The notes: generated by a model not told the origin, from the letters alone. Positions 1-64,000 are shown, counted from the stretch's first letter. The stretch: DNA of 64,000 nt from an uncultured Candidatus Saccharibacteria bacterium (GCA_964589975.1 CAZPVH010000001.1:246851-310850); one strand, 5' to 3'. A program made the numbers and translations.

Positions 1-45
1 ATAGCAAGCTTTTTTGATAACGGAAATAATACAGAAGAAGAAAAG

Positions 46-258
46 ATGATTACAGCTGGTTCAATAAAAAGACTTGAGTGGCTTAAGAAAAATCTTCCAA
101 ATTACGAAAGGGATTTCAATGACTACTTGCTGCAAAATCTAGATAAACTAGAACCACTTATAAAAGAAGCACGAGGAAATCAGGATAAGATGCATTCATT
201 AAGGAACGAATTGGACGCAGAATTTGGAGGAAAAGAAAGAGACACGACATTAAATTAG
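46..258 (+). CDS. hypothetical small protein (70 aa)
   Basis: Complete ORF with an AT-rich upstream region. No recognisable motifs. Confidence 0.35.
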   Translation: MITAGSIKRLEWLKKNLPNYERDFNDYLLQNLDKLEPLIKEARGNQDKMHSLRNELDAEFGGKERDTTLN

Positions 259-275
259 CAAATATTTAAAAAAAT

Positions 276-560
276 ATGCCATTCGAATTTTTTAAAAGGA
301 AAAATCCAATAATAAAAGAAGGTGCTGATGAAAAGGTTCAGGAGCCAATTATGATTAGTAAAAATCCTGCGGAAGAAAAATCTAAAGGCGCTGAGCCTGA
401 AGATCTTACGGGCCGGGATAAAAGCCAGGAGGATTATTTGGAAATCTTAAATGCCAATGCGCTCGCTGAAGAAAAACTAAAAAGACCTTCCCTAAGCCAT
501 ACTGAAAGCGATCAGAAACTGATTGAAAATATTGTTGCCCCGAATCCTGACCTGAACTAA
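276..560 (+). CDS. hypothetical K/E-rich small protein (94 aa)
   Basis: ORF directly after the previous one. Charged, probably disordered. Confidence 0.4.
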   Translation: MPFEFFKRKNPIIKEGADEKVQEPIMISKNPAEEKSKGAEPEDLTGRDKSQEDYLEILNANALAEEKLKRPSLSHTESDQKLIENIVAPNPDLN

Positions 561-1543
561 CGGCGCTTTAAAACTTTTTTTACAGCAACTTTGATGTGAC
601 TTACATCCATTCCGTAATGGGCGATGAGTTCTTCCGGCTTTCCTGACTGGCCGAACTGATCATGCACGCCGATAAACTCTACGAACGCGGGTTTTGTGGC
701 CGCCAACGCTTCCGAAACAGCACTTCCCATTCCTCCTGCAATCTGATGTTCCTCTACCGTTACCACGCGGCCAATTTTTGACACGTATTCGATCATGGCC
801 ATATCAAGAGGCTTAATAAATGGCATATTTATTACAACAGTTTGAATCCCCTCTTCCTGAAGTTCTTTGGCTGCTACGAGCGCGTTATGGGTCAGCGCAC
901 CAGTCGAAATGATAGCCACGACAGGATCAGTTGATTTATAAAATATCTGAGACTTTCCGTATTCAAAGGGCGTCTCAGTGGTCGTCATGACGGGCGTCTT
1001 CTCACGCCCAAGGCGGATGTAGACCGGCCCAGGATGTTTTGCCGCCCAAAGTGTCGCTTTCCTGGCTTCTTCTGAATCACATGGATTTATGACCGCCATC
1101 CGCGGAAGCATGCGCATGAGACCCATGTCTTCCAAAGCCTGGTGCGTCGCGCCATCTGGTCCCACAGACACGCCCGCATGACAGCCGACGATCTTTACCG
1201 GAACATTATTGATCGCAATTGTAGTTCTAATCTGTTCATTATTTCGGCCTGGAGAAAATGAAGCGTACGACATAATAAACGGGATTTTTCCGTAATTCGC
1301 CATACCAGACGCAACTGTTGCGAGGTTCTGCTCGGCTACGCCCGCTTCGACATAACGCTTCGGGAACTTCTCCTTGAACCAATGCGCGCGAGTTGATTCG
1401 GCCAGGTCCGCGCAAACAGCGACAACTCGCTCGTCTTTCTCTCCAGCTTCTACTAATCCATGGCCAAAACCATCCCTCGTCGGGATCTTCTCGACATCTC
1501 TGTCGAAGAGCTTATCATTCAGTTTTGCATTGGCATTTAGCAT
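557..1543 (-). CDS. tkt: transketolase, C-terminal (pyrimidine-binding plus C-terminal domain) subunit of a split transketolase
   Basis: 328 aa. Collinear with the transketolase C-terminal half (EAGVAEQNLATVASGMA, GPDGATHQALEDMGLMRMLP). Confidence 0.9.
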   Translation of the reverse strand: MLNANAKLNDKLFDRDVEKIPTRDGFGHGLVEAGEKDERVVAVCADLAESTRAHWFKEKFPKRYVEAGVAEQNLATVASGMANYGKIPFIMSYASFSPGRNNEQIRTTIAINNVPVKIVGCHAGVSVGPDGATHQALEDMGLMRMLPRMAVINPCDSEEARKATLWAAKHPGPVYIRLGREKTPVMTTTETPFEYGKSQIFYKSTDPVVAIISTGALTHNALVAAKELQEEGIQTVVINMPFIKPLDMAMIEYVSKIGRVVTVEEHQIAGGMGSAVSEALAATKPAFVEFIGVHDQFGQSGKPEELIAHYGMDVSHIKVAVKKVLKRR

Positions 1544-2085
1544 TAGTATTCTTCGCCCATTCCAACTGTTGTCGTTGGCCTTACAAATTCAAAATATCCA
1601 GTATCGAAGTATTTTTGCGCAAGCGTATAAGAGTTATACTCATAACCAACGTGGTAAGGAATTTCGAGCGGGATGATGTTATCGCTGTTTGTGCCAGCAA
1701 GAACGGTCACTCCATGCTCAATGTTTAAAATATTGAACATATCTTGAGTCGTTTTTTCTTTTAGTCTGACCTGCATATTGATCTTGCTAACTAGTAATTT
1801 ATTTCGGCCCTCAAGTCCGGTGCAAGGATTTTCCTCCCCCATTTCGTCAGTAAATACCCAATGATACTGAGTCTCATAACAATAAGTTGAGCGGAACCCT
1901 GCCAGATTTTCTGTCCTAAAATCCAGGTTATACGATTTTCCCTTTTCAAATGTTGTTGTTTCTCCTGAAAGAGGGACGCTCGGCTCGCTGGTTGAAGGCT
2001 TATAATTTACTTTTATGTAAATAAGTAGCAAGACCGCCAAAATTCCAATCACTAGCAATATTAAATTTTTTCTTTTTGAATCCAT
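1543..2085 (-). CDS. membrane-anchored hypothetical protein
   Basis: N-terminal TM helix (LILLVIGILAVLLLIYI), then a soluble domain. Sits between the two tkt halves. Confidence 0.5.
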   Translation of the reverse strand: MDSKRKNLILLVIGILAVLLLIYIKVNYKPSTSEPSVPLSGETTTFEKGKSYNLDFRTENLAGFRSTYCYETQYHWVFTDEMGEENPCTGLEGRNKLLVSKINMQVRLKEKTTQDMFNILNIEHGVTVLAGTNSDNIIPLEIPYHVGYEYNSYTLAQKYFDTGYFEFVRPTTTVGMGEEY

Positions 2086-2103
2086 AAACTAATTATATAT
2101 TAA

Positions 2104-2715
2104 TTACCTGTTTTTGTTCGTCCAAACTCCTTTCCACCATTCTGATGGAGACATACTTAGGATATTCTTACCAATTTTCTTTGCCGACTCGGTCCGGAGC
2201 ATGAGAAGTTGCTTATTCTCGCTCTCATCATCGTTCTTGCCATACAGCCAAAGCGTGGCTTCTTTATTACCCTGATGTTCGTACTCCTTCAAAAGCAAGA
2301 CTTGGTCTAGTAGATCCGCATCCTTTGCCACAATGGCTTCCCTACTCTCGCGAGCATGGTACTCGGTCGTGATCTCTTTTAGATCCTGAAACGGTAATCC
2401 ACCGAGCTGATCCTCGACAATCTCGTCCTCAAAAACTTTCACGTACCGCTTATGAAGCCAGTTTTGGTCACCACTTCTAATCTCGCCGAGGTCATGCATG
2501 AGGCACATGGCGGAAACTTTATAGGGATCAACACCCTCCATTTTGGCCAAGAGGAAGCCCATGATCGCTACTCGGAAAGAGTGACTGGCGATATTATCGG
2601 CATTGTCATTCACCATGAGCGTTTGTCGGTGGGACCGTGGGATTCGACGGAGCGATCCGACTTCGTAAAGGAAGTCGACAATCTTTTCTTCATCAGTTTT
2701 ATTATTTGCTTCCAT
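2104..2715 (-). CDS. HD-domain phosphohydrolase (YfbR-like 5'-deoxynucleotidase family)
   Basis: H...HD motif (HSFRVA ... LMHDLGEIRSGD), about 200 aa. Confidence 0.7.
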   Translation of the reverse strand: MEANNKTDEEKIVDFLYEVGSLRRIPRSHRQTLMVNDNADNIASHSFRVAIMGFLLAKMEGVDPYKVSAMCLMHDLGEIRSGDQNWLHKRYVKVFEDEIVEDQLGGLPFQDLKEITTEYHARESREAIVAKDADLLDQVLLLKEYEHQGNKEATLWLYGKNDDESENKQLLMLRTESAKKIGKNILSMSPSEWWKGVWTNKNR

Positions 2716-2716
2716 A

Positions 2717-3028
2717 TTATTTTTCTCCTTTCAGAATAATTCTTTTTGTAAATCCGCCTTTATCATCATACTTTGCCTGTCGAACTTGTTCCAGGTTTGC
2801 GTATTCTGGCAATTTCTCTAAAGCTCTTATAACCTCTAAAAGATCCGCCAGCTCTTCTACACTCTTGTCTGCCAAGAATTCTCTCGATTCCTCGTCTACT
2901 TTTTTTATTAATTCTTCCTTGTATTCTTCTTCGGAAGCTATTCTTTCATTTTCATAAGAAATACCCTTCTCTCGCAATTGCTCGGGTATCTTATCTCTTA
3001 CCAATTTATTATAGGGTATCTTTTCCAT
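2717..3028 (-). CDS. MazG-like nucleotide pyrophosphohydrolase (small all-alpha NTP-PPase)
   Basis: 103 aa. EELADLLEVIRAL-type helix pair typical of MazG/YpjD-like housecleaning pyrophosphatases. Confidence 0.55.
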   Translation of the reverse strand: MEKIPYNKLVRDKIPEQLREKGISYENERIASEEEYKEELIKKVDEESREFLADKSVEELADLLEVIRALEKLPEYANLEQVRQAKYDDKGGFTKRIILKGEK

Positions 3029-3030
3029 AA

Positions 3031-3894
3031 TTATTCACTATGCCCTCCTTCAATTTTTCCTTTCATAGTACGAAGTTCTTTCAGCCATTTCTGCTCCTGT
3101 TCCTTATTCGGCGGCTTACCATGCCACTCATAATCATATTCGATTTCTTTTATGCCCTTGCCCGCAATGGTGTGCGCAATTATAACCGTCGGTTTTTCAA
3201 CTATCGCTTTCGCTTGCTCAACAGCATCAACAATTTCCTCCATGTTGTGCCCATTAATTTCCAAAACGTGCCAATTGAACGCGCGCCATTTGTCGGCAAG
3301 GGGCTCGAGCGGCATGATGTTTTCCGTCATGCCATTTATCTGAATATTGTTCCGATCAATCACAACCGTCAAGTTTGAGAGCTTATTCGCCCCGGCAAAC
3401 ATGATTCCTTCCCATGAGTTTCCAGCATCGAGCTCTCCGTCTGATATGAAGCAATAGACTCTGAATTTTTTACCATCCATTCTGGCCGAATAGGCATATC
3501 CGGAGGCCTGAGAAATACCAGATCCGAGAGGTCCAGAAGTGTTTTCCATACCTGGTAATTTCTCTCTTTCTGGGTGACCCTGTAAGCGCGATCCGAATTT
3601 CCTAAGGGTCGAGAGCTCTTTTAGGGGGAAATAGCCGGCATGGGCCATTGCACAGTATCTGACGGGCACAATATGGCCGTTTGAGAGGAATAATCGGTCC
3701 CGGTCAGGCCACTCCGGCTCAGCGGGCTTATGGTTCAAAATATGGAAATAAAAAGCCGTAAAAACGTCAGCCATGTCCAAGGGTCCCGCTGTGTGCCCAG
3801 ATCCAGCGTCTTCTAACATATCAATGATGCTCTGTCGAATATCATTCGCCTTCAGTTCGAGCATCTTTTCTTTTTCAGGGTTTAAACTAGACAT
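3031..3894 (-). CDS. tkt: transketolase, N-terminal (TPP-binding) subunit of a split transketolase
   Basis: 287 aa. GSGHTAGPLDMADVF and GHPE motifs of the TPP-binding half. Confidence 0.9.
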   Translation of the reverse strand: MSSLNPEKEKMLELKANDIRQSIIDMLEDAGSGHTAGPLDMADVFTAFYFHILNHKPAEPEWPDRDRLFLSNGHIVPVRYCAMAHAGYFPLKELSTLRKFGSRLQGHPEREKLPGMENTSGPLGSGISQASGYAYSARMDGKKFRVYCFISDGELDAGNSWEGIMFAGANKLSNLTVVIDRNNIQINGMTENIMPLEPLADKWRAFNWHVLEINGHNMEEIVDAVEQAKAIVEKPTVIIAHTIAGKGIKEIEYDYEWHGKPPNKEQEQKWLKELRTMKGKIEGGHSE

Positions 3895-4163
3895 TACGCA
3901 AAATCAGATAAAGCTAATAGCAGTGCAACAGCGATCATTGTTATATATGAGAGAGCAATCATTACTACAAAAACAGCATTCACCGGTATATTTTTATGTG
4001 CACGAGACATTGCAGATAAGGCCATGAACAGACTTATTACCCATGGAATCCAAAAATTCATTGCAAAATTTGTGTTTTTATTTAAAGCGACAATAAAAAC
4101 ACCTATCGCAAAAACTGCGGCAAATATTATTCTCAATTGAATACCTTGTTCTTTCCTATCCAT
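3894..4163 (-). CDS. small integral membrane protein
   Basis: 89 aa, two or three hydrophobic helices. Overlaps neighbours by 1 to 8 nt, which suggests operon coupling. Confidence 0.45.
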   Translation of the reverse strand: MDRKEQGIQLRIIFAAVFAIGVFIVALNKNTNFAMNFWIPWVISLFMALSAMSRAHKNIPVNAVFVVMIALSYITMIAVALLLALSDFA

Positions 4164-4833
4164 TTGAAATATTCTTAAAATCCTCTATCGAAACACTTGG
4201 ATTATTCGCGCCGAAGACCACTGATCCGGAAACTACTCGAGTTACGCCGATTTGGGCAAGTTCGTGAGCGGTATCGAGATTTATCCCTCCATCAACTGAA
4301 ATTATAGCATTCTGCTTGATCACCCTTACTTTATTTGCCTGATCCAAGACCCTTGGATCAAATGGCTGACCTTGATAACCAATGTTCTCTATTCCCATGA
4401 GCTGTACAAAGTCTGCTTTCGCGATAACTTCTTTCCAGTCATTCAGATTGTCAGTCGCCAGGAACGCAACTCCCCACTCAATGCCGAGACTTTCGATTTC
4501 TTTGGTGAAAAAGTCTTTGTCGTCAATAGAATTCGCGTGAACGATGAGCCTGCTAGCGCCGAGCTTCACGAATTTTCTCAAATCCGCCTCGGGTTCCCTA
4601 ACCATCAGGTCAAACTCGTATTTAATCTTGTCGGAATACGGCAGACGAATCTCGCCATCCATTAGTTCTCGTGCGCTCTGTTTGTCTTTTTCAAAAAATG
4701 GCCATGACTTCGATTCGACGAACTGACCGTCCATGAGGTCTAGCTGAACATAGTCCACGTATTCGAAAACTTTTTCCGCATGCTCGCGGATATCGTCAAA
4801 GCCTTTCGGCATAATGGCGGGGATGATTTCCAT
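4156..4833 (-). CDS. rpe: ribulose-phosphate 3-epimerase
   Basis: 225 aa. DLMDGQFV and VDGGIN motifs. Confidence 0.85.
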   Translation of the reverse strand: MEIIPAIMPKGFDDIREHAEKVFEYVDYVQLDLMDGQFVESKSWPFFEKDKQSARELMDGEIRLPYSDKIKYEFDLMVREPEADLRKFVKLGASRLIVHANSIDDKDFFTKEIESLGIEWGVAFLATDNLNDWKEVIAKADFVQLMGIENIGYQGQPFDPRVLDQANKVRVIKQNAIISVDGGINLDTAHELAQIGVTRVVSGSVVFGANNPSVSIEDFKNISNG

Positions 4834-4852
4834 CCTCTTATTTTACCACAGT

Positions 4853-5845
4853 CTAGAGACCTTGGTCGGCCAGGGCGTTTGACTCAAGTCTCTCTAGGAA
4901 TTGTATTTGGGCTTCTTTGAAATTATCTGGATTGCCGCCCCAAGCATGAAGCGCGTCGTTTTGAAGCGCTCGCGAATAAGAAAAAGCAATTTGCCATGGT
5001 AGTGGCTCCAGACGCGCAATCTCGCGGAGATTGTTCGTTGCCTCATCGGGAGTTTGTCCACCCGAGAGAAAGACGACGCCCGCGACATCCTTTGGAACCG
5101 TTTTTAGCAGGGTTTCAGTCGTAAATTTAGCGACCGTTTTCGCGTCCGCCCGAACCGAGGCTTCGCTTCCAGAGATAACCATACTGGTTTTTAGGATTAG
5201 GCCCTTTGGATCAACGAAATGCTTCGAGAGCTCTTCAAAAAGTATTTTTAGGACTTGTTCAATTATCATTTGCGCCTTTTCTATGGTGTGCGAACCATCA
5301 AGCATAACTTCGGGCTCAACCATTGGAACAATAGACTCGTCCTGGCAGGCCTTGGCATAACGCGCCAGAATTTTGGCATTCTCGCGAATACACTCATCTG
5401 ACGGGGTTGTGGCGGAGATCTTGAACGCGGCTCGCCATTTGGCGAAAGAGGCTCCCATGGATTTATATTCCTGAAGCCGGCCCGGCAGACCATTGAGGCC
5501 CTGGGTAATATTTTCTTCTGGAGATCCAGTCATAGGGACCAGCCCCTCATCAACTTTTATTCCAACCAAAATGCTTCTTCGTTCCAAAATCATTGAAAAA
5601 GGTATTCCAAGCTTGTCGGTTTGCCGAATGGTTTCGTCATAAAGTATGACTCCAGTAATAAAATGCTCCAGATCTGGCGTTGTCAGAAGTAATTCACGCC
5701 ATTCACGGCGCATTTCTTCAGTTTCAGGAATTCCGAGCGCGTGAAAACGCGCATTGCATGTATGAATACTTTCATCCGCGGCTAAAATTCCCTTTTTGGG
5801 TTCAACCAGACGATTAGCGATTGTATGAAGTTGCTGAATATTCAT
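4853..5845 (-). CDS. fba: fructose-bisphosphate aldolase, class I (eukaryotic-type)
   Basis: 330 aa. GILAADES signature and Schiff-base lysine region. Confidence 0.85.
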   Translation of the reverse strand: MNIQQLHTIANRLVEPKKGILAADESIHTCNARFHALGIPETEEMRREWRELLLTTPDLEHFITGVILYDETIRQTDKLGIPFSMILERRSILVGIKVDEGLVPMTGSPEENITQGLNGLPGRLQEYKSMGASFAKWRAAFKISATTPSDECIRENAKILARYAKACQDESIVPMVEPEVMLDGSHTIEKAQMIIEQVLKILFEELSKHFVDPKGLILKTSMVISGSEASVRADAKTVAKFTTETLLKTVPKDVAGVVFLSGGQTPDEATNNLREIARLEPLPWQIAFSYSRALQNDALHAWGGNPDNFKEAQIQFLERLESNALADQGL

Positions 5846-5881
5846 AATACGAGTGGCTAGTGACTAGCTTCTAGTGATTAG

Positions 5882-6325
5882 TTAATTATCGAGTTTGAGA
5901 ATACGACGTTTGTGCCTTTCATCGCCTGAGAATTTGGTTCCAAGAAATAGATCAACAGCATGTTTTGCTTCCTGTTCAGAAATAAACCTAGCGCCAAGAC
6001 TTAAAATATTTGCGTCGTTGTGCTCGCGCGCCAGACGAATTATGTCTTCCGGTCCGCCATAATAAACCGCGGCGCGAATGCCAAAAAGTCTGTTCGCCTC
6101 TATGGCTTCTCCTGTTCCTGATCCGCCAATAACAATTCCCATGGCGTTTGAGTCCGTTTCGGCCACACCTTCGGCAACGAGAGCGACAAAATCAGGATAA
6201 TCATCCGTCGGGTCCAGATGGTCCGGTCCTTTATCGACAACCTCGTGTCCCATAAGTTCAAGATGGCTCAGTAGAACCTTTTTCATTTCATAACCTGAAT
6301 GATCTGATGCAATATATATTTTCAT
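5882..6325 (-). CDS. rpiB: ribose-5-phosphate isomerase B
   Basis: 147 aa. MKIYIASDHSGYE N-terminus typical of RpiB/LacAB. Confidence 0.85.
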   Translation of the reverse strand: MKIYIASDHSGYEMKKVLLSHLELMGHEVVDKGPDHLDPTDDYPDFVALVAEGVAETDSNAMGIVIGGSGTGEAIEANRLFGIRAAVYYGGPEDIIRLAREHNDANILSLGARFISEQEAKHAVDLFLGTKFSGDERHKRRILKLDN

Positions 6326-6328
6326 AAT

Positions 6329-6760
6329 TTAAGCAGCATCTTTATATTCTTCGTCTTCAAATCCCTCCTTATCCAATTCAGCATTGGCATTCAAATGCTT
6401 TTCATTTGTTTCTTCTAATGTCTCAACTTCCGGCTCATCAAAAACGCCCTTTTCTTTCCAATCCGAATGGCGATCACTCAATTTCTCTTTTCTTTTTTCA
6501 TTACTAGTATTGAATGCCGTACGAAAATCTTTAAACTCATCACGAAACTGTACTTCGTGGCTAAATTTATGCTCATCTGTGCCCGGCGTCTCATAGCCCT
6601 CATCGTTCCGCGCATCCTGACGAGAAGCATAGAACTCTGGACTTTCTGAAGAGCGATCAAAATGTGCGACACCATCGATAGCCGGCTTTCCGCTATTTCT
6701 TCCTTCTACGTTTTTTTCAGTTGCTTTCCTTTTTCCCAAAAATCTTTCCAACATATACAA
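6329..6760 (-). CDS. acidic low-complexity hypothetical protein
   Basis: 143 aa, D/E-rich, predicted disordered. Confidence 0.4.
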   Translation of the reverse strand: MYMLERFLGKRKATEKNVEGRNSGKPAIDGVAHFDRSSESPEFYASRQDARNDEGYETPGTDEHKFSHEVQFRDEFKDFRTAFNTSNEKRKEKLSDRHSDWKEKGVFDEPEVETLEETNEKHLNANAELDKEGFEDEEYKDAA

Positions 6761-6768
6761 GAATTATT

Positions 6769-6981
6769 TTATAATCCCGCAGTCTTTAAAAAGTTTTCCA
6801 AAAACTTCTTCGTATACCCCATCTCGTTATCATACCACGCCATGACTTTCACAAGATTTCCTCCGACAACACGAGTCATTTCCAGGTCCACGATCGATGG
6901 AATAGTTACTCCAGCGATATCTAATGCAACATACATATTTTCATAACTGTGTTTGCCTAAGATACTCATTATACCCTTCAA
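6769..6981 (-). pseudogene. duplicated 3' fragment of gap (GAPDH C-terminal about 45 aa with a novel N-terminus)
   Basis: nt 6808-6922 are about 93% identical to nt 7298-7412 inside gap. The encoded VTIPSIVDLEMTRVVGGNLVKVMAWYDNEMGYTK matches the GAPDH C-terminus. Confidence 0.6.
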
Positions 6982-7243
6982 GATCGTCCTCGGTCACCGG
7001 AAGATTGCCCAGAAATGTCGGCAACTCATTTGGCCGCGCCCTTGGGACGTGGTAAATAGAGACTGGCAGATTTTGAATCTCTGACATCTTTGGCACACTC
7101 TTTACCGGTTTATAAAGCAACTCGTGCCATATTTCACCATCATCTCGCCTTTCAGTTTTGAGGATTTTTGAAATGATATACACCCCATCTGTTCCAGTAG
7201 AATACACAATATCTCCTTCGGTAAATGTATGCACTATGTCCAT
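6941..7243 (-). CDS. hypothetical protein (100 aa) inserted between gap and the gap fragment
   Basis: Complete ORF starting 9 nt after the gap stop. No recognisable motifs. Confidence 0.5.
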   Translation of the reverse strand: MDIVHTFTEGDIVYSTGTDGVYIISKILKTERRDDGEIWHELLYKPVKSVPKMSEIQNLPVSIYHVPRARPNELPTFLGNLPVTEDDLEGYNEYLRQTQL

Positions 7244-7252
7244 ATAACGTAT

Positions 7253-8308
7253 CTAATGTAAACCCTGCGCTGTTTTTATAACATGTTCAAGGAGCGTCTT
7301 CGTATACCCCATCTCGTTATCATACCATGCCATTACCTTGACCAGATTTCCTCCGACAACACGAGTCATTTCCAGGTCCACGATCGATGGAATAGTTACT
7401 CCGACTATATCTGAGGACACAATCGGCTCGTCTGTCGCCGTCAGAAGTCCAGCCCAGCGCTCTGATTTAGACGCTTTTACAAGGATAGAGTTTACTTCTT
7501 CCACAGTCGTCGGTTTTTTCGATATAAAAGTGATATCAACAAGCGACCCGACTGGAACCGGTACACGGATTGAGATGCCGTCGAAAAGTCCCGTAAGTGC
7601 GGGGAAGGCTTTTGTCACCGCGATAGCCGCGCCAGTCGAGCTTGGAACAATATTTTCCGCTGCCGCTCGGCCCTCGCGCAAATCCTTCTTTGATGGTCCG
7701 TCGACAAGCGCCTGAGAAGCGGTGTAGCCATGAACCGTAGAAAGAATTGCCTTCTCAATTCCCAGAGCTTCGTGTAAAACACCGATAAGCGGAGACGCTG
7801 CATTTGTAGTACAAGAAGCGTTCGATGTTATATCACATGTGCCGAATTTGTCTTCGTTCACGCCAAGAAGAATCGTTTCGCCATGGACCACCTGCCCTGA
7901 GCCTGTCGAAGGGTCACTGTCCTTTGCCGGAGCAGAAATCACAACTTTCTTCGCACCTTGATCAATATGGAATTTCGCTTTTTCGAAAGATGTGAAGAGT
8001 CCGGTGGATTCGACGACAACATCGATGTCAAGCTCCTTCCATGGAAGACCGCTTGGCTCCTTTGATGAAACGAATCTCGTCTCGATAGTCCTCGTACCAT
8101 CAGTAACAACGATGTTCCCCGTAGAAAAATCAACGGAGAAAGGCGCCCTACCATAAACAGTATCGTATTTAAGAAGATACGAGAGACTCTCGATACTGCC
8201 GAGATCGTTCACAGCCACGACTTCAATATCGTCGCGCTCCCAAGCCATCTTATAAAACGCTCGGCCGATTCGGCCAAAACCGTTTATTGCAACACGAACT
8301 TTTTTCAT
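7253..8308 (-). CDS. gap: glyceraldehyde-3-phosphate dehydrogenase
   Basis: 351 aa. INGFGRIGR NAD-binding motif and SNASCTTN active-site Cys motif. Confidence 0.95.
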   Translation of the reverse strand: MKKVRVAINGFGRIGRAFYKMAWERDDIEVVAVNDLGSIESLSYLLKYDTVYGRAPFSVDFSTGNIVVTDGTRTIETRFVSSKEPSGLPWKELDIDVVVESTGLFTSFEKAKFHIDQGAKKVVISAPAKDSDPSTGSGQVVHGETILLGVNEDKFGTCDITSNASCTTNAASPLIGVLHEALGIEKAILSTVHGYTASQALVDGPSKKDLREGRAAAENIVPSSTGAAIAVTKAFPALTGLFDGISIRVPVPVGSLVDITFISKKPTTVEEVNSILVKASKSERWAGLLTATDEPIVSSDIVGVTIPSIVDLEMTRVVGGNLVKVMAWYDNEMGYTKTLLEHVIKTAQGLH

Positions 8309-8355
8309 GAGAAAATTATACCACTTCTCTAAAAAATACTTGGTGGAAATCTAAA

Positions 8356-8751
8356 TTACTTCTGTCGGCAATCAGGATTGTTTGGCTGGTCAATTTCAGT
8401 AAAGTGCAAGTCAACTACTCTACCCGTCATTGCATTAATATAGACTTCAGGCACATTTCCTCTGACAGTATTAGTGGTTATGCCGAACCCGCCCTGAAAG
8501 GTATAGTTACCTCCAACTCTCCAAACAAGCTTGGTTTCAGGGTCAAAATCTTCACGTATAAGCGCTGAAGACAGAGACACTGTTTGGAAACGACTATCTT
8601 CTCCATCCCAACACAAGGTGATAATCGGTAAAGCAATTTCTTCAGCCTGAGCTTGAGAAATTGCTGGCTTTGTCTTGAGTAACAAAACATACCCCACCAC
8701 GAGAAGAGCTATGATAAATATAATACTGAATAGTAAGGACTTTTTCTTCAT
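8356..8751 (-). CDS. membrane-anchored hypothetical protein
   Basis: N-terminal TM helix and an extracytoplasmic domain with a Cys pair. Confidence 0.5.
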   Translation of the reverse strand: MKKKSLLFSIIFIIALLVVGYVLLLKTKPAISQAQAEEIALPIITLCWDGEDSRFQTVSLSSALIREDFDPETKLVWRVGGNYTFQGGFGITTNTVRGNVPEVYINAMTGRVVDLHFTEIDQPNNPDCRQK

Positions 8752-8752
8752 G

Positions 8753-10153
8753 TTATTTCAATAAATCTTTTAATATTTGTACTGCAAGCTGTGGATTGGC
8801 GCTTCCTTTAGACTCACGCATAAACTGCCCTACGAGGAACTGAATGGATTTCTCATTCCCGGCCTTGTATTCGGCGACGACTTTTGGATTTGCGGCAATA
8901 ATAGCTTCGGCACTCGCTTTTAGCTTTCCCTCATCGAGCTCTTGAATCAAACCGTGTTCCTTTGCATAACTTTCTGGATCGATATCACTTTTTACCATTT
9001 CGACAATTAGGTCTTTTGCACCACGAGAATTTATCTTATTATCAGCAAGCATTTTTATGATTGTTGCGAAGCTCTTGGCATTTGGAAACGCGAAATCACC
9101 TGTACGGAGACTCATCAGATCTGAAAGAATGTAGTTTGAGGCTTTCTTTATGGCGTCCCCTGCAAGCCCCTCAGCGACAACACTTTCGAAGAAATCAGAG
9201 AGCTCCTTGTCTGCCGCAAATATCGCTGCGTCTTCTTCTTTGATACCAAGCGTCTTCAGCCGCTCGCGTTTCGTGGCAGGCAATTCCGGAAGTTCCGCCC
9301 GCATTTTTTCGAGATCAAACATCTCATGCAGATACATCTTCGGAATATCCGGCTCTGGGAAATACCTATAGTCATGTGAATCTTCTTTCTTCCTTTGTGA
9401 GAAAGTGATCTGCTTGTTTTCATCCCATCCACGAGTTTCTTGGACGATTTCATTTCCCCTTCCTTCCTCCAAAAGTGCAATATGACGCTTAATTTCAAAT
9501 TCCGCCGCCTTTTCTACAGCTTTGAATGAGTTTATATTCTTAACCTCAACTTTCGTGCCAAATTTATCCGTATCAGAAACGGAGAGGTTCAACTCAACGC
9601 GCATCTCGCCCTTTTCCATGTTTGCGTCAGACACGCCAAGGGTTCGGAGAAGGAGTTGGAGTTCACGTCCAAAATCCCCAGCTTCTTTGGCTGAATGGAT
9701 GACCGGCTCGGTGACAAGCTCCATAAGTGGCACGCCCGCTCGATTGAAATCAATAAGAGAAAATTCTCCGCGGTCGTGCTTATTGTTCGCGGTGTCCTCC
9801 TCGAGATGTACTCGCGTGACTTTCACGCCATTGAGATCCCCGCCAGAAACAATCGGATATTTGTATTGAGATATTTGGTAACCCTTTGGAATATCGGGGT
9901 AGAAATAGTTCTTTCGGTCAAATTCAGTAAAGTTCGCGATGTTCGCGCCGATAGCCAGCCCAACCTTAACGACAGACTCGACAGCCTTCATATTCGGCAC
10001 AGGCAAAGTTCCCGGATGCGCCATGCAGACAGGACAAACATTTACATTCGGTTTTTCTTCGTCTGGATTGTTCCGGCACGCACAAAACATCTTGGTAGCT
10101 GTTTTCAGCTCCGCGTGAATTTCTAAACCAATTGTGACTTTATAATCTTTCAT
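8753..10153 (-). CDS. gatB: Asp-tRNA(Asn)/Glu-tRNA(Gln) amidotransferase subunit B
   Basis: GatB N-terminus MKDYKVTIGLEIHAEL and the Cys cluster. The track ORF extends to 10234, but the extra 27 aa are hydrophobic noise. The start was reset to the internal Met at 10153. Confidence 0.9.
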   Translation of the reverse strand: MKDYKVTIGLEIHAELKTATKMFCACRNNPDEEKPNVNVCPVCMAHPGTLPVPNMKAVESVVKVGLAIGANIANFTEFDRKNYFYPDIPKGYQISQYKYPIVSGGDLNGVKVTRVHLEEDTANNKHDRGEFSLIDFNRAGVPLMELVTEPVIHSAKEAGDFGRELQLLLRTLGVSDANMEKGEMRVELNLSVSDTDKFGTKVEVKNINSFKAVEKAAEFEIKRHIALLEEGRGNEIVQETRGWDENKQITFSQRKKEDSHDYRYFPEPDIPKMYLHEMFDLEKMRAELPELPATKRERLKTLGIKEEDAAIFAADKELSDFFESVVAEGLAGDAIKKASNYILSDLMSLRTGDFAFPNAKSFATIIKMLADNKINSRGAKDLIVEMVKSDIDPESYAKEHGLIQELDEGKLKASAEAIIAANPKVVAEYKAGNEKSIQFLVGQFMRESKGSANPQLAVQILKDLLK

Positions 10154-10276
10154 GTATTTGTGCGCCTTCCCGTAGCCTTGTCGAAAGAGGGTCGAACATA
10201 GGAAAAAGTATAGCAAAAGTGAAGATAAAATCATTATTTGACATTTATATTTTTTGTGCTATACTAAAATAAAAAA

Positions 10277-10471
10277 ATGAAACAGCCGAACGGGGTTAAG
10301 ATCTTCGAAGGAACACCTAAGGTGGTCCAAGAGCAAATAAATGAATGGCTAGCGTCTGCTAGCAAGATGCCCGGGAAGCGCGTAATTACCGGGATTTATC
10401 AATCTGGAGGTCACCCGCATATACCGGTACAAATCCAGATATCTATTTTCTATTACACTGACAAACACTAG
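10277..10471 (+). CDS. hypothetical small protein (64 aa)
   Basis: TTGACA-N16-TATACT promoter about 35 nt upstream. Confidence 0.4.
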   Translation: MKQPNGVKIFEGTPKVVQEQINEWLASASKMPGKRVITGIYQSGGHPHIPVQIQISIFYYTDKH

Positions 10472-10479
10472 TCTCCCCG

Positions 10480-10746
10480 ATGAGAAGTAAAAGGCGACCT
10501 TCCTGCTTCAGGGAACAGCTGGAAATGGCGTTCGCAATCGGACTCCTTGCCCTCTGGTTCTTTTCCATGATGCCGTTTCTGATGATCATCGGCCTGTACT
10601 GCGAAGTCGTATACGGCCTGAATGATCGATCAGAGGACCTGACTTGGAAATGGTCGATGGAAGCTTGGGGTAAAGTCTTCGGCTTCGTCCCACGCCTGAT
10701 CATTCGAGCAATTGACTGCTTCAAAAGCACCGCCCCCTGTTACTAG
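10480..10746 (+). CDS. small membrane protein (88 aa)
   Basis: Two hydrophobic helices. Follows the previous ORF after a 9 nt gap. Confidence 0.4.
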   Translation: MRSKRRPSCFREQLEMAFAIGLLALWFFSMMPFLMIIGLYCEVVYGLNDRSEDLTWKWSMEAWGKVFGFVPRLIIRAIDCFKSTAPCY

Positions 10747-10760
10747 GGGGCTTTCGCTTT

Positions 10761-11768
10761 TTATTTTCGGAGAATCTTTACTAGCTCATCACCCACTTTT
10801 TTTACTGACTCATCGTCGAATGCCGACATTGTGAGAACAATCTTACCCCCGCCTCGCGTCGACGAGTCTCCGCGAGTCGAGGCGGGTAATTTTTCAAAAC
10901 TCTTGATTATTTTCTTTATTGTTTCAGGATCGGCAACGTCCGTCTTTGTGAGAATTATTATTTCATCTTTTGCCGCAAGCTCCTTATCGTAATTTTCCAA
11001 TTCCTTCCTGATATTTTTGTAGGTCTGCATCATGTCTTCATTTTCAAATGACACCAGGTGCGCAATCATTTTCGTTCGCTTTATATGCTTTAGGAATTTA
11101 ACGCCAAGGCCTTTGCCTTCGCTGGCGCCTTCAATAATTCCCGGAATGTCCGCGATAACGAATTCCTGAAGAACACCAAGATGCGGATCGAGCGTGGTGA
11201 AAGCATACGCGCCAATCTTTGACTTGGCATTTGTAACAGCATTTATGAGTGTTGATTTCCCGGCGTTTGGATACCCGACAAGCCCAAGGTCAGCAAAAAG
11301 TCGAAGCTCAATATGAAAATGCCCTTCCTCGCCTTTCTTCCCGGGCGTTGATTCGTACGGAGTTGTGTTTAGAGATGATTTGAAATGCTCGTTCCCGAGC
11401 CCTCCCTTGCCGCCTTTCAAGATTAGAATTTTCTGTCCAGGCTCTGTGAGTTCGTACTCGTCACCTGTTTCATTATGCGTAACAACAGAACCAACCGGAA
11501 GTTTGATATAGAGGTCATTTCCCTGCGCACCAGCCATTTTTTTCTTGAAGCCCGGCTCGCCATTTTCAGCAATGAATTTTGTATCGTGCGTATAGCTTGA
11601 AAGAAGGCCTGAATCTTTGACCCCTTCTATATATACGTCTGCGCCATTGCCGCCGTCACCGCCGGCCGGACCGCCGCGGTCCTCGAACTTATCCTGGCGC
11701 CAACGAACAACCCCGTCTCCGCCGGAGCCCGCGCGCGCATAGATTGTGAGTTCGTCGACGAATGCCAT
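10761..11768 (-). CDS. obg: GTPase Obg/CgtA
   Basis: Obg fold N-terminus with Gly-rich repeats (GGDGGNG) followed by a GTPase G-domain. Confidence 0.9.
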   Translation of the reverse strand: MAFVDELTIYARAGSGGDGVVRWRQDKFEDRGGPAGGDGGNGADVYIEGVKDSGLLSSYTHDTKFIAENGEPGFKKKMAGAQGNDLYIKLPVGSVVTHNETGDEYELTEPGQKILILKGGKGGLGNEHFKSSLNTTPYESTPGKKGEEGHFHIELRLFADLGLVGYPNAGKSTLINAVTNAKSKIGAYAFTTLDPHLGVLQEFVIADIPGIIEGASEGKGLGVKFLKHIKRTKMIAHLVSFENEDMMQTYKNIRKELENYDKELAAKDEIIILTKTDVADPETIKKIIKSFEKLPASTRGDSSTRGGGKIVLTMSAFDDESVKKVGDELVKILRK

Positions 11769-11781
11769 ATGTATTGAGAGA

Positions 11782-12699
11782 TTAGCTTTTCAGGGCCGCT
11801 TTAGCAAGGGCAATTGCGCCGTCGCGCGACCCTGCGCCGGCCAGGAATAGCATGTTATGGCAAAATGTCGCGTCCGGTACTCCTGATACTTTTTGTAATT
11901 CTCCATCACGCTTTCCTCCCCATGATGCCGGGAGAGGCTTTCTATTCTTTGTTGAACCCATAGAGTCCCTGGCAGTCGTGACATGCCACTCACCCCGACG
12001 GCTTGGGTAGACTATGTAGATTGCTTCAGGCAAATGAAGCGCTCCAACTGTAACCGCGTGTCGACCAACACCCCTGTCGACAATGATGATGCTTTTATTG
12101 CTGATCGAATCATAGCGCTCTTTCATATAGACATTCACTTCTTGCTGCTCTTTGGCCTGAGCGATGGCTTTCACCAGAACTTTCTTTGCAAACCTTACTA
12201 CCTCACAAAAAGCGCGATCGAAATCTTTCGGCTCCGCGCCTTCTGTCGGGTGAAATATTCCCACAACATCCTGAAAAGTTACCGGGTCGAGATGTTCAAC
12301 GACTCTTTTATACACATCAACGCCATTGTCATGCGCGTCTATCGGCTGAACCAAGTATTTATCTATTTCCTCGGCAATTATTGAGCTGTCACAGAGATCG
12401 GCGCCGAATTTCTTCCAAACCAAACCAAACGATGCAAACGGCACGCCATTCGCACGCTCTCCTGCGCCTCCTTTTTGGTGATGATCGAATCTGTTTTTCT
12501 CCGGGTCATATGTTCCCCCCACATCAAAAACGAAATCTCCGCGAGCAAAGTCAGATTCCTCGCGGCTGCGAACTACCTTTGCGTCTCGGCCATCTTTTTC
12601 CAGAATGAGTTCGATCGTCGCGCAGGCAAACACGTCGTCCGTATGGAACGATCCGCTGTGTGTTACCAGGATTTTTCTTCTTTTGAAAAAATTAATCAC
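11782..12699 (-). CDS. MYG1/UPF0160 family metal-dependent hydrolase
   Basis: THSGSFHTDDVFA N-terminal His motif characteristic of the MYG1 family. Confidence 0.7.
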   Translation of the reverse strand: MINFFKRRKILVTHSGSFHTDDVFACATIELILEKDGRDAKVVRSREESDFARGDFVFDVGGTYDPEKNRFDHHQKGGAGERANGVPFASFGLVWKKFGADLCDSSIIAEEIDKYLVQPIDAHDNGVDVYKRVVEHLDPVTFQDVVGIFHPTEGAEPKDFDRAFCEVVRFAKKVLVKAIAQAKEQQEVNVYMKERYDSISNKSIIIVDRGVGRHAVTVGALHLPEAIYIVYPSRRGEWHVTTARDSMGSTKNRKPLPASWGGKRDGELQKVSGVPDATFCHNMLFLAGAGSRDGAIALAKAALKS

Positions 12700-13036
12700 G
12701 ATCTTTTATGACACGATCAGCCAGCCAATTCAAAACTGAGACGATGAGCGAACCGAGGAATGCGGCCATAAACGTATCTACTGTCATACCCGGGATGAGA
12801 CCAGAAACAAACCAGAAGAACAGAGCGTTCAGGATAAGCAGAAAAAAACCGAGAGTAATTATGGTGATCGGAATTGTCAGAATTTTTACGACAGGCTTAA
12901 CCGCAACCTGGATAATGGTAAGCGCGGCTCCGGCGATAAGAATCGAAACCCAATCCGCCAGCTCAATTCCCGGTATCAGATAATCAGCGGCAATAACCGC
13001 GAGGGTTAGAAATATGAATCTAAAAAATAATTTCAT
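12692..13036 (-). CDS. DUF360/YvlD phage-holin-4-like membrane protein
   Basis: Four TM helices with the GxxxAxxxA pattern. The start was set to the Met at 13036, directly abutting an arm of the repeat element. Confidence 0.6.
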   Translation of the reverse strand: MKLFFRFIFLTLAVIAADYLIPGIELADWVSILIAGAALTIIQVAVKPVVKILTIPITIITLGFFLLILNALFFWFVSGLIPGMTVDTFMAAFLGSLIVSVLNWLADRVIKDRD

Positions 13037-13157
13037 CCCGTTAGAAGCAGGTCGCGGTCTTATCGCTACCAGCATATTTATCAATTATAATACTGTACTT
13101 TGAATTTAACATAATTTGATTTGTCATCCCGTGGCCGCGGCGTTTAACGGGATTCAT
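13034..13157. repeat. intergenic inverted-repeat element, copy A (left arm CATCCCGTTAGAAGCAGGTCGCGGTC, AT-rich core, degenerate/composite right arm)
   Basis: Left arm 13034-13059 abuts the ATG of the holin-like gene. Right arm 13125-13157 is a collapsed palindrome CATCCCGT..AACGGGATTCAT. Confidence 0.8.
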
Positions 13158-13163
13158 ATCCTT

Positions 13164-13616
13164 CTAAAATAATGAATCTACGGCGGCTTTAACATCGCCA
13201 CCGTCTGCCTTACCCTTAAGATCCTTCATAAGTGCTGCCATAAGCATGCCTTTCTTTGATGGATCTGTGATGGCAAGCTCCGCCTTCTTCGCTTCCGCGA
13301 GTTTCTGCACTTCCTCCATTGGCATCATCATCGGGAGAAATTCCTGAAGAATCGCGAGTTCTTTGGCCTCAGTCTCTGCAAGCTCTGGGCGTCCACCTTT
13401 GTTGAATTGGTCAATAGACTCCTTTCGCTGCTTTGAAAGACGTGTAATCACCGCTATTGCCTCTTCGTCTGTCAGCATGTCAGTCGGTTTTCTCTTCGTG
13501 GAGACAAGCTCGTTCGTAAAAGCAGTGGAAACACCCCTCATAACCAAAAGCCGAGTTTCGTCTTTGGCTTTCATGGCAGATTTAATACCCTCTTTGATAT
13601 TCTCGTGTAGTGACAT
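13164..13616 (-). CDS. yqeY: GatB/YqeY domain protein
   Basis: 150 aa. Collinear with YqeY (EAIAVITRLSKQRKESIDQFNKGGRPELAE). Confidence 0.8.
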   Translation of the reverse strand: MSLHENIKEGIKSAMKAKDETRLLVMRGVSTAFTNELVSTKRKPTDMLTDEEAIAVITRLSKQRKESIDQFNKGGRPELAETEAKELAILQEFLPMMMPMEEVQKLAEAKKAELAITDPSKKGMLMAALMKDLKGKADGGDVKAAVDSLF

Positions 13617-13656
13617 ATCACCATGTTAGCAAATTTGATAGAATGTTTCCAGATCT

Positions 13657-13770
13657 CCCGTTAGAGATCGTGGTCGCTAGTAAGAAAAAACCTTATGAAA
13701 ATATCAAATACAAATATTATTAAAATAGGCTGGATAGTCTGCGGAACGACCGCGACCTATCTCTAACGGG
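13657..13770. repeat. intergenic inverted-repeat element, copy B (in a divergent intergenic region)
   Basis: Arms CCCGTTAGAGATCGTGGTCG (13657-13676) and CGACCGCGACCTATCTCTAACGGG (13747-13770). The right arm is immediately followed by ATG at 13771. Confidence 0.8.
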
Positions 13771-14493
13771 ATGAAAAAACAAACACTTCTTTTCCTTGAT
13801 ACAGAAACGACCGGCAATCAGCCTTCCGACCGGCTTTGTCAGCTTTGCTACAAACTGGGCAACAAAATCGTAAACGAACTTTACAAGCCGCCAGTTACCA
13901 TAAGTATTGAATCCATGGCCATTCATCACATCACGACAAAGATGGTGGAAGATAAACCGGCGTTTACAGAAAGTCCTGAATACGAAGAACTAAAGGGTTT
14001 ACTTGAATCCGGCGCAATCCTCATCGCGCACAATGCCAAATTTGATATCGGTATGATTGAGAAAGAGGGTCTCACAGTTCCAACTCATATTGATACATAC
14101 CGCGTAGCGCGCCATCTCGATACCGAAAGTAAAATTCCTTCTTACCGACTCCAATACCTTCGATACTTCCTTGGGATTGTCATCGATGCCACAGCTCACG
14201 ACGCCAAAGGTGATGTTTTGGTTCTGGAGCAGCTATTCGACAGACTACTGGCAAAGATTATGGAAAAGGACGGGCTGTCCAAAGAGGAAGCAATTGAAGC
14301 GATGGTAAAAATTTCCGCCGAACCAGTTACATTTACCATGTTTAACTTCGGCAAATACAAGGGCAAGACTGTATCTGAAGTCATTGCTTGTGATCGGAAC
14401 TACTGCCAGTGGCTCCTGACTGAGAAAAAGAAAAACCCGGCTGATGAAGAGGATTGGATCTATACTCTTGAAAAACTGCTCGAAGTGAAGTAG
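13771..14493 (+). CDS. DEDDh 3'-5' exonuclease (DnaQ/epsilon-like), with a C-terminal extension
   Basis: FLDTETTG ... HNAKFD ... H..DAKGD exo motifs. Confidence 0.8.
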   Translation: MKKQTLLFLDTETTGNQPSDRLCQLCYKLGNKIVNELYKPPVTISIESMAIHHITTKMVEDKPAFTESPEYEELKGLLESGAILIAHNAKFDIGMIEKEGLTVPTHIDTYRVARHLDTESKIPSYRLQYLRYFLGIVIDATAHDAKGDVLVLEQLFDRLLAKIMEKDGLSKEEAIEAMVKISAEPVTFTMFNFGKYKGKTVSEVIACDRNYCQWLLTEKKKNPADEEDWIYTLEKLLEVK

Positions 14494-14516
14494 AGTATCG
14501 GCAAAACACAGAGCTC

Positions 14517-14981
14517 ATGGAAATCACGCCGTCCACCACCCCCCAATCGATAAAAGCTGCATTCGCAGAAGACATCAACGGTTACTGCAGACAAGGAGAT
14601 GCCTTTCGCCATAACTGCATATCCATACTAGAAGCTTTGTCGTTAAGTACGCCAGAGGTCGATTGTGTCCTTGCAGACAAGGGCGTAAAGCTCCTGGACA
14701 TCTATGACGATATCGACAAGTCAGTCGAGGCCGCTCAATTCTACATGCAAGGCGCGCATGTAAAGGCCTCAATCTTTCTGCGGCGCGATGGGACTACCTG
14801 GCTGGAGATAACAGACCTTACCTACACCTGGGAGGGTAAGCCCTTTGAGCGACAGGAGCTTCGTCTTCCTGGAACATCAATCCCAGTAAGGGGCGCAGAA
14901 GATTTTCCACGACGCCGACTGAAGCTAAATGAGCACTCTCTCAAAGTGATGATTGATCTGCTCCTTGAGACCAAGTGGTAG
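14517..14981 (+). CDS. hypothetical protein (154 aa), GC-rich
   Basis: Complete ORF followed by a GC-rich hairpin terminator at about 14985-15020. Confidence 0.45.
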   Translation: MEITPSTTPQSIKAAFAEDINGYCRQGDAFRHNCISILEALSLSTPEVDCVLADKGVKLLDIYDDIDKSVEAAQFYMQGAHVKASIFLRRDGTTWLEITDLTYTWEGKPFERQELRLPGTSIPVRGAEDFPRRRLKLNEHSLKVMIDLLLETKW

Positions 14982-15007
14982 AGCTCGGAAGCCCCGGCCC
15001 CCGCAAA

Positions 15008-15325
15008 TTAGTGCGGGGGCTTTCCTCTTGAAACATTCAAAAAAGTATAGTAAAGTGTTGCAAAAACCAAGGCATGAACACCAGAGAATACCGCTATGCC
15101 ATGAACAGGCGGCAGAATATCATCTTTGCCAGGCTTTTCTGGCAGATCGCAGTCGTTCTTCTCATCCTTGAAGCCCTTTATGGCTGACACACAGTACAAA
15201 ACCAAAACCACGATAAATGGAAAGAACCCTACCCGACGTTGACCATTGGCTGGTGAACACCCTCTTCGCAGGGGGTGTGATGTGCCTGACGCTGGCTCTC
15301 CTTGGCCTGGCGGTCTGGATACCAT
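15008..15325 (-). CDS. doubtful small membrane ORF
   Basis: One hydrophobic segment. No internal Met and a poor upstream context. Confidence 0.25.
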   Translation of the reverse strand: MVSRPPGQGEPASGTSHPLRRGCSPANGQRRVGFFPFIVVLVLYCVSAIKGFKDEKNDCDLPEKPGKDDILPPVHGIAVFSGVHALVFATLYYTFLNVSRGKPPH

Positions 15326-15378
15326 GACAGTAGGCCCCGCATTTCGCGGGGCCTTTGGTTTTCTGATAGAATAACGGA

Positions 15379-16449
15379 ATGAATCAATGGATTTTCTTAA
15401 TAATAGGATTAGTTGTTGGCGGAATTACCCTTTCCCTATTCCGAAACAAGCGCCGACCAGAAGAGACCCAGGGTCTTTTACTAATGCAACAACAACTTTC
15501 AGACTTCACTAAAAAAATTGATACCGCACTATTGGAGAATCGTCGTGACATGAACGACGCAGTTCGTTCCCAGTTTTCCGAATCTCAGAAACTTTTACGA
15601 GAAATCAATGAGCAGATGCAAAAAAATTTGGTTGACGTAACCCGCGAGCAAACAAAAGCTAACGAAGCTACACGTCAATTTATGACCATCGCTGAACAAT
15701 TAGCAAACCTTGAAAAAACGTTAAAACACCAAAAGCAACGTGGTAATTGGGGAGAGGCGTCATTAGAACTTATCCTCCAAAACACATTAGCCCCCGGTCA
15801 ATACACAATGCAGTACGAATTTATCAATAAAGAAAAGGTCGATGCTGTGATTACAACCAAGGAGGGATTAATACCAATTGACGCAAAATTTTCTCTTGAT
15901 AACTATAATCGCATATCGCAAGCAACAGACGAGCGTCAACGTGAAGAGCTTGAAAAAGAATTTAAATCAGATCTTAAAAAACGTATTGATGAAACAGCAA
16001 AATATATTAGACCAAACGAGGGCACTCTGCCTTTTGCGTTTATGTATATTCCAGCTGAAGGAATTTACTATGATTTATTAGTTGGCGAGGTCAATAAAGC
16101 AAGTATTAATGCGCGTAATCTTATTGATTATGCCTACAATGACAAAAAAGTAGTAATCGTTTCGCCCACAACTTTCATGGCTTATTTACAATCGGTTTTA
16201 TATGGCTTTAAAGCATTTAAAATTGAAGAGGGTGCAAAAGATATCATTAAGAGAGTAAATGAACTTGGAAAACATTTAAAAGCCTATGAGGATTATATGG
16301 GTAAATTAGGAAACGCGATCGGTACAACTGTTAACCATTACAACTCTGCATACAAGGAACTTGGCAAAGTAGACAAGGACGTTACTCGAATCACGGGCGA
16401 CACTCCAGGCATAGAGCCAATATTAATAGACAAACCATTCGTTGAATAG
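15379..16449 (+). CDS. rmuC: DNA recombination protein RmuC
   Basis: N-terminal TM, long coiled coil, C-terminal RmuC nuclease-like domain. Confidence 0.85.
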   Translation: MNQWIFLIIGLVVGGITLSLFRNKRRPEETQGLLLMQQQLSDFTKKIDTALLENRRDMNDAVRSQFSESQKLLREINEQMQKNLVDVTREQTKANEATRQFMTIAEQLANLEKTLKHQKQRGNWGEASLELILQNTLAPGQYTMQYEFINKEKVDAVITTKEGLIPIDAKFSLDNYNRISQATDERQREELEKEFKSDLKKRIDETAKYIRPNEGTLPFAFMYIPAEGIYYDLLVGEVNKASINARNLIDYAYNDKKVVIVSPTTFMAYLQSVLYGFKAFKIEEGAKDIIKRVNELGKHLKAYEDYMGKLGNAIGTTVNHYNSAYKELGKVDKDVTRITGDTPGIEPILIDKPFVE

Positions 16450-16482
16450 TAAAAACCCCCTCGCGGGGATTTTTACTATTGA

Positions 16483-17289
16483 TTATTTAACTGTAGGCAT
16501 TTGTTCCTTCCTTACTTTCTGAGCGTCGCCGCCGAGAGTTTGCGCAAGGATGAAATCCCTGTCGTTCTTTGAGCCTGTGTATTTGATGAGTCCGTCCATG
16601 TTCGTGTCAGTTCCGAAGTATCCTTCGACGACATTATTTGGATTTTCCTCGCCAACCATAGTGAGGATCGCGTCTTTGTCATTGTTCACTCCGACATAAT
16701 TTACAACGCTATTCCAATTAGCATTTCCTGCCCAGAGAACCTGTACGCCATCAACAATCTTTACAGCTTCTGTTCCATAGGCTGGCATAGTCGTAAAGTC
16801 ATAACCAGACTTGAGAGTGAGAGGCTTGGCCGTCATGACTGCCAAGTGATTTCTGTGGCGAATAGAGATGTAGTAATTCGGTCCGGAGAGTGGAACAGAA
16901 ACCGGAGAAACTCCGTCCGCGTCCACGACATCGCCATCTGCTTGGACAAGGGCCGCTCGAGAGTAAACTACAGGCGTTCCAGTCTTCCTAGCGCGAATTT
17001 CCAGCACTACCCAATCGATGATCGCGTTTTCACCAGTAGTAGCAAAGACTGAAGAATCGACAGTCTTCTGTTCTCCGGAAGTGAATCGGTAACCAAGCTC
17101 TGTATATGGCTCCTTGGTTGGGACCAATTCTGCCATCCGGAGGCTGTCTTTCATAAGACCTGTTTCGGCATTATAAGCGCCGCCAAGCATTACTCTTATC
17201 GGGAGAGCTGTTTCTTGTCCTGCGCCCACCCCGCCTGGAGCCGCCAACATGGCAATACTGAGGACTAGACTTACTATATTGCTGTTCAT
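16483..17289 (-). CDS. secreted protein with D-x-D-x-DG calcium-binding-like repeats
   Basis: Signal peptide and repeated NNDKD / TDTNMDG / SKNDRD motifs (dockerin- or thrombospondin-3-like). Confidence 0.45.
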   Translation of the reverse strand: MNSNIVSLVLSIAMLAAPGGVGAGQETALPIRVMLGGAYNAETGLMKDSLRMAELVPTKEPYTELGYRFTSGEQKTVDSSVFATTGENAIIDWVVLEIRARKTGTPVVYSRAALVQADGDVVDADGVSPVSVPLSGPNYYISIRHRNHLAVMTAKPLTLKSGYDFTTMPAYGTEAVKIVDGVQVLWAGNANWNSVVNYVGVNNDKDAILTMVGEENPNNVVEGYFGTDTNMDGLIKYTGSKNDRDFILAQTLGGDAQKVRKEQMPTVK

Positions 17290-17312
17290 AATATAAGAAT
17301 TAACGTTTATAA

Positions 17313-17900
17313 CTATCTGACTATTTCAGTAACGTCGATCTTGTACCAATCTTGCCATTCTGTCAAGGCAGATCCCTTTGTCTCGCGCATCTTAACCGTG
17401 ACTGTCTCTAGTTCTTGGAGTGCGACAAATTCCCTCTTTACACCCACTGCCTCGCAGACTGCGTATGAAAGAGGGATACCCTCCACAGAGGAAGTGTCAA
17501 TAAAATCTGTCTCTTTGCAGGTTCCGGTGTGAACTCCGAGCTTGTACGGCCGGCCGAAGGCAATAGCGCTGCCGTTTCGGGTAAAATCAGCAAATTCCAT
17601 CTTAAGCCAGGTTTGGCCTGTGCCTGCGACTTCAGGACTCGTTGTATCGAAAATCCATTTAACTCCCTGAAACTCGTAGGTGTAGTCACCCGCCACGACC
17701 TGCTGCGCCACATGAAGCGCGCTTTCTTCATTTTCAGTTTGAGCCGGCACAGTCTCCTCCGGAGTTTCTGCAACTGGTTCTGCGGGCTTTGAGCGAAAGA
17801 AAATAATAAGAGCGATAGCTACAACAACTACAACCCCGGCGATAATATAATTCTGATAAGGCTTCCTGTCTTCCGTCTTCGCGTTATTATTTTCAGCCAT
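17313..17900 (-). CDS. membrane-anchored extracytoplasmic hypothetical protein
   Basis: One TM helix followed by a soluble domain. Confidence 0.5.
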   Translation of the reverse strand: MAENNNAKTEDRKPYQNYIIAGVVVVVAIALIIFFRSKPAEPVAETPEETVPAQTENEESALHVAQQVVAGDYTYEFQGVKWIFDTTSPEVAGTGQTWLKMEFADFTRNGSAIAFGRPYKLGVHTGTCKETDFIDTSSVEGIPLSYAVCEAVGVKREFVALQELETVTVKMRETKGSALTEWQDWYKIDVTEIVR

Positions 17901-18005
17901 AGTGGTTTTATTTTACCATGGTGGGAAATGTTGACCAAAACCTTGTCAAAAACCACTTTTAATGTTATTGTCCGCTCAAACCTGAACCCTAAAAACCAAC
18001 GTACC

Positions 18006-19262
18006 ATGTACGATCCATACAAAGACTTCAAGCGCTTTACCCTCCCGAATGGCGTGACAGTTTATCACTATTACGCCGACCGCCCTTGGGTCATGCTTCG
18101 AGCAAATGTGCATGTGGGGTGGAAAGATGACCCCGTCGGTCAAAGTGGCCTTGCGCATTTCGTCGAACACTTGGTCAGCAAAAATATCGAGGGCCACGAC
18201 TACCAAGAGACTCGAGACTTCTTCAAGCGTAATGGTGATCCGGTCAACTTTGGAGTAACCTTCTACGAATGTACTCAATATGGCTTTCGTATCATCTACA
18301 ATGAAACGAACTTTGCCAAAGCCCTCGACATCTTTGGACTGATGCTACTCGGAGCAAAACTTGAAAACCAAGTTGATCTTCAGCGAAGTGTGATTAACCG
18401 AGAATTTTATCGTGATCATACACCGCGACATGGTGTCGATTGGCGGATGGAAGTATGCCGCAGCATGTTCAAGGGGCACTTTCTGGAAAACCACACGACA
18501 GGACTTGGTATTCCTGAACACTTCATGGCAATCACAAAGCAATCGCTTCAAGATTTCTATGACAAATACTATGTGCCGAGCAACATCAGTATAGTTGTCT
18601 GCGGTGGTATCGAGAGAGAAGATCTAGAGAAACGCCTGCGGGACAGCATGCTCGGGATGCTCGGAAATAATCTAGGTGGCAGAAATGGATTACCAGAGAC
18701 TCCGTGGAAAATTGTTCGTCCCGAGACAAACCTCATAATCAAACACCTCTCGGACGTTCACAAAGATAAAGTGGAGCAGACGACCTATACTGCAACATGG
18801 GCGTTACCAACTAGTCTTCGTGAAGAAAATGTCGGTATCACCACAAGAGTGTTACGTCATCTACTCATGAAGGAAATTCGTGAGAAGCTTGGCGGTACGT
18901 ACGATGTCAGTGTCAATTACGCCTGGTGGCAAGACATGATGAGTCTTTCCATACAGACGAAGGTCGGCGAATCAATGACTGACAGTGTAGACATTATGGT
19001 TCGCAAATGCATCGATGATCTGCGAATGTCTCAGGATGTCTTTGACCTTGAAAAGGAATCACGACTCATCAGATATTCACTGATTGAACACTGGCCAAGA
19101 AAGATCTGTGATGTGGCTATCAAGGATATCGGTAAGCATCAACGCATCGTGACCCTGATGGAAGATCTTCGAGATGACATGGCCCTTACTCACGAAGATA
19201 TGTGTGTGGTGGCTGATCATCTTTCGGTCGAGCAACAGTGTACGCTCATCATCACGCCTTGA
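18006..19262 (+). CDS. M16-family zinc peptidase (pitrilysin/insulinase-like)
   Basis: Inverted zinc motif HFVEH. Start reset to MYDPYKDF at 18006, downstream of a TTGTCA-N17-TATTGT promoter. Confidence 0.8.
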   Translation: MYDPYKDFKRFTLPNGVTVYHYYADRPWVMLRANVHVGWKDDPVGQSGLAHFVEHLVSKNIEGHDYQETRDFFKRNGDPVNFGVTFYECTQYGFRIIYNETNFAKALDIFGLMLLGAKLENQVDLQRSVINREFYRDHTPRHGVDWRMEVCRSMFKGHFLENHTTGLGIPEHFMAITKQSLQDFYDKYYVPSNISIVVCGGIEREDLEKRLRDSMLGMLGNNLGGRNGLPETPWKIVRPETNLIIKHLSDVHKDKVEQTTYTATWALPTSLREENVGITTRVLRHLLMKEIREKLGGTYDVSVNYAWWQDMMSLSIQTKVGESMTDSVDIMVRKCIDDLRMSQDVFDLEKESRLIRYSLIEHWPRKICDVAIKDIGKHQRIVTLMEDLRDDMALTHEDMCVVADHLSVEQQCTLIITP

Positions 19263-19274
19263 AACACATGAACG

Positions 19275-19312
19275 ATAAAGACCGCCAGCAAGCTGGCGGT
19301 CTTTCTCTTTGG
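19275..19312 (+). terminator. rho-independent terminator
   Basis: GACCGCCAGCAAGCTGGCGGTC hairpin followed by TTTCTCTTT. Confidence 0.6.
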
Positions 19313-19319
19313 GTTCTTC

Positions 19320-20210
19320 TTAACGTACTGGCTTCTTCCAACAGTCGGTGCCGAGATACCCGACGAAGATCGGCTGCGTGAGAAATGGTCGCGCAACCAC
19401 AGCCAGGAATGGTCGATCAATGGTGTGTGGTTTTGGAGCATCCAAGCTGATACCTCGCGATATCATCATCGCGACAGCACTCTCAACTTTTGCGCCGACA
19501 TGATCCATGCAGAACTTCGTCTGCTGGACGGCTTGGGTGATCACCGCAATACGTCCATCCCTTCCGAAGGTCGAGAGGCCAATCAGCCAGCCGAGATCCG
19601 GTTGCAAATCGAGATCGATCATCGGAAAGATCACGCCTGGATACTGCTGGAGGCTCGGCTTCGTTCCGCTCATGATACGTAGAGCAAACCCGTTGAGCTC
19701 TTCCTCCGCCACGGCCTCGTCGGTCATGGTGAGGTACACAACGTCGCCTGAAACCGTCTCGATCCTCACGATCGGTTCGAAGTGGTCCGGGAGCTCAAGG
19801 AATTCAATTCCTTTTTTGAGCAGCACGGCCGGAAACATCCGGTCCGTATTTTGGAGACGGACACCCGTCTCGATTCCCTTCTCGAGCCATTCGAGCATAA
19901 GCTTCAAGACGCTGGCAATGCCGATCTCTCCCGCAGCTCCAGTTGGTTTGAGTTCGATCACAAACCCACGGTCCCGGAGGAACCTGTTTACTGTGGCAAT
20001 GTCCTGCGAGGCGATGCTCTCAAGTTCAGGCATGTCGGATACTTCATCGCGACCGGGCGCGAAAGCGAGCTCGATGAATTGGTGCTGAACTTCATCAAGG
20101 GCTTTCCAAGGCCGATGTGGTCCAAGTTCCTTTTCGGCAGCCACAAGGGCGCCAACGATCGGATAGACGACAGATGTTGCGGTATTGGTCTTTGTTTGCG
20201 CGGCTTCCAT
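19320..20210 (-). CDS. hypothetical protein (296 aa), GC-rich island gene
   Basis: Preceded by a repeated promoter/5'UTR module. The C-terminus has a faint serpin-like motif that was not trusted. Confidence 0.5.
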   Translation of the reverse strand: MEAAQTKTNTATSVVYPIVGALVAAEKELGPHRPWKALDEVQHQFIELAFAPGRDEVSDMPELESIASQDIATVNRFLRDRGFVIELKPTGAAGEIGIASVLKLMLEWLEKGIETGVRLQNTDRMFPAVLLKKGIEFLELPDHFEPIVRIETVSGDVVYLTMTDEAVAEEELNGFALRIMSGTKPSLQQYPGVIFPMIDLDLQPDLGWLIGLSTFGRDGRIAVITQAVQQTKFCMDHVGAKVESAVAMMISRGISLDAPKPHTIDRPFLAVVARPFLTQPIFVGYLGTDCWKKPVR

Positions 20211-20300
20211 CTTTTGGTTTTTTGAGGTTCTGGAAGTTTGGTTTTTTCTGATGTGATATTACTTAAATTATTTCAAAAGTCAATATGCGTACATATCCCA
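20211..20300 (-). promoter_or_regulatory. repeated promoter/5'UTR module, copy 1 (TTGACT-N16-TAATAT plus a leader with two AAAAAACCAAA boxes)
   Basis: About 90% identical to 22059-22140 over roughly 80 bp. Confidence 0.65.
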
Positions 20301-20348
20301 TAAATATCAAAGGCCGGCAGCTTACGCTGCCGGCCTTTTGCCATATGG

Positions 20349-20609
20349 TCAGATGACCCTGAGGACATGCATCGTGGACGGGAAACCGCTTGGCACCCGT
20401 TGGCTCACATTCATTGCGGTCACATCATCGGTCTTCTTGAAGAGCCATGAACTGCCTCGGAATCCCCCGTGGCCACTGTTGTCACCTGGAAGCGGCATGC
20501 TGATGAAGCGCTCTCCGACTTTCAGCTCACCGAAGCTGAGAGTTTCGAAGAACACCTCCGGTAATTCCATCCATCGCTTTTTGAGCGAAGGTGTCGTCTT
20601 TGTTTCCAT
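20349..20609 (-). CDS. hypothetical protein (86 aa)
   Basis: Preceded by AAAAAACCAAAACA-ATG. A hairpin terminator follows it at 20311-20340. Confidence 0.4.
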   Translation of the reverse strand: METKTTPSLKKRWMELPEVFFETLSFGELKVGERFISMPLPGDNSGHGGFRGSSWLFKKTDDVTAMNVSQRVPSGFPSTMHVLRVI

Positions 20610-20631
20610 TGTTTTGGTTTTTTGGTTTGAC

Positions 20632-20997
20632 CTACGGAATGCTGACGGTGTACTTGATGCGATGCGTTTCTTCAGAAAAAGTGATGATCACTGCATTTCG
20701 CCAAGCTTGCCTAAGCTCTGCAAAGGCGGCCTTGACCTGTCTGGCGTTCTTCAACTTGTATGGGTTGTCGTCATAGTAAAGCGTTCTACCTGATTTCCCA
20801 TATTTGAAGAGGTCGCCGATGATGTCTTCTTCTTTGAGAAGTCGAGAAACGGAAGCTGGCGCAGACTCACGTAGCGATCGCTTGAGAAGTTCTTCTTCCC
20901 TATCAATTCGCTGTACTGCAGCCTGAAAATCCGCAAAGACGCTGAGTCTGGTAGACCGAGCGACCTGAAGAGACGTGGTATCAATTACTCCTGCCAT
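20632..20997 (-). CDS. hypothetical protein (121 aa)
   Basis: Own copy of the TTGACT promoter/leader at 20998-21075. Confidence 0.45.
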   Translation of the reverse strand: MAGVIDTTSLQVARSTRLSVFADFQAAVQRIDREEELLKRSLRESAPASVSRLLKEEDIIGDLFKYGKSGRTLYYDDNPYKLKNARQVKAAFAELRQAWRNAVIITFSEETHRIKYTVSIP

Positions 20998-21075
20998 CGT
21001 TGCTGTTAGATGTTGCTGTTTTTGAGGTGCTGTCGGTTAGGACAATACCAGATTTAATATAAAAGTCAATATAAG
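20998..21075 (-). promoter_or_regulatory. repeated promoter/5'UTR module, divergent copy
   Basis: TATTGACTTTTATATT... and a CCTCAAAAAC leader shared with the other copies. Confidence 0.5.
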
Positions 21076-21266
21076 CCTACGTAAGGGTGTGAGATGATAA
21101 TTTAAAGTTGTGACCCTAAGAGTTGGCTTTCCGAACTTACGAAAAGCTACTCTTTGATTAAAACAAGTATAGCTGATTTCCGGAGTTTAGGGTTAGTTTA
21201 TTCAAAATAAAGCAATACAGGCGCCCCCTTTCGGAAGCGCCTGCAAAGTTACTTGTGTGTCAGTAG

Positions 21267-22058
21267 TCAAACAGCCACGCCATTAAGTTCCGCGATGATA
21301 GGAACTTGTTGTTTGTGGAAGTTGACCACCTCGATAGCTCTTCGTATGTAAGCCTCCTGGTTTACAGTCAGCTCGTCATCGGTAAGAGGCTCGATACTGC
21401 CCTTGAGGATCTTCTTAGCAAGTCCTCCAGAAAGGAGTTCGGTAAAAGCGGTGTCTTCTCCACGCTCAAGCATTCCTCGTAGTCCGTAGAAGTCAGAACG
21501 CTTGAAAAGCATCTCCTGATTGGTGGTGCGGAAATAGTGACCGCCATTTCCACCATCATACGTCCACTGAATGTTTGAATGACAGTGCATCACCCAGTCC
21601 CAACCAGGACAAAGCATCTTGGCTGAGATCCAGTCATATTCCACCTTACTCCTGTCCTTCGCCCCACCGATGTAGATCATGATCTCGTCACCGACTTTGA
21701 AGTGTTTGACGCCGCGGAATCGTGGGAGAACGAACTTTTTCTCATCTGCTTTTGCATGAAGTCGCTTAAGCAGTTTTACAAGTTCGCCCATGTTGTACTG
21801 GACCAGATTGTTACGCGCACTTTTTGCCAGGGCTTCCTCGATGAGAAGGTTCGACTTTCGTTTCTTCTTCTTCAAACTTCTCACTTCTTCTCGGACATCT
21901 TCAAGTTCTTGATATGCTTCGATGATGTGTTCCGAGGCACGAGAAGAAATGGCCTCGATATTAGCGACTCCGAGCGTCTTACTGACTGCCGGAAGTACGA
22001 TCGTAGGTAGTGAGAAAACGACACTTGCGTAGTCCCACAAGTCTTGTTGTTTGGGCAT
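21267..22058 (-). CDS. hypothetical protein (263 aa)
   Basis: Driven by promoter/leader copy 2. A hairpin terminator follows its stop. Confidence 0.5.
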   Translation of the reverse strand: MPKQQDLWDYASVVFSLPTIVLPAVSKTLGVANIEAISSRASEHIIEAYQELEDVREEVRSLKKKKRKSNLLIEEALAKSARNNLVQYNMGELVKLLKRLHAKADEKKFVLPRFRGVKHFKVGDEIMIYIGGAKDRSKVEYDWISAKMLCPGWDWVMHCHSNIQWTYDGGNGGHYFRTTNQEMLFKRSDFYGLRGMLERGEDTAFTELLSGGLAKKILKGSIEPLTDDELTVNQEAYIRRAIEVVNFHKQQVPIIAELNGVAV

Positions 22059-22140
22059 GGTTTGGTTTTTTGAGGTTCTGGAATTGGTTTTTTCTGATGT
22101 GATATTACTTAAATAGTAGGAAAAGTCAATGTTCTGAAAT
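22059..22140 (-). promoter_or_regulatory. repeated promoter/5'UTR module, copy 2
   Basis: Near-identical to 20211-20300. Confidence 0.65.
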
Positions 22141-22214
22141 CATCTAAATTCTTGATTTAATAGCCTATTTTATGTATTCTAATCAGGTCTTTGGGCGTTT
22201 TAAAGCGTCTAAAT

Positions 22215-22289
22215 GGCCCTATCGTCTAACGGTTAGGACGGATCCTTCTCAAGGATTAAATCGGGGTTCGATTCCCCGTAGGGTCACCA
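22215..22289 (+). tRNA. tRNA-Glu (anticodon CUC), CCA encoded
   Basis: Cloverleaf folded by hand: 7 bp acceptor stem, 8 nt D-loop, anticodon loop TTCTCAA, T-loop TTCGATT, 3' CCA. Confidence 0.85.
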
Positions 22290-22344
22290 ATGTTTGTTAG
22301 GTAGCAGTTACGTAAAATAATCTATATTCGGAATCTATCCCATG

Positions 22345-23691
22345 TCAGGAATCTTTATTATTTTTATAATCAAGCCCTTCTCTCTTTATGTTGTTTCGCC
22401 TTCTGGATAGTGATCTAATTTGTTTCTCAATTTTAATATTTTTGAACATTGATAGACTTTTTTTCAGATAATTACTTTTTATCTTGCTTCTCTTACGTAA
22501 GACCGGTTTAAATTTATAGGAAGTATTACCTAACATTTTTTGTACCTTATTTTCCTGCCTGTCTCGCAATTTACCTAAACTTTTCTTCCTCATTAGAATT
22601 TTATCTCCATAGAATTCAAAACCTAAATAATCGATATATTTTCTTCTTTTTAACTTACCATCCCCATCTGTTACTTTTGTTATTATATTTTTATTTAAAT
22701 AAGAAATATTCGTCTTGCCTGGCTGAATCTTGAGATGATTCGTTTTAATTTTTTCTAATAAGAATGTATAAATTTCTTCCTTTTCTGCTTCGGAACAGAC
22801 AATAAAAATATCATCACTATATCTTCTATAAAAAGAATCGGGGAAATTTTTTTTGAACGCCAAATCAAATTCATACATATATATGTTTGAAAATAGTCCA
22901 CTTATAGGACTGCCTTGTGGAATACCAATATTACTTTTACTCTTTTTTATGTAATTTTTTAGTTTTAAATAAACATTTGGGGTACCTTTTTTATTTCTTA
23001 GAACATGCCTTATGTCTGTTTTTTTAAAATCTGGATAGTAATTTATATATTTATATCTTGTAAGGGATTTGTAAATTTTATAAATTAGTGGACCTAACCT
23101 ATTTACAGATAAAATATTTTCTAGATTATTTTTTAGTAAAATATGATTTAATTCATCAAAAAACTTTGTTATATCTGCAGTTATTACTACACATGACTCA
23201 TGTTTTTTTATTTCTTGGAATGCCTCTGATGCAAAATGAATATTGCATTTATTTTTTTGCGGATTCTCTAATGTTGGTACTTTTCTATAAGCAGTTATGG
23301 ATCTATCTATATGATTTGCTTTTATTTTTTTATCATAAAACTCATATACCAGATAATTATAGTAACTGTAAATATACGAGTCGAGATTAGATGCATACAT
23401 TATCGGTCTTTGCTTTTTACTTTTTTGTTTTTCTCTATAAAGACAGCTTTTTATGCAATTTTTCCCAAGCTCAAGTCTTCCACAGTTACATTCTTTGCGT
23501 CTATATCTTATTTCTATGTTGACTCTTTTTATAAAAGGCAGAAATTGATGATTAGTTAAATTTCTAATCGATTTTTCAATTTTTTTTATGTCTTCGTCTC
23601 TATTAAGATCGATTTTGACATCAAAATGTTTATACATTTTGATGTCTTTTTTCTCCTTTAATCCCTGTACCCATTCATCAAACTTATACAT
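22345..23691 (-). CDS. reverse transcriptase (retron/Abi/unclassified-group type), very AT-rich
   Basis: RT motifs ADITKFFD (A/3), GIPQGSPISGLFSNIYM (B/4), YRRYSDD (C/5), KTNI (6), YLGFEF (7). N-terminal about 100 aa extension with CxC-x8-C-x3-C. Basic C-terminal tail. Confidence 0.85.
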   Translation of the reverse strand: MYKFDEWVQGLKEKKDIKMYKHFDVKIDLNRDEDIKKIEKSIRNLTNHQFLPFIKRVNIEIRYRRKECNCGRLELGKNCIKSCLYREKQKSKKQRPIMYASNLDSYIYSYYNYLVYEFYDKKIKANHIDRSITAYRKVPTLENPQKNKCNIHFASEAFQEIKKHESCVVITADITKFFDELNHILLKNNLENILSVNRLGPLIYKIYKSLTRYKYINYYPDFKKTDIRHVLRNKKGTPNVYLKLKNYIKKSKSNIGIPQGSPISGLFSNIYMYEFDLAFKKNFPDSFYRRYSDDIFIVCSEAEKEEIYTFLLEKIKTNHLKIQPGKTNISYLNKNIITKVTDGDGKLKRRKYIDYLGFEFYGDKILMRKKSLGKLRDRQENKVQKMLGNTSYKFKPVLRKRSKIKSNYLKKSLSMFKNIKIEKQIRSLSRRRNNIKREGLDYKNNKDS

Positions 23692-23696
23692 ATGTT

Positions 23697-24057
23697 AAAA
23701 CGAAAAAACCCGTCTACTTTAATACAAGCCGTAATTAAAGACGTAAACGGGTTTCTATCATACTATTCATTACCCTATAAACAAGTTGAGCTTGTAAATG
23801 GGTTCCGGTGTTATATATTTGCCGGGGCTTGGATCAAATTATGTTAATATCATGATAAGTCAAATAATTCAGTTCCTCTTAGGTGTAAACCTGCGAGATG
23901 AACTATCGGCTTTAGCAGAATATTATTATTCATTTGTTTGTTGGGTCTCGTGTTATTCACACGGAGATTTGCAAACAATCATAAATATTTTTTCTAGCTC
24001 ATCTAAATAGGAGAAATCATTGCGAATAGTCGAATAAATAACCCTAAAAAAGCTAGT
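23697..24057 (-). ncRNA. candidate structured leader/ncRNA of the RT locus (about 330 nt)
   Basis: TTGCCA-N16-TATAAT promoter on the minus strand at about 24064-24091. Several stem-loops. Strong hairpin plus U6 (23697-23750) immediately before the RT ATG. Confidence 0.35.
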
Positions 24058-24115
24058 AAAAATATTATACAGGACACGCCACTTTTGGCAAAATTTAGTG
24101 TGGTAAGATTGCTTA

Positions 24116-24676
24116 ATGAAATTCCGTTATATTATTTTTGCTTTTATTCTCTTCTGCGCTTGGCTAGTACTCTCTATCATTCGCTATGCGGATAATTCCG
24201 AGGCGGCTGGTGACAGCGCCATAGTGCTCGGCGCCGCCGCGTGGAACGGAAAGCCGTCTCCGGTTTTCAAGGCACGCATAGATCACGCTATAGAGCTTTA
24301 TAAAGAGGGCTCTGTTCAGAAAATATATTTTACTGGTGGGACTGACTATGCCGACCAAACATCTGAAGCTGAAACTGCTCGTAACTATGCGGTGGAGCGT
24401 GGCGTTAATGTAGCCGATACTGAAATGGAGACGAAATCCCAAACCACCATGGGTAATCTCATGAACATCTCTCCGCTTATATCTCCTGCAGAAAAAGTAT
24501 TAATTGTTACTGACCCACTCCACGAATACCGAGCCGTACGAATGGCAAAGAGACTCGGCATGGACGCTCACCCATCGCCCACACCGTACACAAAATATGA
24601 GTCAGTGAAAACACAGATTCCATTCCTCATCCGTGAGACATATTTCATGATTATATTTTGGCTGTTCGGAATCTAG
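24116..24676 (+). CDS. DUF218 (YdcF/SanA/ElyC-like) family protein
   Basis: N-terminal TM, then a DUF218-like core (VLGAA ... GG). Confidence 0.6.
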   Translation: MKFRYIIFAFILFCAWLVLSIIRYADNSEAAGDSAIVLGAAAWNGKPSPVFKARIDHAIELYKEGSVQKIYFTGGTDYADQTSEAETARNYAVERGVNVADTEMETKSQTTMGNLMNISPLISPAEKVLIVTDPLHEYRAVRMAKRLGMDAHPSPTPYTKYESVKTQIPFLIRETYFMIIFWLFGI

Positions 24677-24677
24677 T

Positions 24678-25022
24678 ATGAAAAGAATTATTTTAAAAAC
24701 CTTATTAGTAACTTTTATTTTGATCTTGATCCTCTCGCTTTATTCATTATTCCGGATTAGAAAGGGTGCTCCCGTTATGTATATAAAAAGTCTTCCCGGA
24801 TCCCTCATGGCGACAACTATTCCACCACTCGGCATATTTATCGAGGAGAAATATATTGACGAAGGAGACGGCAAAGGATCCATCCTCGGCCACGAACGCA
24901 TACACTGGCTCCAATATCAAGAGCGAGGACTTTTGGGATTTTACTCCGCCTATATCTCTGGATGGCTAAAAGACGGCAGGTTGTATAATGAATTAGAATA
25001 TGACGCTAGAAATAGAAATTAA
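24678..25022 (+). CDS. small membrane protein with an HExxH motif (putative metallopeptidase-like)
   Basis: TM helix followed by HERIH. Confidence 0.4.
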   Translation: MKRIILKTLLVTFILILILSLYSLFRIRKGAPVMYIKSLPGSLMATTIPPLGIFIEEKYIDEGDGKGSILGHERIHWLQYQERGLLGFYSAYISGWLKDGRLYNELEYDARNRN

Positions 25023-25025
25023 TTT

Positions 25026-25400
25026 ATGAAATCAAAACCAGCAACAATCTCCGAATACATCGCGGCGGCGCCGAAAGAGGCACAGGCAAAACTAAAACAA
25101 ATAAGAGCTGCGATCAAAGCCGGGGCTCCCGGCGCAAAAGAGGGTCTCAAGTGGTCCATGCCGGCATTTTCGTATGATCGGATACTAGTCACGTTCGCGG
25201 CGTTCAAGAATCACATTGGATTCTATCCTACTCCCGGAGCCATAAAGGCATTTTCAAAAGATCTGTCTAAATTCAAAACCTCAAAAGGTGGCATCCAATT
25301 CCCTTTGGATAAGCCATTGCCGCTACCCCTTATAAAAAAGATTGCCGCCTTCCGAGCCAAAGAGCTTAAAATGAAAGATAAAAAATGGAAAACAAAATAA
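25026..25400 (+). CDS. DUF1801 (YdhG/YdeI-like) domain protein
   Basis: ISEYIAAAPKEAQAKLKQIRAAIK ... KWSMPAF pattern. Confidence 0.6.
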   Translation: MKSKPATISEYIAAAPKEAQAKLKQIRAAIKAGAPGAKEGLKWSMPAFSYDRILVTFAAFKNHIGFYPTPGAIKAFSKDLSKFKTSKGGIQFPLDKPLPLPLIKKIAAFRAKELKMKDKKWKTK

Positions 25401-25447
25401 TTGCCATTATCTTAACTTTTATATAAAATCCCTTTAAAAGAACCAGC

Positions 25448-26038
25448 ATGAATGTAATATTCGCAACGCGAAACCCAGAAAAGACAACACAGATAAAAGC
25501 CCTCTTCGCCGGATCGCTAATCCAGGTCCAATCCATGGAAGAAGCAAACCTTGTGGGGGACGCGATAGAGGACGGTACAACTCTGGCTGAGAATTCCGAG
25601 AAAAAGGTCCAGTTCGCCCGCCTCCAAGACACTTCATCATGGATCATGGCTGACGACACCGGATTTTTCATCAATGCACTAAACGGCGCTCCCGGCATAC
25701 ACGCTGCCCGTTGGGCCGGTGATGTCTCCACAGAGGAAATAACCACTTACACGCTCAACAGAATGAGCGGTGAGATCGACAGGTCAGCGTCATTTGAAAC
25801 TGTAGCGGTAGTTCTTTCACCAGCCGGAGAACTTTATTACTTCTCAGGCAAGTGCGAAGGAGAACTCTTGGAGGCTCCACGTTGCAAGCCGCAGCCAAAG
25901 ATGCCATACAGCGGTATCTTTATCCCAAAGGGATTCGATAAGGTTTGGGCTCAAATGAGCACCGAAGAGGAGAATGGGATTTCCCACCGAGGCAAAGCCT
26001 TCCGTACCGCGCTTGAGTTCCTGAAGACACAGCTCTAA
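25448..26038 (+). CDS. rdgB: non-canonical purine NTP pyrophosphatase (Ham1/RdgB)
   Basis: 196 aa with an ITPase-family fold pattern. Confidence 0.8.
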   Translation: MNVIFATRNPEKTTQIKALFAGSLIQVQSMEEANLVGDAIEDGTTLAENSEKKVQFARLQDTSSWIMADDTGFFINALNGAPGIHAARWAGDVSTEEITTYTLNRMSGEIDRSASFETVAVVLSPAGELYYFSGKCEGELLEAPRCKPQPKMPYSGIFIPKGFDKVWAQMSTEEENGISHRGKAFRTALEFLKTQL

Positions 26039-26126
26039 AAAGATCACCCGCCAGAAATTGGCGGGTTTTCCTTATTTCCCGAGAGGATTGTATCACCTTT
26101 CCCTATGAGCTATACTGCTTTTACTT

Positions 26127-27167
26127 ATGAAGTGGCTAGAAAAAGGTAGTTTTCTGCGTAGCTCGAAGGTCCTTATGGGACTTGTTTTCTTACTCGGGTT
26201 TGCCATTGGTCTCTTTTTGACACCACCACAAAAGATGACAAGAAACGAAGCCACTCAAGCGGTTCGGGAGGACTCTTCTGAATATTCCTTCATTAACCCT
26301 CTCCTCTTTACACTTGGCGGAGAGAGCCTCCTGCCAGAATATCAACCTCTAAAAAATATTATTAATAACTATATTCATTCTGCCATTTCCGAGGAAGAAA
26401 TATCCGACGTTTCGGTTTATTTTCGAAATTTAAATTCTGCTCAGTGGATCTCGGTCAACATGGATGAAACTTATAGTCCAGCAAGCATGCTAAAAGTTGT
26501 GACACTTATGGGTATCATGCGAGCAGCTGAATCTGACCAGGATCTTTTAAAGGAACAGCTCTTCATCACTGGTAGTGACAAGGCGCTTGTAGAAGGACAA
26601 CAGCGATACCCTGTCGAAGACCCGATTAGAAGCGGACATAGTTACGATGTAAAGACTCTAATAGATCATCTCATCATAGACTCGGACAACGTTGCAAACG
26701 TCGCACTCATAAATAGAATTGGTGAGGACAAAATAAATAAAATTTACGAGGACATGCAACTTCATCTACCCTCGGTCATGGACAAGGGCTACACCGCAGA
26801 GGAATATTCGCATCTTTTCCGTACACTATATAATTCCACATACTTGTCACGTTCTGTGTCTGAGGAAGTTTTAAAACTTTTGAGTATAACGAAATTTAAT
26901 AAGGGGTTAGTTGCCGGCGTCCCCAAAAATATTACGGTCTCCCACAAATTTGGTAGCCGAACGGGTAATCCAAATCCATCAACCACTGACGGCAATCTCT
27001 CCATAAACGAACGCGAACTTCACGACTGTGGAATCGTATATTATCCAGACAATCCATACTTCCTCTGCATCATGACTCGCGGAAGTAACTTTGAGCATTT
27101 GGAAAAATCTATCAGTGACATCTCTAGATTAGTTTGGGATTACTTCGACAAACATTTGGCTGATTAG
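26127..27167 (+). CDS. membrane-anchored serine hydrolase (class A beta-lactamase/PBP-like)
   Basis: SxxK (SPASMLK), SDN (DSDN) and KxG-like (KFGS) motifs. Confidence 0.6.
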   Translation: MKWLEKGSFLRSSKVLMGLVFLLGFAIGLFLTPPQKMTRNEATQAVREDSSEYSFINPLLFTLGGESLLPEYQPLKNIINNYIHSAISEEEISDVSVYFRNLNSAQWISVNMDETYSPASMLKVVTLMGIMRAAESDQDLLKEQLFITGSDKALVEGQQRYPVEDPIRSGHSYDVKTLIDHLIIDSDNVANVALINRIGEDKINKIYEDMQLHLPSVMDKGYTAEEYSHLFRTLYNSTYLSRSVSEEVLKLLSITKFNKGLVAGVPKNITVSHKFGSRTGNPNPSTTDGNLSINERELHDCGIVYYPDNPYFLCIMTRGSNFEHLEKSISDISRLVWDYFDKHLAD

Positions 27168-27202
27168 CGCTCAAAAGCCCCGCGTGAGCGGGGCTTTCGT
27201 CT

Positions 27203-28000
27203 TCATTCAAGTACAAAGATCTGTTGGGTCTCGAATTTCTCATCGGCCTCATTGATCGCCTGCTGACCAGCTTCCATGATGTTGGTTCCCTTCAGGGTTC
27301 CATGGCCCTTTTCAAAGGCCGCATCGACGGTTTGCGATACTTCATGGGACCGGATGAGGTGATGCAAGAATTCGGCGACCGATCCATGATTCCATGTCTC
27401 GAAGATGAATGTATCACCTACACTGAACTTGTCAGCCTTGATCGAGTCACTCCAGTTAATCCGATCACCGAAGGCGGTCTTAATTTCCTCGTTGGTTTCC
27501 TCATCAACATAGTCGAGTTCAAAGATCGGGGTATCTCCGTGCCCTCCTGTATGACTAGCATGGAACTTTATTTCATGGCCATCATCAGCGCATTTGAGCC
27601 GAGCCTTGTCGTGATGCCAGTCATAGCAGAATGAAATGGCATTGATGGACCGAGTGAAGCAAACCTTTGCCCCAGAGTCCTGCAGACGGAGGAATTTCTT
27701 CCCTTCGTATTCTTCCACGACAAACGTGATCTCGACTCGATACTGCCTTCTGGTTCCGTACCGCCCCGCTGCAACTTCCTGGAGCAGCCAGTACAAGAAA
27801 AAGTTGAGAAGATCCGCGGCCTGACTTTCAATCCAAGATCGATCACCGCTAGTCTCCTTGAGAGCATGCTCCGAAACGACCCTATCCATAGCGGCGATCT
27901 TGTCGAGAAGATCAGATTTCGGCACGTTATCAAAGGCATCTTCCACACATGTGGCCTGGAGAAGCTTCGTATGAAGCTCGTCGAAGTCTTTTGTAGCCAT
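27203..28000 (-). CDS. hypothetical protein, GC-rich
   Basis: Start reset to MATKDF at 28000 to avoid an overlap with the methyltransferase gene. Confidence 0.45.
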   Translation of the reverse strand: MATKDFDELHTKLLQATCVEDAFDNVPKSDLLDKIAAMDRVVSEHALKETSGDRSWIESQAADLLNFFLYWLLQEVAAGRYGTRRQYRVEITFVVEEYEGKKFLRLQDSGAKVCFTRSINAISFCYDWHHDKARLKCADDGHEIKFHASHTGGHGDTPIFELDYVDEETNEEIKTAFGDRINWSDSIKADKFSVGDTFIFETWNHGSVAEFLHHLIRSHEVSQTVDAAFEKGHGTLKGTNIMEAGQQAINEADEKFETQQIFVLE

Positions 28001-28064
28001 ATTTTCTGTTTTGTTTTCTAGGCCTAGGATACGCCAAAAAAGCTGTCTGTCAATGCGGCCAGGA

Positions 28065-28814
28065 CTAAACTTTCCTAAGAACCAGACACATGAAAAGTGG
28101 GATTTCTTTTCGCGCATGGTCTTCCATTTTGGCATGGAGTCCAGCGCTTTTTCTATGCGAGATCCATTCTTCTATTTTCACAATTCCAAATCCTGCTTTT
28201 GAAAAAGCCTTCGAGTATACCTGAAGTGGCCTGTGGTAACTCAGGGTCACTTCTTTATCAGTCTGCTTGCCGGGGGTCATATCAATTTTAATTTCCATTT
28301 CGGACATATATGCATCGACATGGCGGTATTGAACTTTTTTATCCGTATCAGTTCCCCATCCAGAATGCTGCGGAACACGGAATGATGGATGATTGAGAAC
28401 GATCACAACTTTGCCATCGTCTTTGATAAGTCTTTTTAGATTGTCTGCGACTGCCGCAAGGTTCTTCATATTCTGTAGCGCAAGTACTACCGTGATTACA
28501 TCAAACTTTTGTCCCGGAAGGAGTTTAGGATCTTCGGCGTTGCCGACCATAAATTTCGCCTTCGCACTTTTCTTCTGGGCGATCTCGATTAGCTGTTTGC
28601 CGAGATCGACACCGACAACACGATTCGAGATTTTCGCGAAATTTTCTATAAAATACCCCTGCCCGCAGCCGAGCTCAAGAAGGGACTCATTCGCCTTCAG
28701 ATTAACGATTCGTTCCAAATTCGGCGCCACCACCTGCGCATGGTAAGTATTATCACCGTCTAGGTGCTTGTCGTACCAATCAGCCACATTTCCCCAGGAG
28801 GTTTCTTTTTTCAC
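28065..28814 (-). CDS. class I SAM-dependent methyltransferase
   Basis: LELGCGQGYF motif I and a VVGVD acidic loop. Confidence 0.75.
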   Translation of the reverse strand: MKKETSWGNVADWYDKHLDGDNTYHAQVVAPNLERIVNLKANESLLELGCGQGYFIENFAKISNRVVGVDLGKQLIEIAQKKSAKAKFMVGNAEDPKLLPGQKFDVITVVLALQNMKNLAAVADNLKRLIKDDGKVVIVLNHPSFRVPQHSGWGTDTDKKVQYRHVDAYMSEMEIKIDMTPGKQTDKEVTLSYHRPLQVYSKAFSKAGFGIVKIEEWISHRKSAGLHAKMEDHARKEIPLFMCLVLRKV

Positions 28815-28911
28815 ATAAATAAGTATATGGCTTATTGGAATTTTTAGTAACTTGACTTGTTGGTTAAAAGCTATACTATTTCGTTTGGTTCTTCACACAA
28901 AACACCAAAAA

Positions 28912-29235
28912 ATGGGCAAGAAACAAGTCTTACCTATAAAGCCGCGCGAGGTTGCCGCAGTCCAAAGATCACAGATACCTCCAGAGGTGATCGAGGTCTT
29001 CAATGAGCTCATTGCCAAGGAGCTCTCATCTAATTCTGCCGTAGTCCAGCAAGAAGATGTGGTAAAAAGGATCGTGGAAAAGATGGGTGTGGAACGCAAA
29101 GAGATCTTCGATGGAAAGTGGCTAAATATCGAAGCAATCTTTCGCAATGCAGGATGGAAGGTCGAGTATGATAGCCCGGGCTACAGCGAGACATACGGAG
29201 CCAAGTTCATTTTCACGAAGAATAAAAAGTCTTAG
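28912..29235 (+). CDS. hypothetical protein
   Basis: Start at MGKKQ, downstream of a TTGACT..TATACT promoter. Confidence 0.4.
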   Translation: MGKKQVLPIKPREVAAVQRSQIPPEVIEVFNELIAKELSSNSAVVQQEDVVKRIVEKMGVERKEIFDGKWLNIEAIFRNAGWKVEYDSPGYSETYGAKFIFTKNKKS

Positions 29236-29290
29236 ATCATACACCTGACGCACAGGCGGTCCCAACGGACCGCCTTTTGCTTTTTTCTAG

Positions 29291-29593
29291 ATGCTTGACA
29301 TGTGGATTTTAATAGATATTATATTCAAAAAAACAGAACCGATGGAACAAGCGAGTAAAAAGCTTCTCAAGGCAGTTGAGAACCTTTCGATGGCAAAAAG
29401 CGTCGGGATTTTCGGACTGATTGTCCTCGGCTTCACTTCATTCTGCCTATCACTAAAATGTCTGAACGGCGGAGTTTCCGCGGCATTCGCAATTGGCTCA
29501 CTGGTGGCCGGAATACTCGGACCGATCATGGTTTGTATCGGCTGCGACGCCGCGCTGAAATACCTAAGGGGAGAAGAAGAGAAGCAAAGTTGA
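29291..29593 (+). CDS. small membrane protein
   Basis: Two TM helices. Confidence 0.4.
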   Translation: MLDMWILIDIIFKKTEPMEQASKKLLKAVENLSMAKSVGIFGLIVLGFTSFCLSLKCLNGGVSAAFAIGSLVAGILGPIMVCIGCDAALKYLRGEEEKQS

Positions 29594-29647
29594 AGAACCC
29601 AAGAACTAAACGAAAAGGTCTCGCTCTATGCGGGACCTTTCGAATTT

Positions 29648-30538
29648 TTATAGTCCGGTATTTTGTAGCTCTTCAATAAGCTTTTTTTGCTCTCTCGTGA
29701 GACTATCCGGGATCTCGACAGTGACGACGACAAGCAAGTCACCGTGCTGGAATCTTCCGGCGGGAACGCCGCCGCCTTTGATACGGAGAATTTTGCCGGA
29801 CTGAATTCCCTTTGGAATTTTAATTTTTATCGGTCCTTCGACTCCCTCGATATCATATGTAGCGCCAAGTAGTGCATCGGTAAGTTTAACTTTGAGTTCT
29901 GACACAACATGGATCCCCTCTTTCCTTAGAGTTTTATGAGACTCGACATAAATCTTCACTAGAAGATCTCCCGCTTGGCCGTCCGCAACAGGTTCACCAT
30001 AGCCGGCAACTTTCATCATCTGTCCAGACTCAATACCAGCCGGTATCTTAAGAGTTACATCTTTTTTATCTTTCTGAGCGCTATTATCCGGAATTCGGAT
30101 AGTTTTCTCGGTACCGAGAATTGATTCTTTGAAATTGAGTGTAAGAGAAAGGATTATGTCACGACCCTTTCGGACACGTCGCCCGCCGAAGCCTCCACCA
30201 CCGAATGCTGAAAAGATGTCGTTCAGATCAAATTCCTGACCGCCCTGGAAGCCGTCGAAGTTAATATTAAACCCGCCGAAATCAAATCCGCCGAATCCTT
30301 GTGCGCCCCCACCCTGTCCTCCGAACTGCGGCCCCGCGCTTCCGAAACGGTCATACTGCGCACGTTTCTGGTCGTCAGAAAGAACCTGGTAAGCCTCGTT
30401 CACCTCCTTGAACTTGGCTTCATTACCAGTTTTTTTGTCAGGATGATATTCATGGGCGAGTTTTCGGAACGCTTTCTTTATATCTTCCTTTGAGGCAGAT
30501 TTTTCGACATTTAAAGTTTTATAGTAGTCTTTAGACAT
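29648..30538 (-). CDS. dnaJ: DnaJ-family chaperone lacking the Cys-rich zinc-finger domain (class B type)
   Basis: J-domain HPD motif and a G/F-rich region. No CxxCxGxG repeats. Confidence 0.85.
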
Positions 30539-30539
30539 A

Positions 30540-30992
30540 TTACTCGGAGAATTTTCCTATGATCGGCTTTTCGATATTTAGATAATCTGCCTTGTTGATT
30601 CTAAGTGATTCTGTCAGAAGGCCGATATTGAAGTTTAACACATCTTCAAGCGCCTCGTCCGCATATGTCTGGACTCCCAGCACTGATCCAAACGGAGGAA
30701 CAGAACCCGGAACGCAGCTGAATTCGCTCTCGACATCGGTCACGAAGCTAACTTTCTCGCCAACAGATTCTTGAACCGCTTTCGTGTCTAGTCTCTTATG
30801 CGCCGGGATAACAACAAGGTACCGCTTCTCGGTTTTCTTACCACGCAGGACAATAGCTTTCGCACCAGATGAAAGCGAGACGCCCCGAATATCCGAAGCT
30901 TCCTGACTAGTTCGCACTGGCGCATGTGTATCGTGCTTGTGTTCGATATCTTTTACGAGTTCTAGGATTTTATCTCGATGTTCTTTTGACAT
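30540..30992 (-). CDS. YbaK/ProX-like aminoacyl-tRNA deacylase domain protein
   Basis: GSVPPFG motif and about 150 aa. Confidence 0.55.
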
Positions 30993-31031
30993 TTTGTTAT
31001 TTTATCTTATGATGAGCGCAAACCTCGCAAT

Positions 31032-31406
31032 ATGGTAACCTTCATAAACTACCTGCTCACTTTCTGCTTCATAGCAGGCCTAGTGATCCACCTCTCAGCA
31101 TTCCTCGGATTGCTGTGGGAGACCCGCTGTGACAGGCCGCGACCTGTGATCCACAAAAAGCTGATGGCTATCGGTAACCGAGGAATTCAGCTGATCCAGG
31201 TCAGCCTACTCCTCTCGGTTGTCTGGATCTGTATCGTTGGTTCTCAGCTGAACCCAGGACGATACATCGCAATCCTCGTCATTGGATACGGGATTGCATT
31301 TGCCGTCTGGGTACCATTCAAGCTTCTGCTTTTTATGGCTTCCGGTGGTTCTCAAAGAATGATCGACAAGCTCTTTGGTTCAGCCGTACCTCCAAGCCCC
31401 GCATAG
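31032..31406 (+). CDS. membrane protein
   Basis: Three or four TM helices. Confidence 0.4.
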   Translation: MVTFINYLLTFCFIAGLVIHLSAFLGLLWETRCDRPRPVIHKKLMAIGNRGIQLIQVSLLLSVVWICIVGSQLNPGRYIAILVIGYGIAFAVWVPFKLLLFMASGGSQRMIDKLFGSAVPPSPA

Positions 31407-31448
31407 GGGCTTTTTGGTTACCCTTCTTATTGTCAATTGACCTAAACT

Positions 31449-31790
31449 ATGTCATCTGATATGTTTGTAAAAAACCATCTCAAGATGCAACATCTACTCG
31501 TGACCTTCGCTTGGCTCTGCACATTTGCAGGACTAGCATTCTGGCTCTGGGCCAAGTACCGAATGTTCCAATTGGCAACAAAGAAGAATTCTGATCAAAG
31601 GAAACTCTGGATGAAAGATGGATACAGATACACAACCTTGTGCGCCCTTCTCTTGGCCCTTTCGAGTTCTATACTCGCTCAGGGACCTTTGTGGAAATTC
31701 CTGCTCTTTTATCTAGGACTTTGGGCCATAGGGACTGTGAACATATACCTCTGGGGTAAACGACCTCTTTCCAAATGGAGCGAACGCTGA
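31449..31790 (+). CDS. membrane protein
   Basis: Three TM helices. A bidirectional terminator lies at 31795-31830. Confidence 0.4.
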   Translation: MSSDMFVKNHLKMQHLLVTFAWLCTFAGLAFWLWAKYRMFQLATKKNSDQRKLWMKDGYRYTTLCALLLALSSSILAQGPLWKFLLFYLGLWAIGTVNIYLWGKRPLSKWSER

Positions 31791-31832
31791 GCTGCCCTGC
31801 CACCTCGACCAATTGTCGAGGTGGTTTCTTTT

Positions 31833-33716
31833 TTACTCCTTCTTATCATCCACAACCTCCGCCTCCTGCGTACCGTCATCCCTCTTTGGCTCACTCGCCT
31901 GTGCTTTACTCATCGCTTCGCCGATTTTCTGCATTTCAGTCATGAGTGCCTCTGTCGCAGACTTCAGGCGTCCGCCTTCGTCTGTGTGATGATCTGGGAG
32001 CTCTTTCACTTCCTTCAATTTCGCTACCTTTTCCTCAACAGACTTCTTCACATCATCGCCAATCTTACCCTCAGCGTCTTTGATCGCTTTCTCAGCAGTA
32101 AAGATTGTCATCTCGGCATTGTTCTTGATATCGACAAGCTCTTTCTTTTTCTTGTCGGCGTCAGCGTTCAGTTCTGCGTCCTTTTGCATCTTTTTAATTT
32201 CTTCTTCAGAGAGTCCAGATGAAGCTTCGATACGAATTGACTGCTCTTTGCCGGAAGTTTTGTCCTTCGCTTTCACGTTGAGGATTCCGTTTGCGTCGAT
32301 ATCGAACGTAACTTCAATCTGCGGAACTCCACGTGGAGCTGGTGGAATTCCCTCGAGGACGAATCGTCCGAGAGATTTGTTGTCAGTTGCCATTGGACGC
32401 TCGCCCTGAACGATATGGATTTCTGTAGAAGTCTGATTGTCAGCCGCGGTCGAGAAGACCTGTGACTTAGAGGCTGGGATAGTCGTGTTCTTTTCGATAA
32501 GTTTCGTCGCGACACCACCCAGAGTTTCGATACCAAGTGATAGTGGGATAACATCGAGAAGTAGAACGTCTTTGACATCGCCCTGAAGGACTCCGCCCTG
32601 GATTGCAGCACCTAGCGCCACAACTTCATCAGGATTAACGCCAAGGTTTGGCTTCTTGCTAAAGAGTTTTTCTACAGCCTCCTGCATGGCTGGCATGCGC
32701 GTCTGTCCGCCGACAAGAATGACTTCGTTTATTTCATTCATCTTGAACGGTGAGGCATCCATCGCGCGCTTAGTGATTTCAATAGCGCGGTCAATGAATT
32801 CACGGCAGAGGTCTTCGAGTTCTGCTCGCTTCATAGTACGAACAAGGTGCATCGGTCCAGCCTCGCCACTTGTGATGAATGGGATATTTATTTCAGTTTC
32901 GAGAGCGGTCGAAAGCTCAATCTTCGCCTTTTCAGCCGCGTCGTCTAGTCGCTGACGAGCAAGAGGATCTTTACGTAGATCGATACCATTTTCCTTCTGG
33001 AAGCCTTCCGCGAGCCAGTTCATGATTTTCTGGTCAACGTCCTTGCCTCCGAGGTGGGCGTCGCCGTCAGTAGACTTCACCTCGATAGTGTCTTCAGAAA
33101 CTTCGAGAACGGAAATATCAAATGTTCCTCCACCGAAATCGAAGACGACAATCTTCTCATCCTTTTTCTTATTAAATCCGTACGCGAGAGCGGCCGCCGT
33201 TGGTTCGTTGATGATTCGTTTTACATCAAGCCCCGCGATCTTTCCCGCGTCCTTTGTCGCCTGACGCTGAGCATCGTTAAAGTATGCTGGCACAGTAATG
33301 ACAGCTTCAGTAATCTTGGTACCAAGCTTCGCTTCCACGTCAGCCTTGATCTTCTGGAGGATCATCGCCGAGATTTCTTCTGGACGCTTCCACGCGTCGC
33401 CGAATTTTACTTCGATTCCACCATTTTCAGATTTTCGAGTCTCGAAAGGAATGGATTTTATGTCTTTCTGCACTTCAGGCTCATCGTAGTTGTGGCCGAT
33501 AAAGCGCTTGATCTGGTAGATCGTGTTCTTCGGGTTCGTGATGGACTGACGCTTGGCAGTAACGCCGACCATGATGTCACCGTTCTTCGCGAGCGCGACG
33601 ATAGACGGTGTGGTGCGCATGCCTTCAGCGTTCTCAATTATTTTCGGCTGGCCGCCTTCGATGATGGCGACAGCTGAGTTTGTGGTTCCTAAGTCTATGC
33701 CTATTATTTTACTCAT
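31833..33716 (-). CDS. dnaK: chaperone DnaK (Hsp70)
   Basis: [18 protein letters not shown] and the rest of the Hsp70 signature set. Confidence 0.97.
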
Positions 33717-33726
33717 ATGATTTTTA

Positions 33727-34251
33727 TTAACTTCTAATATTTTGAATAATTTTTTCTACAACCGCATTAACTGGCACTTCTGTATTTATCAGTATTGCCC
33801 CTTTGTCTAGCATCTCTTTTTCGTAATCCTTGTACCAACTGAGCAGCATTTCTTTTTCAGAATCATCTTTTCCAAAATTATGATTCTTTCTTTCGGTAAT
33901 CCTTTTGAGAAATGTTTCCTCAAGACACTGGAACAGGAAAAATTTATCAAAGAGACCGATGATGTCACCCAGATTATCCGCGAGGCCAACAACACCTACC
34001 GCCTCTTTACCCTCATGGCTGTCTATCATGCTCTTTAGCATTTCTTTATCGCAAATGTATCGATTTTTCTCAAAGAACTCTCTTCCAATGCCAGGCTGCC
34101 AGTAAGCTCGCTCGCCGGTATCCTGATTTATCCATTTGCACAAGTCTTTTACATGATCCAGATCGATTATCGGGATGTCTCGCCTGGCCAATTCTTCGCC
34201 AACTGTCGATTTTCCTGTTCCTGAAACCCCGGTTATAAAAAACTTTTTCAT
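33727..34251 (-). CDS. P-loop nucleotide kinase-like protein
   Basis: Walker [10 protein letters not shown]. Sits between grpE and dnaK. Confidence 0.55.
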
Positions 34252-34256
34252 TTTTA

Positions 34257-34814
34257 TTATTTCTTAACAAATAACTTTACTTGCGCCGGACGGATAATAG
34301 TTTTCTTCGTCTTGTATCCTTTCTGAACGATCTCCGCTATATGATGATCCTGCGACTCGTCTTCTATCTCAATTTCTTCGACAATATGATGAATTTCTGG
34401 ATTGAATTTTTCTTTTGCGTCTTTTATTTCTTCCACTCCGTTGTTCTCGAGGATCTTGCAAAGCTGGTTGTAAATATATTCCACACCCTTACGCCAATTT
34501 TCTGAGACCGATTCCCACGAAGCTTTATTCTTCATCGCCATCTCGAAACTGTCGAGCACGGGAAGCAATTCTTCGATGAATCCTTCGACAACATAACCCT
34601 TTAGGTCTTTCAGTTGCTCGCCGGAATTTTTCTGGAGGTTCGCATAGTCAGCGAGAGCCCTTTGCCAACCATCAAGATTTTTCTGAGATTCATCCTTGGC
34701 ATCTTTTAGGTCTTGCCGAAGCTTCTTTATCTTGTCCGCACCTGTGGATTCCCCCTCCTCCTCGGTAAACTCGATTTCTGGTTCAAAATTATCATCATTT
34801 TTGTCTAATTTCAT
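34257..34814 (-). CDS. grpE: nucleotide exchange factor GrpE
   Basis: Coiled-coil N-terminus and a GrpE C-terminal beta domain. Confidence 0.85.
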   Translation of the reverse strand: MKLDKNDDNFEPEIEFTEEEGESTGADKIKKLRQDLKDAKDESQKNLDGWQRALADYANLQKNSGEQLKDLKGYVVEGFIEELLPVLDSFEMAMKNKASWESVSENWRKGVEYIYNQLCKILENNGVEEIKDAKEKFNPEIHHIVEEIEIEDESQDHHIAEIVQKGYKTKKTIIRPAQVKLFVKK

Positions 34815-34928
34815 CCCTTTAGAGATAGCAAACTTTTAGTTTGCGTACCCCACCAAACTTAATAATAATTTTAACTATTCCTCAAGCTCCCACTTAGATT
34901 TCTTCGGTAATCTGACATCTCTAACGGG
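34811..34928. repeat. intergenic inverted-repeat element, copy G (degenerate)
   Basis: Left arm CATCCCTTTAGAGATAGC overlaps the grpE ATG. Right arm ATCTCTAACGGGAC lies at about 34915-34928. Confidence 0.55.
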
Positions 34929-35025
34929 ACAAGTGACTTAAGTATAGACTAATTTATAATTTTGACAAGTATTTCACGTACGTGGAAAACTTGCTAATAC
35001 CAATACTATATGCTAAATTTTATAC

Positions 35026-35541
35026 ATGTCAAGAAAACCAAGCATCCAAGAAGAAATACTCGAAAAACTCTCCAGTAAGAAGGCCCTTAACCGGGCAACT
35101 TTGACGCCTGAAGACGCGAAAAGTCGCTATGCTATAACTCGTAGTATAAAAAACCTCTCCGAAGCTGGACTTGTCGAGGAAATCGAAACTGCTCAGTCAT
35201 CGTTTCTCCGTCTCACCGCCGAAGGCCGGCAAAAACTCCGTAATATAAAACTTTCAAATCCAAAATCTCTCGTCGACACAAGATGGGATGGATATTGGCG
35301 TATGATTATCCTCGATCTTCCTGAATCCAGAAAGAGTGAACGTGACTCGATCCGCTACATTTTGAAAAAGGCAGGATTTCTATGTATGAAAAATTCTGTT
35401 TGGGTTTCGCCCTTCCCTCTCGAGCACCTGTTTATGAATATTAAAACTGATTTGGGTCTCCATGATGAAATCATGATTGTCGTTACGCAATCCATCGACC
35501 CCGTCACGGAAAAATCCCTCCTCCAAAGCTTCGGACTGTAG
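35026..35541 (+). CDS. winged-helix DNA-binding protein (possible regulator, divergent from grpE-dnaK)
   Basis: N-terminal HTH-like region. No HrcA similarity. Confidence 0.45.
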   Translation: MSRKPSIQEEILEKLSSKKALNRATLTPEDAKSRYAITRSIKNLSEAGLVEEIETAQSSFLRLTAEGRQKLRNIKLSNPKSLVDTRWDGYWRMIILDLPESRKSERDSIRYILKKAGFLCMKNSVWVSPFPLEHLFMNIKTDLGLHDEIMIVVTQSIDPVTEKSLLQSFGL

Positions 35542-35592
35542 TAAAAGAAAGGCACCGCCCATATGGACGGTGCTTTGCTTCTTGTTTCCTGC

Positions 35593-35997
35593 TCAGACGC
35601 GCTTCTTCGGCATCCCATGCCAGTCCAGAAGACGTTGAAAGGCCAGTTGCCATGTCGGGAAATTCTCATTGATGCGGGTCTTTCCCACATTATACTCGTT
35701 GTAGATGCATTTGGTCTCCGTCATGGTAATGAAAGCGCTGTGCTTCACCTTGGTATTACCCTCAACCTCGATGTGAAGCTCGAGTCGCAACAGGGTCATA
35801 TCGTGAAGTCGGACGCTTTCCGCCGTGTTGAACGGCCTGTGCCAATTACCACCGCCATTAACGACGTCCTCCAGGGTCACCAGGTAACCTGTCAGGTTAT
35901 GCTTTCCATTAGGACCGCTAATGATCTTGCTTGTCAGGTCTTTCACAAGATCTGAGAAGAAGGACTTAGCTTTGATGTATTCGAAGTGCATGTCCAT
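35593..35997 (-). CDS. hypothetical protein
   Basis: Start reset to the internal Met because the TTGACA-N17-TATTAT promoter overlaps the first ATG. Confidence 0.4.
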   Translation of the reverse strand: MDMHFEYIKAKSFFSDLVKDLTSKIISGPNGKHNLTGYLVTLEDVVNGGGNWHRPFNTAESVRLHDMTLLRLELHIEVEGNTKVKHSAFITMTETKCIYNEYNVGKTRINENFPTWQLAFQRLLDWHGMPKKRV

Positions 35998-36085
35998 GGT
36001 TCGGGGGTTTTCTGTATACATAATAGCATACTATATCATATTTGTCAATAATAGAAAAGAGCGCCTTACGGGGCGCCCTTTCTGC

Positions 36086-36703
36086 TTACTTCTTATACCT
36101 CTTCTGCTCGAACTCCTCCAAAAGCTCGATGAACTGGATAAATTCCTTCTCCAGCGCCTTCCGGTCCTTGATGGAAGCTCCCAGTTCTCCACCGCCACCC
36201 TCGTACACTTCCGCCACCTCCGAGGAAGATACTTGGACGCTGGTACATCTTCCATGCTCCCAGATGAAGTCAGCTTGGAAGATTCGATAACCTCCTACCT
36301 GATTTGGATCGCCCGGCGAGGTTTCAATCCCTACCTGCGTCCACGCATGTTGATCTTCCACAGATGGTGACATGCCAACATCAAAGCTGCTGAACATTCG
36401 GTAAGTATAATTGATACCGTACGGTTGCTTCAAGGTCTCGTCATGCTTGGTGAATTCGATAGTTATATCTTCGCCGTCGCTATCGGGGTGTGTCAGGTCA
36501 TAGAGCAGGAAAGCCATCAAGTAGCGATGCGCAATGGGACAAGCCGTCGTGGTATCGAGGTCAAAATGCCAGAAGAACGTGTCTGGTTCGTCGATGAACG
36601 TCGAGAGTCCTTCGGGGAGCTTCGTGGTGTCCTTTCCCGTCTGCGCGTAGACTGACTGGAAAGCTGCAGCAAAAAGGAAAATGCCAAGGATCAGATGTCT
36701 CAT
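36086..36703 (-). CDS. secreted hypothetical protein
   Basis: Signal peptide MRHLILGIFLFAAAFQSVYA. Own promoter and terminator. Confidence 0.5.
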   Translation of the reverse strand: MRHLILGIFLFAAAFQSVYAQTGKDTTKLPEGLSTFIDEPDTFFWHFDLDTTTACPIAHRYLMAFLLYDLTHPDSDGEDITIEFTKHDETLKQPYGINYTYRMFSSFDVGMSPSVEDQHAWTQVGIETSPGDPNQVGGYRIFQADFIWEHGRCTSVQVSSSEVAEVYEGGGGELGASIKDRKALEKEFIQFIELLEEFEQKRYKK

Positions 36704-36802
36704 GTAGTGGTTTGTTTTGTTAATATATTATCTAAAATTTTTAATTTGTCAATAAATGAAAAGCCCCCGACACCGTCGGGGGCTTCTTCGTCCATGAGCT
36801 CT

Positions 36803-37243
36803 TCAGCCCACGACCTCGAGTTCGTTCTCGAAGAACTCGCGGCTGTTGAAGTACACCTCATCCTTGCTTCCGATGGCAATGAAGTCCGGCGCGCCGCCCT
36901 TCTCGTCGCCCTCCAGCGTCTTCAGCGTCACATCCACTTCTTCGGGGATCTCGACGACCGTAGTTGTCACGTTCTTGACGAAATGTCCCGGCTTGCCAGC
37001 CACCTCCTCATAGGTGTTGGCGAAGATGTCCTTCTTGCAGGAGTAGATGCTGCCATCGGGCTTCTCCACCACCCAGTCCTGTCCGGCGACCGCCTCGAGC
37101 ACTCCATACTTGGTCGGGATCTCCTCTTTGTCACCGTTCGGTTCACGAACGGTCACGGTTGTCTTTTTGCGCACCACGAGGCGCTTCCACTCTGCGGGGA
37201 TTTCTACCCCCTTTTTAATGACGACTGCGGTTTTCGTACTCAT
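36803..37243 (-). CDS. hypothetical protein (146 aa)
   Basis: Complete ORF. A terminator follows it at about 36755-36790. Confidence 0.45.
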   Translation of the reverse strand: MSTKTAVVIKKGVEIPAEWKRLVVRKKTTVTVREPNGDKEEIPTKYGVLEAVAGQDWVVEKPDGSIYSCKKDIFANTYEEVAGKPGHFVKNVTTTVVEIPEEVDVTLKTLEGDEKGGAPDFIAIGSKDEVYFNSREFFENELEVVG

Positions 37244-37298
37244 CCTTAATGGAATTGGTTTAGTGAGATCCTAGCACACTTTTTATTATTGTCAATGG

Positions 37299-38996
37299 CT
37301 ATCTTTCCAAGAAAACCCTGGCCATCTGGACATCAAAATACGACGCGCCTTTAATTTTGCTTTTGACCGGCGAGAGATTCAGTTCTTCAGTTTTGTTATA
37401 AATTTCCTGAAAGGCATTCAGGCACTCTTTAAACTTCTTTGTCTTGGGCCGGAGATATTCGATGCGATCAATGGAGCACAATCCGGTCATAAGAAGCTTC
37501 TCAATATGGTTCAAAACTGTTTCTTTGGTCAGCCCCCTCTCTACCGCGATCTCGTCGATTGATTTTTGCGCGTTGATTAGGACAAGGGTCTTCTCAAAAG
37601 TTGACGTTCGTTTCTCTTCCTCCTCTTTAGCTTTAATGTCGATTGCTTTTATAGATCCTCCGGAGCGCTGGATGAATTCCTCATGCGATTTTTGCATCTC
37701 TTCCGGAGATTTTTTCGAAAGGTATTCGAGTATCTGCTCAGACTTCTTGCGGAAGCGAACATCGGCTTCGATAATCTTTGGATGAACCATGAGGGCGTTC
37801 GCGTTGAAACCAAGGAGCGATAGGCCCGCCAGCGTCCGGACGCGCGAAAGCGCCACGTAGCCCTGTCCGTATTCAAAGGCTTTCCCCAGGTCAATCTCGG
37901 CGGCATCTAGGCTCATGCCCTGGCTCTTGTGAACCGTAATAGCCCAGGCCAGGCGTAAAGGAACTTGGATTATGGAAGCCAAGACTTTATCGCCATCCTG
38001 GACACTCCAGGAGTCAGGCTCAATCACGATCTCCCGACCGTCGTTTGTTATGACAAGTGGATATCCCGTATCATCGTCGAAGCCAATGACTTCGGCGATA
38101 GTGCCATTCACATATCCGGCTTCAAAATTATTCTTCGTACACATAACAACAGCGCCGACTTTGAGACACAGGCTTTCCGGAGAGAGGCAGGTTTCTTTTA
38201 AGCGCTCAACGTACTTCGCCTTACCTCGGGAATCCATTTCAAAATATTGTTCCTCTGTCTCTAGCTTTTCCAGCTCGACGGAGTTTATTTGATCAACATT
38301 AGCGTTGTGAGTATAGAGCTTCGTTGCTTTTACAGTATCTTCAAACGGGACATGAAGCCTGTCGTGTAAATCCTCAAATTCTTCTTCGACTTCGCCTCGA
38401 CGAATACGATCAAGGACGGAGAGAAGCGCATCATCTTCTTGACGGTGTTGTTCGGTTATATAGGCGACCAACGGATTCATTTCCGCCCAACTCTTTGATT
38501 CAAAGGCAAACTTTGCTTCCTCGCCTTTCTTTGAAATTGGCGGAAGCTGGAAGAAGTCGCCTACTAGAACTACTTGTAGCCCGCCGAATGGGAGTTCATT
38601 GCGCCTGAAGCCCTTGCAGACTTTGTTCACGGAATCCAGGAGTTCAGCCGAGAGCATGGAAATCTCGTCAATGATAAGAACTTTCGTCTTGTCGTAGCGG
38701 CTCCAGAGATATTTCTTGCCTTCGAGCTCGTCGACTTCATAATCAGTAATATTTTGCCGGACACCGATGCCTGACCAGGAGTGAATGGTCACACCGCCAA
38801 TATGCGTCGCGGCAATGCCGGTTGAAGCGGTGATAGCGACAGGAATATCGTGCTCACGGAGATACTGCGTGTATTGATTCAAAACATAAGTCTTGCCCGC
38901 CCCCGGCGCACCGGTCAAGAATACATTTGCGCCAGATTTCAATATTGTGAGAGCTTCCGCTTGGGTCATAGGATTAAATTTTAGCACGAAAAGCAA
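37299..38996 (-). CDS. Pif1/RecD-family SF1B DNA helicase with a C-terminal HTH-like tail
   Basis: Walker A GAPGAGKT and the Pif1 signature GDFFQLPPI. Confidence 0.8.
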   Translation of the reverse strand: MLFVLKFNPMTQAEALTILKSGANVFLTGAPGAGKTYVLNQYTQYLREHDIPVAITASTGIAATHIGGVTIHSWSGIGVRQNITDYEVDELEGKKYLWSRYDKTKVLIIDEISMLSAELLDSVNKVCKGFRRNELPFGGLQVVLVGDFFQLPPISKKGEEAKFAFESKSWAEMNPLVAYITEQHRQEDDALLSVLDRIRRGEVEEEFEDLHDRLHVPFEDTVKATKLYTHNANVDQINSVELEKLETEEQYFEMDSRGKAKYVERLKETCLSPESLCLKVGAVVMCTKNNFEAGYVNGTIAEVIGFDDDTGYPLVITNDGREIVIEPDSWSVQDGDKVLASIIQVPLRLAWAITVHKSQGMSLDAAEIDLGKAFEYGQGYVALSRVRTLAGLSLLGFNANALMVHPKIIEADVRFRKKSEQILEYLSKKSPEEMQKSHEEFIQRSGGSIKAIDIKAKEEEEKRTSTFEKTLVLINAQKSIDEIAVERGLTKETVLNHIEKLLMTGLCSIDRIEYLRPKTKKFKECLNAFQEIYNKTEELNLSPVKSKIKGASYFDVQMARVFLER

Positions 38997-39058
38997 AAGG
39001 CCCCGCGAGTTGCGGGACCTTGAGATACTGCTGCAAAAGCCTTAGGTATTTGACAGGC

Positions 39059-39517
39059 TCACATCTTCTCATAGATGACGAGACACTTCGCCTTGCCACG
39101 AGTGAGACATACCTCGTCAACCACCACTCGCCCTCGCTCAAATCGGACGCGTTGTCCAACCCTAAGACGAAGGAAATTGATCATCCTTTTGGAGTCGTGA
39201 CCATTATGGATGATCGCGACATCCTGCTCTGCCCACACATTGCGGTGCTTGATCATACTGTGAGATGCCATCCCGAACGGCAAGTCATGCGGCCGAACTT
39301 CGAGTTCGGCGTGCCGATACATGATCTTGGCCGACGAAGCCAGACGTTTGTCAGGACCCATATGGCAATGTGTCTTTTCACTCAGCTGTTTCGCCTTATT
39401 CAAGCTTCGGGTGTAAAAGCGCTGCGTCATGATATGGCTTCCCTGTGGCAATGCCCTGCGAAGACGATCGAGCACAAGGCCGATATTATCGGTCCTGATG
39501 GTGATGGAATTTTTCAT
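39059..39517 (-). CDS. hypothetical protein (152 aa), His-rich motifs
   Basis: HCHMG and HNGHD motifs of unknown meaning. Overlaps the next gene by 4 nt. Confidence 0.4.
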   Translation of the reverse strand: MKNSITIRTDNIGLVLDRLRRALPQGSHIMTQRFYTRSLNKAKQLSEKTHCHMGPDKRLASSAKIMYRHAELEVRPHDLPFGMASHSMIKHRNVWAEQDVAIIHNGHDSKRMINFLRLRVGQRVRFERGRVVVDEVCLTRGKAKCLVIYEKM

Positions 39518-39939
39518 GCGCTGATGATGATCTTTAGGCGTTTGATGGACTCTTTGAACCCCAGGTTGTGATTCATCAAGCCGGGTAGGGCCACTTGCAT
39601 GATTCGCTGGAGTTCGCTGAGCTCAGTCTTCAAGGCATCGATATCGATTTCCTTGGTTTGCTGATCTAGTGCGAGTGTGCCCTTACGGGTACTGGTGCTA
39701 TAAACACCTTCTACTACCTGGGGGCTGCCATTCACCATAATGTAGAGTTTCACTCTCCAATCATGGCCGGATCCTTCATAAATTGGTTCGATCCCGACTA
39801 CACCAGCTTTCACTGTGTAGCTGACCTTGTCTCGGAGACTGAAGTCCGTTGTGCGATATTCCGCGCATAAGCGCATCGCATCAAAGAGTTCTTCCCGGCA
39901 AGGCCCGCTTACGATTTCTGACTGACCTGTTAGCAACAT
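39514..39939 (-). CDS. hypothetical protein (141 aa)
   Basis: Own TTGACA..TATAAA promoter at about 40045-40075. Confidence 0.4.
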   Translation of the reverse strand: MLLTGQSEIVSGPCREELFDAMRLCAEYRTTDFSLRDKVSYTVKAGVVGIEPIYEGSGHDWRVKLYIMVNGSPQVVEGVYSTSTRKGTLALDQQTKEIDIDALKTELSELQRIMQVALPGLMNHNLGFKESIKRLKIIISA

Positions 39940-40107
39940 CGTACGATGTTTTAAATGTGCAGAGACTTGGTTGAGGAAGCCTCTAAACCTCCTTATCCCC
40001 GAGGGGCGACTTACCGTACAGCAAGAATTTCCTTTGTTTATATCACATTATTACATAATTGTCAACAATAGAAAAACCCCGATTTCTCGGGGCTTTTCGT
40101 GAGTAAA

Positions 40108-40518
40108 TTATCGCTTTGACCACTGCTTTCTCTTTCGAGCAGCCTGTGCGAGACCGGCCTTGCGGCGTTCTCGAGCCCTAGGATCACGCTTCAGGAATCC
40201 AAGCTTTTTGAGCGGTGCACGAAGCTCCGCATCGAATTCTACGAGTGCTCGCGTAATACCGTGTCGGACAGCCTCAGCCTGAGCATTCGTTCCCCCGCCA
40301 TTTACATGAGCCGTAACAGAGAACTTCTTCTCAGTTGTTCCCTTGTCCAGGGCGTCACTTGCAATAAGCTGATGTCCGCGAACTGGGAAATACTCATTCA
40401 TGAGCATATCGTTCACCATGAACGAAGGCTTTGTAGCAGGAGTGAGGCGAACTCGCGCCGTGGCGGTCTTTCTTCGTCCTACTGCTTCAAAATATTTGTC
40501 TTTGGTAGCTGCTGACAT
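40108..40518 (-). CDS. rpsI: 30S ribosomal protein S9
   Basis: C-terminal ...RKRKQWSKR. Confidence 0.9.
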   Translation of the reverse strand: MSAATKDKYFEAVGRRKTATARVRLTPATKPSFMVNDMLMNEYFPVRGHQLIASDALDKGTTEKKFSVTAHVNGGGTNAQAEAVRHGITRALVEFDAELRAPLKKLGFLKRDPRARERRKAGLAQAARKRKQWSKR

Positions 40519-40519
40519 A

Positions 40520-40867
40520 TTATTCTTTGACGGTTAGATTCTTAAGCATTTTTGCGGCCAAGCGATTGGCTGGGAGCATGCCCATAACTGCGTAGCGGAA
40601 AACTTCGCCATAGCCTTTCTTCTCGATCACTCGCTTCATCTTTTCGTAAACAAGTCCGCCTGGGTAGCCGGAATACTTCTCGTACTCCTTCGTTTCTTTC
40701 TTTGCATCAGAAATGTCGGCCTGAGAAGCATTTTCGATAGTTACCTTGATCCCCGCGAGCTTATTACGCTCAAACGACGGATCATTCTTGCCCATGAGGA
40801 TAGACGCCGCTTCCTGAGCGACACGTCCGAGTTTTTTTCCTTTTGCGTCTATCTTATATTCGGTCAT
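40520..40867 (-). CDS. rplM: 50S ribosomal protein L13 (short form)
   Basis: HSGYPGG ... AVMGMLP motifs. Confidence 0.85.
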   Translation of the reverse strand: MTEYKIDAKGKKLGRVAQEAASILMGKNDPSFERNKLAGIKVTIENASQADISDAKKETKEYEKYSGYPGGLVYEKMKRVIEKKGYGEVFRYAVMGMLPANRLAAKMLKNLTVKE

Positions 40868-40870
40868 ACA

Positions 40871-41227
40871 TTATTTCACAAATTCGATAAGCGCCATCTT
40901 TGCTCCGTCTGACTTTCGAGGTGGGAGCTTTAGAACACGAGTGTAACCTCCGGCAACGCCCTTGAACTTTGGGGCAATCTCAGAGATGAGAATCTTTACC
41001 TCCGGAGCGCGGTTCATAAGCCTAGAAACGATCACGCGGCGGCTCGCTAGCGTATCCGTCTTTGCTCGAGTTACGAGCTTTTCCATAAATGGGCGGAGCT
41101 CCTTGGCCTTGGCCTCAGTCGTGCGGATTCGGCCGGCTTTGATAAGCGAAAGAGCAAGACCCTTCATGAGGGCGCCCCTGGCTGCAATGTTTCGTCCGAA
41201 TTTTCGCTTATTATTGTGGTGTCTCAT
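40871..41227 (-). CDS. rplQ: 50S ribosomal protein L17
   Basis: MRHHNNKRKFGR N-terminus. Confidence 0.9.
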   Translation of the reverse strand: MRHHNNKRKFGRNIAARGALMKGLALSLIKAGRIRTTEAKAKELRPFMEKLVTRAKTDTLASRRVIVSRLMNRAPEVKILISEIAPKFKGVAGGYTRVLKLPPRKSDGAKMALIEFVK

Positions 41228-41248
41228 ATCCTAAAATTTACAGTTTCT

Positions 41249-42235
41249 CTACTTTAGCAGAATTCCAAAATTACTCAAGGTTCTCTTGATTTCCTGGAGA
41301 CCCTTGTCTCCCATACCCTCTAGGGCAAGGAGATCCTCACTGGTCTTTCGGGCAATGCCGCCAACAGTCCTGATTTTGGCATTTGTAAGAGAATTCAGGG
41401 TTCGAGTTGAGAAATTGAGGTCCTCGATCCTGGTTTTCATGACTTCTTTCTCGTCCTCGCCTTCGGCTGACTGCTTCTCATCATGAACATCTTTGATTTC
41501 CTTCTCGACAGCCGAGATAATTTCTTCCGGCTTCTCATCAAGGCCCTTGAAGTCATGGATAGACTGGAGCTGGAGGATCATGATCTCGATAGACTTCTCA
41601 ACGGCTTCGCGCGGAGAATATGTTCCGTCTGTTTCAACAGAGATGCGGAGGCGGTTGTAGTTTGTCGCATCGCCAACGCGCATGTTTTCAACTTCGTAAG
41701 AAACTCGGCGGATAGGTGTGAAGATAGCATCAACGGCAATGTGGCCAATGGACATCTTTTCCTTCTGAATCTCTTCTTTTGAAACGTAGCCAAGTCCGCG
41801 CTCGATGAAAAGCTCGATATTAAGGTCTGCTTTCTTGTCCGTGACCTCGCAAATGTACTGCTCAGGCGTAAGAACTTCTACTTGACCTGATGTTTCGATG
41901 TCTTTGGCTGTAACTACGCCAGTTCCTTTGAATCGGAGAGTCACCGTCTGAGGTTCGTCAGTAACCAATTTAAAACGCACTCGCTTCAGGTTCAGGATGA
42001 TATTCAAAACGTCTTCCTTGATTCCATCAAGGAGAGCGAACTCATGATCAACTCCGTCGATCTTGAGGCTTGTGATAGCCGCGCCGGAAAGCGAAGACAA
42101 AATGATCCGGCGGAGCGAGTTCCCTAGCGTGTGACCATAGCCCGGGTAGAGGTTATCAATCTCGTAAACTCCTTTGTTTCCTTCTTCGGAAACGAGTCTC
42201 GGTTTCGACGGCAAAATTATGTTTGATTCAACCAT
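41249..42235 (-). CDS. rpoA: DNA-directed RNA polymerase subunit alpha
   Basis: N-terminal domain and alpha-CTD motifs. Confidence 0.95.
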   Translation of the reverse strand: MVESNIILPSKPRLVSEEGNKGVYEIDNLYPGYGHTLGNSLRRIILSSLSGAAITSLKIDGVDHEFALLDGIKEDVLNIILNLKRVRFKLVTDEPQTVTLRFKGTGVVTAKDIETSGQVEVLTPEQYICEVTDKKADLNIELFIERGLGYVSKEEIQKEKMSIGHIAVDAIFTPIRRVSYEVENMRVGDATNYNRLRISVETDGTYSPREAVEKSIEIMILQLQSIHDFKGLDEKPEEIISAVEKEIKDVHDEKQSAEGEDEKEVMKTRIEDLNFSTRTLNSLTNAKIRTVGGIARKTSEDLLALEGMGDKGLQEIKRTLSNFGILLK

Positions 42236-42261
42236 AAGATATTTACTAATAATAATTAAAT

Positions 42262-42870
42262 TTAGCGGCTGTAGAATTCAAGGACGCGAGCGAAGTCGAG
42301 CATGGAGCCCTCTCGTCCAGGTTTTGCTTTTATGGCGCCTTCCATCTTTCCAGCGTCAAAGGTGAGCCAGGCTGGATATGCGTACTTATCAAGCTTCTTT
42401 GTAAGCTCAGCGAACATAACGCTTCCCTTTGAGCCCTCTTTTACAGAAATCTTATCTCCTTCGGAAACTCGATAGGATGGGACAGTCGTCTTCTTGCCGT
42501 TTACCATAAAGTGGCCATGGGAAACCATCTGCCTTGACATGGCTCGGGATGGGGCGAGACCGAAGCGATAGACAACATTGTCTAGGCGTCGCTCAAGGAG
42601 TTCGTGGAGAACATCTGAAGCGGCCGCGCCTTTTGTGGCGGTAGCCTCTTTTACGGCATTAGAAAACTGCTTCTCGGTGATTCCGTACGTGTATCGGATC
42701 TTTTGCTTCTCCATGAGCTGCTGACCGTATTCAGAAATCTGCTTGCGCTTCTTTGACTTGGCATTCTTTGCATGCCTGGCTTCTGACGCAGCAAATTTAG
42801 GCGACTGTGTCTTGTCGAACACGGCGCTTCCAAGTCTTCTTGCGATTTTATATTTAGGTCCTATTTTCAT
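42262..42870 (-). CDS. rpsD: 30S ribosomal protein S4
   Basis: S4 N-terminus plus an S4 RNA-binding domain. Confidence 0.9.
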   Translation of the reverse strand: MKIGPKYKIARRLGSAVFDKTQSPKFAASEARHAKNAKSKKRKQISEYGQQLMEKQKIRYTYGITEKQFSNAVKEATATKGAAASDVLHELLERRLDNVVYRFGLAPSRAMSRQMVSHGHFMVNGKKTTVPSYRVSEGDKISVKEGSKGSVMFAELTKKLDKYAYPAWLTFDAGKMEGAIKAKPGREGSMLDFARVLEFYSR

Positions 42871-42892
42871 AACTCAATCGTATCTTTATCTA

Positions 42893-43315
42893 TTAAACTC
42901 TTCGAGGTTTAGGTGGTCGTGGGCCATTGTGAGGAACTGGGGTCTTGTCTTTAATTGAGGTGATGTCGATACCGCGAGAGATAAATGAACGGATAGCAGA
43001 CTCTCGGCCCGTACCAACACCCTTTACCACAACTTCTACCTCCTTCAATCCGACAGTCTCGGCTTTTTCAGCCAAAACATCGCCTACTTTAGCGGCTGCA
43101 AAAGGAGTTCCTTTCTTTGCGCCCTTGAACCCAAGCGCTCCAGAAGAAGACCAGAACAGGACATTGCCTTTCTTGTCAGCCAAAGAGACCTTTGTATTAT
43201 TAAAAGTTGCCTCCACGAATAGGACGCCCTCGGCGACCTTCTTCTTTGCTGCTTTTGCTGTGGATTTAGCCGAAGCCTTTCCATCACTACTTTTTACAAT
43301 TCTTTTCTTTCCCAT
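42893..43315 (-). CDS. rpsK: 30S ribosomal protein S11
   Basis: Conserved S11 core. Confidence 0.95.
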   Translation of the reverse strand: MGKKRIVKSSDGKASAKSTAKAAKKKVAEGVLFVEATFNNTKVSLADKKGNVLFWSSSGALGFKGAKKGTPFAAAKVGDVLAEKAETVGLKEVEVVVKGVGTGRESAIRSFISRGIDITSIKDKTPVPHNGPRPPKPRRV

Positions 43316-43321
43316 ATTATT

Positions 43322-43702
43322 TTATGTCTTTGTAGCGATTACTCTTCCGGATCCCATAGTCTTTCGAACATTTCCTCTGACGGTTCGCGAGTTGGTCTTC
43401 GTTCTCTGTCCTCTAGTTGGAAGCCTTTTTGTGTGACGAGAACCTCTGTATGAACCAATATCTTTGAGTCGCTTGATGTTTGCAGAGATCTCGCGCTTCA
43501 GGTTTCCTTCTATGTTGAAACTTTCGACGACTTTTCTAATAGTGTTCTCCTCATCGGTCGTCAGATCCTTTGACTTCTTACCAAGATCAACCTTCGCCTC
43601 CTCAAGTATTTTTTTGGCGCGAGAACGTCCGATGCCAAAAATGACAGTGAGGCCCATGTCGATACGCTTGTTGTCTGGAATTGTTATACCTGCGATTCTC
43701 AT
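43322..43702 (-). CDS. rpsM: 30S ribosomal protein S13
   Basis: MRIAGITIP N-terminus. Confidence 0.95.
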   Translation of the reverse strand: MRIAGITIPDNKRIDMGLTVIFGIGRSRAKKILEEAKVDLGKKSKDLTTDEENTIRKVVESFNIEGNLKREISANIKRLKDIGSYRGSRHTKRLPTRGQRTKTNSRTVRGNVRKTMGSGRVIATKT

Positions 43703-43712
43703 ACTAAAAATA

Positions 43713-43835
43713 TTATCCCTGCCTTGCTTTTCGGCGAGGGTTTTTCTTATTTATCCGGAAAATTTTTCCCCTTCTCTTTACGAGCTGGTCGCCCTGCTGG
43801 AGAGCGTTTCTTTTTATGGACGCCTTTATTTTCAT
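43713..43835 (-). CDS. rpmJ: 50S ribosomal protein L36 (40 aa, cysteine-free zinc-independent variant). Not in the ORF track because it is under 60 aa.
   Basis: Hand translation gives MKIKASIKRNALQQGDQLVKRRGKIFRINKKNPRRKARQG. L36 has the signature MKV/IRAS...KQRQG ends. It sits between rpsM and infA as expected. Confidence 0.7.
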   Translation of the reverse strand: MKIKASIKRNALQQGDQLVKRRGKIFRINKKNPRRKARQG

Positions 43836-43977
43836 CCGGTAATTAGTGGCAATAGTTTGCCCGCCTAGATATTTAAATAATAATTCAACTAAAAAACCCG
43901 CTTCTTTGATTGGCCTTTTGCCAAACTATTGCAGGATTTTTATACTAACAGAGGCTCCGCAATAATGCAAGGGGAAA

Positions 43978-44196
43978 CTATAGGCGTCTTGAAATCCTGC
44001 CTTTTTCAGCGGCTCGATCTGTCACCACTTCTACCCTGTCGCCAATCATAATCTTGATCCGAAACTTTCGCATCTTACCAGAAAGATAGGCCAAAATTGG
44101 CTTCTCATTTTCCGGTATTTCAACACGGAAAGTAGTGTTTGGAAGCGATTCTATAACCGTTCCTGTGACAATTCTTTCATTTGTTTCCTCTCCCAT
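43978..44196 (-). CDS. infA: translation initiation factor IF-1
   Basis: 72 aa, S1-like IF1 fold. Confidence 0.9.
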   Translation of the reverse strand: MGEETNERIVTGTVIESLPNTTFRVEIPENEKPILAYLSGKMRKFRIKIMIGDRVEVVTDRAAEKGRISRRL

Positions 44197-44232
44197 TTAT
44201 AGATTAAAGAATAGCAGTAAAAAATCCCGGTG

Positions 44233-45534
44233 TCAATCAGAGACTATATATGTAAAACTGTTTATAATTTTTATTGCTCCGGGCTTATCCGGGAATGTCG
44301 TCCTCCAAAAAGGTTTAAGCGACAATTCCGCGCTCTCAATATTCTTAAACTCAAGCATTTTAGACTCAAAGTCTCGCTTTCGGGTACCGACAAGGGCATC
44401 CTTTAGCGCCTCATCATTTATATCCCAGACGACATCAACTTTATCATCAATAGTTATCTTTATATCTGAGTCCTCTTCTGACCCGGCCTCTGCCTCATCA
44501 AGCTCAATATTTAGATCTCGAATATTTGGAATAAAGACGCTATTCTCTTCACTCTTTGCAATAACCTTCTCGACCAATGCGCGAGTAAGATCTTCTTCCT
44601 TGAAAATATAAGCATCAATTTTTCCGGTGACTTTGACTTCAGCCTTGCCTGCTTCACCGCCCGTAATATCCGGCTTAGCAAAAGTGATCTTCACGGCCCT
44701 ATCATACATTATGAAGTCAGCCGGAAGCTCACTGCGAGCTTTTTCGACAAGCTCCGTTCGAAGTTCCGCCTGCAGACTATCCGTCAAAGTATTTAATTCC
44801 TCTTCACTAATATCGTATGAGTCTCCTTTAAAACCGCCTTCAACAGGGGTAGTCGTCTTCCCATAGACCTTTTCATACTTAGGGCCGCCCCGGAAACCTA
44901 TTATTTTCATGTCTGTATCTTTTTCAGGGAGATTATAGACATCCCCCGCTTCATCAGCATAAATAGCGACATCCACGCTTCCTGGAACAAGCTTGCCCTT
45001 TTCTGTTCTCTGACCAGGTATCACTACGGCCGTCTTGGTTTTGTAAATGTAACCGTTTGGAGACTCTAGACGTGTGTCGATAAGAAGCTTCTGAGGCGCG
45101 GTGCTATTGTTGTTATAAAGCCTAACAGTTCCCGTCGCCTTTCTTTCGACATATTTTTTTTCTGATGCGTCGGTTGTTCCAGACTTTGAAAGCTCGTTCG
45201 AAACCATCTCATAAGAAAGCCCCGTGCGAGATTCCTTTTCAGCTACAATAGGACCAGAGAGCTCAACGCTACCTTGTCGGGGAGTAACATAAACTGATGC
45301 GCCCGCAAAAACAAAAGTCAACGCAAAGACAAGAATAATTATTGCCAATGCGGCAATCCACCAGATACCTCGACCGCCCGAGCGTGAATCGCCGGCATAA
45401 ACATCATTATCGAAATCATCATTTTTTCTCATACCAAGCTTGCGCATGCGAATTTCATGCTCATGATTTAGCATTTCTCTTCTCTTCTGAGAACGGCTAG
45501 AAGGTTTGATGTCGTGTATGTAGTTCTTAGTCAT
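44233..45534 (-). CDS. bitopic membrane protein with a large extracytoplasmic domain
   Basis: Cytoplasmic His/Arg-rich N-terminus, one TM, then about 330 aa outside. Overlaps the upstream actin-like ATPase gene by 8 nt. Confidence 0.5.
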   Translation of the reverse strand: MTKNYIHDIKPSSRSQKRREMLNHEHEIRMRKLGMRKNDDFDNDVYAGDSRSGGRGIWWIAALAIIILVFALTFVFAGASVYVTPRQGSVELSGPIVAEKESRTGLSYEMVSNELSKSGTTDASEKKYVERKATGTVRLYNNNSTAPQKLLIDTRLESPNGYIYKTKTAVVIPGQRTEKGKLVPGSVDVAIYADEAGDVYNLPEKDTDMKIIGFRGGPKYEKVYGKTTTPVEGGFKGDSYDISEEELNTLTDSLQAELRTELVEKARSELPADFIMYDRAVKITFAKPDITGGEAGKAEVKVTGKIDAYIFKEEDLTRALVEKVIAKSEENSVFIPNIRDLNIELDEAEAGSEEDSDIKITIDDKVDVVWDINDEALKDALVGTRKRDFESKMLEFKNIESAELSLKPFWRTTFPDKPGAIKIINSFTYIVSD

Positions 45535-46684
45535 GATCTCTTCGGTTTATATAAATAGCTTTCATGGCGATACGCGAATCTCTCATGGCACCCGTGGTAA
45601 ATTCCACAAATCCATGCAGCGTCTTCATGTTCGTTATTATAACATTAAACTTTGAATGACCGGTTGTGAATTCTGGGAAAAACCCGGCATTCTGGCTTTC
45701 TCGTAAATACTCGCTCATTTCTCCTTTATATGGAAAGAAGACATTCGGGGGAATATGTCTTCCCGGCGACAATATTTCAAAAATGGATTTTAAACGGCTG
45801 TGCCATTCCTCTCTTGCCACATCGAGGGCCGTGCCCACTCTTTCTGCAACCACGGCATCAAGACTCCCATTTCTATACAGAGTAAAAAGTGAACCCGCCT
45901 CGACCGCACCCCTACCCATTATTTGTCCCATTCGTCTAATTATTGATCTTTCGCCGACCGGAAAGGATCCCACGCCGGAAATGTGATCTTTTCTAAGCAT
46001 CAGAACCTCAGTAGTTTCAGACCCCAGACTAAGGATCATAAAATCATGAGAATCTGGCAGCATGTCACGCATAACCGCAAAGTCCGCCAAGATCTCTCCA
46101 CCGAAACTGATTTTAGATTTCCAAACCTTGTGAATTCTATCGGAAAGCTGTGATAAAAGCTCCGATGGCGCAAATGAGAAGAACCCTTCGATCACAGCCA
46201 AGCGACAAAATTTGCCGTGTGGCTTATCCGTTACATAACCGTTTAGAGATACCTGGACCGTCCGCTGATCCATGAGCGTTCTGCCCGGATCTTTTTCGGC
46301 GATTTTCTTTATTTCAGCCTTGATCATTCGTGCCGCGAATTTTTCCGTAAATCTGAAATCGTGAGGGCTTTCGTAGGCAACCTTTCTAAGCTCTGCGTCC
46401 GCCCATGGCGAAGCGAGAAATACGTATATCTGCGAGGGCCTCCCTTTCCAGAACTTTTGGAGCTGAGTTGAAACCTCTTCGATACCCGAAAAAAGGTCGT
46501 CCTTCATTCGAGCGGGAGAAATTTCATCGCGAAAAGTAAAATCTCGACGCACCGTTGATAAAATGAGAGGTTTTTCCCCTTTTTCACGGACGAAGAATCC
46601 ACCTGCAACCTCACCTGAGCCAATTTCGAAGACAAGAACAGTCTCTTTATTTTTTATACCAAATAGTCCCATAGATGTATACAT
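45527..46684 (-). CDS. actin-like ATPase (FtsA/PilM-like)
   Basis: Phosphate-1-like EIGSGEVAGG and adenosine-like LSLGSETTEV motifs. Start reset to 46684 because the track ORF ran through the upstream terminator. Confidence 0.5.
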   Translation of the reverse strand: MYTSMGLFGIKNKETVLVFEIGSGEVAGGFFVREKGEKPLILSTVRRDFTFRDEISPARMKDDLFSGIEEVSTQLQKFWKGRPSQIYVFLASPWADAELRKVAYESPHDFRFTEKFAARMIKAEIKKIAEKDPGRTLMDQRTVQVSLNGYVTDKPHGKFCRLAVIEGFFSFAPSELLSQLSDRIHKVWKSKISFGGEILADFAVMRDMLPDSHDFMILSLGSETTEVLMLRKDHISGVGSFPVGERSIIRRMGQIMGRGAVEAGSLFTLYRNGSLDAVVAERVGTALDVAREEWHSRLKSIFEILSPGRHIPPNVFFPYKGEMSEYLRESQNAGFFPEFTTGHSKFNVIITNMKTLHGFVEFTTGAMRDSRIAMKAIYINRRDHD

Positions 46685-46761
46685 TGTATCAACCATAACA
46701 AGTTGTACGAAGTTGAAAACGAAAAACCCCTGCATCAGCAGGGGCCTTCGGTAAGTACATT

Positions 46762-47601
46762 TCACCAAGAAATGGCGGCGCGCCTTTCAACGCGCAAGAG
46801 TTCGTTGCCGTACATCACTCGCACAACATACATCCCAGGCGAAGCGGCAAGCAATTCAAACTGTCGAAGAAAATCCTGGCCCGAAATCCTCTTGACGAAA
46901 GCGCCCCGAGAATCAAGTACTTCATATGACAACGCTGCGGCACCAGCCGAGTACTCCTCGACTGTGGTGGACAGGCTGCACGGGTACACAACGGTTTGCG
47001 GCGCCCAGTCGACATCATAGAGACTGTTTCCCAAATACTCCGCCACATGGAAGTCGTAAGTTTCCTGCGGCACATTGAGAACGGTATCGATCGGGCTGAG
47101 GCCAGCATTGGGGGCTTCGAATTCCGCATACAAGTTTCCGCCATCGAAAAGCTTTGCATACAGGTATAGTCCTTGATCGTTGGGGGCTGTGAGCCGGATG
47201 GGAGCCAGCATGTCGCCGCAATTTGTGTCTGGCAGAATCTCCAGAGTGCCGATGAACGAAAAGCACGAATTCATTTCGTATACACTGCTCGGGAAAATCG
47301 TATCGCGTACTCCGCCGATCCAGAACGACTTGAAGACCTGGTAGTAACCAGGTGGAACCGCAATCGTAGTATCGAATTCTCCCGACGACCACAGGGTTTC
47401 ATAGAAGTTAGTGCTCCTATAGATGGTAATCTCGACAGAGTCGACGCCGAGCTCCGAGAGTCCGGTGAACCGGAGATCACCGACAGGATTTTCGAGCCCG
47501 CAATCCGTCTGGGCCAAGACTTCGACATAAATGTCGGCTTGGCTAAAAGAGATTCTCGGCAGGACGAGTCCCGCGAGCAAAAGAAGAGTCGTGATTTTCA
47601 T
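46762..47601 (-). CDS. secreted protein with a C-terminal beta-sandwich sorting-like tail (Por/T9SS-CTD-like)
   Basis: Signal peptide. C-terminus ...LDSRGAFVKRISG...GMYVVRVMYGNELLRVERR. Confidence 0.45.
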   Translation of the reverse strand: MKITTLLLLAGLVLPRISFSQADIYVEVLAQTDCGLENPVGDLRFTGLSELGVDSVEITIYRSTNFYETLWSSGEFDTTIAVPPGYYQVFKSFWIGGVRDTIFPSSVYEMNSCFSFIGTLEILPDTNCGDMLAPIRLTAPNDQGLYLYAKLFDGGNLYAEFEAPNAGLSPIDTVLNVPQETYDFHVAEYLGNSLYDVDWAPQTVVYPCSLSTTVEEYSAGAAALSYEVLDSRGAFVKRISGQDFLRQFELLAASPGMYVVRVMYGNELLRVERRAAISW

Positions 47602-47681
47602 CGTCTTGGTTTTTAAGGTTTTTCTGGTGAGACTATACCACGATTCTTCCTATACTGTCAATGTCAAAAGAAAAAGCCCGC

Positions 47682-48110
47682 TCATGCGGGCTTTTTGTCT
47701 TTAACGTCTAACCAGACCAGATCCCCCCTGAGCTCCTCGGCTAACTTGCGAAGCTTTTCTTGGTCTATGAGTCTGGCATAGTCCTTATCCCAAACCATGG
47801 CGGACCAGCCCTGATCATGATATCGCCGGATATGGAACATGAGATAGGGGCTAACATCGCCCTTTTCAGGAACTTCAAAAATTCTGTCGTGCGGTACTTC
47901 TTGTTCCCCACGTAATATAGTCATCGAGTAGAATGTGGGGTCTTCGAGCTTACCGAAGAAAAAATCAACGGCGTGATCGCAAGCTTTTTGCGGATCGGTT
48001 GTGATGAGATGCGGCATGATGTAAGGATCAAACCATACCTCCTTTCCCTTAGTAGGTTCCGAAGTAGGATCGTCTCTGAACTTCCAGACGTACACAAGAT
48101 ATGTCAGCAT
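47682..48110 (-). CDS. hypothetical protein (142 aa)
   Basis: Complete ORF. A terminator at 47655-47690 is shared with the promoter of the upstream gene. Confidence 0.4.
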   Translation of the reverse strand: MLTYLVYVWKFRDDPTSEPTKGKEVWFDPYIMPHLITTDPQKACDHAVDFFFGKLEDPTFYSMTILRGEQEVPHDRIFEVPEKGDVSPYLMFHIRRYHDQGWSAMVWDKDYARLIDQEKLRKLAEELRGDLVWLDVKDKKPA

Positions 48111-48158
48111 TGCGTTTGGTTTTTGGCCATTCTACACGAAACGAATTTCTTGCCAAGA

Positions 48159-49838
48159 TTACTCCAAAACCGCTTTTATCCTCCTTACACCTTGAGAGGA
48201 CGCCTCTTCTTTTTGAATCCTGAAGTGCCCAAGCTCGCCAGTGTGAGTAATGTGCGGACCACCACAGAATTCCAGACTAAATGGCACGCCGTCAGTTCCC
48301 TCAATAGAGTACACCGACACAACATCACCATACTTCGCGCCGAATTCCATTTGTGCGCCAAGTTTTTCGGCCTCAGCTTTCGACATTTCTTTTTTTATGA
48401 CAGACAAATCTTTAGCAATTGCGTCGTTCACGATAGACTCTACTTTCTGCTTTTCTTCGTCAGTCATTTTTCTATCGAATGAGAAATCTATCCGGAGACG
48501 CTCCTCGGTGATATTACTTCCCCGCTGTTTTACTTCCGGTCCCAAGACCTGCTGAAGCGCTGCAAGCAAAAGATGGTGCGCGGTGTGAAGCTTTACAGTC
48601 TGCTCGTTATGATTAGCAAGTCCGCCTTTGAACATTCCGGCGGAGGCACCTTGGGAAAGCTTCTGATGCTCAGACATTTTTGCGTCGAAATCAGTCTTTG
48701 AAATTGTCTCTCCGCGTTCAGCAGCAAGCTCAACGGTCATCTCATACGGAAAACCGTAGGAAGTGAATAATAGAAATGCATCACGCTCGCCTTTTTCGAA
48801 TTCTTTCATCCCTTTCTCAAGCGTACCGCGGAATTTGTCTTCTTCTTTGGTTATTTCGCCTTTGTCATCAAGCTCATAAACGCCTCCGTAAAGTTTTTTT
48901 ACTTTTTCGATTTTTCCAGCAAGCGGCTCCTTGGAAAATCTGACAGCTCGGCGAATCAAGCGACGCAACACATATCCTTGGCCGACATTTGATGGAACGA
49001 CGCCGTCCGAAGCGAGAAATAACGCCGCTTTAACATGATCAGCCACAATTCGCTCTTCTTTTGTTTTTTCGCCGTTAAACAAATCCGTCTCGTAAACGTT
49101 ATCAAGTCCATTCACGACAGCCGTGATGCGTTCAAGTCCCATGCCGGTGTCGACATTTTTCTGCGCGAGTTTTCCGACAACTTTCCCATTCTCGGATTTA
49201 TATTCCATGAAAACGTTGTTCCAAATCTCGATTACCTTTTCAGTTTTCTGTGCAGCCAGGAATTCTTCAGAGGAAAGCTCTCCGCATGTTCCAGTAACGT
49301 CATAAAAAATTTCCGTGTCTGGCCCGCATGGCCCATTGTCGCCAGGGCCCCACCAGTTGTCTTCTTTCCCCAGGAAATAGATTCGCGATTTTGGAATTCC
49401 TGTCTTCATCCAGATCTCGGCAGACTCGGTGTCACGTGGGGCGTTGTCGTCACCTTCAAAGCATGTGACATAAAGTCGCGCGGGATCGAGTCCGAGACCC
49501 TTTTCCTTATCAGTCAAAAATTCATAACTCCAACTAATAGATTCTGGTTTGAAATAGTCTCCGAGTGACCAGTTCCCGAGCATTTCGAAAAAGGTTAGAT
49601 GGCGGTTATCGCCAATATCATCGATGTCGCCGGTACGAACGCATTTCTGAGCGCTCGCGAGCCGCTTACCTGCCGGGTGAGGCTCACCAAGGAGATACGG
49701 CACCAGCGGCTGCATACCAGCCGTAGTAAACAGTACAGAAGAGTCGCCCTGCGGAACGAGCGAGGCCGATGGAATTATGGCGTGACCATGAGACTCAAAA
49801 AAGTCTAGGAATTTCTGCCTGATTTCGCGAGAAGTCAT
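48159..49838 (-). CDS. alaS: alanine--tRNA ligase, short form (catalytic plus editing domains, no C-Ala domain)
   Basis: Class II motifs (FFEMLGNWS) and the editing-domain HTAHHLL ... CGGPH motifs. 559 aa, versus about 870 for the full-length enzyme. Confidence 0.85.
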   Translation of the reverse strand: MTSREIRQKFLDFFESHGHAIIPSASLVPQGDSSVLFTTAGMQPLVPYLLGEPHPAGKRLASAQKCVRTGDIDDIGDNRHLTFFEMLGNWSLGDYFKPESISWSYEFLTDKEKGLGLDPARLYVTCFEGDDNAPRDTESAEIWMKTGIPKSRIYFLGKEDNWWGPGDNGPCGPDTEIFYDVTGTCGELSSEEFLAAQKTEKVIEIWNNVFMEYKSENGKVVGKLAQKNVDTGMGLERITAVVNGLDNVYETDLFNGEKTKEERIVADHVKAALFLASDGVVPSNVGQGYVLRRLIRRAVRFSKEPLAGKIEKVKKLYGGVYELDDKGEITKEEDKFRGTLEKGMKEFEKGERDAFLLFTSYGFPYEMTVELAAERGETISKTDFDAKMSEHQKLSQGASAGMFKGGLANHNEQTVKLHTAHHLLLAALQQVLGPEVKQRGSNITEERLRIDFSFDRKMTDEEKQKVESIVNDAIAKDLSVIKKEMSKAEAEKLGAQMEFGAKYGDVVSVYSIEGTDGVPFSLEFCGGPHITHTGELGHFRIQKEEASSQGVRRIKAVLE

Positions 49839-49879
49839 ACGGCCTATCTTAGCGTAAAAATGGCAAATGAAAAAGCCGC

Positions 49880-50368
49880 CTAATTTACGGCGGCTTTGTC
49901 ACTAGTCGGTTTCGGCATGGCTGCTCCCATGAGGCAGTAGAAAGTCTTGCTGCCGATCTCTCGTCCGAAGACGATCTCGACGCGGCGATAGATCGGTTTA
50001 TAGCGCGATCCCGGCTCGAGGACCCGAGACATTACCTGGCTGTGAGCCTGGAAGTACCCTAGCCCGACGCCATGACTCATCTCCTTGCTTATGAATATGC
50101 TGGCTTCAGGGTTGGAAAGGTAGGACCCGAGTTCAGTTTCTACAAACCGCGCATTTTCTCGGGTGTAGAACTTCTCGTCAATCCTAGCGCCCAAGATCTC
50201 ATTGGTCTGCAGATCCTGAAACGGATTTTTCTTTTCAGGATCATCGGTCTCGGGCTTAGCCTCGATCATGAGCTCCAGCTGGTTGCCGAGGTCAGTGATG
50301 AGAAATGGGATGGTCTTTTCGGGGAGCAATCCCCGCAACTTTTGAAGGAGCGTGTTATCGCTTTCCAT
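49880..50368 (-). CDS. hypothetical protein (162 aa)
   Basis: Complete ORF. Confidence 0.4.
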   Translation of the reverse strand: MESDNTLLQKLRGLLPEKTIPFLITDLGNQLELMIEAKPETDDPEKKNPFQDLQTNEILGARIDEKFYTRENARFVETELGSYLSNPEASIFISKEMSHGVGLGYFQAHSQVMSRVLEPGSRYKPIYRRVEIVFGREIGSKTFYCLMGAAMPKPTSDKAAVN

Positions 50369-50422
50369 TGTTTGGGGTTTGTTCGTTTATCAACCTATAC
50401 CACGCCAAGAAAAAGTAGTCAA

Positions 50423-51466
50423 TTAGGCAATAATTCCTCCTCCAAGACAAGCCTCCCCATCGTAAACTACTACTGATTGGCCTGAACTCACTGACTCTTG
50501 AGGATTATCGAAAAAAACTTTGTCGTCCTGAATTCTACAAGTCTGAAGGGGCTGTTGGTATCTGATCCGAGCAGAATATTTCTTATCGTTCTCCGGCCGT
50601 ACAATCCAATTTATATTTTCCAGTCTAATTTCCGAGGACAGGTTTGATGTCGTATTGTCTGATTTGTCACCCACTGTAATTGTGTTTGCTTTTAGATCTC
50701 GATCAATAACATAAAGCCTTGCGTCGTCACTACTCTTTCGAGTAATAGTAAATCCGTGTCGTTCACCTAATGTAAAAAAGAGTGCGCCATCGTGGTGACC
50801 AATACTTTTTCCTTCAATATCCAAAACATCTCCTCTTTTTTTATCTATATAATGAGAAAGGAACTCCTTCATATCAATTGGACCAAGGAAACACACCCCT
50901 TGGGAATCTTTTTTATCTGCTGTTAGCAAACCATACTTGTCTGCAAGCTTACGAACTTCAGACTTTTGTAGGTGGCCAATTGGAAATAGCGTATGTTCAA
51001 GAATTTCTCGCGTAAGTGTCCAAAGAAAGTATGACTGATCTTTGGCTTTGTCAGCTCCGGCAAGCAACTGGCCGCCTTTCGACTGAGCATAATGGCCAGT
51101 CGCGATAAAATCTGCGCCAAGTTCCCTGGCCTTCTTATAAAAAACTCCAAATTTAATTTCTTTGTTGCACATTACATCCGGATTCGGCGTCCTACCAGCG
51201 CGATACTCATTTATAAAGTATTCGCCGACAAGGTCTCTGTATTCGGTTTCGGCGTCAATCATCATAAAAGGCACGCCTAGATGTGCGCAAACGCGCATGG
51301 CGTCCCGCCGTTCTTCCTTCCAGGTACAAGTAACGAAATCAGGCTGCCAAGTCTTTATAAAGCACCCGACAACGTCATAGCCCTGGTCCCGGAGCAATGC
51401 CAAAGAGACGGAGCTATCTACTCCGCCTGAAACACCGACAAAAACTTTGCCTTTGGGATTTGGCAT
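50423..51466 (-). CDS. mnmA: tRNA-specific 2-thiouridylase MnmA
   Basis: PP-loop VGVSGGVDSS with catalytic cysteines. Confidence 0.9.
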   Translation of the reverse strand: MPNPKGKVFVGVSGGVDSSVSLALLRDQGYDVVGCFIKTWQPDFVTCTWKEERRDAMRVCAHLGVPFMMIDAETEYRDLVGEYFINEYRAGRTPNPDVMCNKEIKFGVFYKKARELGADFIATGHYAQSKGGQLLAGADKAKDQSYFLWTLTREILEHTLFPIGHLQKSEVRKLADKYGLLTADKKDSQGVCFLGPIDMKEFLSHYIDKKRGDVLDIEGKSIGHHDGALFFTLGERHGFTITRKSSDDARLYVIDRDLKANTITVGDKSDNTTSNLSSEIRLENINWIVRPENDKKYSARIRYQQPLQTCRIQDDKVFFDNPQESVSSGQSVVVYDGEACLGGGIIA

Positions 51467-51516
51467 ATAAAAGAGTCTATTTATTTAAAATAAAAAAGCT
51501 AGCCACGTGAGCCAAC

Positions 51517-52053
51517 CTACAGACTCATTAATTTCTTGAACACTTCAAAAGTCGCGCGGGTATCGGCCAGAGCCGTATGCGACTTTTCGTTATGAATACC
51601 GAAATATTCGCAAAGGCGATGGAGATTGAATCGTTCGGCGCGTGGATCCTTGAAAAGCTTGGCGTAGGCCATGGAGATTGTGTCGAGTTTGGCATAAAAC
51701 ATTTCATTTTTCATACCAGTTTTCGTCAGAGCGCGTTCGATGAATGAGTAATCAAATGTTACATTCTGGGCAACCATGATCGCGCCGTCGGACTTTTCTG
51801 AAAATACTTTCATGGCCTCAGAAAGAGTGTTGGCAAAAATCCACTGAGCTTCATCATATCCATTCACTTTGAGCGCCGTCGGCTCCGCATTTTCTATATG
51901 CTCCGGTTTTATCTTCATCTCACGCTCTTCGATAACGGAAAAATTTCCCTTATCCTGTTTTACCAAGATGTAAGCGAGCTCAATGATCTCATGCTTCTCA
52001 GGATCAGTTCCCGTAGTCTCAACGTCGACAAAAATCAAATTCTCGTTTCTCAT
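51517..52053 (-). CDS. DEDDh 3'-5' exonuclease (DnaQ-like)
   Basis: FVDVETTG ... HTALADT motifs. Its ATG is fused to an arm of repeat copy C. Confidence 0.8.
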   Translation of the reverse strand: MRNENLIFVDVETTGTDPEKHEIIELAYILVKQDKGNFSVIEEREMKIKPEHIENAEPTALKVNGYDEAQWIFANTLSEAMKVFSEKSDGAIMVAQNVTFDYSFIERALTKTGMKNEMFYAKLDTISMAYAKLFKDPRAERFNLHRLCEYFGIHNEKSHTALADTRATFEVFKKLMSL

Positions 52054-52167
52054 CCCGTTAGAGGCAGATCGCGGTCTTGTCGCAATCTGCCTTAGTTATA
52101 TTTTTAATTTTATTTTGATTTGAATTCATAATTTTAAATTTTTACAGCGGTCGTGGCCTCTAACGGG
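52051..52167. repeat. intergenic inverted-repeat element, copy C
   Basis: Arms CATCCCGTTAGAGGCAGATCGCGGTC and GCGGTCGTGGCCTCTAACGGG. The core has TTCAAA-N18-TATAAC on the minus strand. Confidence 0.8.
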
Positions 52168-52174
52168 ACGCATA

Positions 52175-53176
52175 TTATTTGAGGTAAAGATTTATATTCT
52201 GCTTATGCTGCTCATACGTTACAGCGTAATGAACCTGACCAGAGGCGTCATGGAGGTAAAAGAAGTATTCTGACGACTTCGGATATATGGCAGCCTTGAT
52301 GGCGTCCACTCCCGGATTGCCGATAGGCGTCGGCGGTAATCCTCCCCGAGTATAAGTGTTATATTCGTGATCAAACGTGAGATCGGCCATGGTGAATTGC
52401 TTTGAAGATTTGCCATTAACATAGCGGAGCGTTGCGTCAACCTGAAGACGCATGTTTTTGTCGAGCCGTTTCCAGAGAATACCAGAGATCATCTGCTTCT
52501 CCACGTAATCATCATGCGCTTCGTCCTGGATTATGGATGCCATGGTGAGGATCTCATCCATGGTCTTCCCGGAGTCTTCAATATCTTTGGCGAGTCCTAC
52601 ACGGACGCGTTTTTCAAACGTGTCTTTCATCATATCGACGACATCTGGCGCGCCGGTGGATGGGAATAAGAGATACGTGTCAGGAAAAATATATCCTTCC
52701 AAGTCTTTTGTCAGGAATAGAAATTCTTCTTTGTTAAATTCCGGAAGCTTTTCATCCAAGATTTCCGCCATTTCCTTTGCCGACAATCCCTCGGGTAAAG
52801 TAATTGAAATCTTTTCAACTCCAAAGTCGCCAGTTGCCATTTTCTCGGCGACTTCCAAAATATTTTCCGGCTCCTCAAATAGATAATCTCCGGCAATCAC
52901 CGCCTTATCTCCGCCGAAAGCAATCACGAGCGTCTTGAAAAGCCCGGCTGAGCGAATAATTCCCTCTTCTTTGAACTTGGCGGCGATTGATCCAAGAGAT
53001 GCGCCGTTTTCAACAGTAATTATGCGCTGGGTTGGAAAGTTTGCCGGAGGAAAAACAAGCGTGATGATTAGCATCACAGCTACGCCGAGCGCAAGAAGCG
53101 CCGCTACCAGGCGCCACCAGTTTGAATTTTTAGAAGCGGATGTACCGAAGTCATCCTCGGTGTGAAAATCGTACAT
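52175..53176 (-). CDS. mltG: endolytic murein transglycosylase MltG (YceG-like)
   Basis: N-terminal TM and a YceG domain. Confidence 0.8.
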   Translation of the reverse strand: MYDFHTEDDFGTSASKNSNWWRLVAALLALGVAVMLIITLVFPPANFPTQRIITVENGASLGSIAAKFKEEGIIRSAGLFKTLVIAFGGDKAVIAGDYLFEEPENILEVAEKMATGDFGVEKISITLPEGLSAKEMAEILDEKLPEFNKEEFLFLTKDLEGYIFPDTYLLFPSTGAPDVVDMMKDTFEKRVRVGLAKDIEDSGKTMDEILTMASIIQDEAHDDYVEKQMISGILWKRLDKNMRLQVDATLRYVNGKSSKQFTMADLTFDHEYNTYTRGGLPPTPIGNPGVDAIKAAIYPKSSEYFFYLHDASGQVHYAVTYEQHKQNINLYLK

Positions 53177-53203
53177 TGTTCGATTATACTTGAAAAATCA
53201 TTT

Positions 53204-54457
53204 TTAAAAAGGAAGATTGACAGGCGGCTCTGACTTCTTCGACTCTATTCTCTTGAACGTCGGCGTTGTCGAGACTCGGCCTGGGAAGTGGAAGATCGTC
53301 GCAAGCTCTTCGGCTGTCAGCACGAAATGCGGACGTTTATGTGGCGGATAAAACCATCCTCTATCAATGTACGCGTGGAGCATGGCCCGCTTAAGTTCCA
53401 CCTTTTTATGTCCCGAAGGATCGTCCCATGGATTATCAAAGTCCGTAACGCGTGTTGGTGCAAAACTATTAAGATTGCCCGACCCGTATTGTCTAAGCAT
53501 CATAGTAAGACCCGTTATGTGTTCGGCCCGAAAAGCCGCTTTCTTGGCCAAGTATATGGCCCGAATACCTGTATCAAATGCAGGCTTGTCTAGAGAGCGT
53601 TCGATAGCCGAAATTGTTTCCTGCTCAGTCTTAGACATCTTGAGTCTTTTACCGAGCGCCTCAACCGCATCGCCGCCTTCGTATTTCTTTTGGATTTCCT
53701 TGATCACATTTTTGGCGCGATCTTTCCAATCAACATCTTTTGGAATTATTCCTCCAGTCTGAAAGCTATTCTTTGACGCGCGGACAATAATCTGGAACCA
53801 GACATGTTCGTCCTTCTTCATTGTACCCATCCATTCAATCTGCGGCGTGATGGGATCAATAAGTCCCGCCGCGTCCTCGGCTTTTGAGATTGCTTTATCT
53901 AGCCCAAAGTCAGTGTAGGTCTTTATAGGATATGCCTCTTCCTTTGTGCACTTAAATTCAGTTCCCCACATCGCCCATTCTTCTTCGTGCATATTCGCAA
54001 TGATAGGCATGGTGTAATCTTCCGCTTCAAAAATTTCCGCTTCAGGATACTGGGCGTAAATCTGAGACTCAACAATATTTCTGAACTGCTTCGGCATACG
54101 AACGTAGAAATGAATATCGCCCTCGTTTGAAATTATCTCGAGTGAGAACCAAACCAAGACGCGCCCTTCCCAATATTTCTTGTGCCGCGTACCGACACCA
54201 CCAGTCTGGGAGAGCGCATTCCCAAGGGCCACCTCCATGGCCTGTGGAGACTTATAGATATCTTTTGGTATGCGGATTTCTATCATGATCCACTTCAGCG
54301 TTGACAGCCACTCGGCGTTCCTATGCCGTACCCAATACCGCCAGCCCATGACAACCATTAGAACGGGAATGAAATACGCCGCTACTTTAAAAGCGATGCG
54401 GAAGACATCCCAATAATTGACGCTGGCAATGCCAGAAATAGCCGATAACGGATCCAT
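53204..54457 (-). CDS. membrane-anchored hypothetical protein (417 aa)
   Basis: Two N-terminal TM helices and a large soluble domain. No NTPase motifs. Confidence 0.5.
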   Translation of the reverse strand: MDPLSAISGIASVNYWDVFRIAFKVAAYFIPVLMVVMGWRYWVRHRNAEWLSTLKWIMIEIRIPKDIYKSPQAMEVALGNALSQTGGVGTRHKKYWEGRVLVWFSLEIISNEGDIHFYVRMPKQFRNIVESQIYAQYPEAEIFEAEDYTMPIIANMHEEEWAMWGTEFKCTKEEAYPIKTYTDFGLDKAISKAEDAAGLIDPITPQIEWMGTMKKDEHVWFQIIVRASKNSFQTGGIIPKDVDWKDRAKNVIKEIQKKYEGGDAVEALGKRLKMSKTEQETISAIERSLDKPAFDTGIRAIYLAKKAAFRAEHITGLTMMLRQYGSGNLNSFAPTRVTDFDNPWDDPSGHKKVELKRAMLHAYIDRGWFYPPHKRPHFVLTAEELATIFHFPGRVSTTPTFKRIESKKSEPPVNLPF

Positions 54458-54561
54458 AGATGAGTTAAGTATACGGCATACGAAGCGTCCGAAGAAGTGG
54501 AAACAAAGAAAGACTAAAGAAAAAGGCCGACGGTTTCCCGTCGGCCTTTTACTTTTATCAA

Positions 54562-55590
54562 CTATGCGTTTGTGTATTTTCCGTCCTTTGTCTTCTTGAA
54601 ATATTTAGGATTGTGGAGATTTACAAGGATTGTGTTTCGCTTGAGGAATCGTTCCTTCAAAACAGCGTCTACAATCTCGTCTTTCGTCATTGGTCCGTTT
54701 TCCTTGAGGATTGATTCGATAACTTCTCGAACAATTCCCGGCTTATAGCCCCATTCACGGAGAGCGTAACGGCCGCGTCCAACCAGGACGAAGCGAGGAT
54801 CCTTGATGAGCTCATTGTGAGTTGTAGCGGCGAGAGTCTTTCGGTTGAAAGTCTTCGTTATAGCTTCAGCAACTTCGCGGAAGTGCATAGGCTCGCCATG
54901 GCGTCGCATGACGAGGAAAGTATAATCCTTCACACCGCGAGTTTTCACATTCTTTGATTCGGCCTTTCCCCATTCATTAAGAGGATTCTTGCCGACTTTC
55001 TTTGAGATTCGGAGCCATCGCTTAGCGATTTCTTCATCCCTGTGCTCTTCTGAGAGATCTTTAACAAAGCCGAGGAATTTTTCGACGATCTTGTTTTCGT
55101 GCACGAGCTCATCATCGCCGAGAGATGCATAAAGCTTGTTGAGCGCCTCGTGGACATTTCCAACGATGTCATGATCGATAGCCCAGCGAGATTTGAACTC
55201 ATCATCCTCTTTCATTTTTTCGAAATCATCAGAGAGAACCATGTAGAGATGGATATGATTCTGTGTAGATTTGTCTTTGGCAATATGGTTTAGAAATTCT
55301 TCTTCAGCAACGACGGCGCCGAGAGAGTTTAGGATAGATTTGAGTTCCGCGAAAACACCCTTGTGCTCTTCCATCTCTTTTGACTTTCTAATGGTATTGA
55401 GAGCTGTGTTTTCGATCTGTCTGACACGCTCGCGGGTAATGCCGTACTTTTCTCCTATTGCCTCCAGAGTCTTGCGATCAGTGTCCTCGAGAAGGCCATA
55501 GCGGTTAGCTATAACGTCGAAAGACCTGTCCTTTAGAGACGATAGGAGCTTCTTGCTTACTTGTTTCGGTCTGAATGAAATAATTGCCAT
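54562..55590 (-). CDS. DNA-binding protein with an N-terminal sigma-70 region-4-like HTH and a C-terminal HARE-HTH domain
   Basis: GITRERVRQIENTALNTIRK (region-4-like) and MHFREVAEAI ... GRGRYALREW (HARE-HTH). Confidence 0.55.
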   Translation of the reverse strand: MAIISFRPKQVSKKLLSSLKDRSFDVIANRYGLLEDTDRKTLEAIGEKYGITRERVRQIENTALNTIRKSKEMEEHKGVFAELKSILNSLGAVVAEEEFLNHIAKDKSTQNHIHLYMVLSDDFEKMKEDDEFKSRWAIDHDIVGNVHEALNKLYASLGDDELVHENKIVEKFLGFVKDLSEEHRDEEIAKRWLRISKKVGKNPLNEWGKAESKNVKTRGVKDYTFLVMRRHGEPMHFREVAEAITKTFNRKTLAATTHNELIKDPRFVLVGRGRYALREWGYKPGIVREVIESILKENGPMTKDEIVDAVLKERFLKRNTILVNLHNPKYFKKTKDGKYTNA

Positions 55591-55724
55591 ATTGTTTCTT
55601 TATCTTATAAATAGGCCCCAAGAGGCCGTAACTTCTTAATTTGCTAGTAGCCCTATACTATCATCAATACCTTTTCATGTCAAATGTCTGTCAAGACCCT
55701 GTCAATAAACCACCCATCTTTGAC

Positions 55725-56816
55725 CTAGATTATCCGGAGGATGTCATGGTAGGAAATAAAGAGCATTAGGATAATGAGAAGAGAGAAACCGATAAAATTA
55801 ACGACATTCTGCACAGCATAATTAACCCTTCCCCCTTTTAGCTTTTCTATAAGAAGGAACAGAAGCCGGCCACCATCAAGCGCCGGGAAAGGAATGAGGT
55901 TAACAAGCCCGAGGTTTATGGAAATGAGCGCAGTGAATGACAGGACATATACAATCCCAAGATCGCTTGCATCGCCCACAAGCCCCACTATACCGATCGG
56001 GCCGGCTAGATTTGAAACATCGGCTGTGCCAGTGAACGCGCCGGCGATAAGGTGCCACAGAGCGCCGGCGATATTGACTATCATAGAGCCAGTGAACCTG
56101 AAGCTGTCGATGAATGCGCGTCCAAAGCTCGGCTTGTACACACCGAACTCATCTATTCCAATACCAACCAACATTTCTCCATCTATAGACTCCGGAGCAA
56201 GGACCGCCTCGCTTGTCTCCTCCCCGCGAGTGTAATGAATGGTCACATTTTCTCCAGGATTGCCGACAACAAGCTCATGAAGCTCGGCGCTGTTCTTTAT
56301 ATTTTGATCCGTTCCATTTATTGATATGCCCGTTACAATATCTCCCGCTTTGAGGCCTGCGTCTTCAGCTGGCCCGTCCGCCAAAACTTGTGTGACTACA
56401 GAACTTCGATCGCTCACGAATCGCTCGTCAAAGCTCTGGTCGATCGTTGTCGGAAGTCCCGCCAAAAGCGTGGCAAAGATAATAAGCCAAGCAAAAAGAA
56501 AATTCATGAAAGGTCCCGCGAACATAACGAGCGCCTGAACCCAGCGTGGCTTAGAGATCAAGGCTTCACTTTTGTGAATACCGTTCAGTGATTCGTCTTC
56601 CGGGTTTTCACCGAAAATTTTCACAAAGCCTCCAAATGGGAGCCAGTTCAGCGTAAAATCTGTACCGTTCTTTCTAAAAAGTTTTTTCGCGCGAGGAGGA
56701 TATCCGAGTCCGAACTCTTCTACTCTAATTCCGCTTTTTTTCGCGACGATAAAATGCCCGTACTCGTGTACGAGGATGAGGACCGCCAAAATAATGATAA
56801 AGATTATTACAGACAC
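55725..56816 (-). CDS. rseP: RIP metalloprotease RseP (site-2 protease)
   Basis: HEYGH zinc motif, a PDZ region and a C-terminal LDGG. Confidence 0.85.
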   Translation of the reverse strand: MSVIIFIIILAVLILVHEYGHFIVAKKSGIRVEEFGLGYPPRAKKLFRKNGTDFTLNWLPFGGFVKIFGENPEDESLNGIHKSEALISKPRWVQALVMFAGPFMNFLFAWLIIFATLLAGLPTTIDQSFDERFVSDRSSVVTQVLADGPAEDAGLKAGDIVTGISINGTDQNIKNSAELHELVVGNPGENVTIHYTRGEETSEAVLAPESIDGEMLVGIGIDEFGVYKPSFGRAFIDSFRFTGSMIVNIAGALWHLIAGAFTGTADVSNLAGPIGIVGLVGDASDLGIVYVLSFTALISINLGLVNLIPFPALDGGRLLFLLIEKLKGGRVNYAVQNVVNFIGFSLLIILMLFISYHDILRII

Positions 56817-56820
56817 AAAA

Positions 56821-57375
56821 TTATTTGCCCATTATGACACCCTCTTTTCCCCTGAAGATTTCTTCCAGCGAGAGATTGGCTTCATCGACTTTTGATTGCA
56901 GATTTTCCTTGGCCCGAATCTTTTCGTCCTCTGACATCTCGCCTTCCCTGGCCTGGCGATCAATCTCGCGGATCATGTTCTCGCGCTCTTTCTTGACGGA
57001 CACCCTGGCATCCTCGAGCTTCGCTTTTATAACCTTCACCAGTTTCTCGCGGTTCTCGGTCGTAAGCATTGGGAATATTACCCTGAGTCCCGTCTGGTCA
57101 ACGGCAACGGAAAGACCGAGGTCAGATTTCAAAATCTCTTTTTCAATTTCTTTCACCTGCTGCTTGTCCCACGGAGTCACTCGGAGAGTCTTCGGGTCCT
57201 CAATTGAAATAGACGCCACGTTTCGAAGTGGCTGCCTGGTGCCATAAGAGTCGACAGAGATTCCGTCCAGAACCATCGGGCTCGCAGCACCGGTATGAAG
57301 GGAAGAATATTCCTTCGTCAGCCAGTCTTTCGTCCCGCGAACGCTGTCTTCGAACGGTTTTAGATTGAATTGCAT
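56821..57375 (-). CDS. frr: ribosome recycling factor
   Basis: 184 aa with an RRF pattern. Its ATG is fused to an arm of repeat copy D. Confidence 0.9.
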   Translation of the reverse strand: MQFNLKPFEDSVRGTKDWLTKEYSSLHTGAASPMVLDGISVDSYGTRQPLRNVASISIEDPKTLRVTPWDKQQVKEIEKEILKSDLGLSVAVDQTGLRVIFPMLTTENREKLVKVIKAKLEDARVSVKKERENMIREIDRQAREGEMSEDEKIRAKENLQSKVDEANLSLEEIFRGKEGVIMGK

Positions 57376-57490
57376 CCCGTTAGAAGCAGGTCGCGGTCTT
57401 TACGCGATCTGCCATGATTAGATTTATAATTGTTACTTTTATTGTCATAAATTTGAATCCTTACTCACGCGACCGCGGCTTCTAACGGGA
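57373..57490. repeat. intergenic inverted-repeat element, copy D
   Basis: Arms CATCCCGTTAGAAGCAGGTCGCGGTC and GCGACCGCGGCTTCTAACGGG, with about 70 bp of AT-rich core. Confidence 0.85.
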
Positions 57491-57569
57491 TTGCATAAGT
57501 AAGAGAATTCTAGCAGAAAAGTCTTTCGAACAAAAGAAGAGCCCCGACGCAACGCCGGGGCCTCGTTCT

Positions 57570-58103
57570 TCATGCTGCGGCCATCCTAATGGAGTAGCTT
57601 CCTTTGCCGGAAATAGCCATCCCGTACAAACCATCCTCGAGATATACGAGAAGTGTCGTATGAAGCGAAACAAAGAACACCTTGCCGCCACTAACGTAGA
57701 CCGAGAGAATCGCTTTTCCGTCCTCGGGCATAAAAGCAGTGTCGCTGTCTTCGTAGATCTCAGCCATGAAGGTCAGAAGCGGGTTTTCCGCCGTAAGCTT
57801 AAAAAGCTCTGACAATCTGTCCTGAATATCTTGTTCGGTCTCACAACCAACCAGCAGTTCGGTCTGCATTTTGATATCCTGGGCAAGATAATAGATCTCC
57901 TGCGAATCATCGTCTTGATACTGGAAGATCCTGACAGGCACCTCGGGCGAATCTTCCTTCTCTTCGTCTGATACGAGATACTGCCCTTCCGTAAGACCTT
58001 GCAGATTTTCTGCGACGAGAGATGAGGCCACGGTATAGAAATATTCTGTCACAACCCGTGACTGCTCTTCGCCTTCCTTGAAGCTAACAGTGAGCTTTTT
58101 CAT
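57570..58103 (-). CDS. acidic hypothetical protein (177 aa)
   Basis: Complete ORF. A hairpin plus T-run lies just upstream. Confidence 0.4.
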   Translation of the reverse strand: MKKLTVSFKEGEEQSRVVTEYFYTVASSLVAENLQGLTEGQYLVSDEEKEDSPEVPVRIFQYQDDDSQEIYYLAQDIKMQTELLVGCETEQDIQDRLSELFKLTAENPLLTFMAEIYEDSDTAFMPEDGKAILSVYVSGGKVFFVSLHTTLLVYLEDGLYGMAISGKGSYSIRMAAA

Positions 58104-58159
58104 GTCGGAGCGGGTTTGGTTTTAGAAAAGCATACGCCTCAGAGAATTTTTGTCAAAAA

Positions 58160-58196
58160 GAAAGAGCCCCAACGTACGAATGTCGGGGCTCAGTGG
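58160..58196 (-). terminator. rho-independent terminator (minus strand) ending an upstream ORF-poor region
   Basis: GAGCCCCGACATTCGTACGTTGGGGCTC followed by TTTCTTTTTG on the minus strand. Confidence 0.55.
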
Positions 58197-58832
58197 AGAC
58201 GTGCTCCATTATCTTCTTTTTGATCTTTCTCTTGGAAAATCCGAGGAGGGTTCATATATCCTCTTCTAATTTCCTAGGTTTCAGCAAGAGATTCTCTAAC
58301 GTCCGCGAGATCAGTCTGCGGGTAGACACTTTCCGATCTGAAAATTCTGCTTATCAAGTTCTAGAACCTCGATCAGCATAGCTTTCATCACGTTCCGTGA
58401 CACATGGTTCGCGGGGATCTTATCCACCGAGACCAAGGCTTTCTATCGTATACCTTTCATGAAGGGTGCGGTGATGTGTGTGAAGAAACGTTTCGAGTTG
58501 CTTCACATCGGGTTAGTGTGGATGATTAGACCACTTTCCAGATTTTGTTCTAGGTTGTCTGGTTTTGATATGCGTCTTTGCCGCTTGGTTGTAGGACGCT
58601 ATGCCTACAAACCTGCGCACAAGGGTCCACCGGTCCCGACGACGTTCTCTGGTGGGGCTTTAGATGTTATTTTGTTCACCTGTGATTAACCTAGACTGAA
58701 CTGACTAAGCGTTCGCACAGCTGAGCTGTGAAGGAACTGTGGGAAATAGCTTAGCACAAAGGCACGGACTTGTCAAGTCTCTTCTTTTATGTCCTTATTT
58801 TAAGCCTTTTTTATAAATCCCCTCTCCGCGGA

Positions 58833-58903
58833 GCAAAATATATATTTCTGAATTCGAGGACCTAGCGAAGCGCTCCCGCAGGACTCAGAAATATATATTT
58901 TGC
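58833..58903. repeat. perfect 19-bp AT-rich inverted repeat with a 33-nt loop
   Basis: GCAAAATATATATTTCTGA ... TCAGAAATATATATTTTGC, directly downstream of the holB stop. Confidence 0.7.
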
Positions 58904-58907
58904 GAAG

Positions 58908-59573
58908 CTATATTGTTACCGCCAAATGCTCCAAAAGTATCTTCGGGCTTGATCCTTGGTCGCCAATGTATTTCTTGGCCAGATATATATCCTCTACTTT
59001 CTTCTTCTCTGGCATCACCACTCCCCTAGAAATCTCCTTTTCAAGCTCCCCCAGAAACCGTAGTGACTTATCTTTCAAAAGCGGCTTTGATTCCATGTCA
59101 GTAAATTTTTTTATAAAGTCCAGGCGCTCCTTTATGCTTCCAGCCAGGAATTTCTTCGCGTCTTTCTTTAGTTCATCTTCGGCGGCAAACTCACCTATTG
59201 TCGCCATAAGCCGCGAGCGAAGCGTTGGGAAAAGTTTCGTCGCGTCCGGCATGAGGAGGAAAAATGTAACTCCGGGTCGAGGCTCTTCGAAAGCTTTGAG
59301 AAGCGCGTTTTGCGCCGGATATGAGAAAGCGAGAGTCTTTAGGATAATGAATCTCTTTTTAGAATTTATATTCATCGCCTCGGACTCGAAGTCTTTGATC
59401 TCGCGGACATGGTCAATGAGGAGATTCTCATAATCCTTCTCAAAAATGTCAGCATTCCCTGTTGTGAGGTAGCCGAGCTCGTCCAGGGACTTCGCGAGTT
59501 CTTTGTAAGACAAATGAATATCACCCTCTATTAGATACGCATGGTGATTTATTCCGTTCTTTAAGATATTCAT
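58908..59573 (-). CDS. holB: DNA polymerase III delta' subunit-like clamp-loader protein
   Basis: AQNALLKAFEEP motif. Start reset to MNILKNG at 59573, fused to an arm of repeat copy E. Confidence 0.7.
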   Translation of the reverse strand: MNILKNGINHHAYLIEGDIHLSYKELAKSLDELGYLTTGNADIFEKDYENLLIDHVREIKDFESEAMNINSKKRFIILKTLAFSYPAQNALLKAFEEPRPGVTFFLLMPDATKLFPTLRSRLMATIGEFAAEDELKKDAKKFLAGSIKERLDFIKKFTDMESKPLLKDKSLRFLGELEKEISRGVVMPEKKKVEDIYLAKKYIGDQGSSPKILLEHLAVTI

Positions 59574-59688
59574 CCCGTTAGAAGCAGGTCGCGGTCGTTC
59601 CGCAATCTCCTTGGCCATAATTTATAAACTTTATATATATTTTCATATTCGGTTTTTTAAATAAATCGCGACCGCGGCTTCTAACGGG
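59571..59688. repeat. intergenic inverted-repeat element, copy E
   Basis: Arms CATCCCGTTAGAAGCAGGTCGCGGTC and CGCGACCGCGGCTTCTAACGGG. Confidence 0.85.
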
Positions 59689-59697
59689 AAGAATCTT

Positions 59698-60711
59698 TTA
59701 TCGTTTAGAAATGATGGACCTCTTGTATGTATCCAAATGCTCGAGCGCGACTCCGGTCCCGCGGACGACGCAGTAGAGAGGCTCGTCGGCCAGACGCGCC
59801 TTCACGCCGATTTTCTGATAGATGAGTTCTGGAAGATTTCTAAGCATGGATGATCCGCCTGTGAGTATTATACCGTGATCAATGATATCCGAGGCAAGCT
59901 CCGGCGGAGTTTCCTGCAAAACGTCTTTGATGGCTTTGATGATTGCTTTGAGTTCTTTGTCGATCGCTTTCACGATCTCGTTTGTCGTAACCTGCGCGGT
60001 CCGTGGCAGACCCTGAACAAAGTCGCGGCCTTTGATGGTGGCAACGAGCGGCTCTTCCATCATGACGGCGCTTCCAATTTTTATTTTTACTTGTTCGGCC
60101 GTGCGATCACCGATAGCCAAGTTAAAAGTCTTCTTTATATAGTCGGCAATAGCCGCGTCGATCTTGTCCCCCGCGACTTTCACAGAGTTAGAAGCAACAA
60201 TTCCTCCGAGCGAGATCACCGCGGCGTCTGTAGTACCTCCACCAATGTCGACAATCATGTGTCCTTCCGATTGATATATAGGAATGCCAGCGCCAATGGC
60301 GGCAAGGATTGGCTCTTTAACAATGTACGCGTTCTTCGCGCCGGCCTTTATCGTCGCTTCCACGACGGCACGGCGTTCGGTCGATGTCACTCCGGCCGGA
60401 ACAGAAACCATCACGTCTGGCTTCCATAGACTGAATGATCCGAGCGCGCGGCCGATGAAGTATTTGAGCATTGCTTCCGTCATGCGGTAGTCCGCGATCA
60501 CGCCGTCTTTCATTGGCCTGTGAGCAATGATATTGTCCGGCGTTCGGCCGATCATGTCTTTGGCCGCCTGACCGATAGCCAAGATCTTATTGTCCTGCTC
60601 CGAAACCGCCACAACGGATGGTTCGTTTAGAATTACTCCCTTACCCGGAACAAAGACCAAAATATTAGCTGTGCCGAGGTCGATTCCAATTTTCTTTGAG
60701 AAAAAATCCAT
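59698..60711 (-). CDS. mreB: rod shape-determining protein MreB
   Basis: GIDLGTAN and the actin-fold motifs. Start reset to MDFFSKK. Confidence 0.9.
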   Translation of the reverse strand: MDFFSKKIGIDLGTANILVFVPGKGVILNEPSVVAVSEQDNKILAIGQAAKDMIGRTPDNIIAHRPMKDGVIADYRMTEAMLKYFIGRALGSFSLWKPDVMVSVPAGVTSTERRAVVEATIKAGAKNAYIVKEPILAAIGAGIPIYQSEGHMIVDIGGGTTDAAVISLGGIVASNSVKVAGDKIDAAIADYIKKTFNLAIGDRTAEQVKIKIGSAVMMEEPLVATIKGRDFVQGLPRTAQVTTNEIVKAIDKELKAIIKAIKDVLQETPPELASDIIDHGIILTGGSSMLRNLPELIYQKIGVKARLADEPLYCVVRGTGVALEHLDTYKRSIISKR

Positions 60712-60804
60712 GTGGGAGGAGTATAGCATTTTTAGTTCGAGGCTATATATGCTTGACTTATTTAAATTTTTATGTTACTATATAGATAAAACAAATTCAA
60801 CCCC

Positions 60805-61011
60805 ATGGTATTACCCACCGAAGCGGAAACGAAAGAGGCACTTGGCGGAATCAAATCCATGATGAAGGGAGTGATCGCCGACGAAGAAATGTTCGCTCTG
60901 TCGGCACAGATCATGATGAAAGCCTATAAGGCTCTGGTAACGGCTGGCTTCAGTAAACGACAAGCGATGCAAATCGTTGCTGGAAAAGGCTTCACCACCG
61001 GCATCAAGTAA
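60805..61011 (+). CDS. hypothetical small protein (68 aa)
   Basis: Followed by a strong terminator. Confidence 0.4.
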   Translation: MVLPTEAETKEALGGIKSMMKGVIADEEMFALSAQIMMKAYKALVTAGFSKRQAMQIVAGKGFTTGIK

Positions 61012-61017
61012 GTACAA

Positions 61018-61058
61018 CCCCGCCCGAAAGCCGCCCGGCTTTCGGGCGGTTTTTCTTT
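61018..61058 (+). terminator. rho-independent terminator T1
   Basis: CGCCCGAAAG-CCGCCCGG-CTTTCGGGCG followed by a T-run. Near-identical to T3 at 62200-62240. Confidence 0.75.
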
Positions 61059-61089
61059 TATTGACTTTAGACAGAATATTATGTAATGT

Positions 61090-61464
61090 ATGCAAAAAAC
61101 AAAATCCACGCACATGCTCATTGGAACCCGCGGACCAGCATTTTCGCTCATCGAAAGAGCCTACATGGATCGAGAAGCCGGCAAGCTGGTGTCGTTCACT
61201 ACTCGTCTCAAAAGCAAGCAAAAGAAAAAGGCTTTGATTGAGGACAAGCCCGGTGAGCCCTCAGACGTGACCTTCCTTGCCAAAGTGAATGGCATCAAGG
61301 ACCATGAGAACGGCTACGCCACGCTTTATGTGAGCATCGACTCAGGTCTCGGCAAGATCACGCAAAGTACAGAGATCCATCATGAGATCCGGACCGGCAT
61401 TGGCCACTGTGAAGTACGACCAGTACTGCGGCCAAAAGAAGATCTGGTCTCAACACATGCCTGA
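61090..61464 (+). CDS. hypothetical protein (124 aa)
   Basis: The TTGACT-N17-TAATGT promoter abuts the first ATG, so the true start may be the Met at 61114. Confidence 0.4.
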   Translation: MQKTKSTHMLIGTRGPAFSLIERAYMDREAGKLVSFTTRLKSKQKKKALIEDKPGEPSDVTFLAKVNGIKDHENGYATLYVSIDSGLGKITQSTEIHHEIRTGIGHCEVRPVLRPKEDLVSTHA

Positions 61465-61475
61465 CCAATATTCAA

Positions 61476-61510
61476 GGGCCGCCCCAGAAATGGGGCGGTT
61501 TTTCTTTATA
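61476..61510 (+). terminator. rho-independent terminator T2
   Basis: CCGCCCCAGAAATGGGGCGG followed by TTTTTCTTT. Confidence 0.7.
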
Positions 61511-61618
61511 TTCATAATATTCTTATACTTGACTTTTTGCTTAATCTATGGTAGTATATACTCAGAAACTCAAGCTAGTTCACCCTCCAAGCATTGCTTG
61601 GTCAAAACCCAAAACAAC

Positions 61619-62191
61619 ATGAAATTCTGGCCCGGACTGATTTTGATCATCGTGGCAGCCTTCGCAATAGTGGCGGGCTTAGTGCTGACAATCGGCTACT
61701 TCATCGAGGACGACCCCACGACGACCCTCCCCTTGCTTGATATAACCATTGGCGGGATACAAGTCGTCATTACTGGTGTCGCCCTTATTGGTCTCGCTGT
61801 GTTCTTGTTTGCTTGTGTTGTCGGCTATCCTTGGCCTTGGCGCCGTAAGTGCAAGTGCGACACCTGCGACAAGACTACCCGCAACGAGAAGAAAGACGGG
61901 GTGGCAATATGTGACGATTGCCAAGAGAAAAAAGACAACGAAGAAGCGCTGGCCAAGTCTGACTTGGTACCGGCGCTATGCTCGGCCGATGGAACAATGA
62001 TGGAACGCAAGTTCCTGCGTGGCATCATCGTCAATACCTGTCCGGCCTGCAAAGGCTCCTGGCTCTATGAGAAGCAAGTGACTGAGCTCAAAGAAAATAT
62101 GAGCAACAGTCGCGAGTCCTCAAGGATAGCTGGTATGAGTATGGGCTTCTTCATCGGAATGATGCTCGGAATGCAGCTTGGTCGGCACTAG
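61619..62191 (+). CDS. membrane protein with a cytoplasmic Cys-rich zinc-ribbon domain (zf-TFIIB-like CPxCxGxW)
   Basis: Two TM helices, CKCDTCDK, CDDC and CPACKGSWLYEKQVTELKE. Start reset to MKFWPG after a TTGACT-N17-TAGTAT promoter. Confidence 0.5.
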   Translation: MKFWPGLILIIVAAFAIVAGLVLTIGYFIEDDPTTTLPLLDITIGGIQVVITGVALIGLAVFLFACVVGYPWPWRRKCKCDTCDKTTRNEKKDGVAICDDCQEKKDNEEALAKSDLVPALCSADGTMMERKFLRGIIVNTCPACKGSWLYEKQVTELKENMSNSRESSRIAGMSMGFFIGMMLGMQLGRH

Positions 62192-62199
62192 CCGATAAC

Positions 62200-62240
62200 A
62201 CCACCCGAAAGCCGCCCGGCCTTCGGGTGGTTTTTCTTTT
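62200..62240 (+). terminator. rho-independent terminator T3
   Basis: CACCCGAAAG-CCGCCCGG-CCTTCGGGTG followed by a T-run. Confidence 0.75.
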
Positions 62241-62281
62241 CCACTTCTTGTGCTATAGATGAGTCAAAACCACCGCTCACA

Positions 62282-62791
62282 ATGGAAGAACCAATAAAAG
62301 CCGTGCCTTGGCACCACGACATTTCTGTCTCAACTGCAGGCCGGATCGAAGATCTGACCGGAATTCCCCGGGAAGGCAGCCGGATCTACAACTGCGTCGA
62401 CCGCTTTAAGCTCGACTGCTGGCACCCCGGCATGCCGAACTTTCGGCCGCACTTGGTAAGCCTCCGGAGGCTGTCGCCGAAGACCGTTCGCGAAAAGCTT
62501 CTGTCTCTTGGACTCGCGCCGGCGACGCTTCGGCAGTACTTTTCCTTGAGGCAAAGCATTGAGTCCCACAAAGACCCGATGGAAAGCCGATCGTTCGTCT
62601 ACGTCGGAGAATTTATCCAGGACTCGATCGGTTCAAGCTGGTGGAAGACTTTCAGTTTCTTCCAAAAAGGAGATGAATACGAAGGGATGCTCTCTTGCGT
62701 CTTCACCCACGATGACAGCTTCCTGAACCCGAGCAGACTGGACCGGGATTACAACTTCCTCCACTACGCCGTGGCGGTACCAATCAGATAA
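62282..62791 (+). CDS. hypothetical protein (169 aa), GC-rich
   Basis: Complete ORF. Confidence 0.4.
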   Translation: MEEPIKAVPWHHDISVSTAGRIEDLTGIPREGSRIYNCVDRFKLDCWHPGMPNFRPHLVSLRRLSPKTVREKLLSLGLAPATLRQYFSLRQSIESHKDPMESRSFVYVGEFIQDSIGSSWWKTFSFFQKGDEYEGMLSCVFTHDDSFLNPSRLDRDYNFLHYAVAVPIR

Positions 62792-62855
62792 AAAGCCCTT
62801 CATTATTGAGGGGCTTTTTGTATGGAGCCGTTTCGGATAAGATGAAGACATGAAT

Positions 62856-62969
62856 CCCGTTAGAGATCTGGTGTTAGGATCCAAAACTGCCCATAAATAA
62901 TATGATCGATAATTATAATGAAAATAGTAGACGAGATACGCAAAATAAAATTTTGCTATCTCTAACGGG
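62856..62969. repeat. intergenic inverted-repeat element, copy F
   Basis: CCCGTTAGAGATC ... GATCTCTAACGGG (13 bp perfect inverted repeat). The right arm is followed directly by ATG at 62970. Confidence 0.75.
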
Positions 62970-64000
62970 ATGAAGCTTATTGAAGCTAGCCCCATATCGT
63001 CAAAAGTCGCCAAAGATTCTTTGACTTATTTCTCTTCGAAAAATGTCGCGGTAGGCGATATTATTTCTGTAGAGGTCAGAAAGAAAAAATACGACGCGCT
63101 GGTGGTGGGCGTTAGTGACGTAAAAGACGCGAAGGGCGAACTCAAGTCCGCTGATTTCGGCATGAAGAAAGTTGAAGCTGTTATGGGCAGCGCGCCATTT
63201 TATCCGGAATTTTTTGATGCGTGCAGAGCGATGCGCGATTACTTTGTCGGCAATCTCGGGCAAATTATTGACTATTTCATCCCCTCAGAATTCCTGGAGC
63301 AATACGAAGCATTGCCTCTGCCCAAGAAAAGAATTGTGGGCGGCGCTTCAGTTTTTCATTTATGCGCCACAGTCCGTGAAGCCGAAAAGAAATTTGAATC
63401 ATTGAAACCCGATTTCGATAATATTTTCCTAATTCATGGAAGCCTGCGAAAGAAAACTCTCATAGAGCGATACACGGAAATCCTTTCACACGACGGACCA
63501 ATCACCGTCATCATGACGCCATCATTCCTTTTTCTGCCCCGCCACGACACAAGATCAATTATTATCGAAAATGATATTGGTGGACACTGGAGCACTATCA
63601 AACGTCCGTATTTCGACTTGCGAGTATTCGCCAAGTATTTGGCGGGCAAACTTGGCGCGAAACTTTCTTACGGAGAGGGACTCGTGTCCGTAGAGACCTA
63701 CCGAGAAACAAAAGCAGCCCCGAAACTTAACCTGGGGCAAAACCCGCAAATCATCGATATGACGAACAAAGAAAACCTCTTCAAGAAGAGCTTCATTATT
63801 TCCAGCAATACAGAGACGATACTTAAAAAAAGCGGGCACACGTTTCTATTTTCGCTCCGAAAGGGCTTGGCGAGCCAAGTCATATGCCACGACTGCAAAC
63901 ATGTCCTCTCTCATGACGACCAGCCCGTCACGCTGCACGAAAAAGATGGCGTACGGGTTTTTCGAAGCGCATATTCGAGAAAAGCTATCGACACAAAGGT
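62970..64000 (+). CDS. priA: primosomal protein N' (PriA)-like, N-terminal 343 aa. Runs off the window end and is not in the ORF track.
   Basis: Hand translation MKLIEASPISSKVAKDSLTYFSS... Collinear by eye with the PriA DNA-binding N-terminus and helicase core (FLIHGSLRK ~ VLHSGLND, IIIENDIGGHW ~ VIVIDEEHDSSY, HDCKH Cys region). No GxxxxGKT and no DEEH. Confidence 0.55.
   Translation, partial: MKLIEASPISSKVAKDSLTYFSSKNVAVGDIISVEVRKKKYDALVVGVSDVKDAKGELKSADFGMKKVEAVMGSAPFYPEFFDACRAMRDYFVGNLGQIIDYFIPSEFLEQYEALPLPKKRIVGGASVFHLCATVREAEKKFESLKPDFDNIFLIHGSLRKKTLIERYTEILSHDGPITVIMTPSFLFLPRHDTRSIIIENDIGGHWSTIKRPYFDLRVFAKYLAGKLGAKLSYGEGLVSVETYRETKAAPKLNLGQNPQIIDMTNKENLFKKSFIISSNTETILKKSGHTFLFSLRKGLASQVICHDCKHVLSHDDQPVTLHEKDGVRVFRSAYSRKAIDTK

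What the first reader, a model, noticed from the sequence alone, without database searches (positions are those of the whole stretch)
62970..64000. PriA-like gene whose helicase catalytic motifs appear degenerate
The ORF starting at 62970 is missing from the ORF track because it has no stop inside the window. By eye it aligns collinearly with the PriA N-terminal DNA-binding region and the helicase core (VLHSGLNDSER ~ FLIHGSLRKKT, VIVIDEEHDSSYKQ..RYHARD ~ SIIIENDIGGHWSTIKRPYFDLR, LGSATP ~ SYGEGL). Where the Walker A (GxxxxGKT), Walker B/DEEH and SAT motifs should be, the sequence reads GGASVFHLCA, ENDIG and YGEG. If the alignment holds, this is an ATPase-dead PriA scaffold, which would change how replication restart is viewed in this lineage. 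Its start codon is also fused to repeat-element copy F.
Basis: inference. Interest (0 to 1): 0.55.

Follow-up and report, generated by a model that had tools for sequence, protein, structure and literature searches.

The report
PriA restart protein without ATPase motifs
The gene at the end of the window encodes a genuine relative of PriA, the protein that restarts collapsed replication forks, but it has lost every motif needed to burn ATP; the same loss is seen in about 280 relatives from Patescibacteria (CPR), although a motor-less PriA is already known from Deinococcus.

Summary
An open frame runs from ATG 62970 off the end of the window. It is the first 343 aa of a 576-aa protein (P0001, 100% identical).

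It is a true PriA homologue. The evidence is a Pfam 3'-DNA-binding domain hit, hhalign 99.4% to E. coli PriA, and an AlphaFold model whose nine best PDB matches are all PriA (E 5e-32, TM 0.71).

No ATPase motif survives:
- Motif II DEEH is ENDI.
- Motif III GSAT is GEGL.
- The motif VI arginines are gone.
- The Walker A P-loop is deleted outright.

The winged-helix domain and the inner zinc site are also missing.

The loss is lineage-wide. None of about 280 relatives from Patescibacteria MAGs has a Walker A. In 146 of 146 longer relatives the catalytic Lys is Arg, the same change that inactivates E. coli priA300 and Deinococcus PriA.

The fork-recognition parts are the most conserved: the 3'BD, the fork-junction loop, the outer zinc site with its docking surface, and the CTD. 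The best reading is an ATP-independent fork-recognition and loading scaffold.

This is a new, more extreme variant of the known PriA pseudohelicase. I could not test whether a second, intact priA exists elsewhere in the genome.

The parts
62853..62972 (+). Inverted-repeat element of ~120 nt (arms AATCCCGTTAGAGAT / ATCTCTAACGGGATG, AT-rich interior). Its right arm ends in the ATG start codon of the gene.
   Evidence: Pattern search: 16 matches against 3.3 expected, in inverted pairs ~110 nt apart. Alignment of 5 copies. Predicted long hairpin, z = -4.6. The same element sits on the start codon of the orthologous gene in L002, L003 and L005.
62970..64000 (+). Partial CDS: aa 1-343 of a 576-aa PriA-family protein (P0001). 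The rest lies beyond the window.
   Evidence: Open frame. 100% identical to P0001 over 343 aa. Stop codon 7 codons upstream.
62970..63284 (+). PriA 3'-DNA-binding domain (aa 1-105).
   Evidence: Pfam PF17764: 29.9 bits against a cutoff of 22.7, aa 17-105. hhalign aligns it with E. coli PriA residues 15-105.
63285..63338 (+). 18-aa linker (aa 106-123). It stands where canonical PriA has the winged-helix domain and the first strand, P-loop (Walker A) and helix of helicase lobe 1.
   Evidence: Profile alignments to PriA resume at aa 124 = E. coli G245. The WH region is a gap in hhalign. The P-loop columns are gapped in 21/21 short-type proteins.
63339..63371 (+). Motif Ia-equivalent strand GGASVFHLCAT (aa 124-134).
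   Evidence: Aligns with E. coli G245-KQALVMVPE.
63567..63578 (+). Remnant of motif II (Walker B / DExH): E200-N-D-I203 in place of D320-E-E-H323.
   Evidence: HMMER, MAFFT and hhalign alignments.
63597..63623 (+). IKRPYFDLR (aa 210-218). It is equivalent to the E. coli aromatic-rich loop that wedges into the fork junction, and is the second most conserved block of the family.
   Evidence: Conservation 0.91. Alignment to E. coli 328-338. Role of the loop from PMC5175346 and PMC10175261.
63672..63683 (+). Remnant of motif III: G235-E-G-L238 in place of G355-S-A-T358.
63885..63896 (+). C306-H-D-C309, the first half of the retained outer zinc site of the cysteine-rich region. Its partners C346 and C349 lie beyond the window. 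The inner site (E. coli C445/448/463/466) is absent.
   Evidence: The outer four Cys are invariant in 167/167 proteins. The inner four are lost in 21/21 short-type proteins and kept in about 90% of long-type proteins.

Best explanation
The gene encodes a PriA-derived pseudohelicase. It keeps PriA's fork-recognition architecture: the 3'-end-binding domain, both RecA-like lobes as a rigid frame, the fork-junction loop, a one-zinc cysteine-rich region, and the C-terminal domain. It has no nucleotide-binding site.

Inferred mechanism: the protein binds abandoned forks or D-loops structure-specifically, without ATP. The 3'BD captures the nascent leading-strand 3' end. The lobe-1 loop sits at the junction. 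The CRR, lobe 2 and CTD hold lagging-strand ssDNA. The protein then recruits the replicative helicase, directly or through a partner docking on the very conserved CRR surface. In effect it is a natural equivalent of E. coli priA300 (K230R) and of D. radiodurans PriA.

Shown here: homology, fold, absence of every ATPase motif, family-wide purifying conservation, and the order of losses. Inferred: ATP independence, DNA binding, and a role in helicase reloading.
For: Homology and fold: PF17764 hit; TIGR00595 and PRK05580 models at E 1e-38 to 1e-45; PDB PriA at E 4e-30; hhalign 99.4% for the short type and 100%, E 1e-42 over E. coli residues 15-729, for the long type; AF2 model with pLDDT 82 and pTM 0.78, whose top 9 PDB hits are all PriA (E 5e-32, TMq 0.71), with the next best (Mfd) at 1.5e-6.

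Motif loss: no [AG]xxxxGK[ST] at the motif I position and no DExH/D in any of the 21 short-type proteins. Motifs II, III, V and VI are substituted. In the long type K230 is Arg in 146/146, with G229 and S228 as Glu/Asp.

Not decay: intact ORFs at 44-75% identity; 23+19+12+21+20 invariant positions spread across the domains; the most conserved blocks are the CRR surface WNFDSLGIGTDT, the ARL-equivalent IKRPYFDLR, and the 3'BD DSLTYFS.

Not a genome-wide artefact: a Pif1-like helicase in the same window keeps GAPGAGKT and LIIDE.

Precedent for ATP-independent function: PMC4504706 (D. radiodurans PriA binds DNA and DnaB with no ATPase); PMC5778457 (priA300 is restart-proficient); PMC10175261 (fork recognition uses the 3'BD, HD1 loop, CRR, HD2 and CTD, and ATPase is not needed for the PriA-PriB pathway).
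Against: There is no biochemical test. The whole genome could not be searched, so an intact priA elsewhere is not excluded. The winged-helix domain, which contacts parental duplex in E. coli, is missing. The residue matching E. coli D17 of the 3'-end pocket is Thr. The partner is unknown: PriB and DnaT are confined to some Proteobacteria, and no replication partner is encoded next to the gene, which sits among cell-wall and division genes. Deleting the central P-loop strand is unusual for a RecA fold, and the model's high confidence there rests on only 21 sequences.
Confidence: 0.75

Rival explanations
1. It is a neofunctionalised paralogue. A canonical, ATP-driven PriA elsewhere in the genome performs restart, and this protein does something else, such as acting as a regulatory or structural DNA-binding factor.
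For: Only 64 kb of the genome and ~20 kb around seven orthologues could be searched. The gene lies in a cell-wall and division neighbourhood (murE-murB-murA or mreB upstream; ybeY-ftsA-ftsZ downstream), not a replication one.
Against: No second PriA-like sequence was found in the window or in any locus. None of the roughly 280 best-scoring proteins retrieved from Patescibacteria was canonical. These genomes are small, and to my knowledge bacteria normally carry one priA. Annotators name family members simply 'primosomal protein N''.
Confidence: 0.1
2. It is still an NTPase, using a non-canonical nucleotide site.
For: The review notes unresolved suggestions of a second, weaker nucleotide site in E. 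coli PriA (PMC5778457). Long-type relatives keep an invariant Arg at the K230 position.
Against: In the window's protein the whole P-loop element is deleted. Motifs II, III and VI, including both arginine fingers, are replaced as well. K230R alone abolishes ATPase in E. coli, and D. radiodurans PriA with the same K-to-R change has no ATPase (PMC5778457, PMC4504706).
Confidence: 0.03
3. It is a decaying relic with no function.
For: All catalytic motifs are lost, and the winged-helix domain, the P-loop segment and one zinc site have been lost one after another.
Against: Full-length intact ORFs occur in hundreds of divergent genomes, down to 27-36% identity among long-type members. Invariant residues, four invariant Cys and conserved blocks are kept. 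A conserved cis-element is kept on the start codon in four genomes. The structure prediction is confident.
Confidence: 0.02
4. It is a PriA-derived fork or D-loop binder whose main role is not helicase reloading, for example protecting or marking 3' ends, or acting in recombination.
For: DNA-recognition modules are conserved, while nothing links the protein to DnaB or a loader. An RmuC gene and a Pif1-like helicase occur in the window, but not adjacent to it.
Against: The strongest conservation is on the CRR surface that in E. coli docks the next primosome protein (PMC10175261). That points to hand-off to a partner rather than DNA binding alone. D. radiodurans PriA binds DnaB (PMC4504706).
Confidence: 0.1

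Closest known systems
Deinococcus radiodurans PriA pseudohelicase (Deinococcus-Thermus PriA; Lopper et al. 2015, PMC4504706)
   Same: It is a PriA homologue with degenerate motifs I and II and is presumed ATPase- and helicase-dead while keeping DNA-binding architecture. The long-type Patescibacteria relatives carry the very same Lys-to-Arg change at the Walker A lysine (146/146).
   Different: Deinococcus PriA is described as keeping a recognisable Walker A box with Lys replaced by Arg (PMC4504706). The window's protein has deleted the P-loop element entirely. It also lacks motifs III and VI, the winged-helix domain and the inner zinc site. It comes from a different phylum; common descent or convergence was not tested because I had no Deinococcus sequence in hand. 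It has no biochemistry.
Canonical PriA / primosomal protein N' (E. coli, K. pneumoniae; PDB 4NL4, 6DGD, 8FAK; TIGR00595)
   Same: Domain order 3'BD, RecA lobe 1, lobe 2 with an inserted Cys-rich region, then CTD. It is the best fold match (TM 0.71). The CHDC...CxxC outer zinc ligands are conserved, and there is a loop equivalent to the aromatic-rich loop.
   Different: No winged-helix domain, no Walker A, no DExH, no SAT, no motif VI arginines, and one zinc site instead of two. It has 576 aa against 732. It scores 133 bits against the 230-bit TIGR00595 cutoff.
E. coli priA300 (K230R) allele
   Same: It is a functional analogue: a PriA without ATPase, helicase or translocase activity that still supports restart through the PriA-PriB pathway (PMC5778457).
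   Different: It is a laboratory point mutant with all other motifs intact, and it depends on PriB and DnaT. Neither is known outside some Proteobacteria, and I did not search for them here.

Membership tests
PriA (primosomal protein N', replication restart helicase) | N-terminal 3'-DNA-binding domain (PF17764) | tested here: met
   29.9 bits on the window fragment and 29.0 bits on the full protein, against a gathering cutoff of 22.7, aa 17-105. hhalign aligns it with the E. coli 3'BD.
PriA (primosomal protein N', replication restart helicase) | Overall PriA fold: two RecA-like lobes, a CRR inserted in lobe 2, and a C-terminal domain | tested here: met
   AF2 model with pLDDT 82. Foldseek top 9 hits are all PriA, E 5e-32, TMq 0.71. 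hhalign 99.4%.
PriA (primosomal protein N', replication restart helicase) | Walker A / motif I GxxGxGKT | tested here: not met
   No such motif anywhere in the protein. The segment is deleted, and the alignment resumes at motif Ia.
PriA (primosomal protein N', replication restart helicase) | Walker B / motif II DExH | tested here: not met
   E-N-D-I at the aligned position.
PriA (primosomal protein N', replication restart helicase) | Motif III (SAT) and the motif VI arginine fingers (QxxGRxGR) | tested here: not met
   E-G-L replaces S-A-T. The R584 position is Phe and the R587 position is deleted.
PriA (primosomal protein N', replication restart helicase) | Cysteine-rich region binding two zinc ions (8 Cys) | tested here: not met
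   Only the outer four Cys (the equivalents of C436/439/476/479) are present. The inner four are absent in all 21 short-type proteins.
PriA (primosomal protein N', replication restart helicase) | Winged-helix domain between the 3'BD and the helicase core (as in E. coli and K. pneumoniae PriA) | tested here: not met
   An 18-aa linker takes its place, and E. coli residues ~110-200 are unaligned. I did not survey whether all canonical PriAs have this domain.
PriA (primosomal protein N', replication restart helicase) | Score above the NCBIfam equivalog cutoff (TIGR00595) | tested here: not met
   132.7 bits against a cutoff of 230.35. All PRK05580 models also fall far below their cutoffs.
PriA (primosomal protein N', replication restart helicase) | Loads the replicative helicase at abandoned forks | not testable with these tools
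   Needs biochemistry or genetics.
PriA pseudohelicase (Deinococcus-Thermus type) | PriA architecture with poor matches to motifs I and II | tested here: met
   Definition from PMC4504706.
PriA pseudohelicase (Deinococcus-Thermus type) | Walker A box retained, with Lys replaced by Arg in GKT | tested here: not met
   Met in 146/146 long-type relatives. In the window's protein the whole segment is deleted.
PriA pseudohelicase (Deinococcus-Thermus type) | No ATPase or helicase activity, but retains DNA binding and DnaB interaction | not testable with these tools
   Inferred only.
PriA pseudohelicase (Deinococcus-Thermus type) | Shared descent with Deinococcus-Thermus PriA | not tested

The most novel reading that the evidence does not exclude
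PriA lost its motor in or before the last common ancestor of the sampled Patescibacteria lineages and is their only PriA. On this reading a sizeable part of bacterial diversity restarts replication with an ATP-independent fork-recognition scaffold. The invariant Glu-Glu/Asp-Arg that replaces the P-loop in long-type proteins would be a built-in mimic that fixes the lobes in one state. The window's lineage would show that even this element, and one zinc finger, can be removed. That would overturn the textbook statement that PriA helicase activity is conserved across bacteria except Deinococcus.
Probability: 0.45. Interest if true: 0.65.

Novelty: new variant of a known kind. Interest (0 to 1): 0.5.

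Why it matters
[quoted passage not shown] Here, none of about 280 sampled PriA-family proteins from Patescibacteria MAGs has a Walker A. These MAGs are labelled Saccharibacteria, Paceibacterota, Minisyncoccota, Nomurabacteria, Taylorbacteria and Zambryskibacteria.

If these are the only PriAs in those genomes, motor-less PriA is a common natural solution rather than a curiosity. The family would then be a natural experiment showing which parts of PriA are indispensable: the 3'BD, the junction loop, the outer zinc site with its docking surface, and the CTD.

It also explains an annotation problem. These genes fall below the PriA equivalog cutoff and are often labelled hypothetical. They should not be called helicases.

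Tried and rejected
- Exact-sequence look-up of P0001 to fetch the DNA beyond the window found nothing on record. The C-terminal 233 aa are therefore known only as protein.
- The afdb50 fold library was unavailable.
- tblastn with E. coli PriA and P0001 against the window and 7 loci found no second PriA. This covers only a small part of each genome, and no tool could search the rest of the 328-kb contig or the MAG.
- Six literature searches combining PriA or primosomal protein with Saccharibacteria, candidate phyla radiation, Patescibacteria, Parcubacteria or DciA found no description of this family.
- I considered and rejected RecG, Mfd or DEAD-box identity: the next-best fold hits are 25 orders of magnitude weaker.
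- A first MAFFT alignment with a single E. coli sequence misplaced the 3'BD against the WH region. hhalign corrected this.
- I briefly suspected a diversity-generating retroelement from repeats near the reverse-transcriptase gene. The repeats are duplicated 5' regions of two genes, so I dropped the idea.
- Rfam has no family for the repeated element.

Full report
**1. The observation**

The frame opening at ATG 62970 stays open for 343 codons to the end of the window. The ORF tool does not list it because it runs off the end. An in-frame stop lies seven codons upstream, with no other start codon between it and the ATG. The fragment is 100% identical to the first 343 residues of a 576-aa protein, P0001, recorded on a 328,725-bp NCBI contig.

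**2. It is a PriA homologue**

- Pfam finds only the PriA 3'-DNA-binding domain: 29.9 bits on the fragment and 29.0 bits on the full protein, against a cutoff of 22.7.
- NCBIfam priA models match the full protein at E 2e-45 (PRK05580.1-3) and 1.5e-38 (TIGR00595). These are well below the equivalog cutoffs, for example 132.7 against 230.35 bits.
- A profile of 21 close relatives (alignment A1) hits only PriA chains in the PDB at E 4e-30.
- hhalign against E. coli PriA (sequence taken from NC_000913) gives 99.4% probability.
- An AlphaFold2 model (pLDDT 82, pTM 0.78) has PriA structures as its nine best Foldseek matches (E 5e-32, TMq 0.71). The next best, Mfd, is at 1.5e-6.

**3. State of the catalytic motifs**

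I mapped the protein on E. coli PriA (GSGKT at 227, DEEH at 320, GSATP at 355, QVAGRAGR at 580).

| Motif | E. coli PriA | Window protein |
|---|---|---|
| I (Walker A) | GSGKT 227-231 | segment absent |
| II (Walker B) | D320-E-E-H | E200-N-D-I |
| III | G-S-A-T | G235-E-G-L |
| V | GTQMLAKGHHF | GTEMALPYIE |
| VI | R584, R587 | Phe; deletion |

That is the motif Ia strand, which follows Walker A. The P-loop with its flanking strand and helix is simply missing, as is the winged-helix domain. Eighteen residues (106-123) join the 3'BD to motif Ia.

Of the eight zinc-binding cysteines, the outer four are present and the inner four are gone.

A regular-expression scan finds no Walker A or DExH/D at the motif I or II position in any family member. 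The few GK[ST] tripeptides seen elsewhere in some relatives have no Walker A context.

As a control, a Pif1-like helicase in the same window (37299-38996, minus strand) keeps GAPGAGKT and LIIDE.

**4. The loss is lineage-wide and stepwise**

An exhaustive profile search of 1.84 billion cluster representatives gave 12,486 hits. The best 150 all have E below 1e-103. Most of them are 613-680 aa. They differ from the window's 564-589-aa clade by about 40 extra residues at the P-loop position.

None has a Walker A at the motif I position; the one pattern match (P0053, GEFARGKS at residue 162) falls in the segment that aligns with E. coli Q244-G245-K246 before motif Ia, not with the P-loop.

Aligned with E. 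coli PriA, the long-type proteins show:
- Arg at the K230 position in 146/146, preceded by Glu-Glu/Asp where E. coli has Ser-Gly. hhalign of 73 of them against E. coli PriA (100% probability, E 1e-42, residues 15-729) gives the same register.
- Motif II as E-[RKH]-E-[SNH].
- Motif III as G-D-x-L.
- No motif VI arginines.
- Both zinc sites mostly intact.

A further 113 members from a word-indexed search also lack Walker A at the motif I position; the one pattern match (P0202, residue 591 of 639) is near the C-terminus, far from motif I.

Source names include Patescibacteria group, Candidatus Saccharibacteria, Paceibacterota, Minisyncoccota, Parcubacteria, Nomurabacteria, Taylorbacteria and Zambryskibacteria. 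Annotators call the proteins 'hypothetical protein', 'PriA 3primeBD protein', 'primosomal protein N'', or in one case 'primosomal protein N' family DNA-binding protein'.

A neighbour-joining tree rooted on E. coli PriA puts the 21 short-type proteins in one clade, nested inside the long type, with P0023 and P0022 as successive sisters. The order of events is therefore:
1. Inactivation by substitution, including the Lys-to-Arg change.
2. In the window's lineage, a single deletion of the dead P-loop element and loss of the inner zinc site.
3. Within that lineage, further erosion of motif II, from HDEH to ENDI.

**5. The protein is under selection**

Family members are intact ORFs at 44-75% identity in the short type and about 27-36% in the long type. 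Invariant positions occur in every domain.

The most conserved blocks in the short type are:
- WNFDSLGIGTDT (352-363). It directly follows the last zinc ligands. It corresponds to E. coli S481-T482-H483, which with D438 (also conserved here, in CHDC) forms the PriB-docking surface (PMC10175261).
- IKRPYFDLR (210-218). It corresponds to the aromatic-rich loop that is wedged at the fork junction (PMC5175346, PMC10175261).
- DSLTYFS in the 3'BD.

**6. Mechanism**

This section is inference, built on established PriA biology.

In E. coli, fork recognition uses the 3'BD and CTD on the leading arm and HD1 and WH on the parental duplex. [quoted passage not shown] ATPase is not required for the PriA-PriB pathway (PMC10175261). 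priA300 (K230R) cells behave almost like wild type (PMC5778457). D. radiodurans PriA has the same Lys-to-Arg change, no ATPase or helicase activity, and still binds DNA and DnaB (PMC4504706).

The window's protein keeps exactly the ATP-independent modules and conserves them best. I therefore read it as a structure-specific fork or D-loop recognition scaffold that hands the site to the replicative helicase through a partner docking on the CRR surface.

The partner is unknown. The neighbours are cell-wall and division genes: mreB or murA upstream, and ybeY-ftsA-ftsZ downstream in L001 and L002. In the window itself the upstream genes are two unassigned ORFs, mreB and a delta'-like holB.

**7. 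What remains open**

None was found there. ATPase loss is predicted, not measured. The relationship to Deinococcus-Thermus PriA (convergence or common origin) was not tested. Six literature searches found no description of this family.

**8. The element on the start codon**

The ATG is the last triplet of TCTAACGGGATG. This is the right arm of a ~120-nt inverted-repeat element, 62853-62972. Four more copies have the same layout, at 13034-13154, 52051-52170, 57373-57492 and 59571-59691. There are 16 matches to TAACGGGATG with at most one mismatch, against 3.3 expected.

In the other four copies the left arm supplies the start codon of a minus-strand gene: an unnamed ORF (13036), an RNase T-like exonuclease (52053), the ribosome recycling factor (57375) and holB (59573). 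Each element is predicted to fold into a long hairpin that encloses the start codon (z from -4.6 to -7.9).

The same element, with both arms, sits on the start codon of the orthologous priA-like gene in L002 and L005. The TCTAACGGGATG arm is on the start codon in L003 as well, where I did not read the upstream sequence. These proteins are only about 52% identical to the window's. It is therefore a conserved cis-element rather than a recent mobile insertion. Its function is unknown and it matches no Rfam family.

**9. Verdict**

This is not a new kind of system. It is a new and more extreme variant of the PriA pseudohelicase, and it appears to be the rule in a very large bacterial radiation. 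Interest is moderate (0.5).

Noticed in passing
window 13034-13154, 52051-52170, 57373-57492, 59571-59691, 62853-62972; also L002 9880-10003, L005 9880-10003, L003 ~9428-9439: A family of ~120-nt inverted-repeat elements (CATCCCGTTAGA...AT-rich core with TATAAT-like boxes...TCTAACGGGATG). One arm ends in the start codon of the adjacent gene: the priA-like gene, holB, frr, an RNase T-like exonuclease and an unnamed ORF. Each is predicted to form a long hairpin that occludes the start codon (z -4.6 to -7.9). The element is conserved on the priA-like start codon in genomes whose proteins are only ~52% identical, so it is a cis-regulatory element rather than a recent MITE insertion. It matches no Rfam family.
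   Followed up: partly
window 58908-59618 (-): The delta'-like (holB) ORF as listed starts at an upstream ATG (59618). The conserved TCTAACGGGATG element places the likely true start at the ATG at 59573 (Met16, '...SNGM NILKNG').
   Followed up: partly
window 37299-38996 (-): A Pif1-like SF1 helicase with intact Walker A (GAPGAGKT) and Walker B (LIIDE) and a C-terminal HTH_40 domain. It is a possible provider of the unwinding activity that the PriA-like protein lacks. I used it only as a control.
   Followed up: partly
window 22345-23691 (-), tRNA-Glu(CTC) at 22215-22289 (+): A reverse-transcriptase (RVT_1) gene lies immediately beside a tRNA-Glu gene. The type (group II intron, retron or DGR) was not determined.
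   Followed up: no
window 20208-20284 and 22056-22130; 6778-6931 and 7268-7421: There are two pairs of direct repeats. The first pair (~75 nt, ~90% identical) are the 5' regions, including the start codons, of two minus-strand genes (19320-20210 and 21267-22058). The second pair is a 154-nt repeat at 85% identity, spaced 490 nt apart.
   Followed up: no
window 61016-61059 and 62197-62240: Two 91%-identical 44-nt GC-rich hairpins, each followed by a T-run (AACCCCGCCCGAAAGCCGCCCGGCTTTCGGGCGGTTTTTCTTTT). They look like intrinsic terminators and flank the 61382-62191 membrane and zinc-ribbon-like ORF.
   Followed up: no
protein P0192: NCBI names one family member 'primosomal protein N' family DNA-binding protein' (Minisyncoccota). 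This suggests annotators have implicitly recognised a non-helicase PriA subfamily, although no paper describing it was found.
   Followed up: no
window 15379-16449 (+): An RmuC-family (DNA recombination) gene whose start codon is preceded by a one-mismatch copy of the same leader motif (TAACGGAATG at 15372-15381).
   Followed up: no
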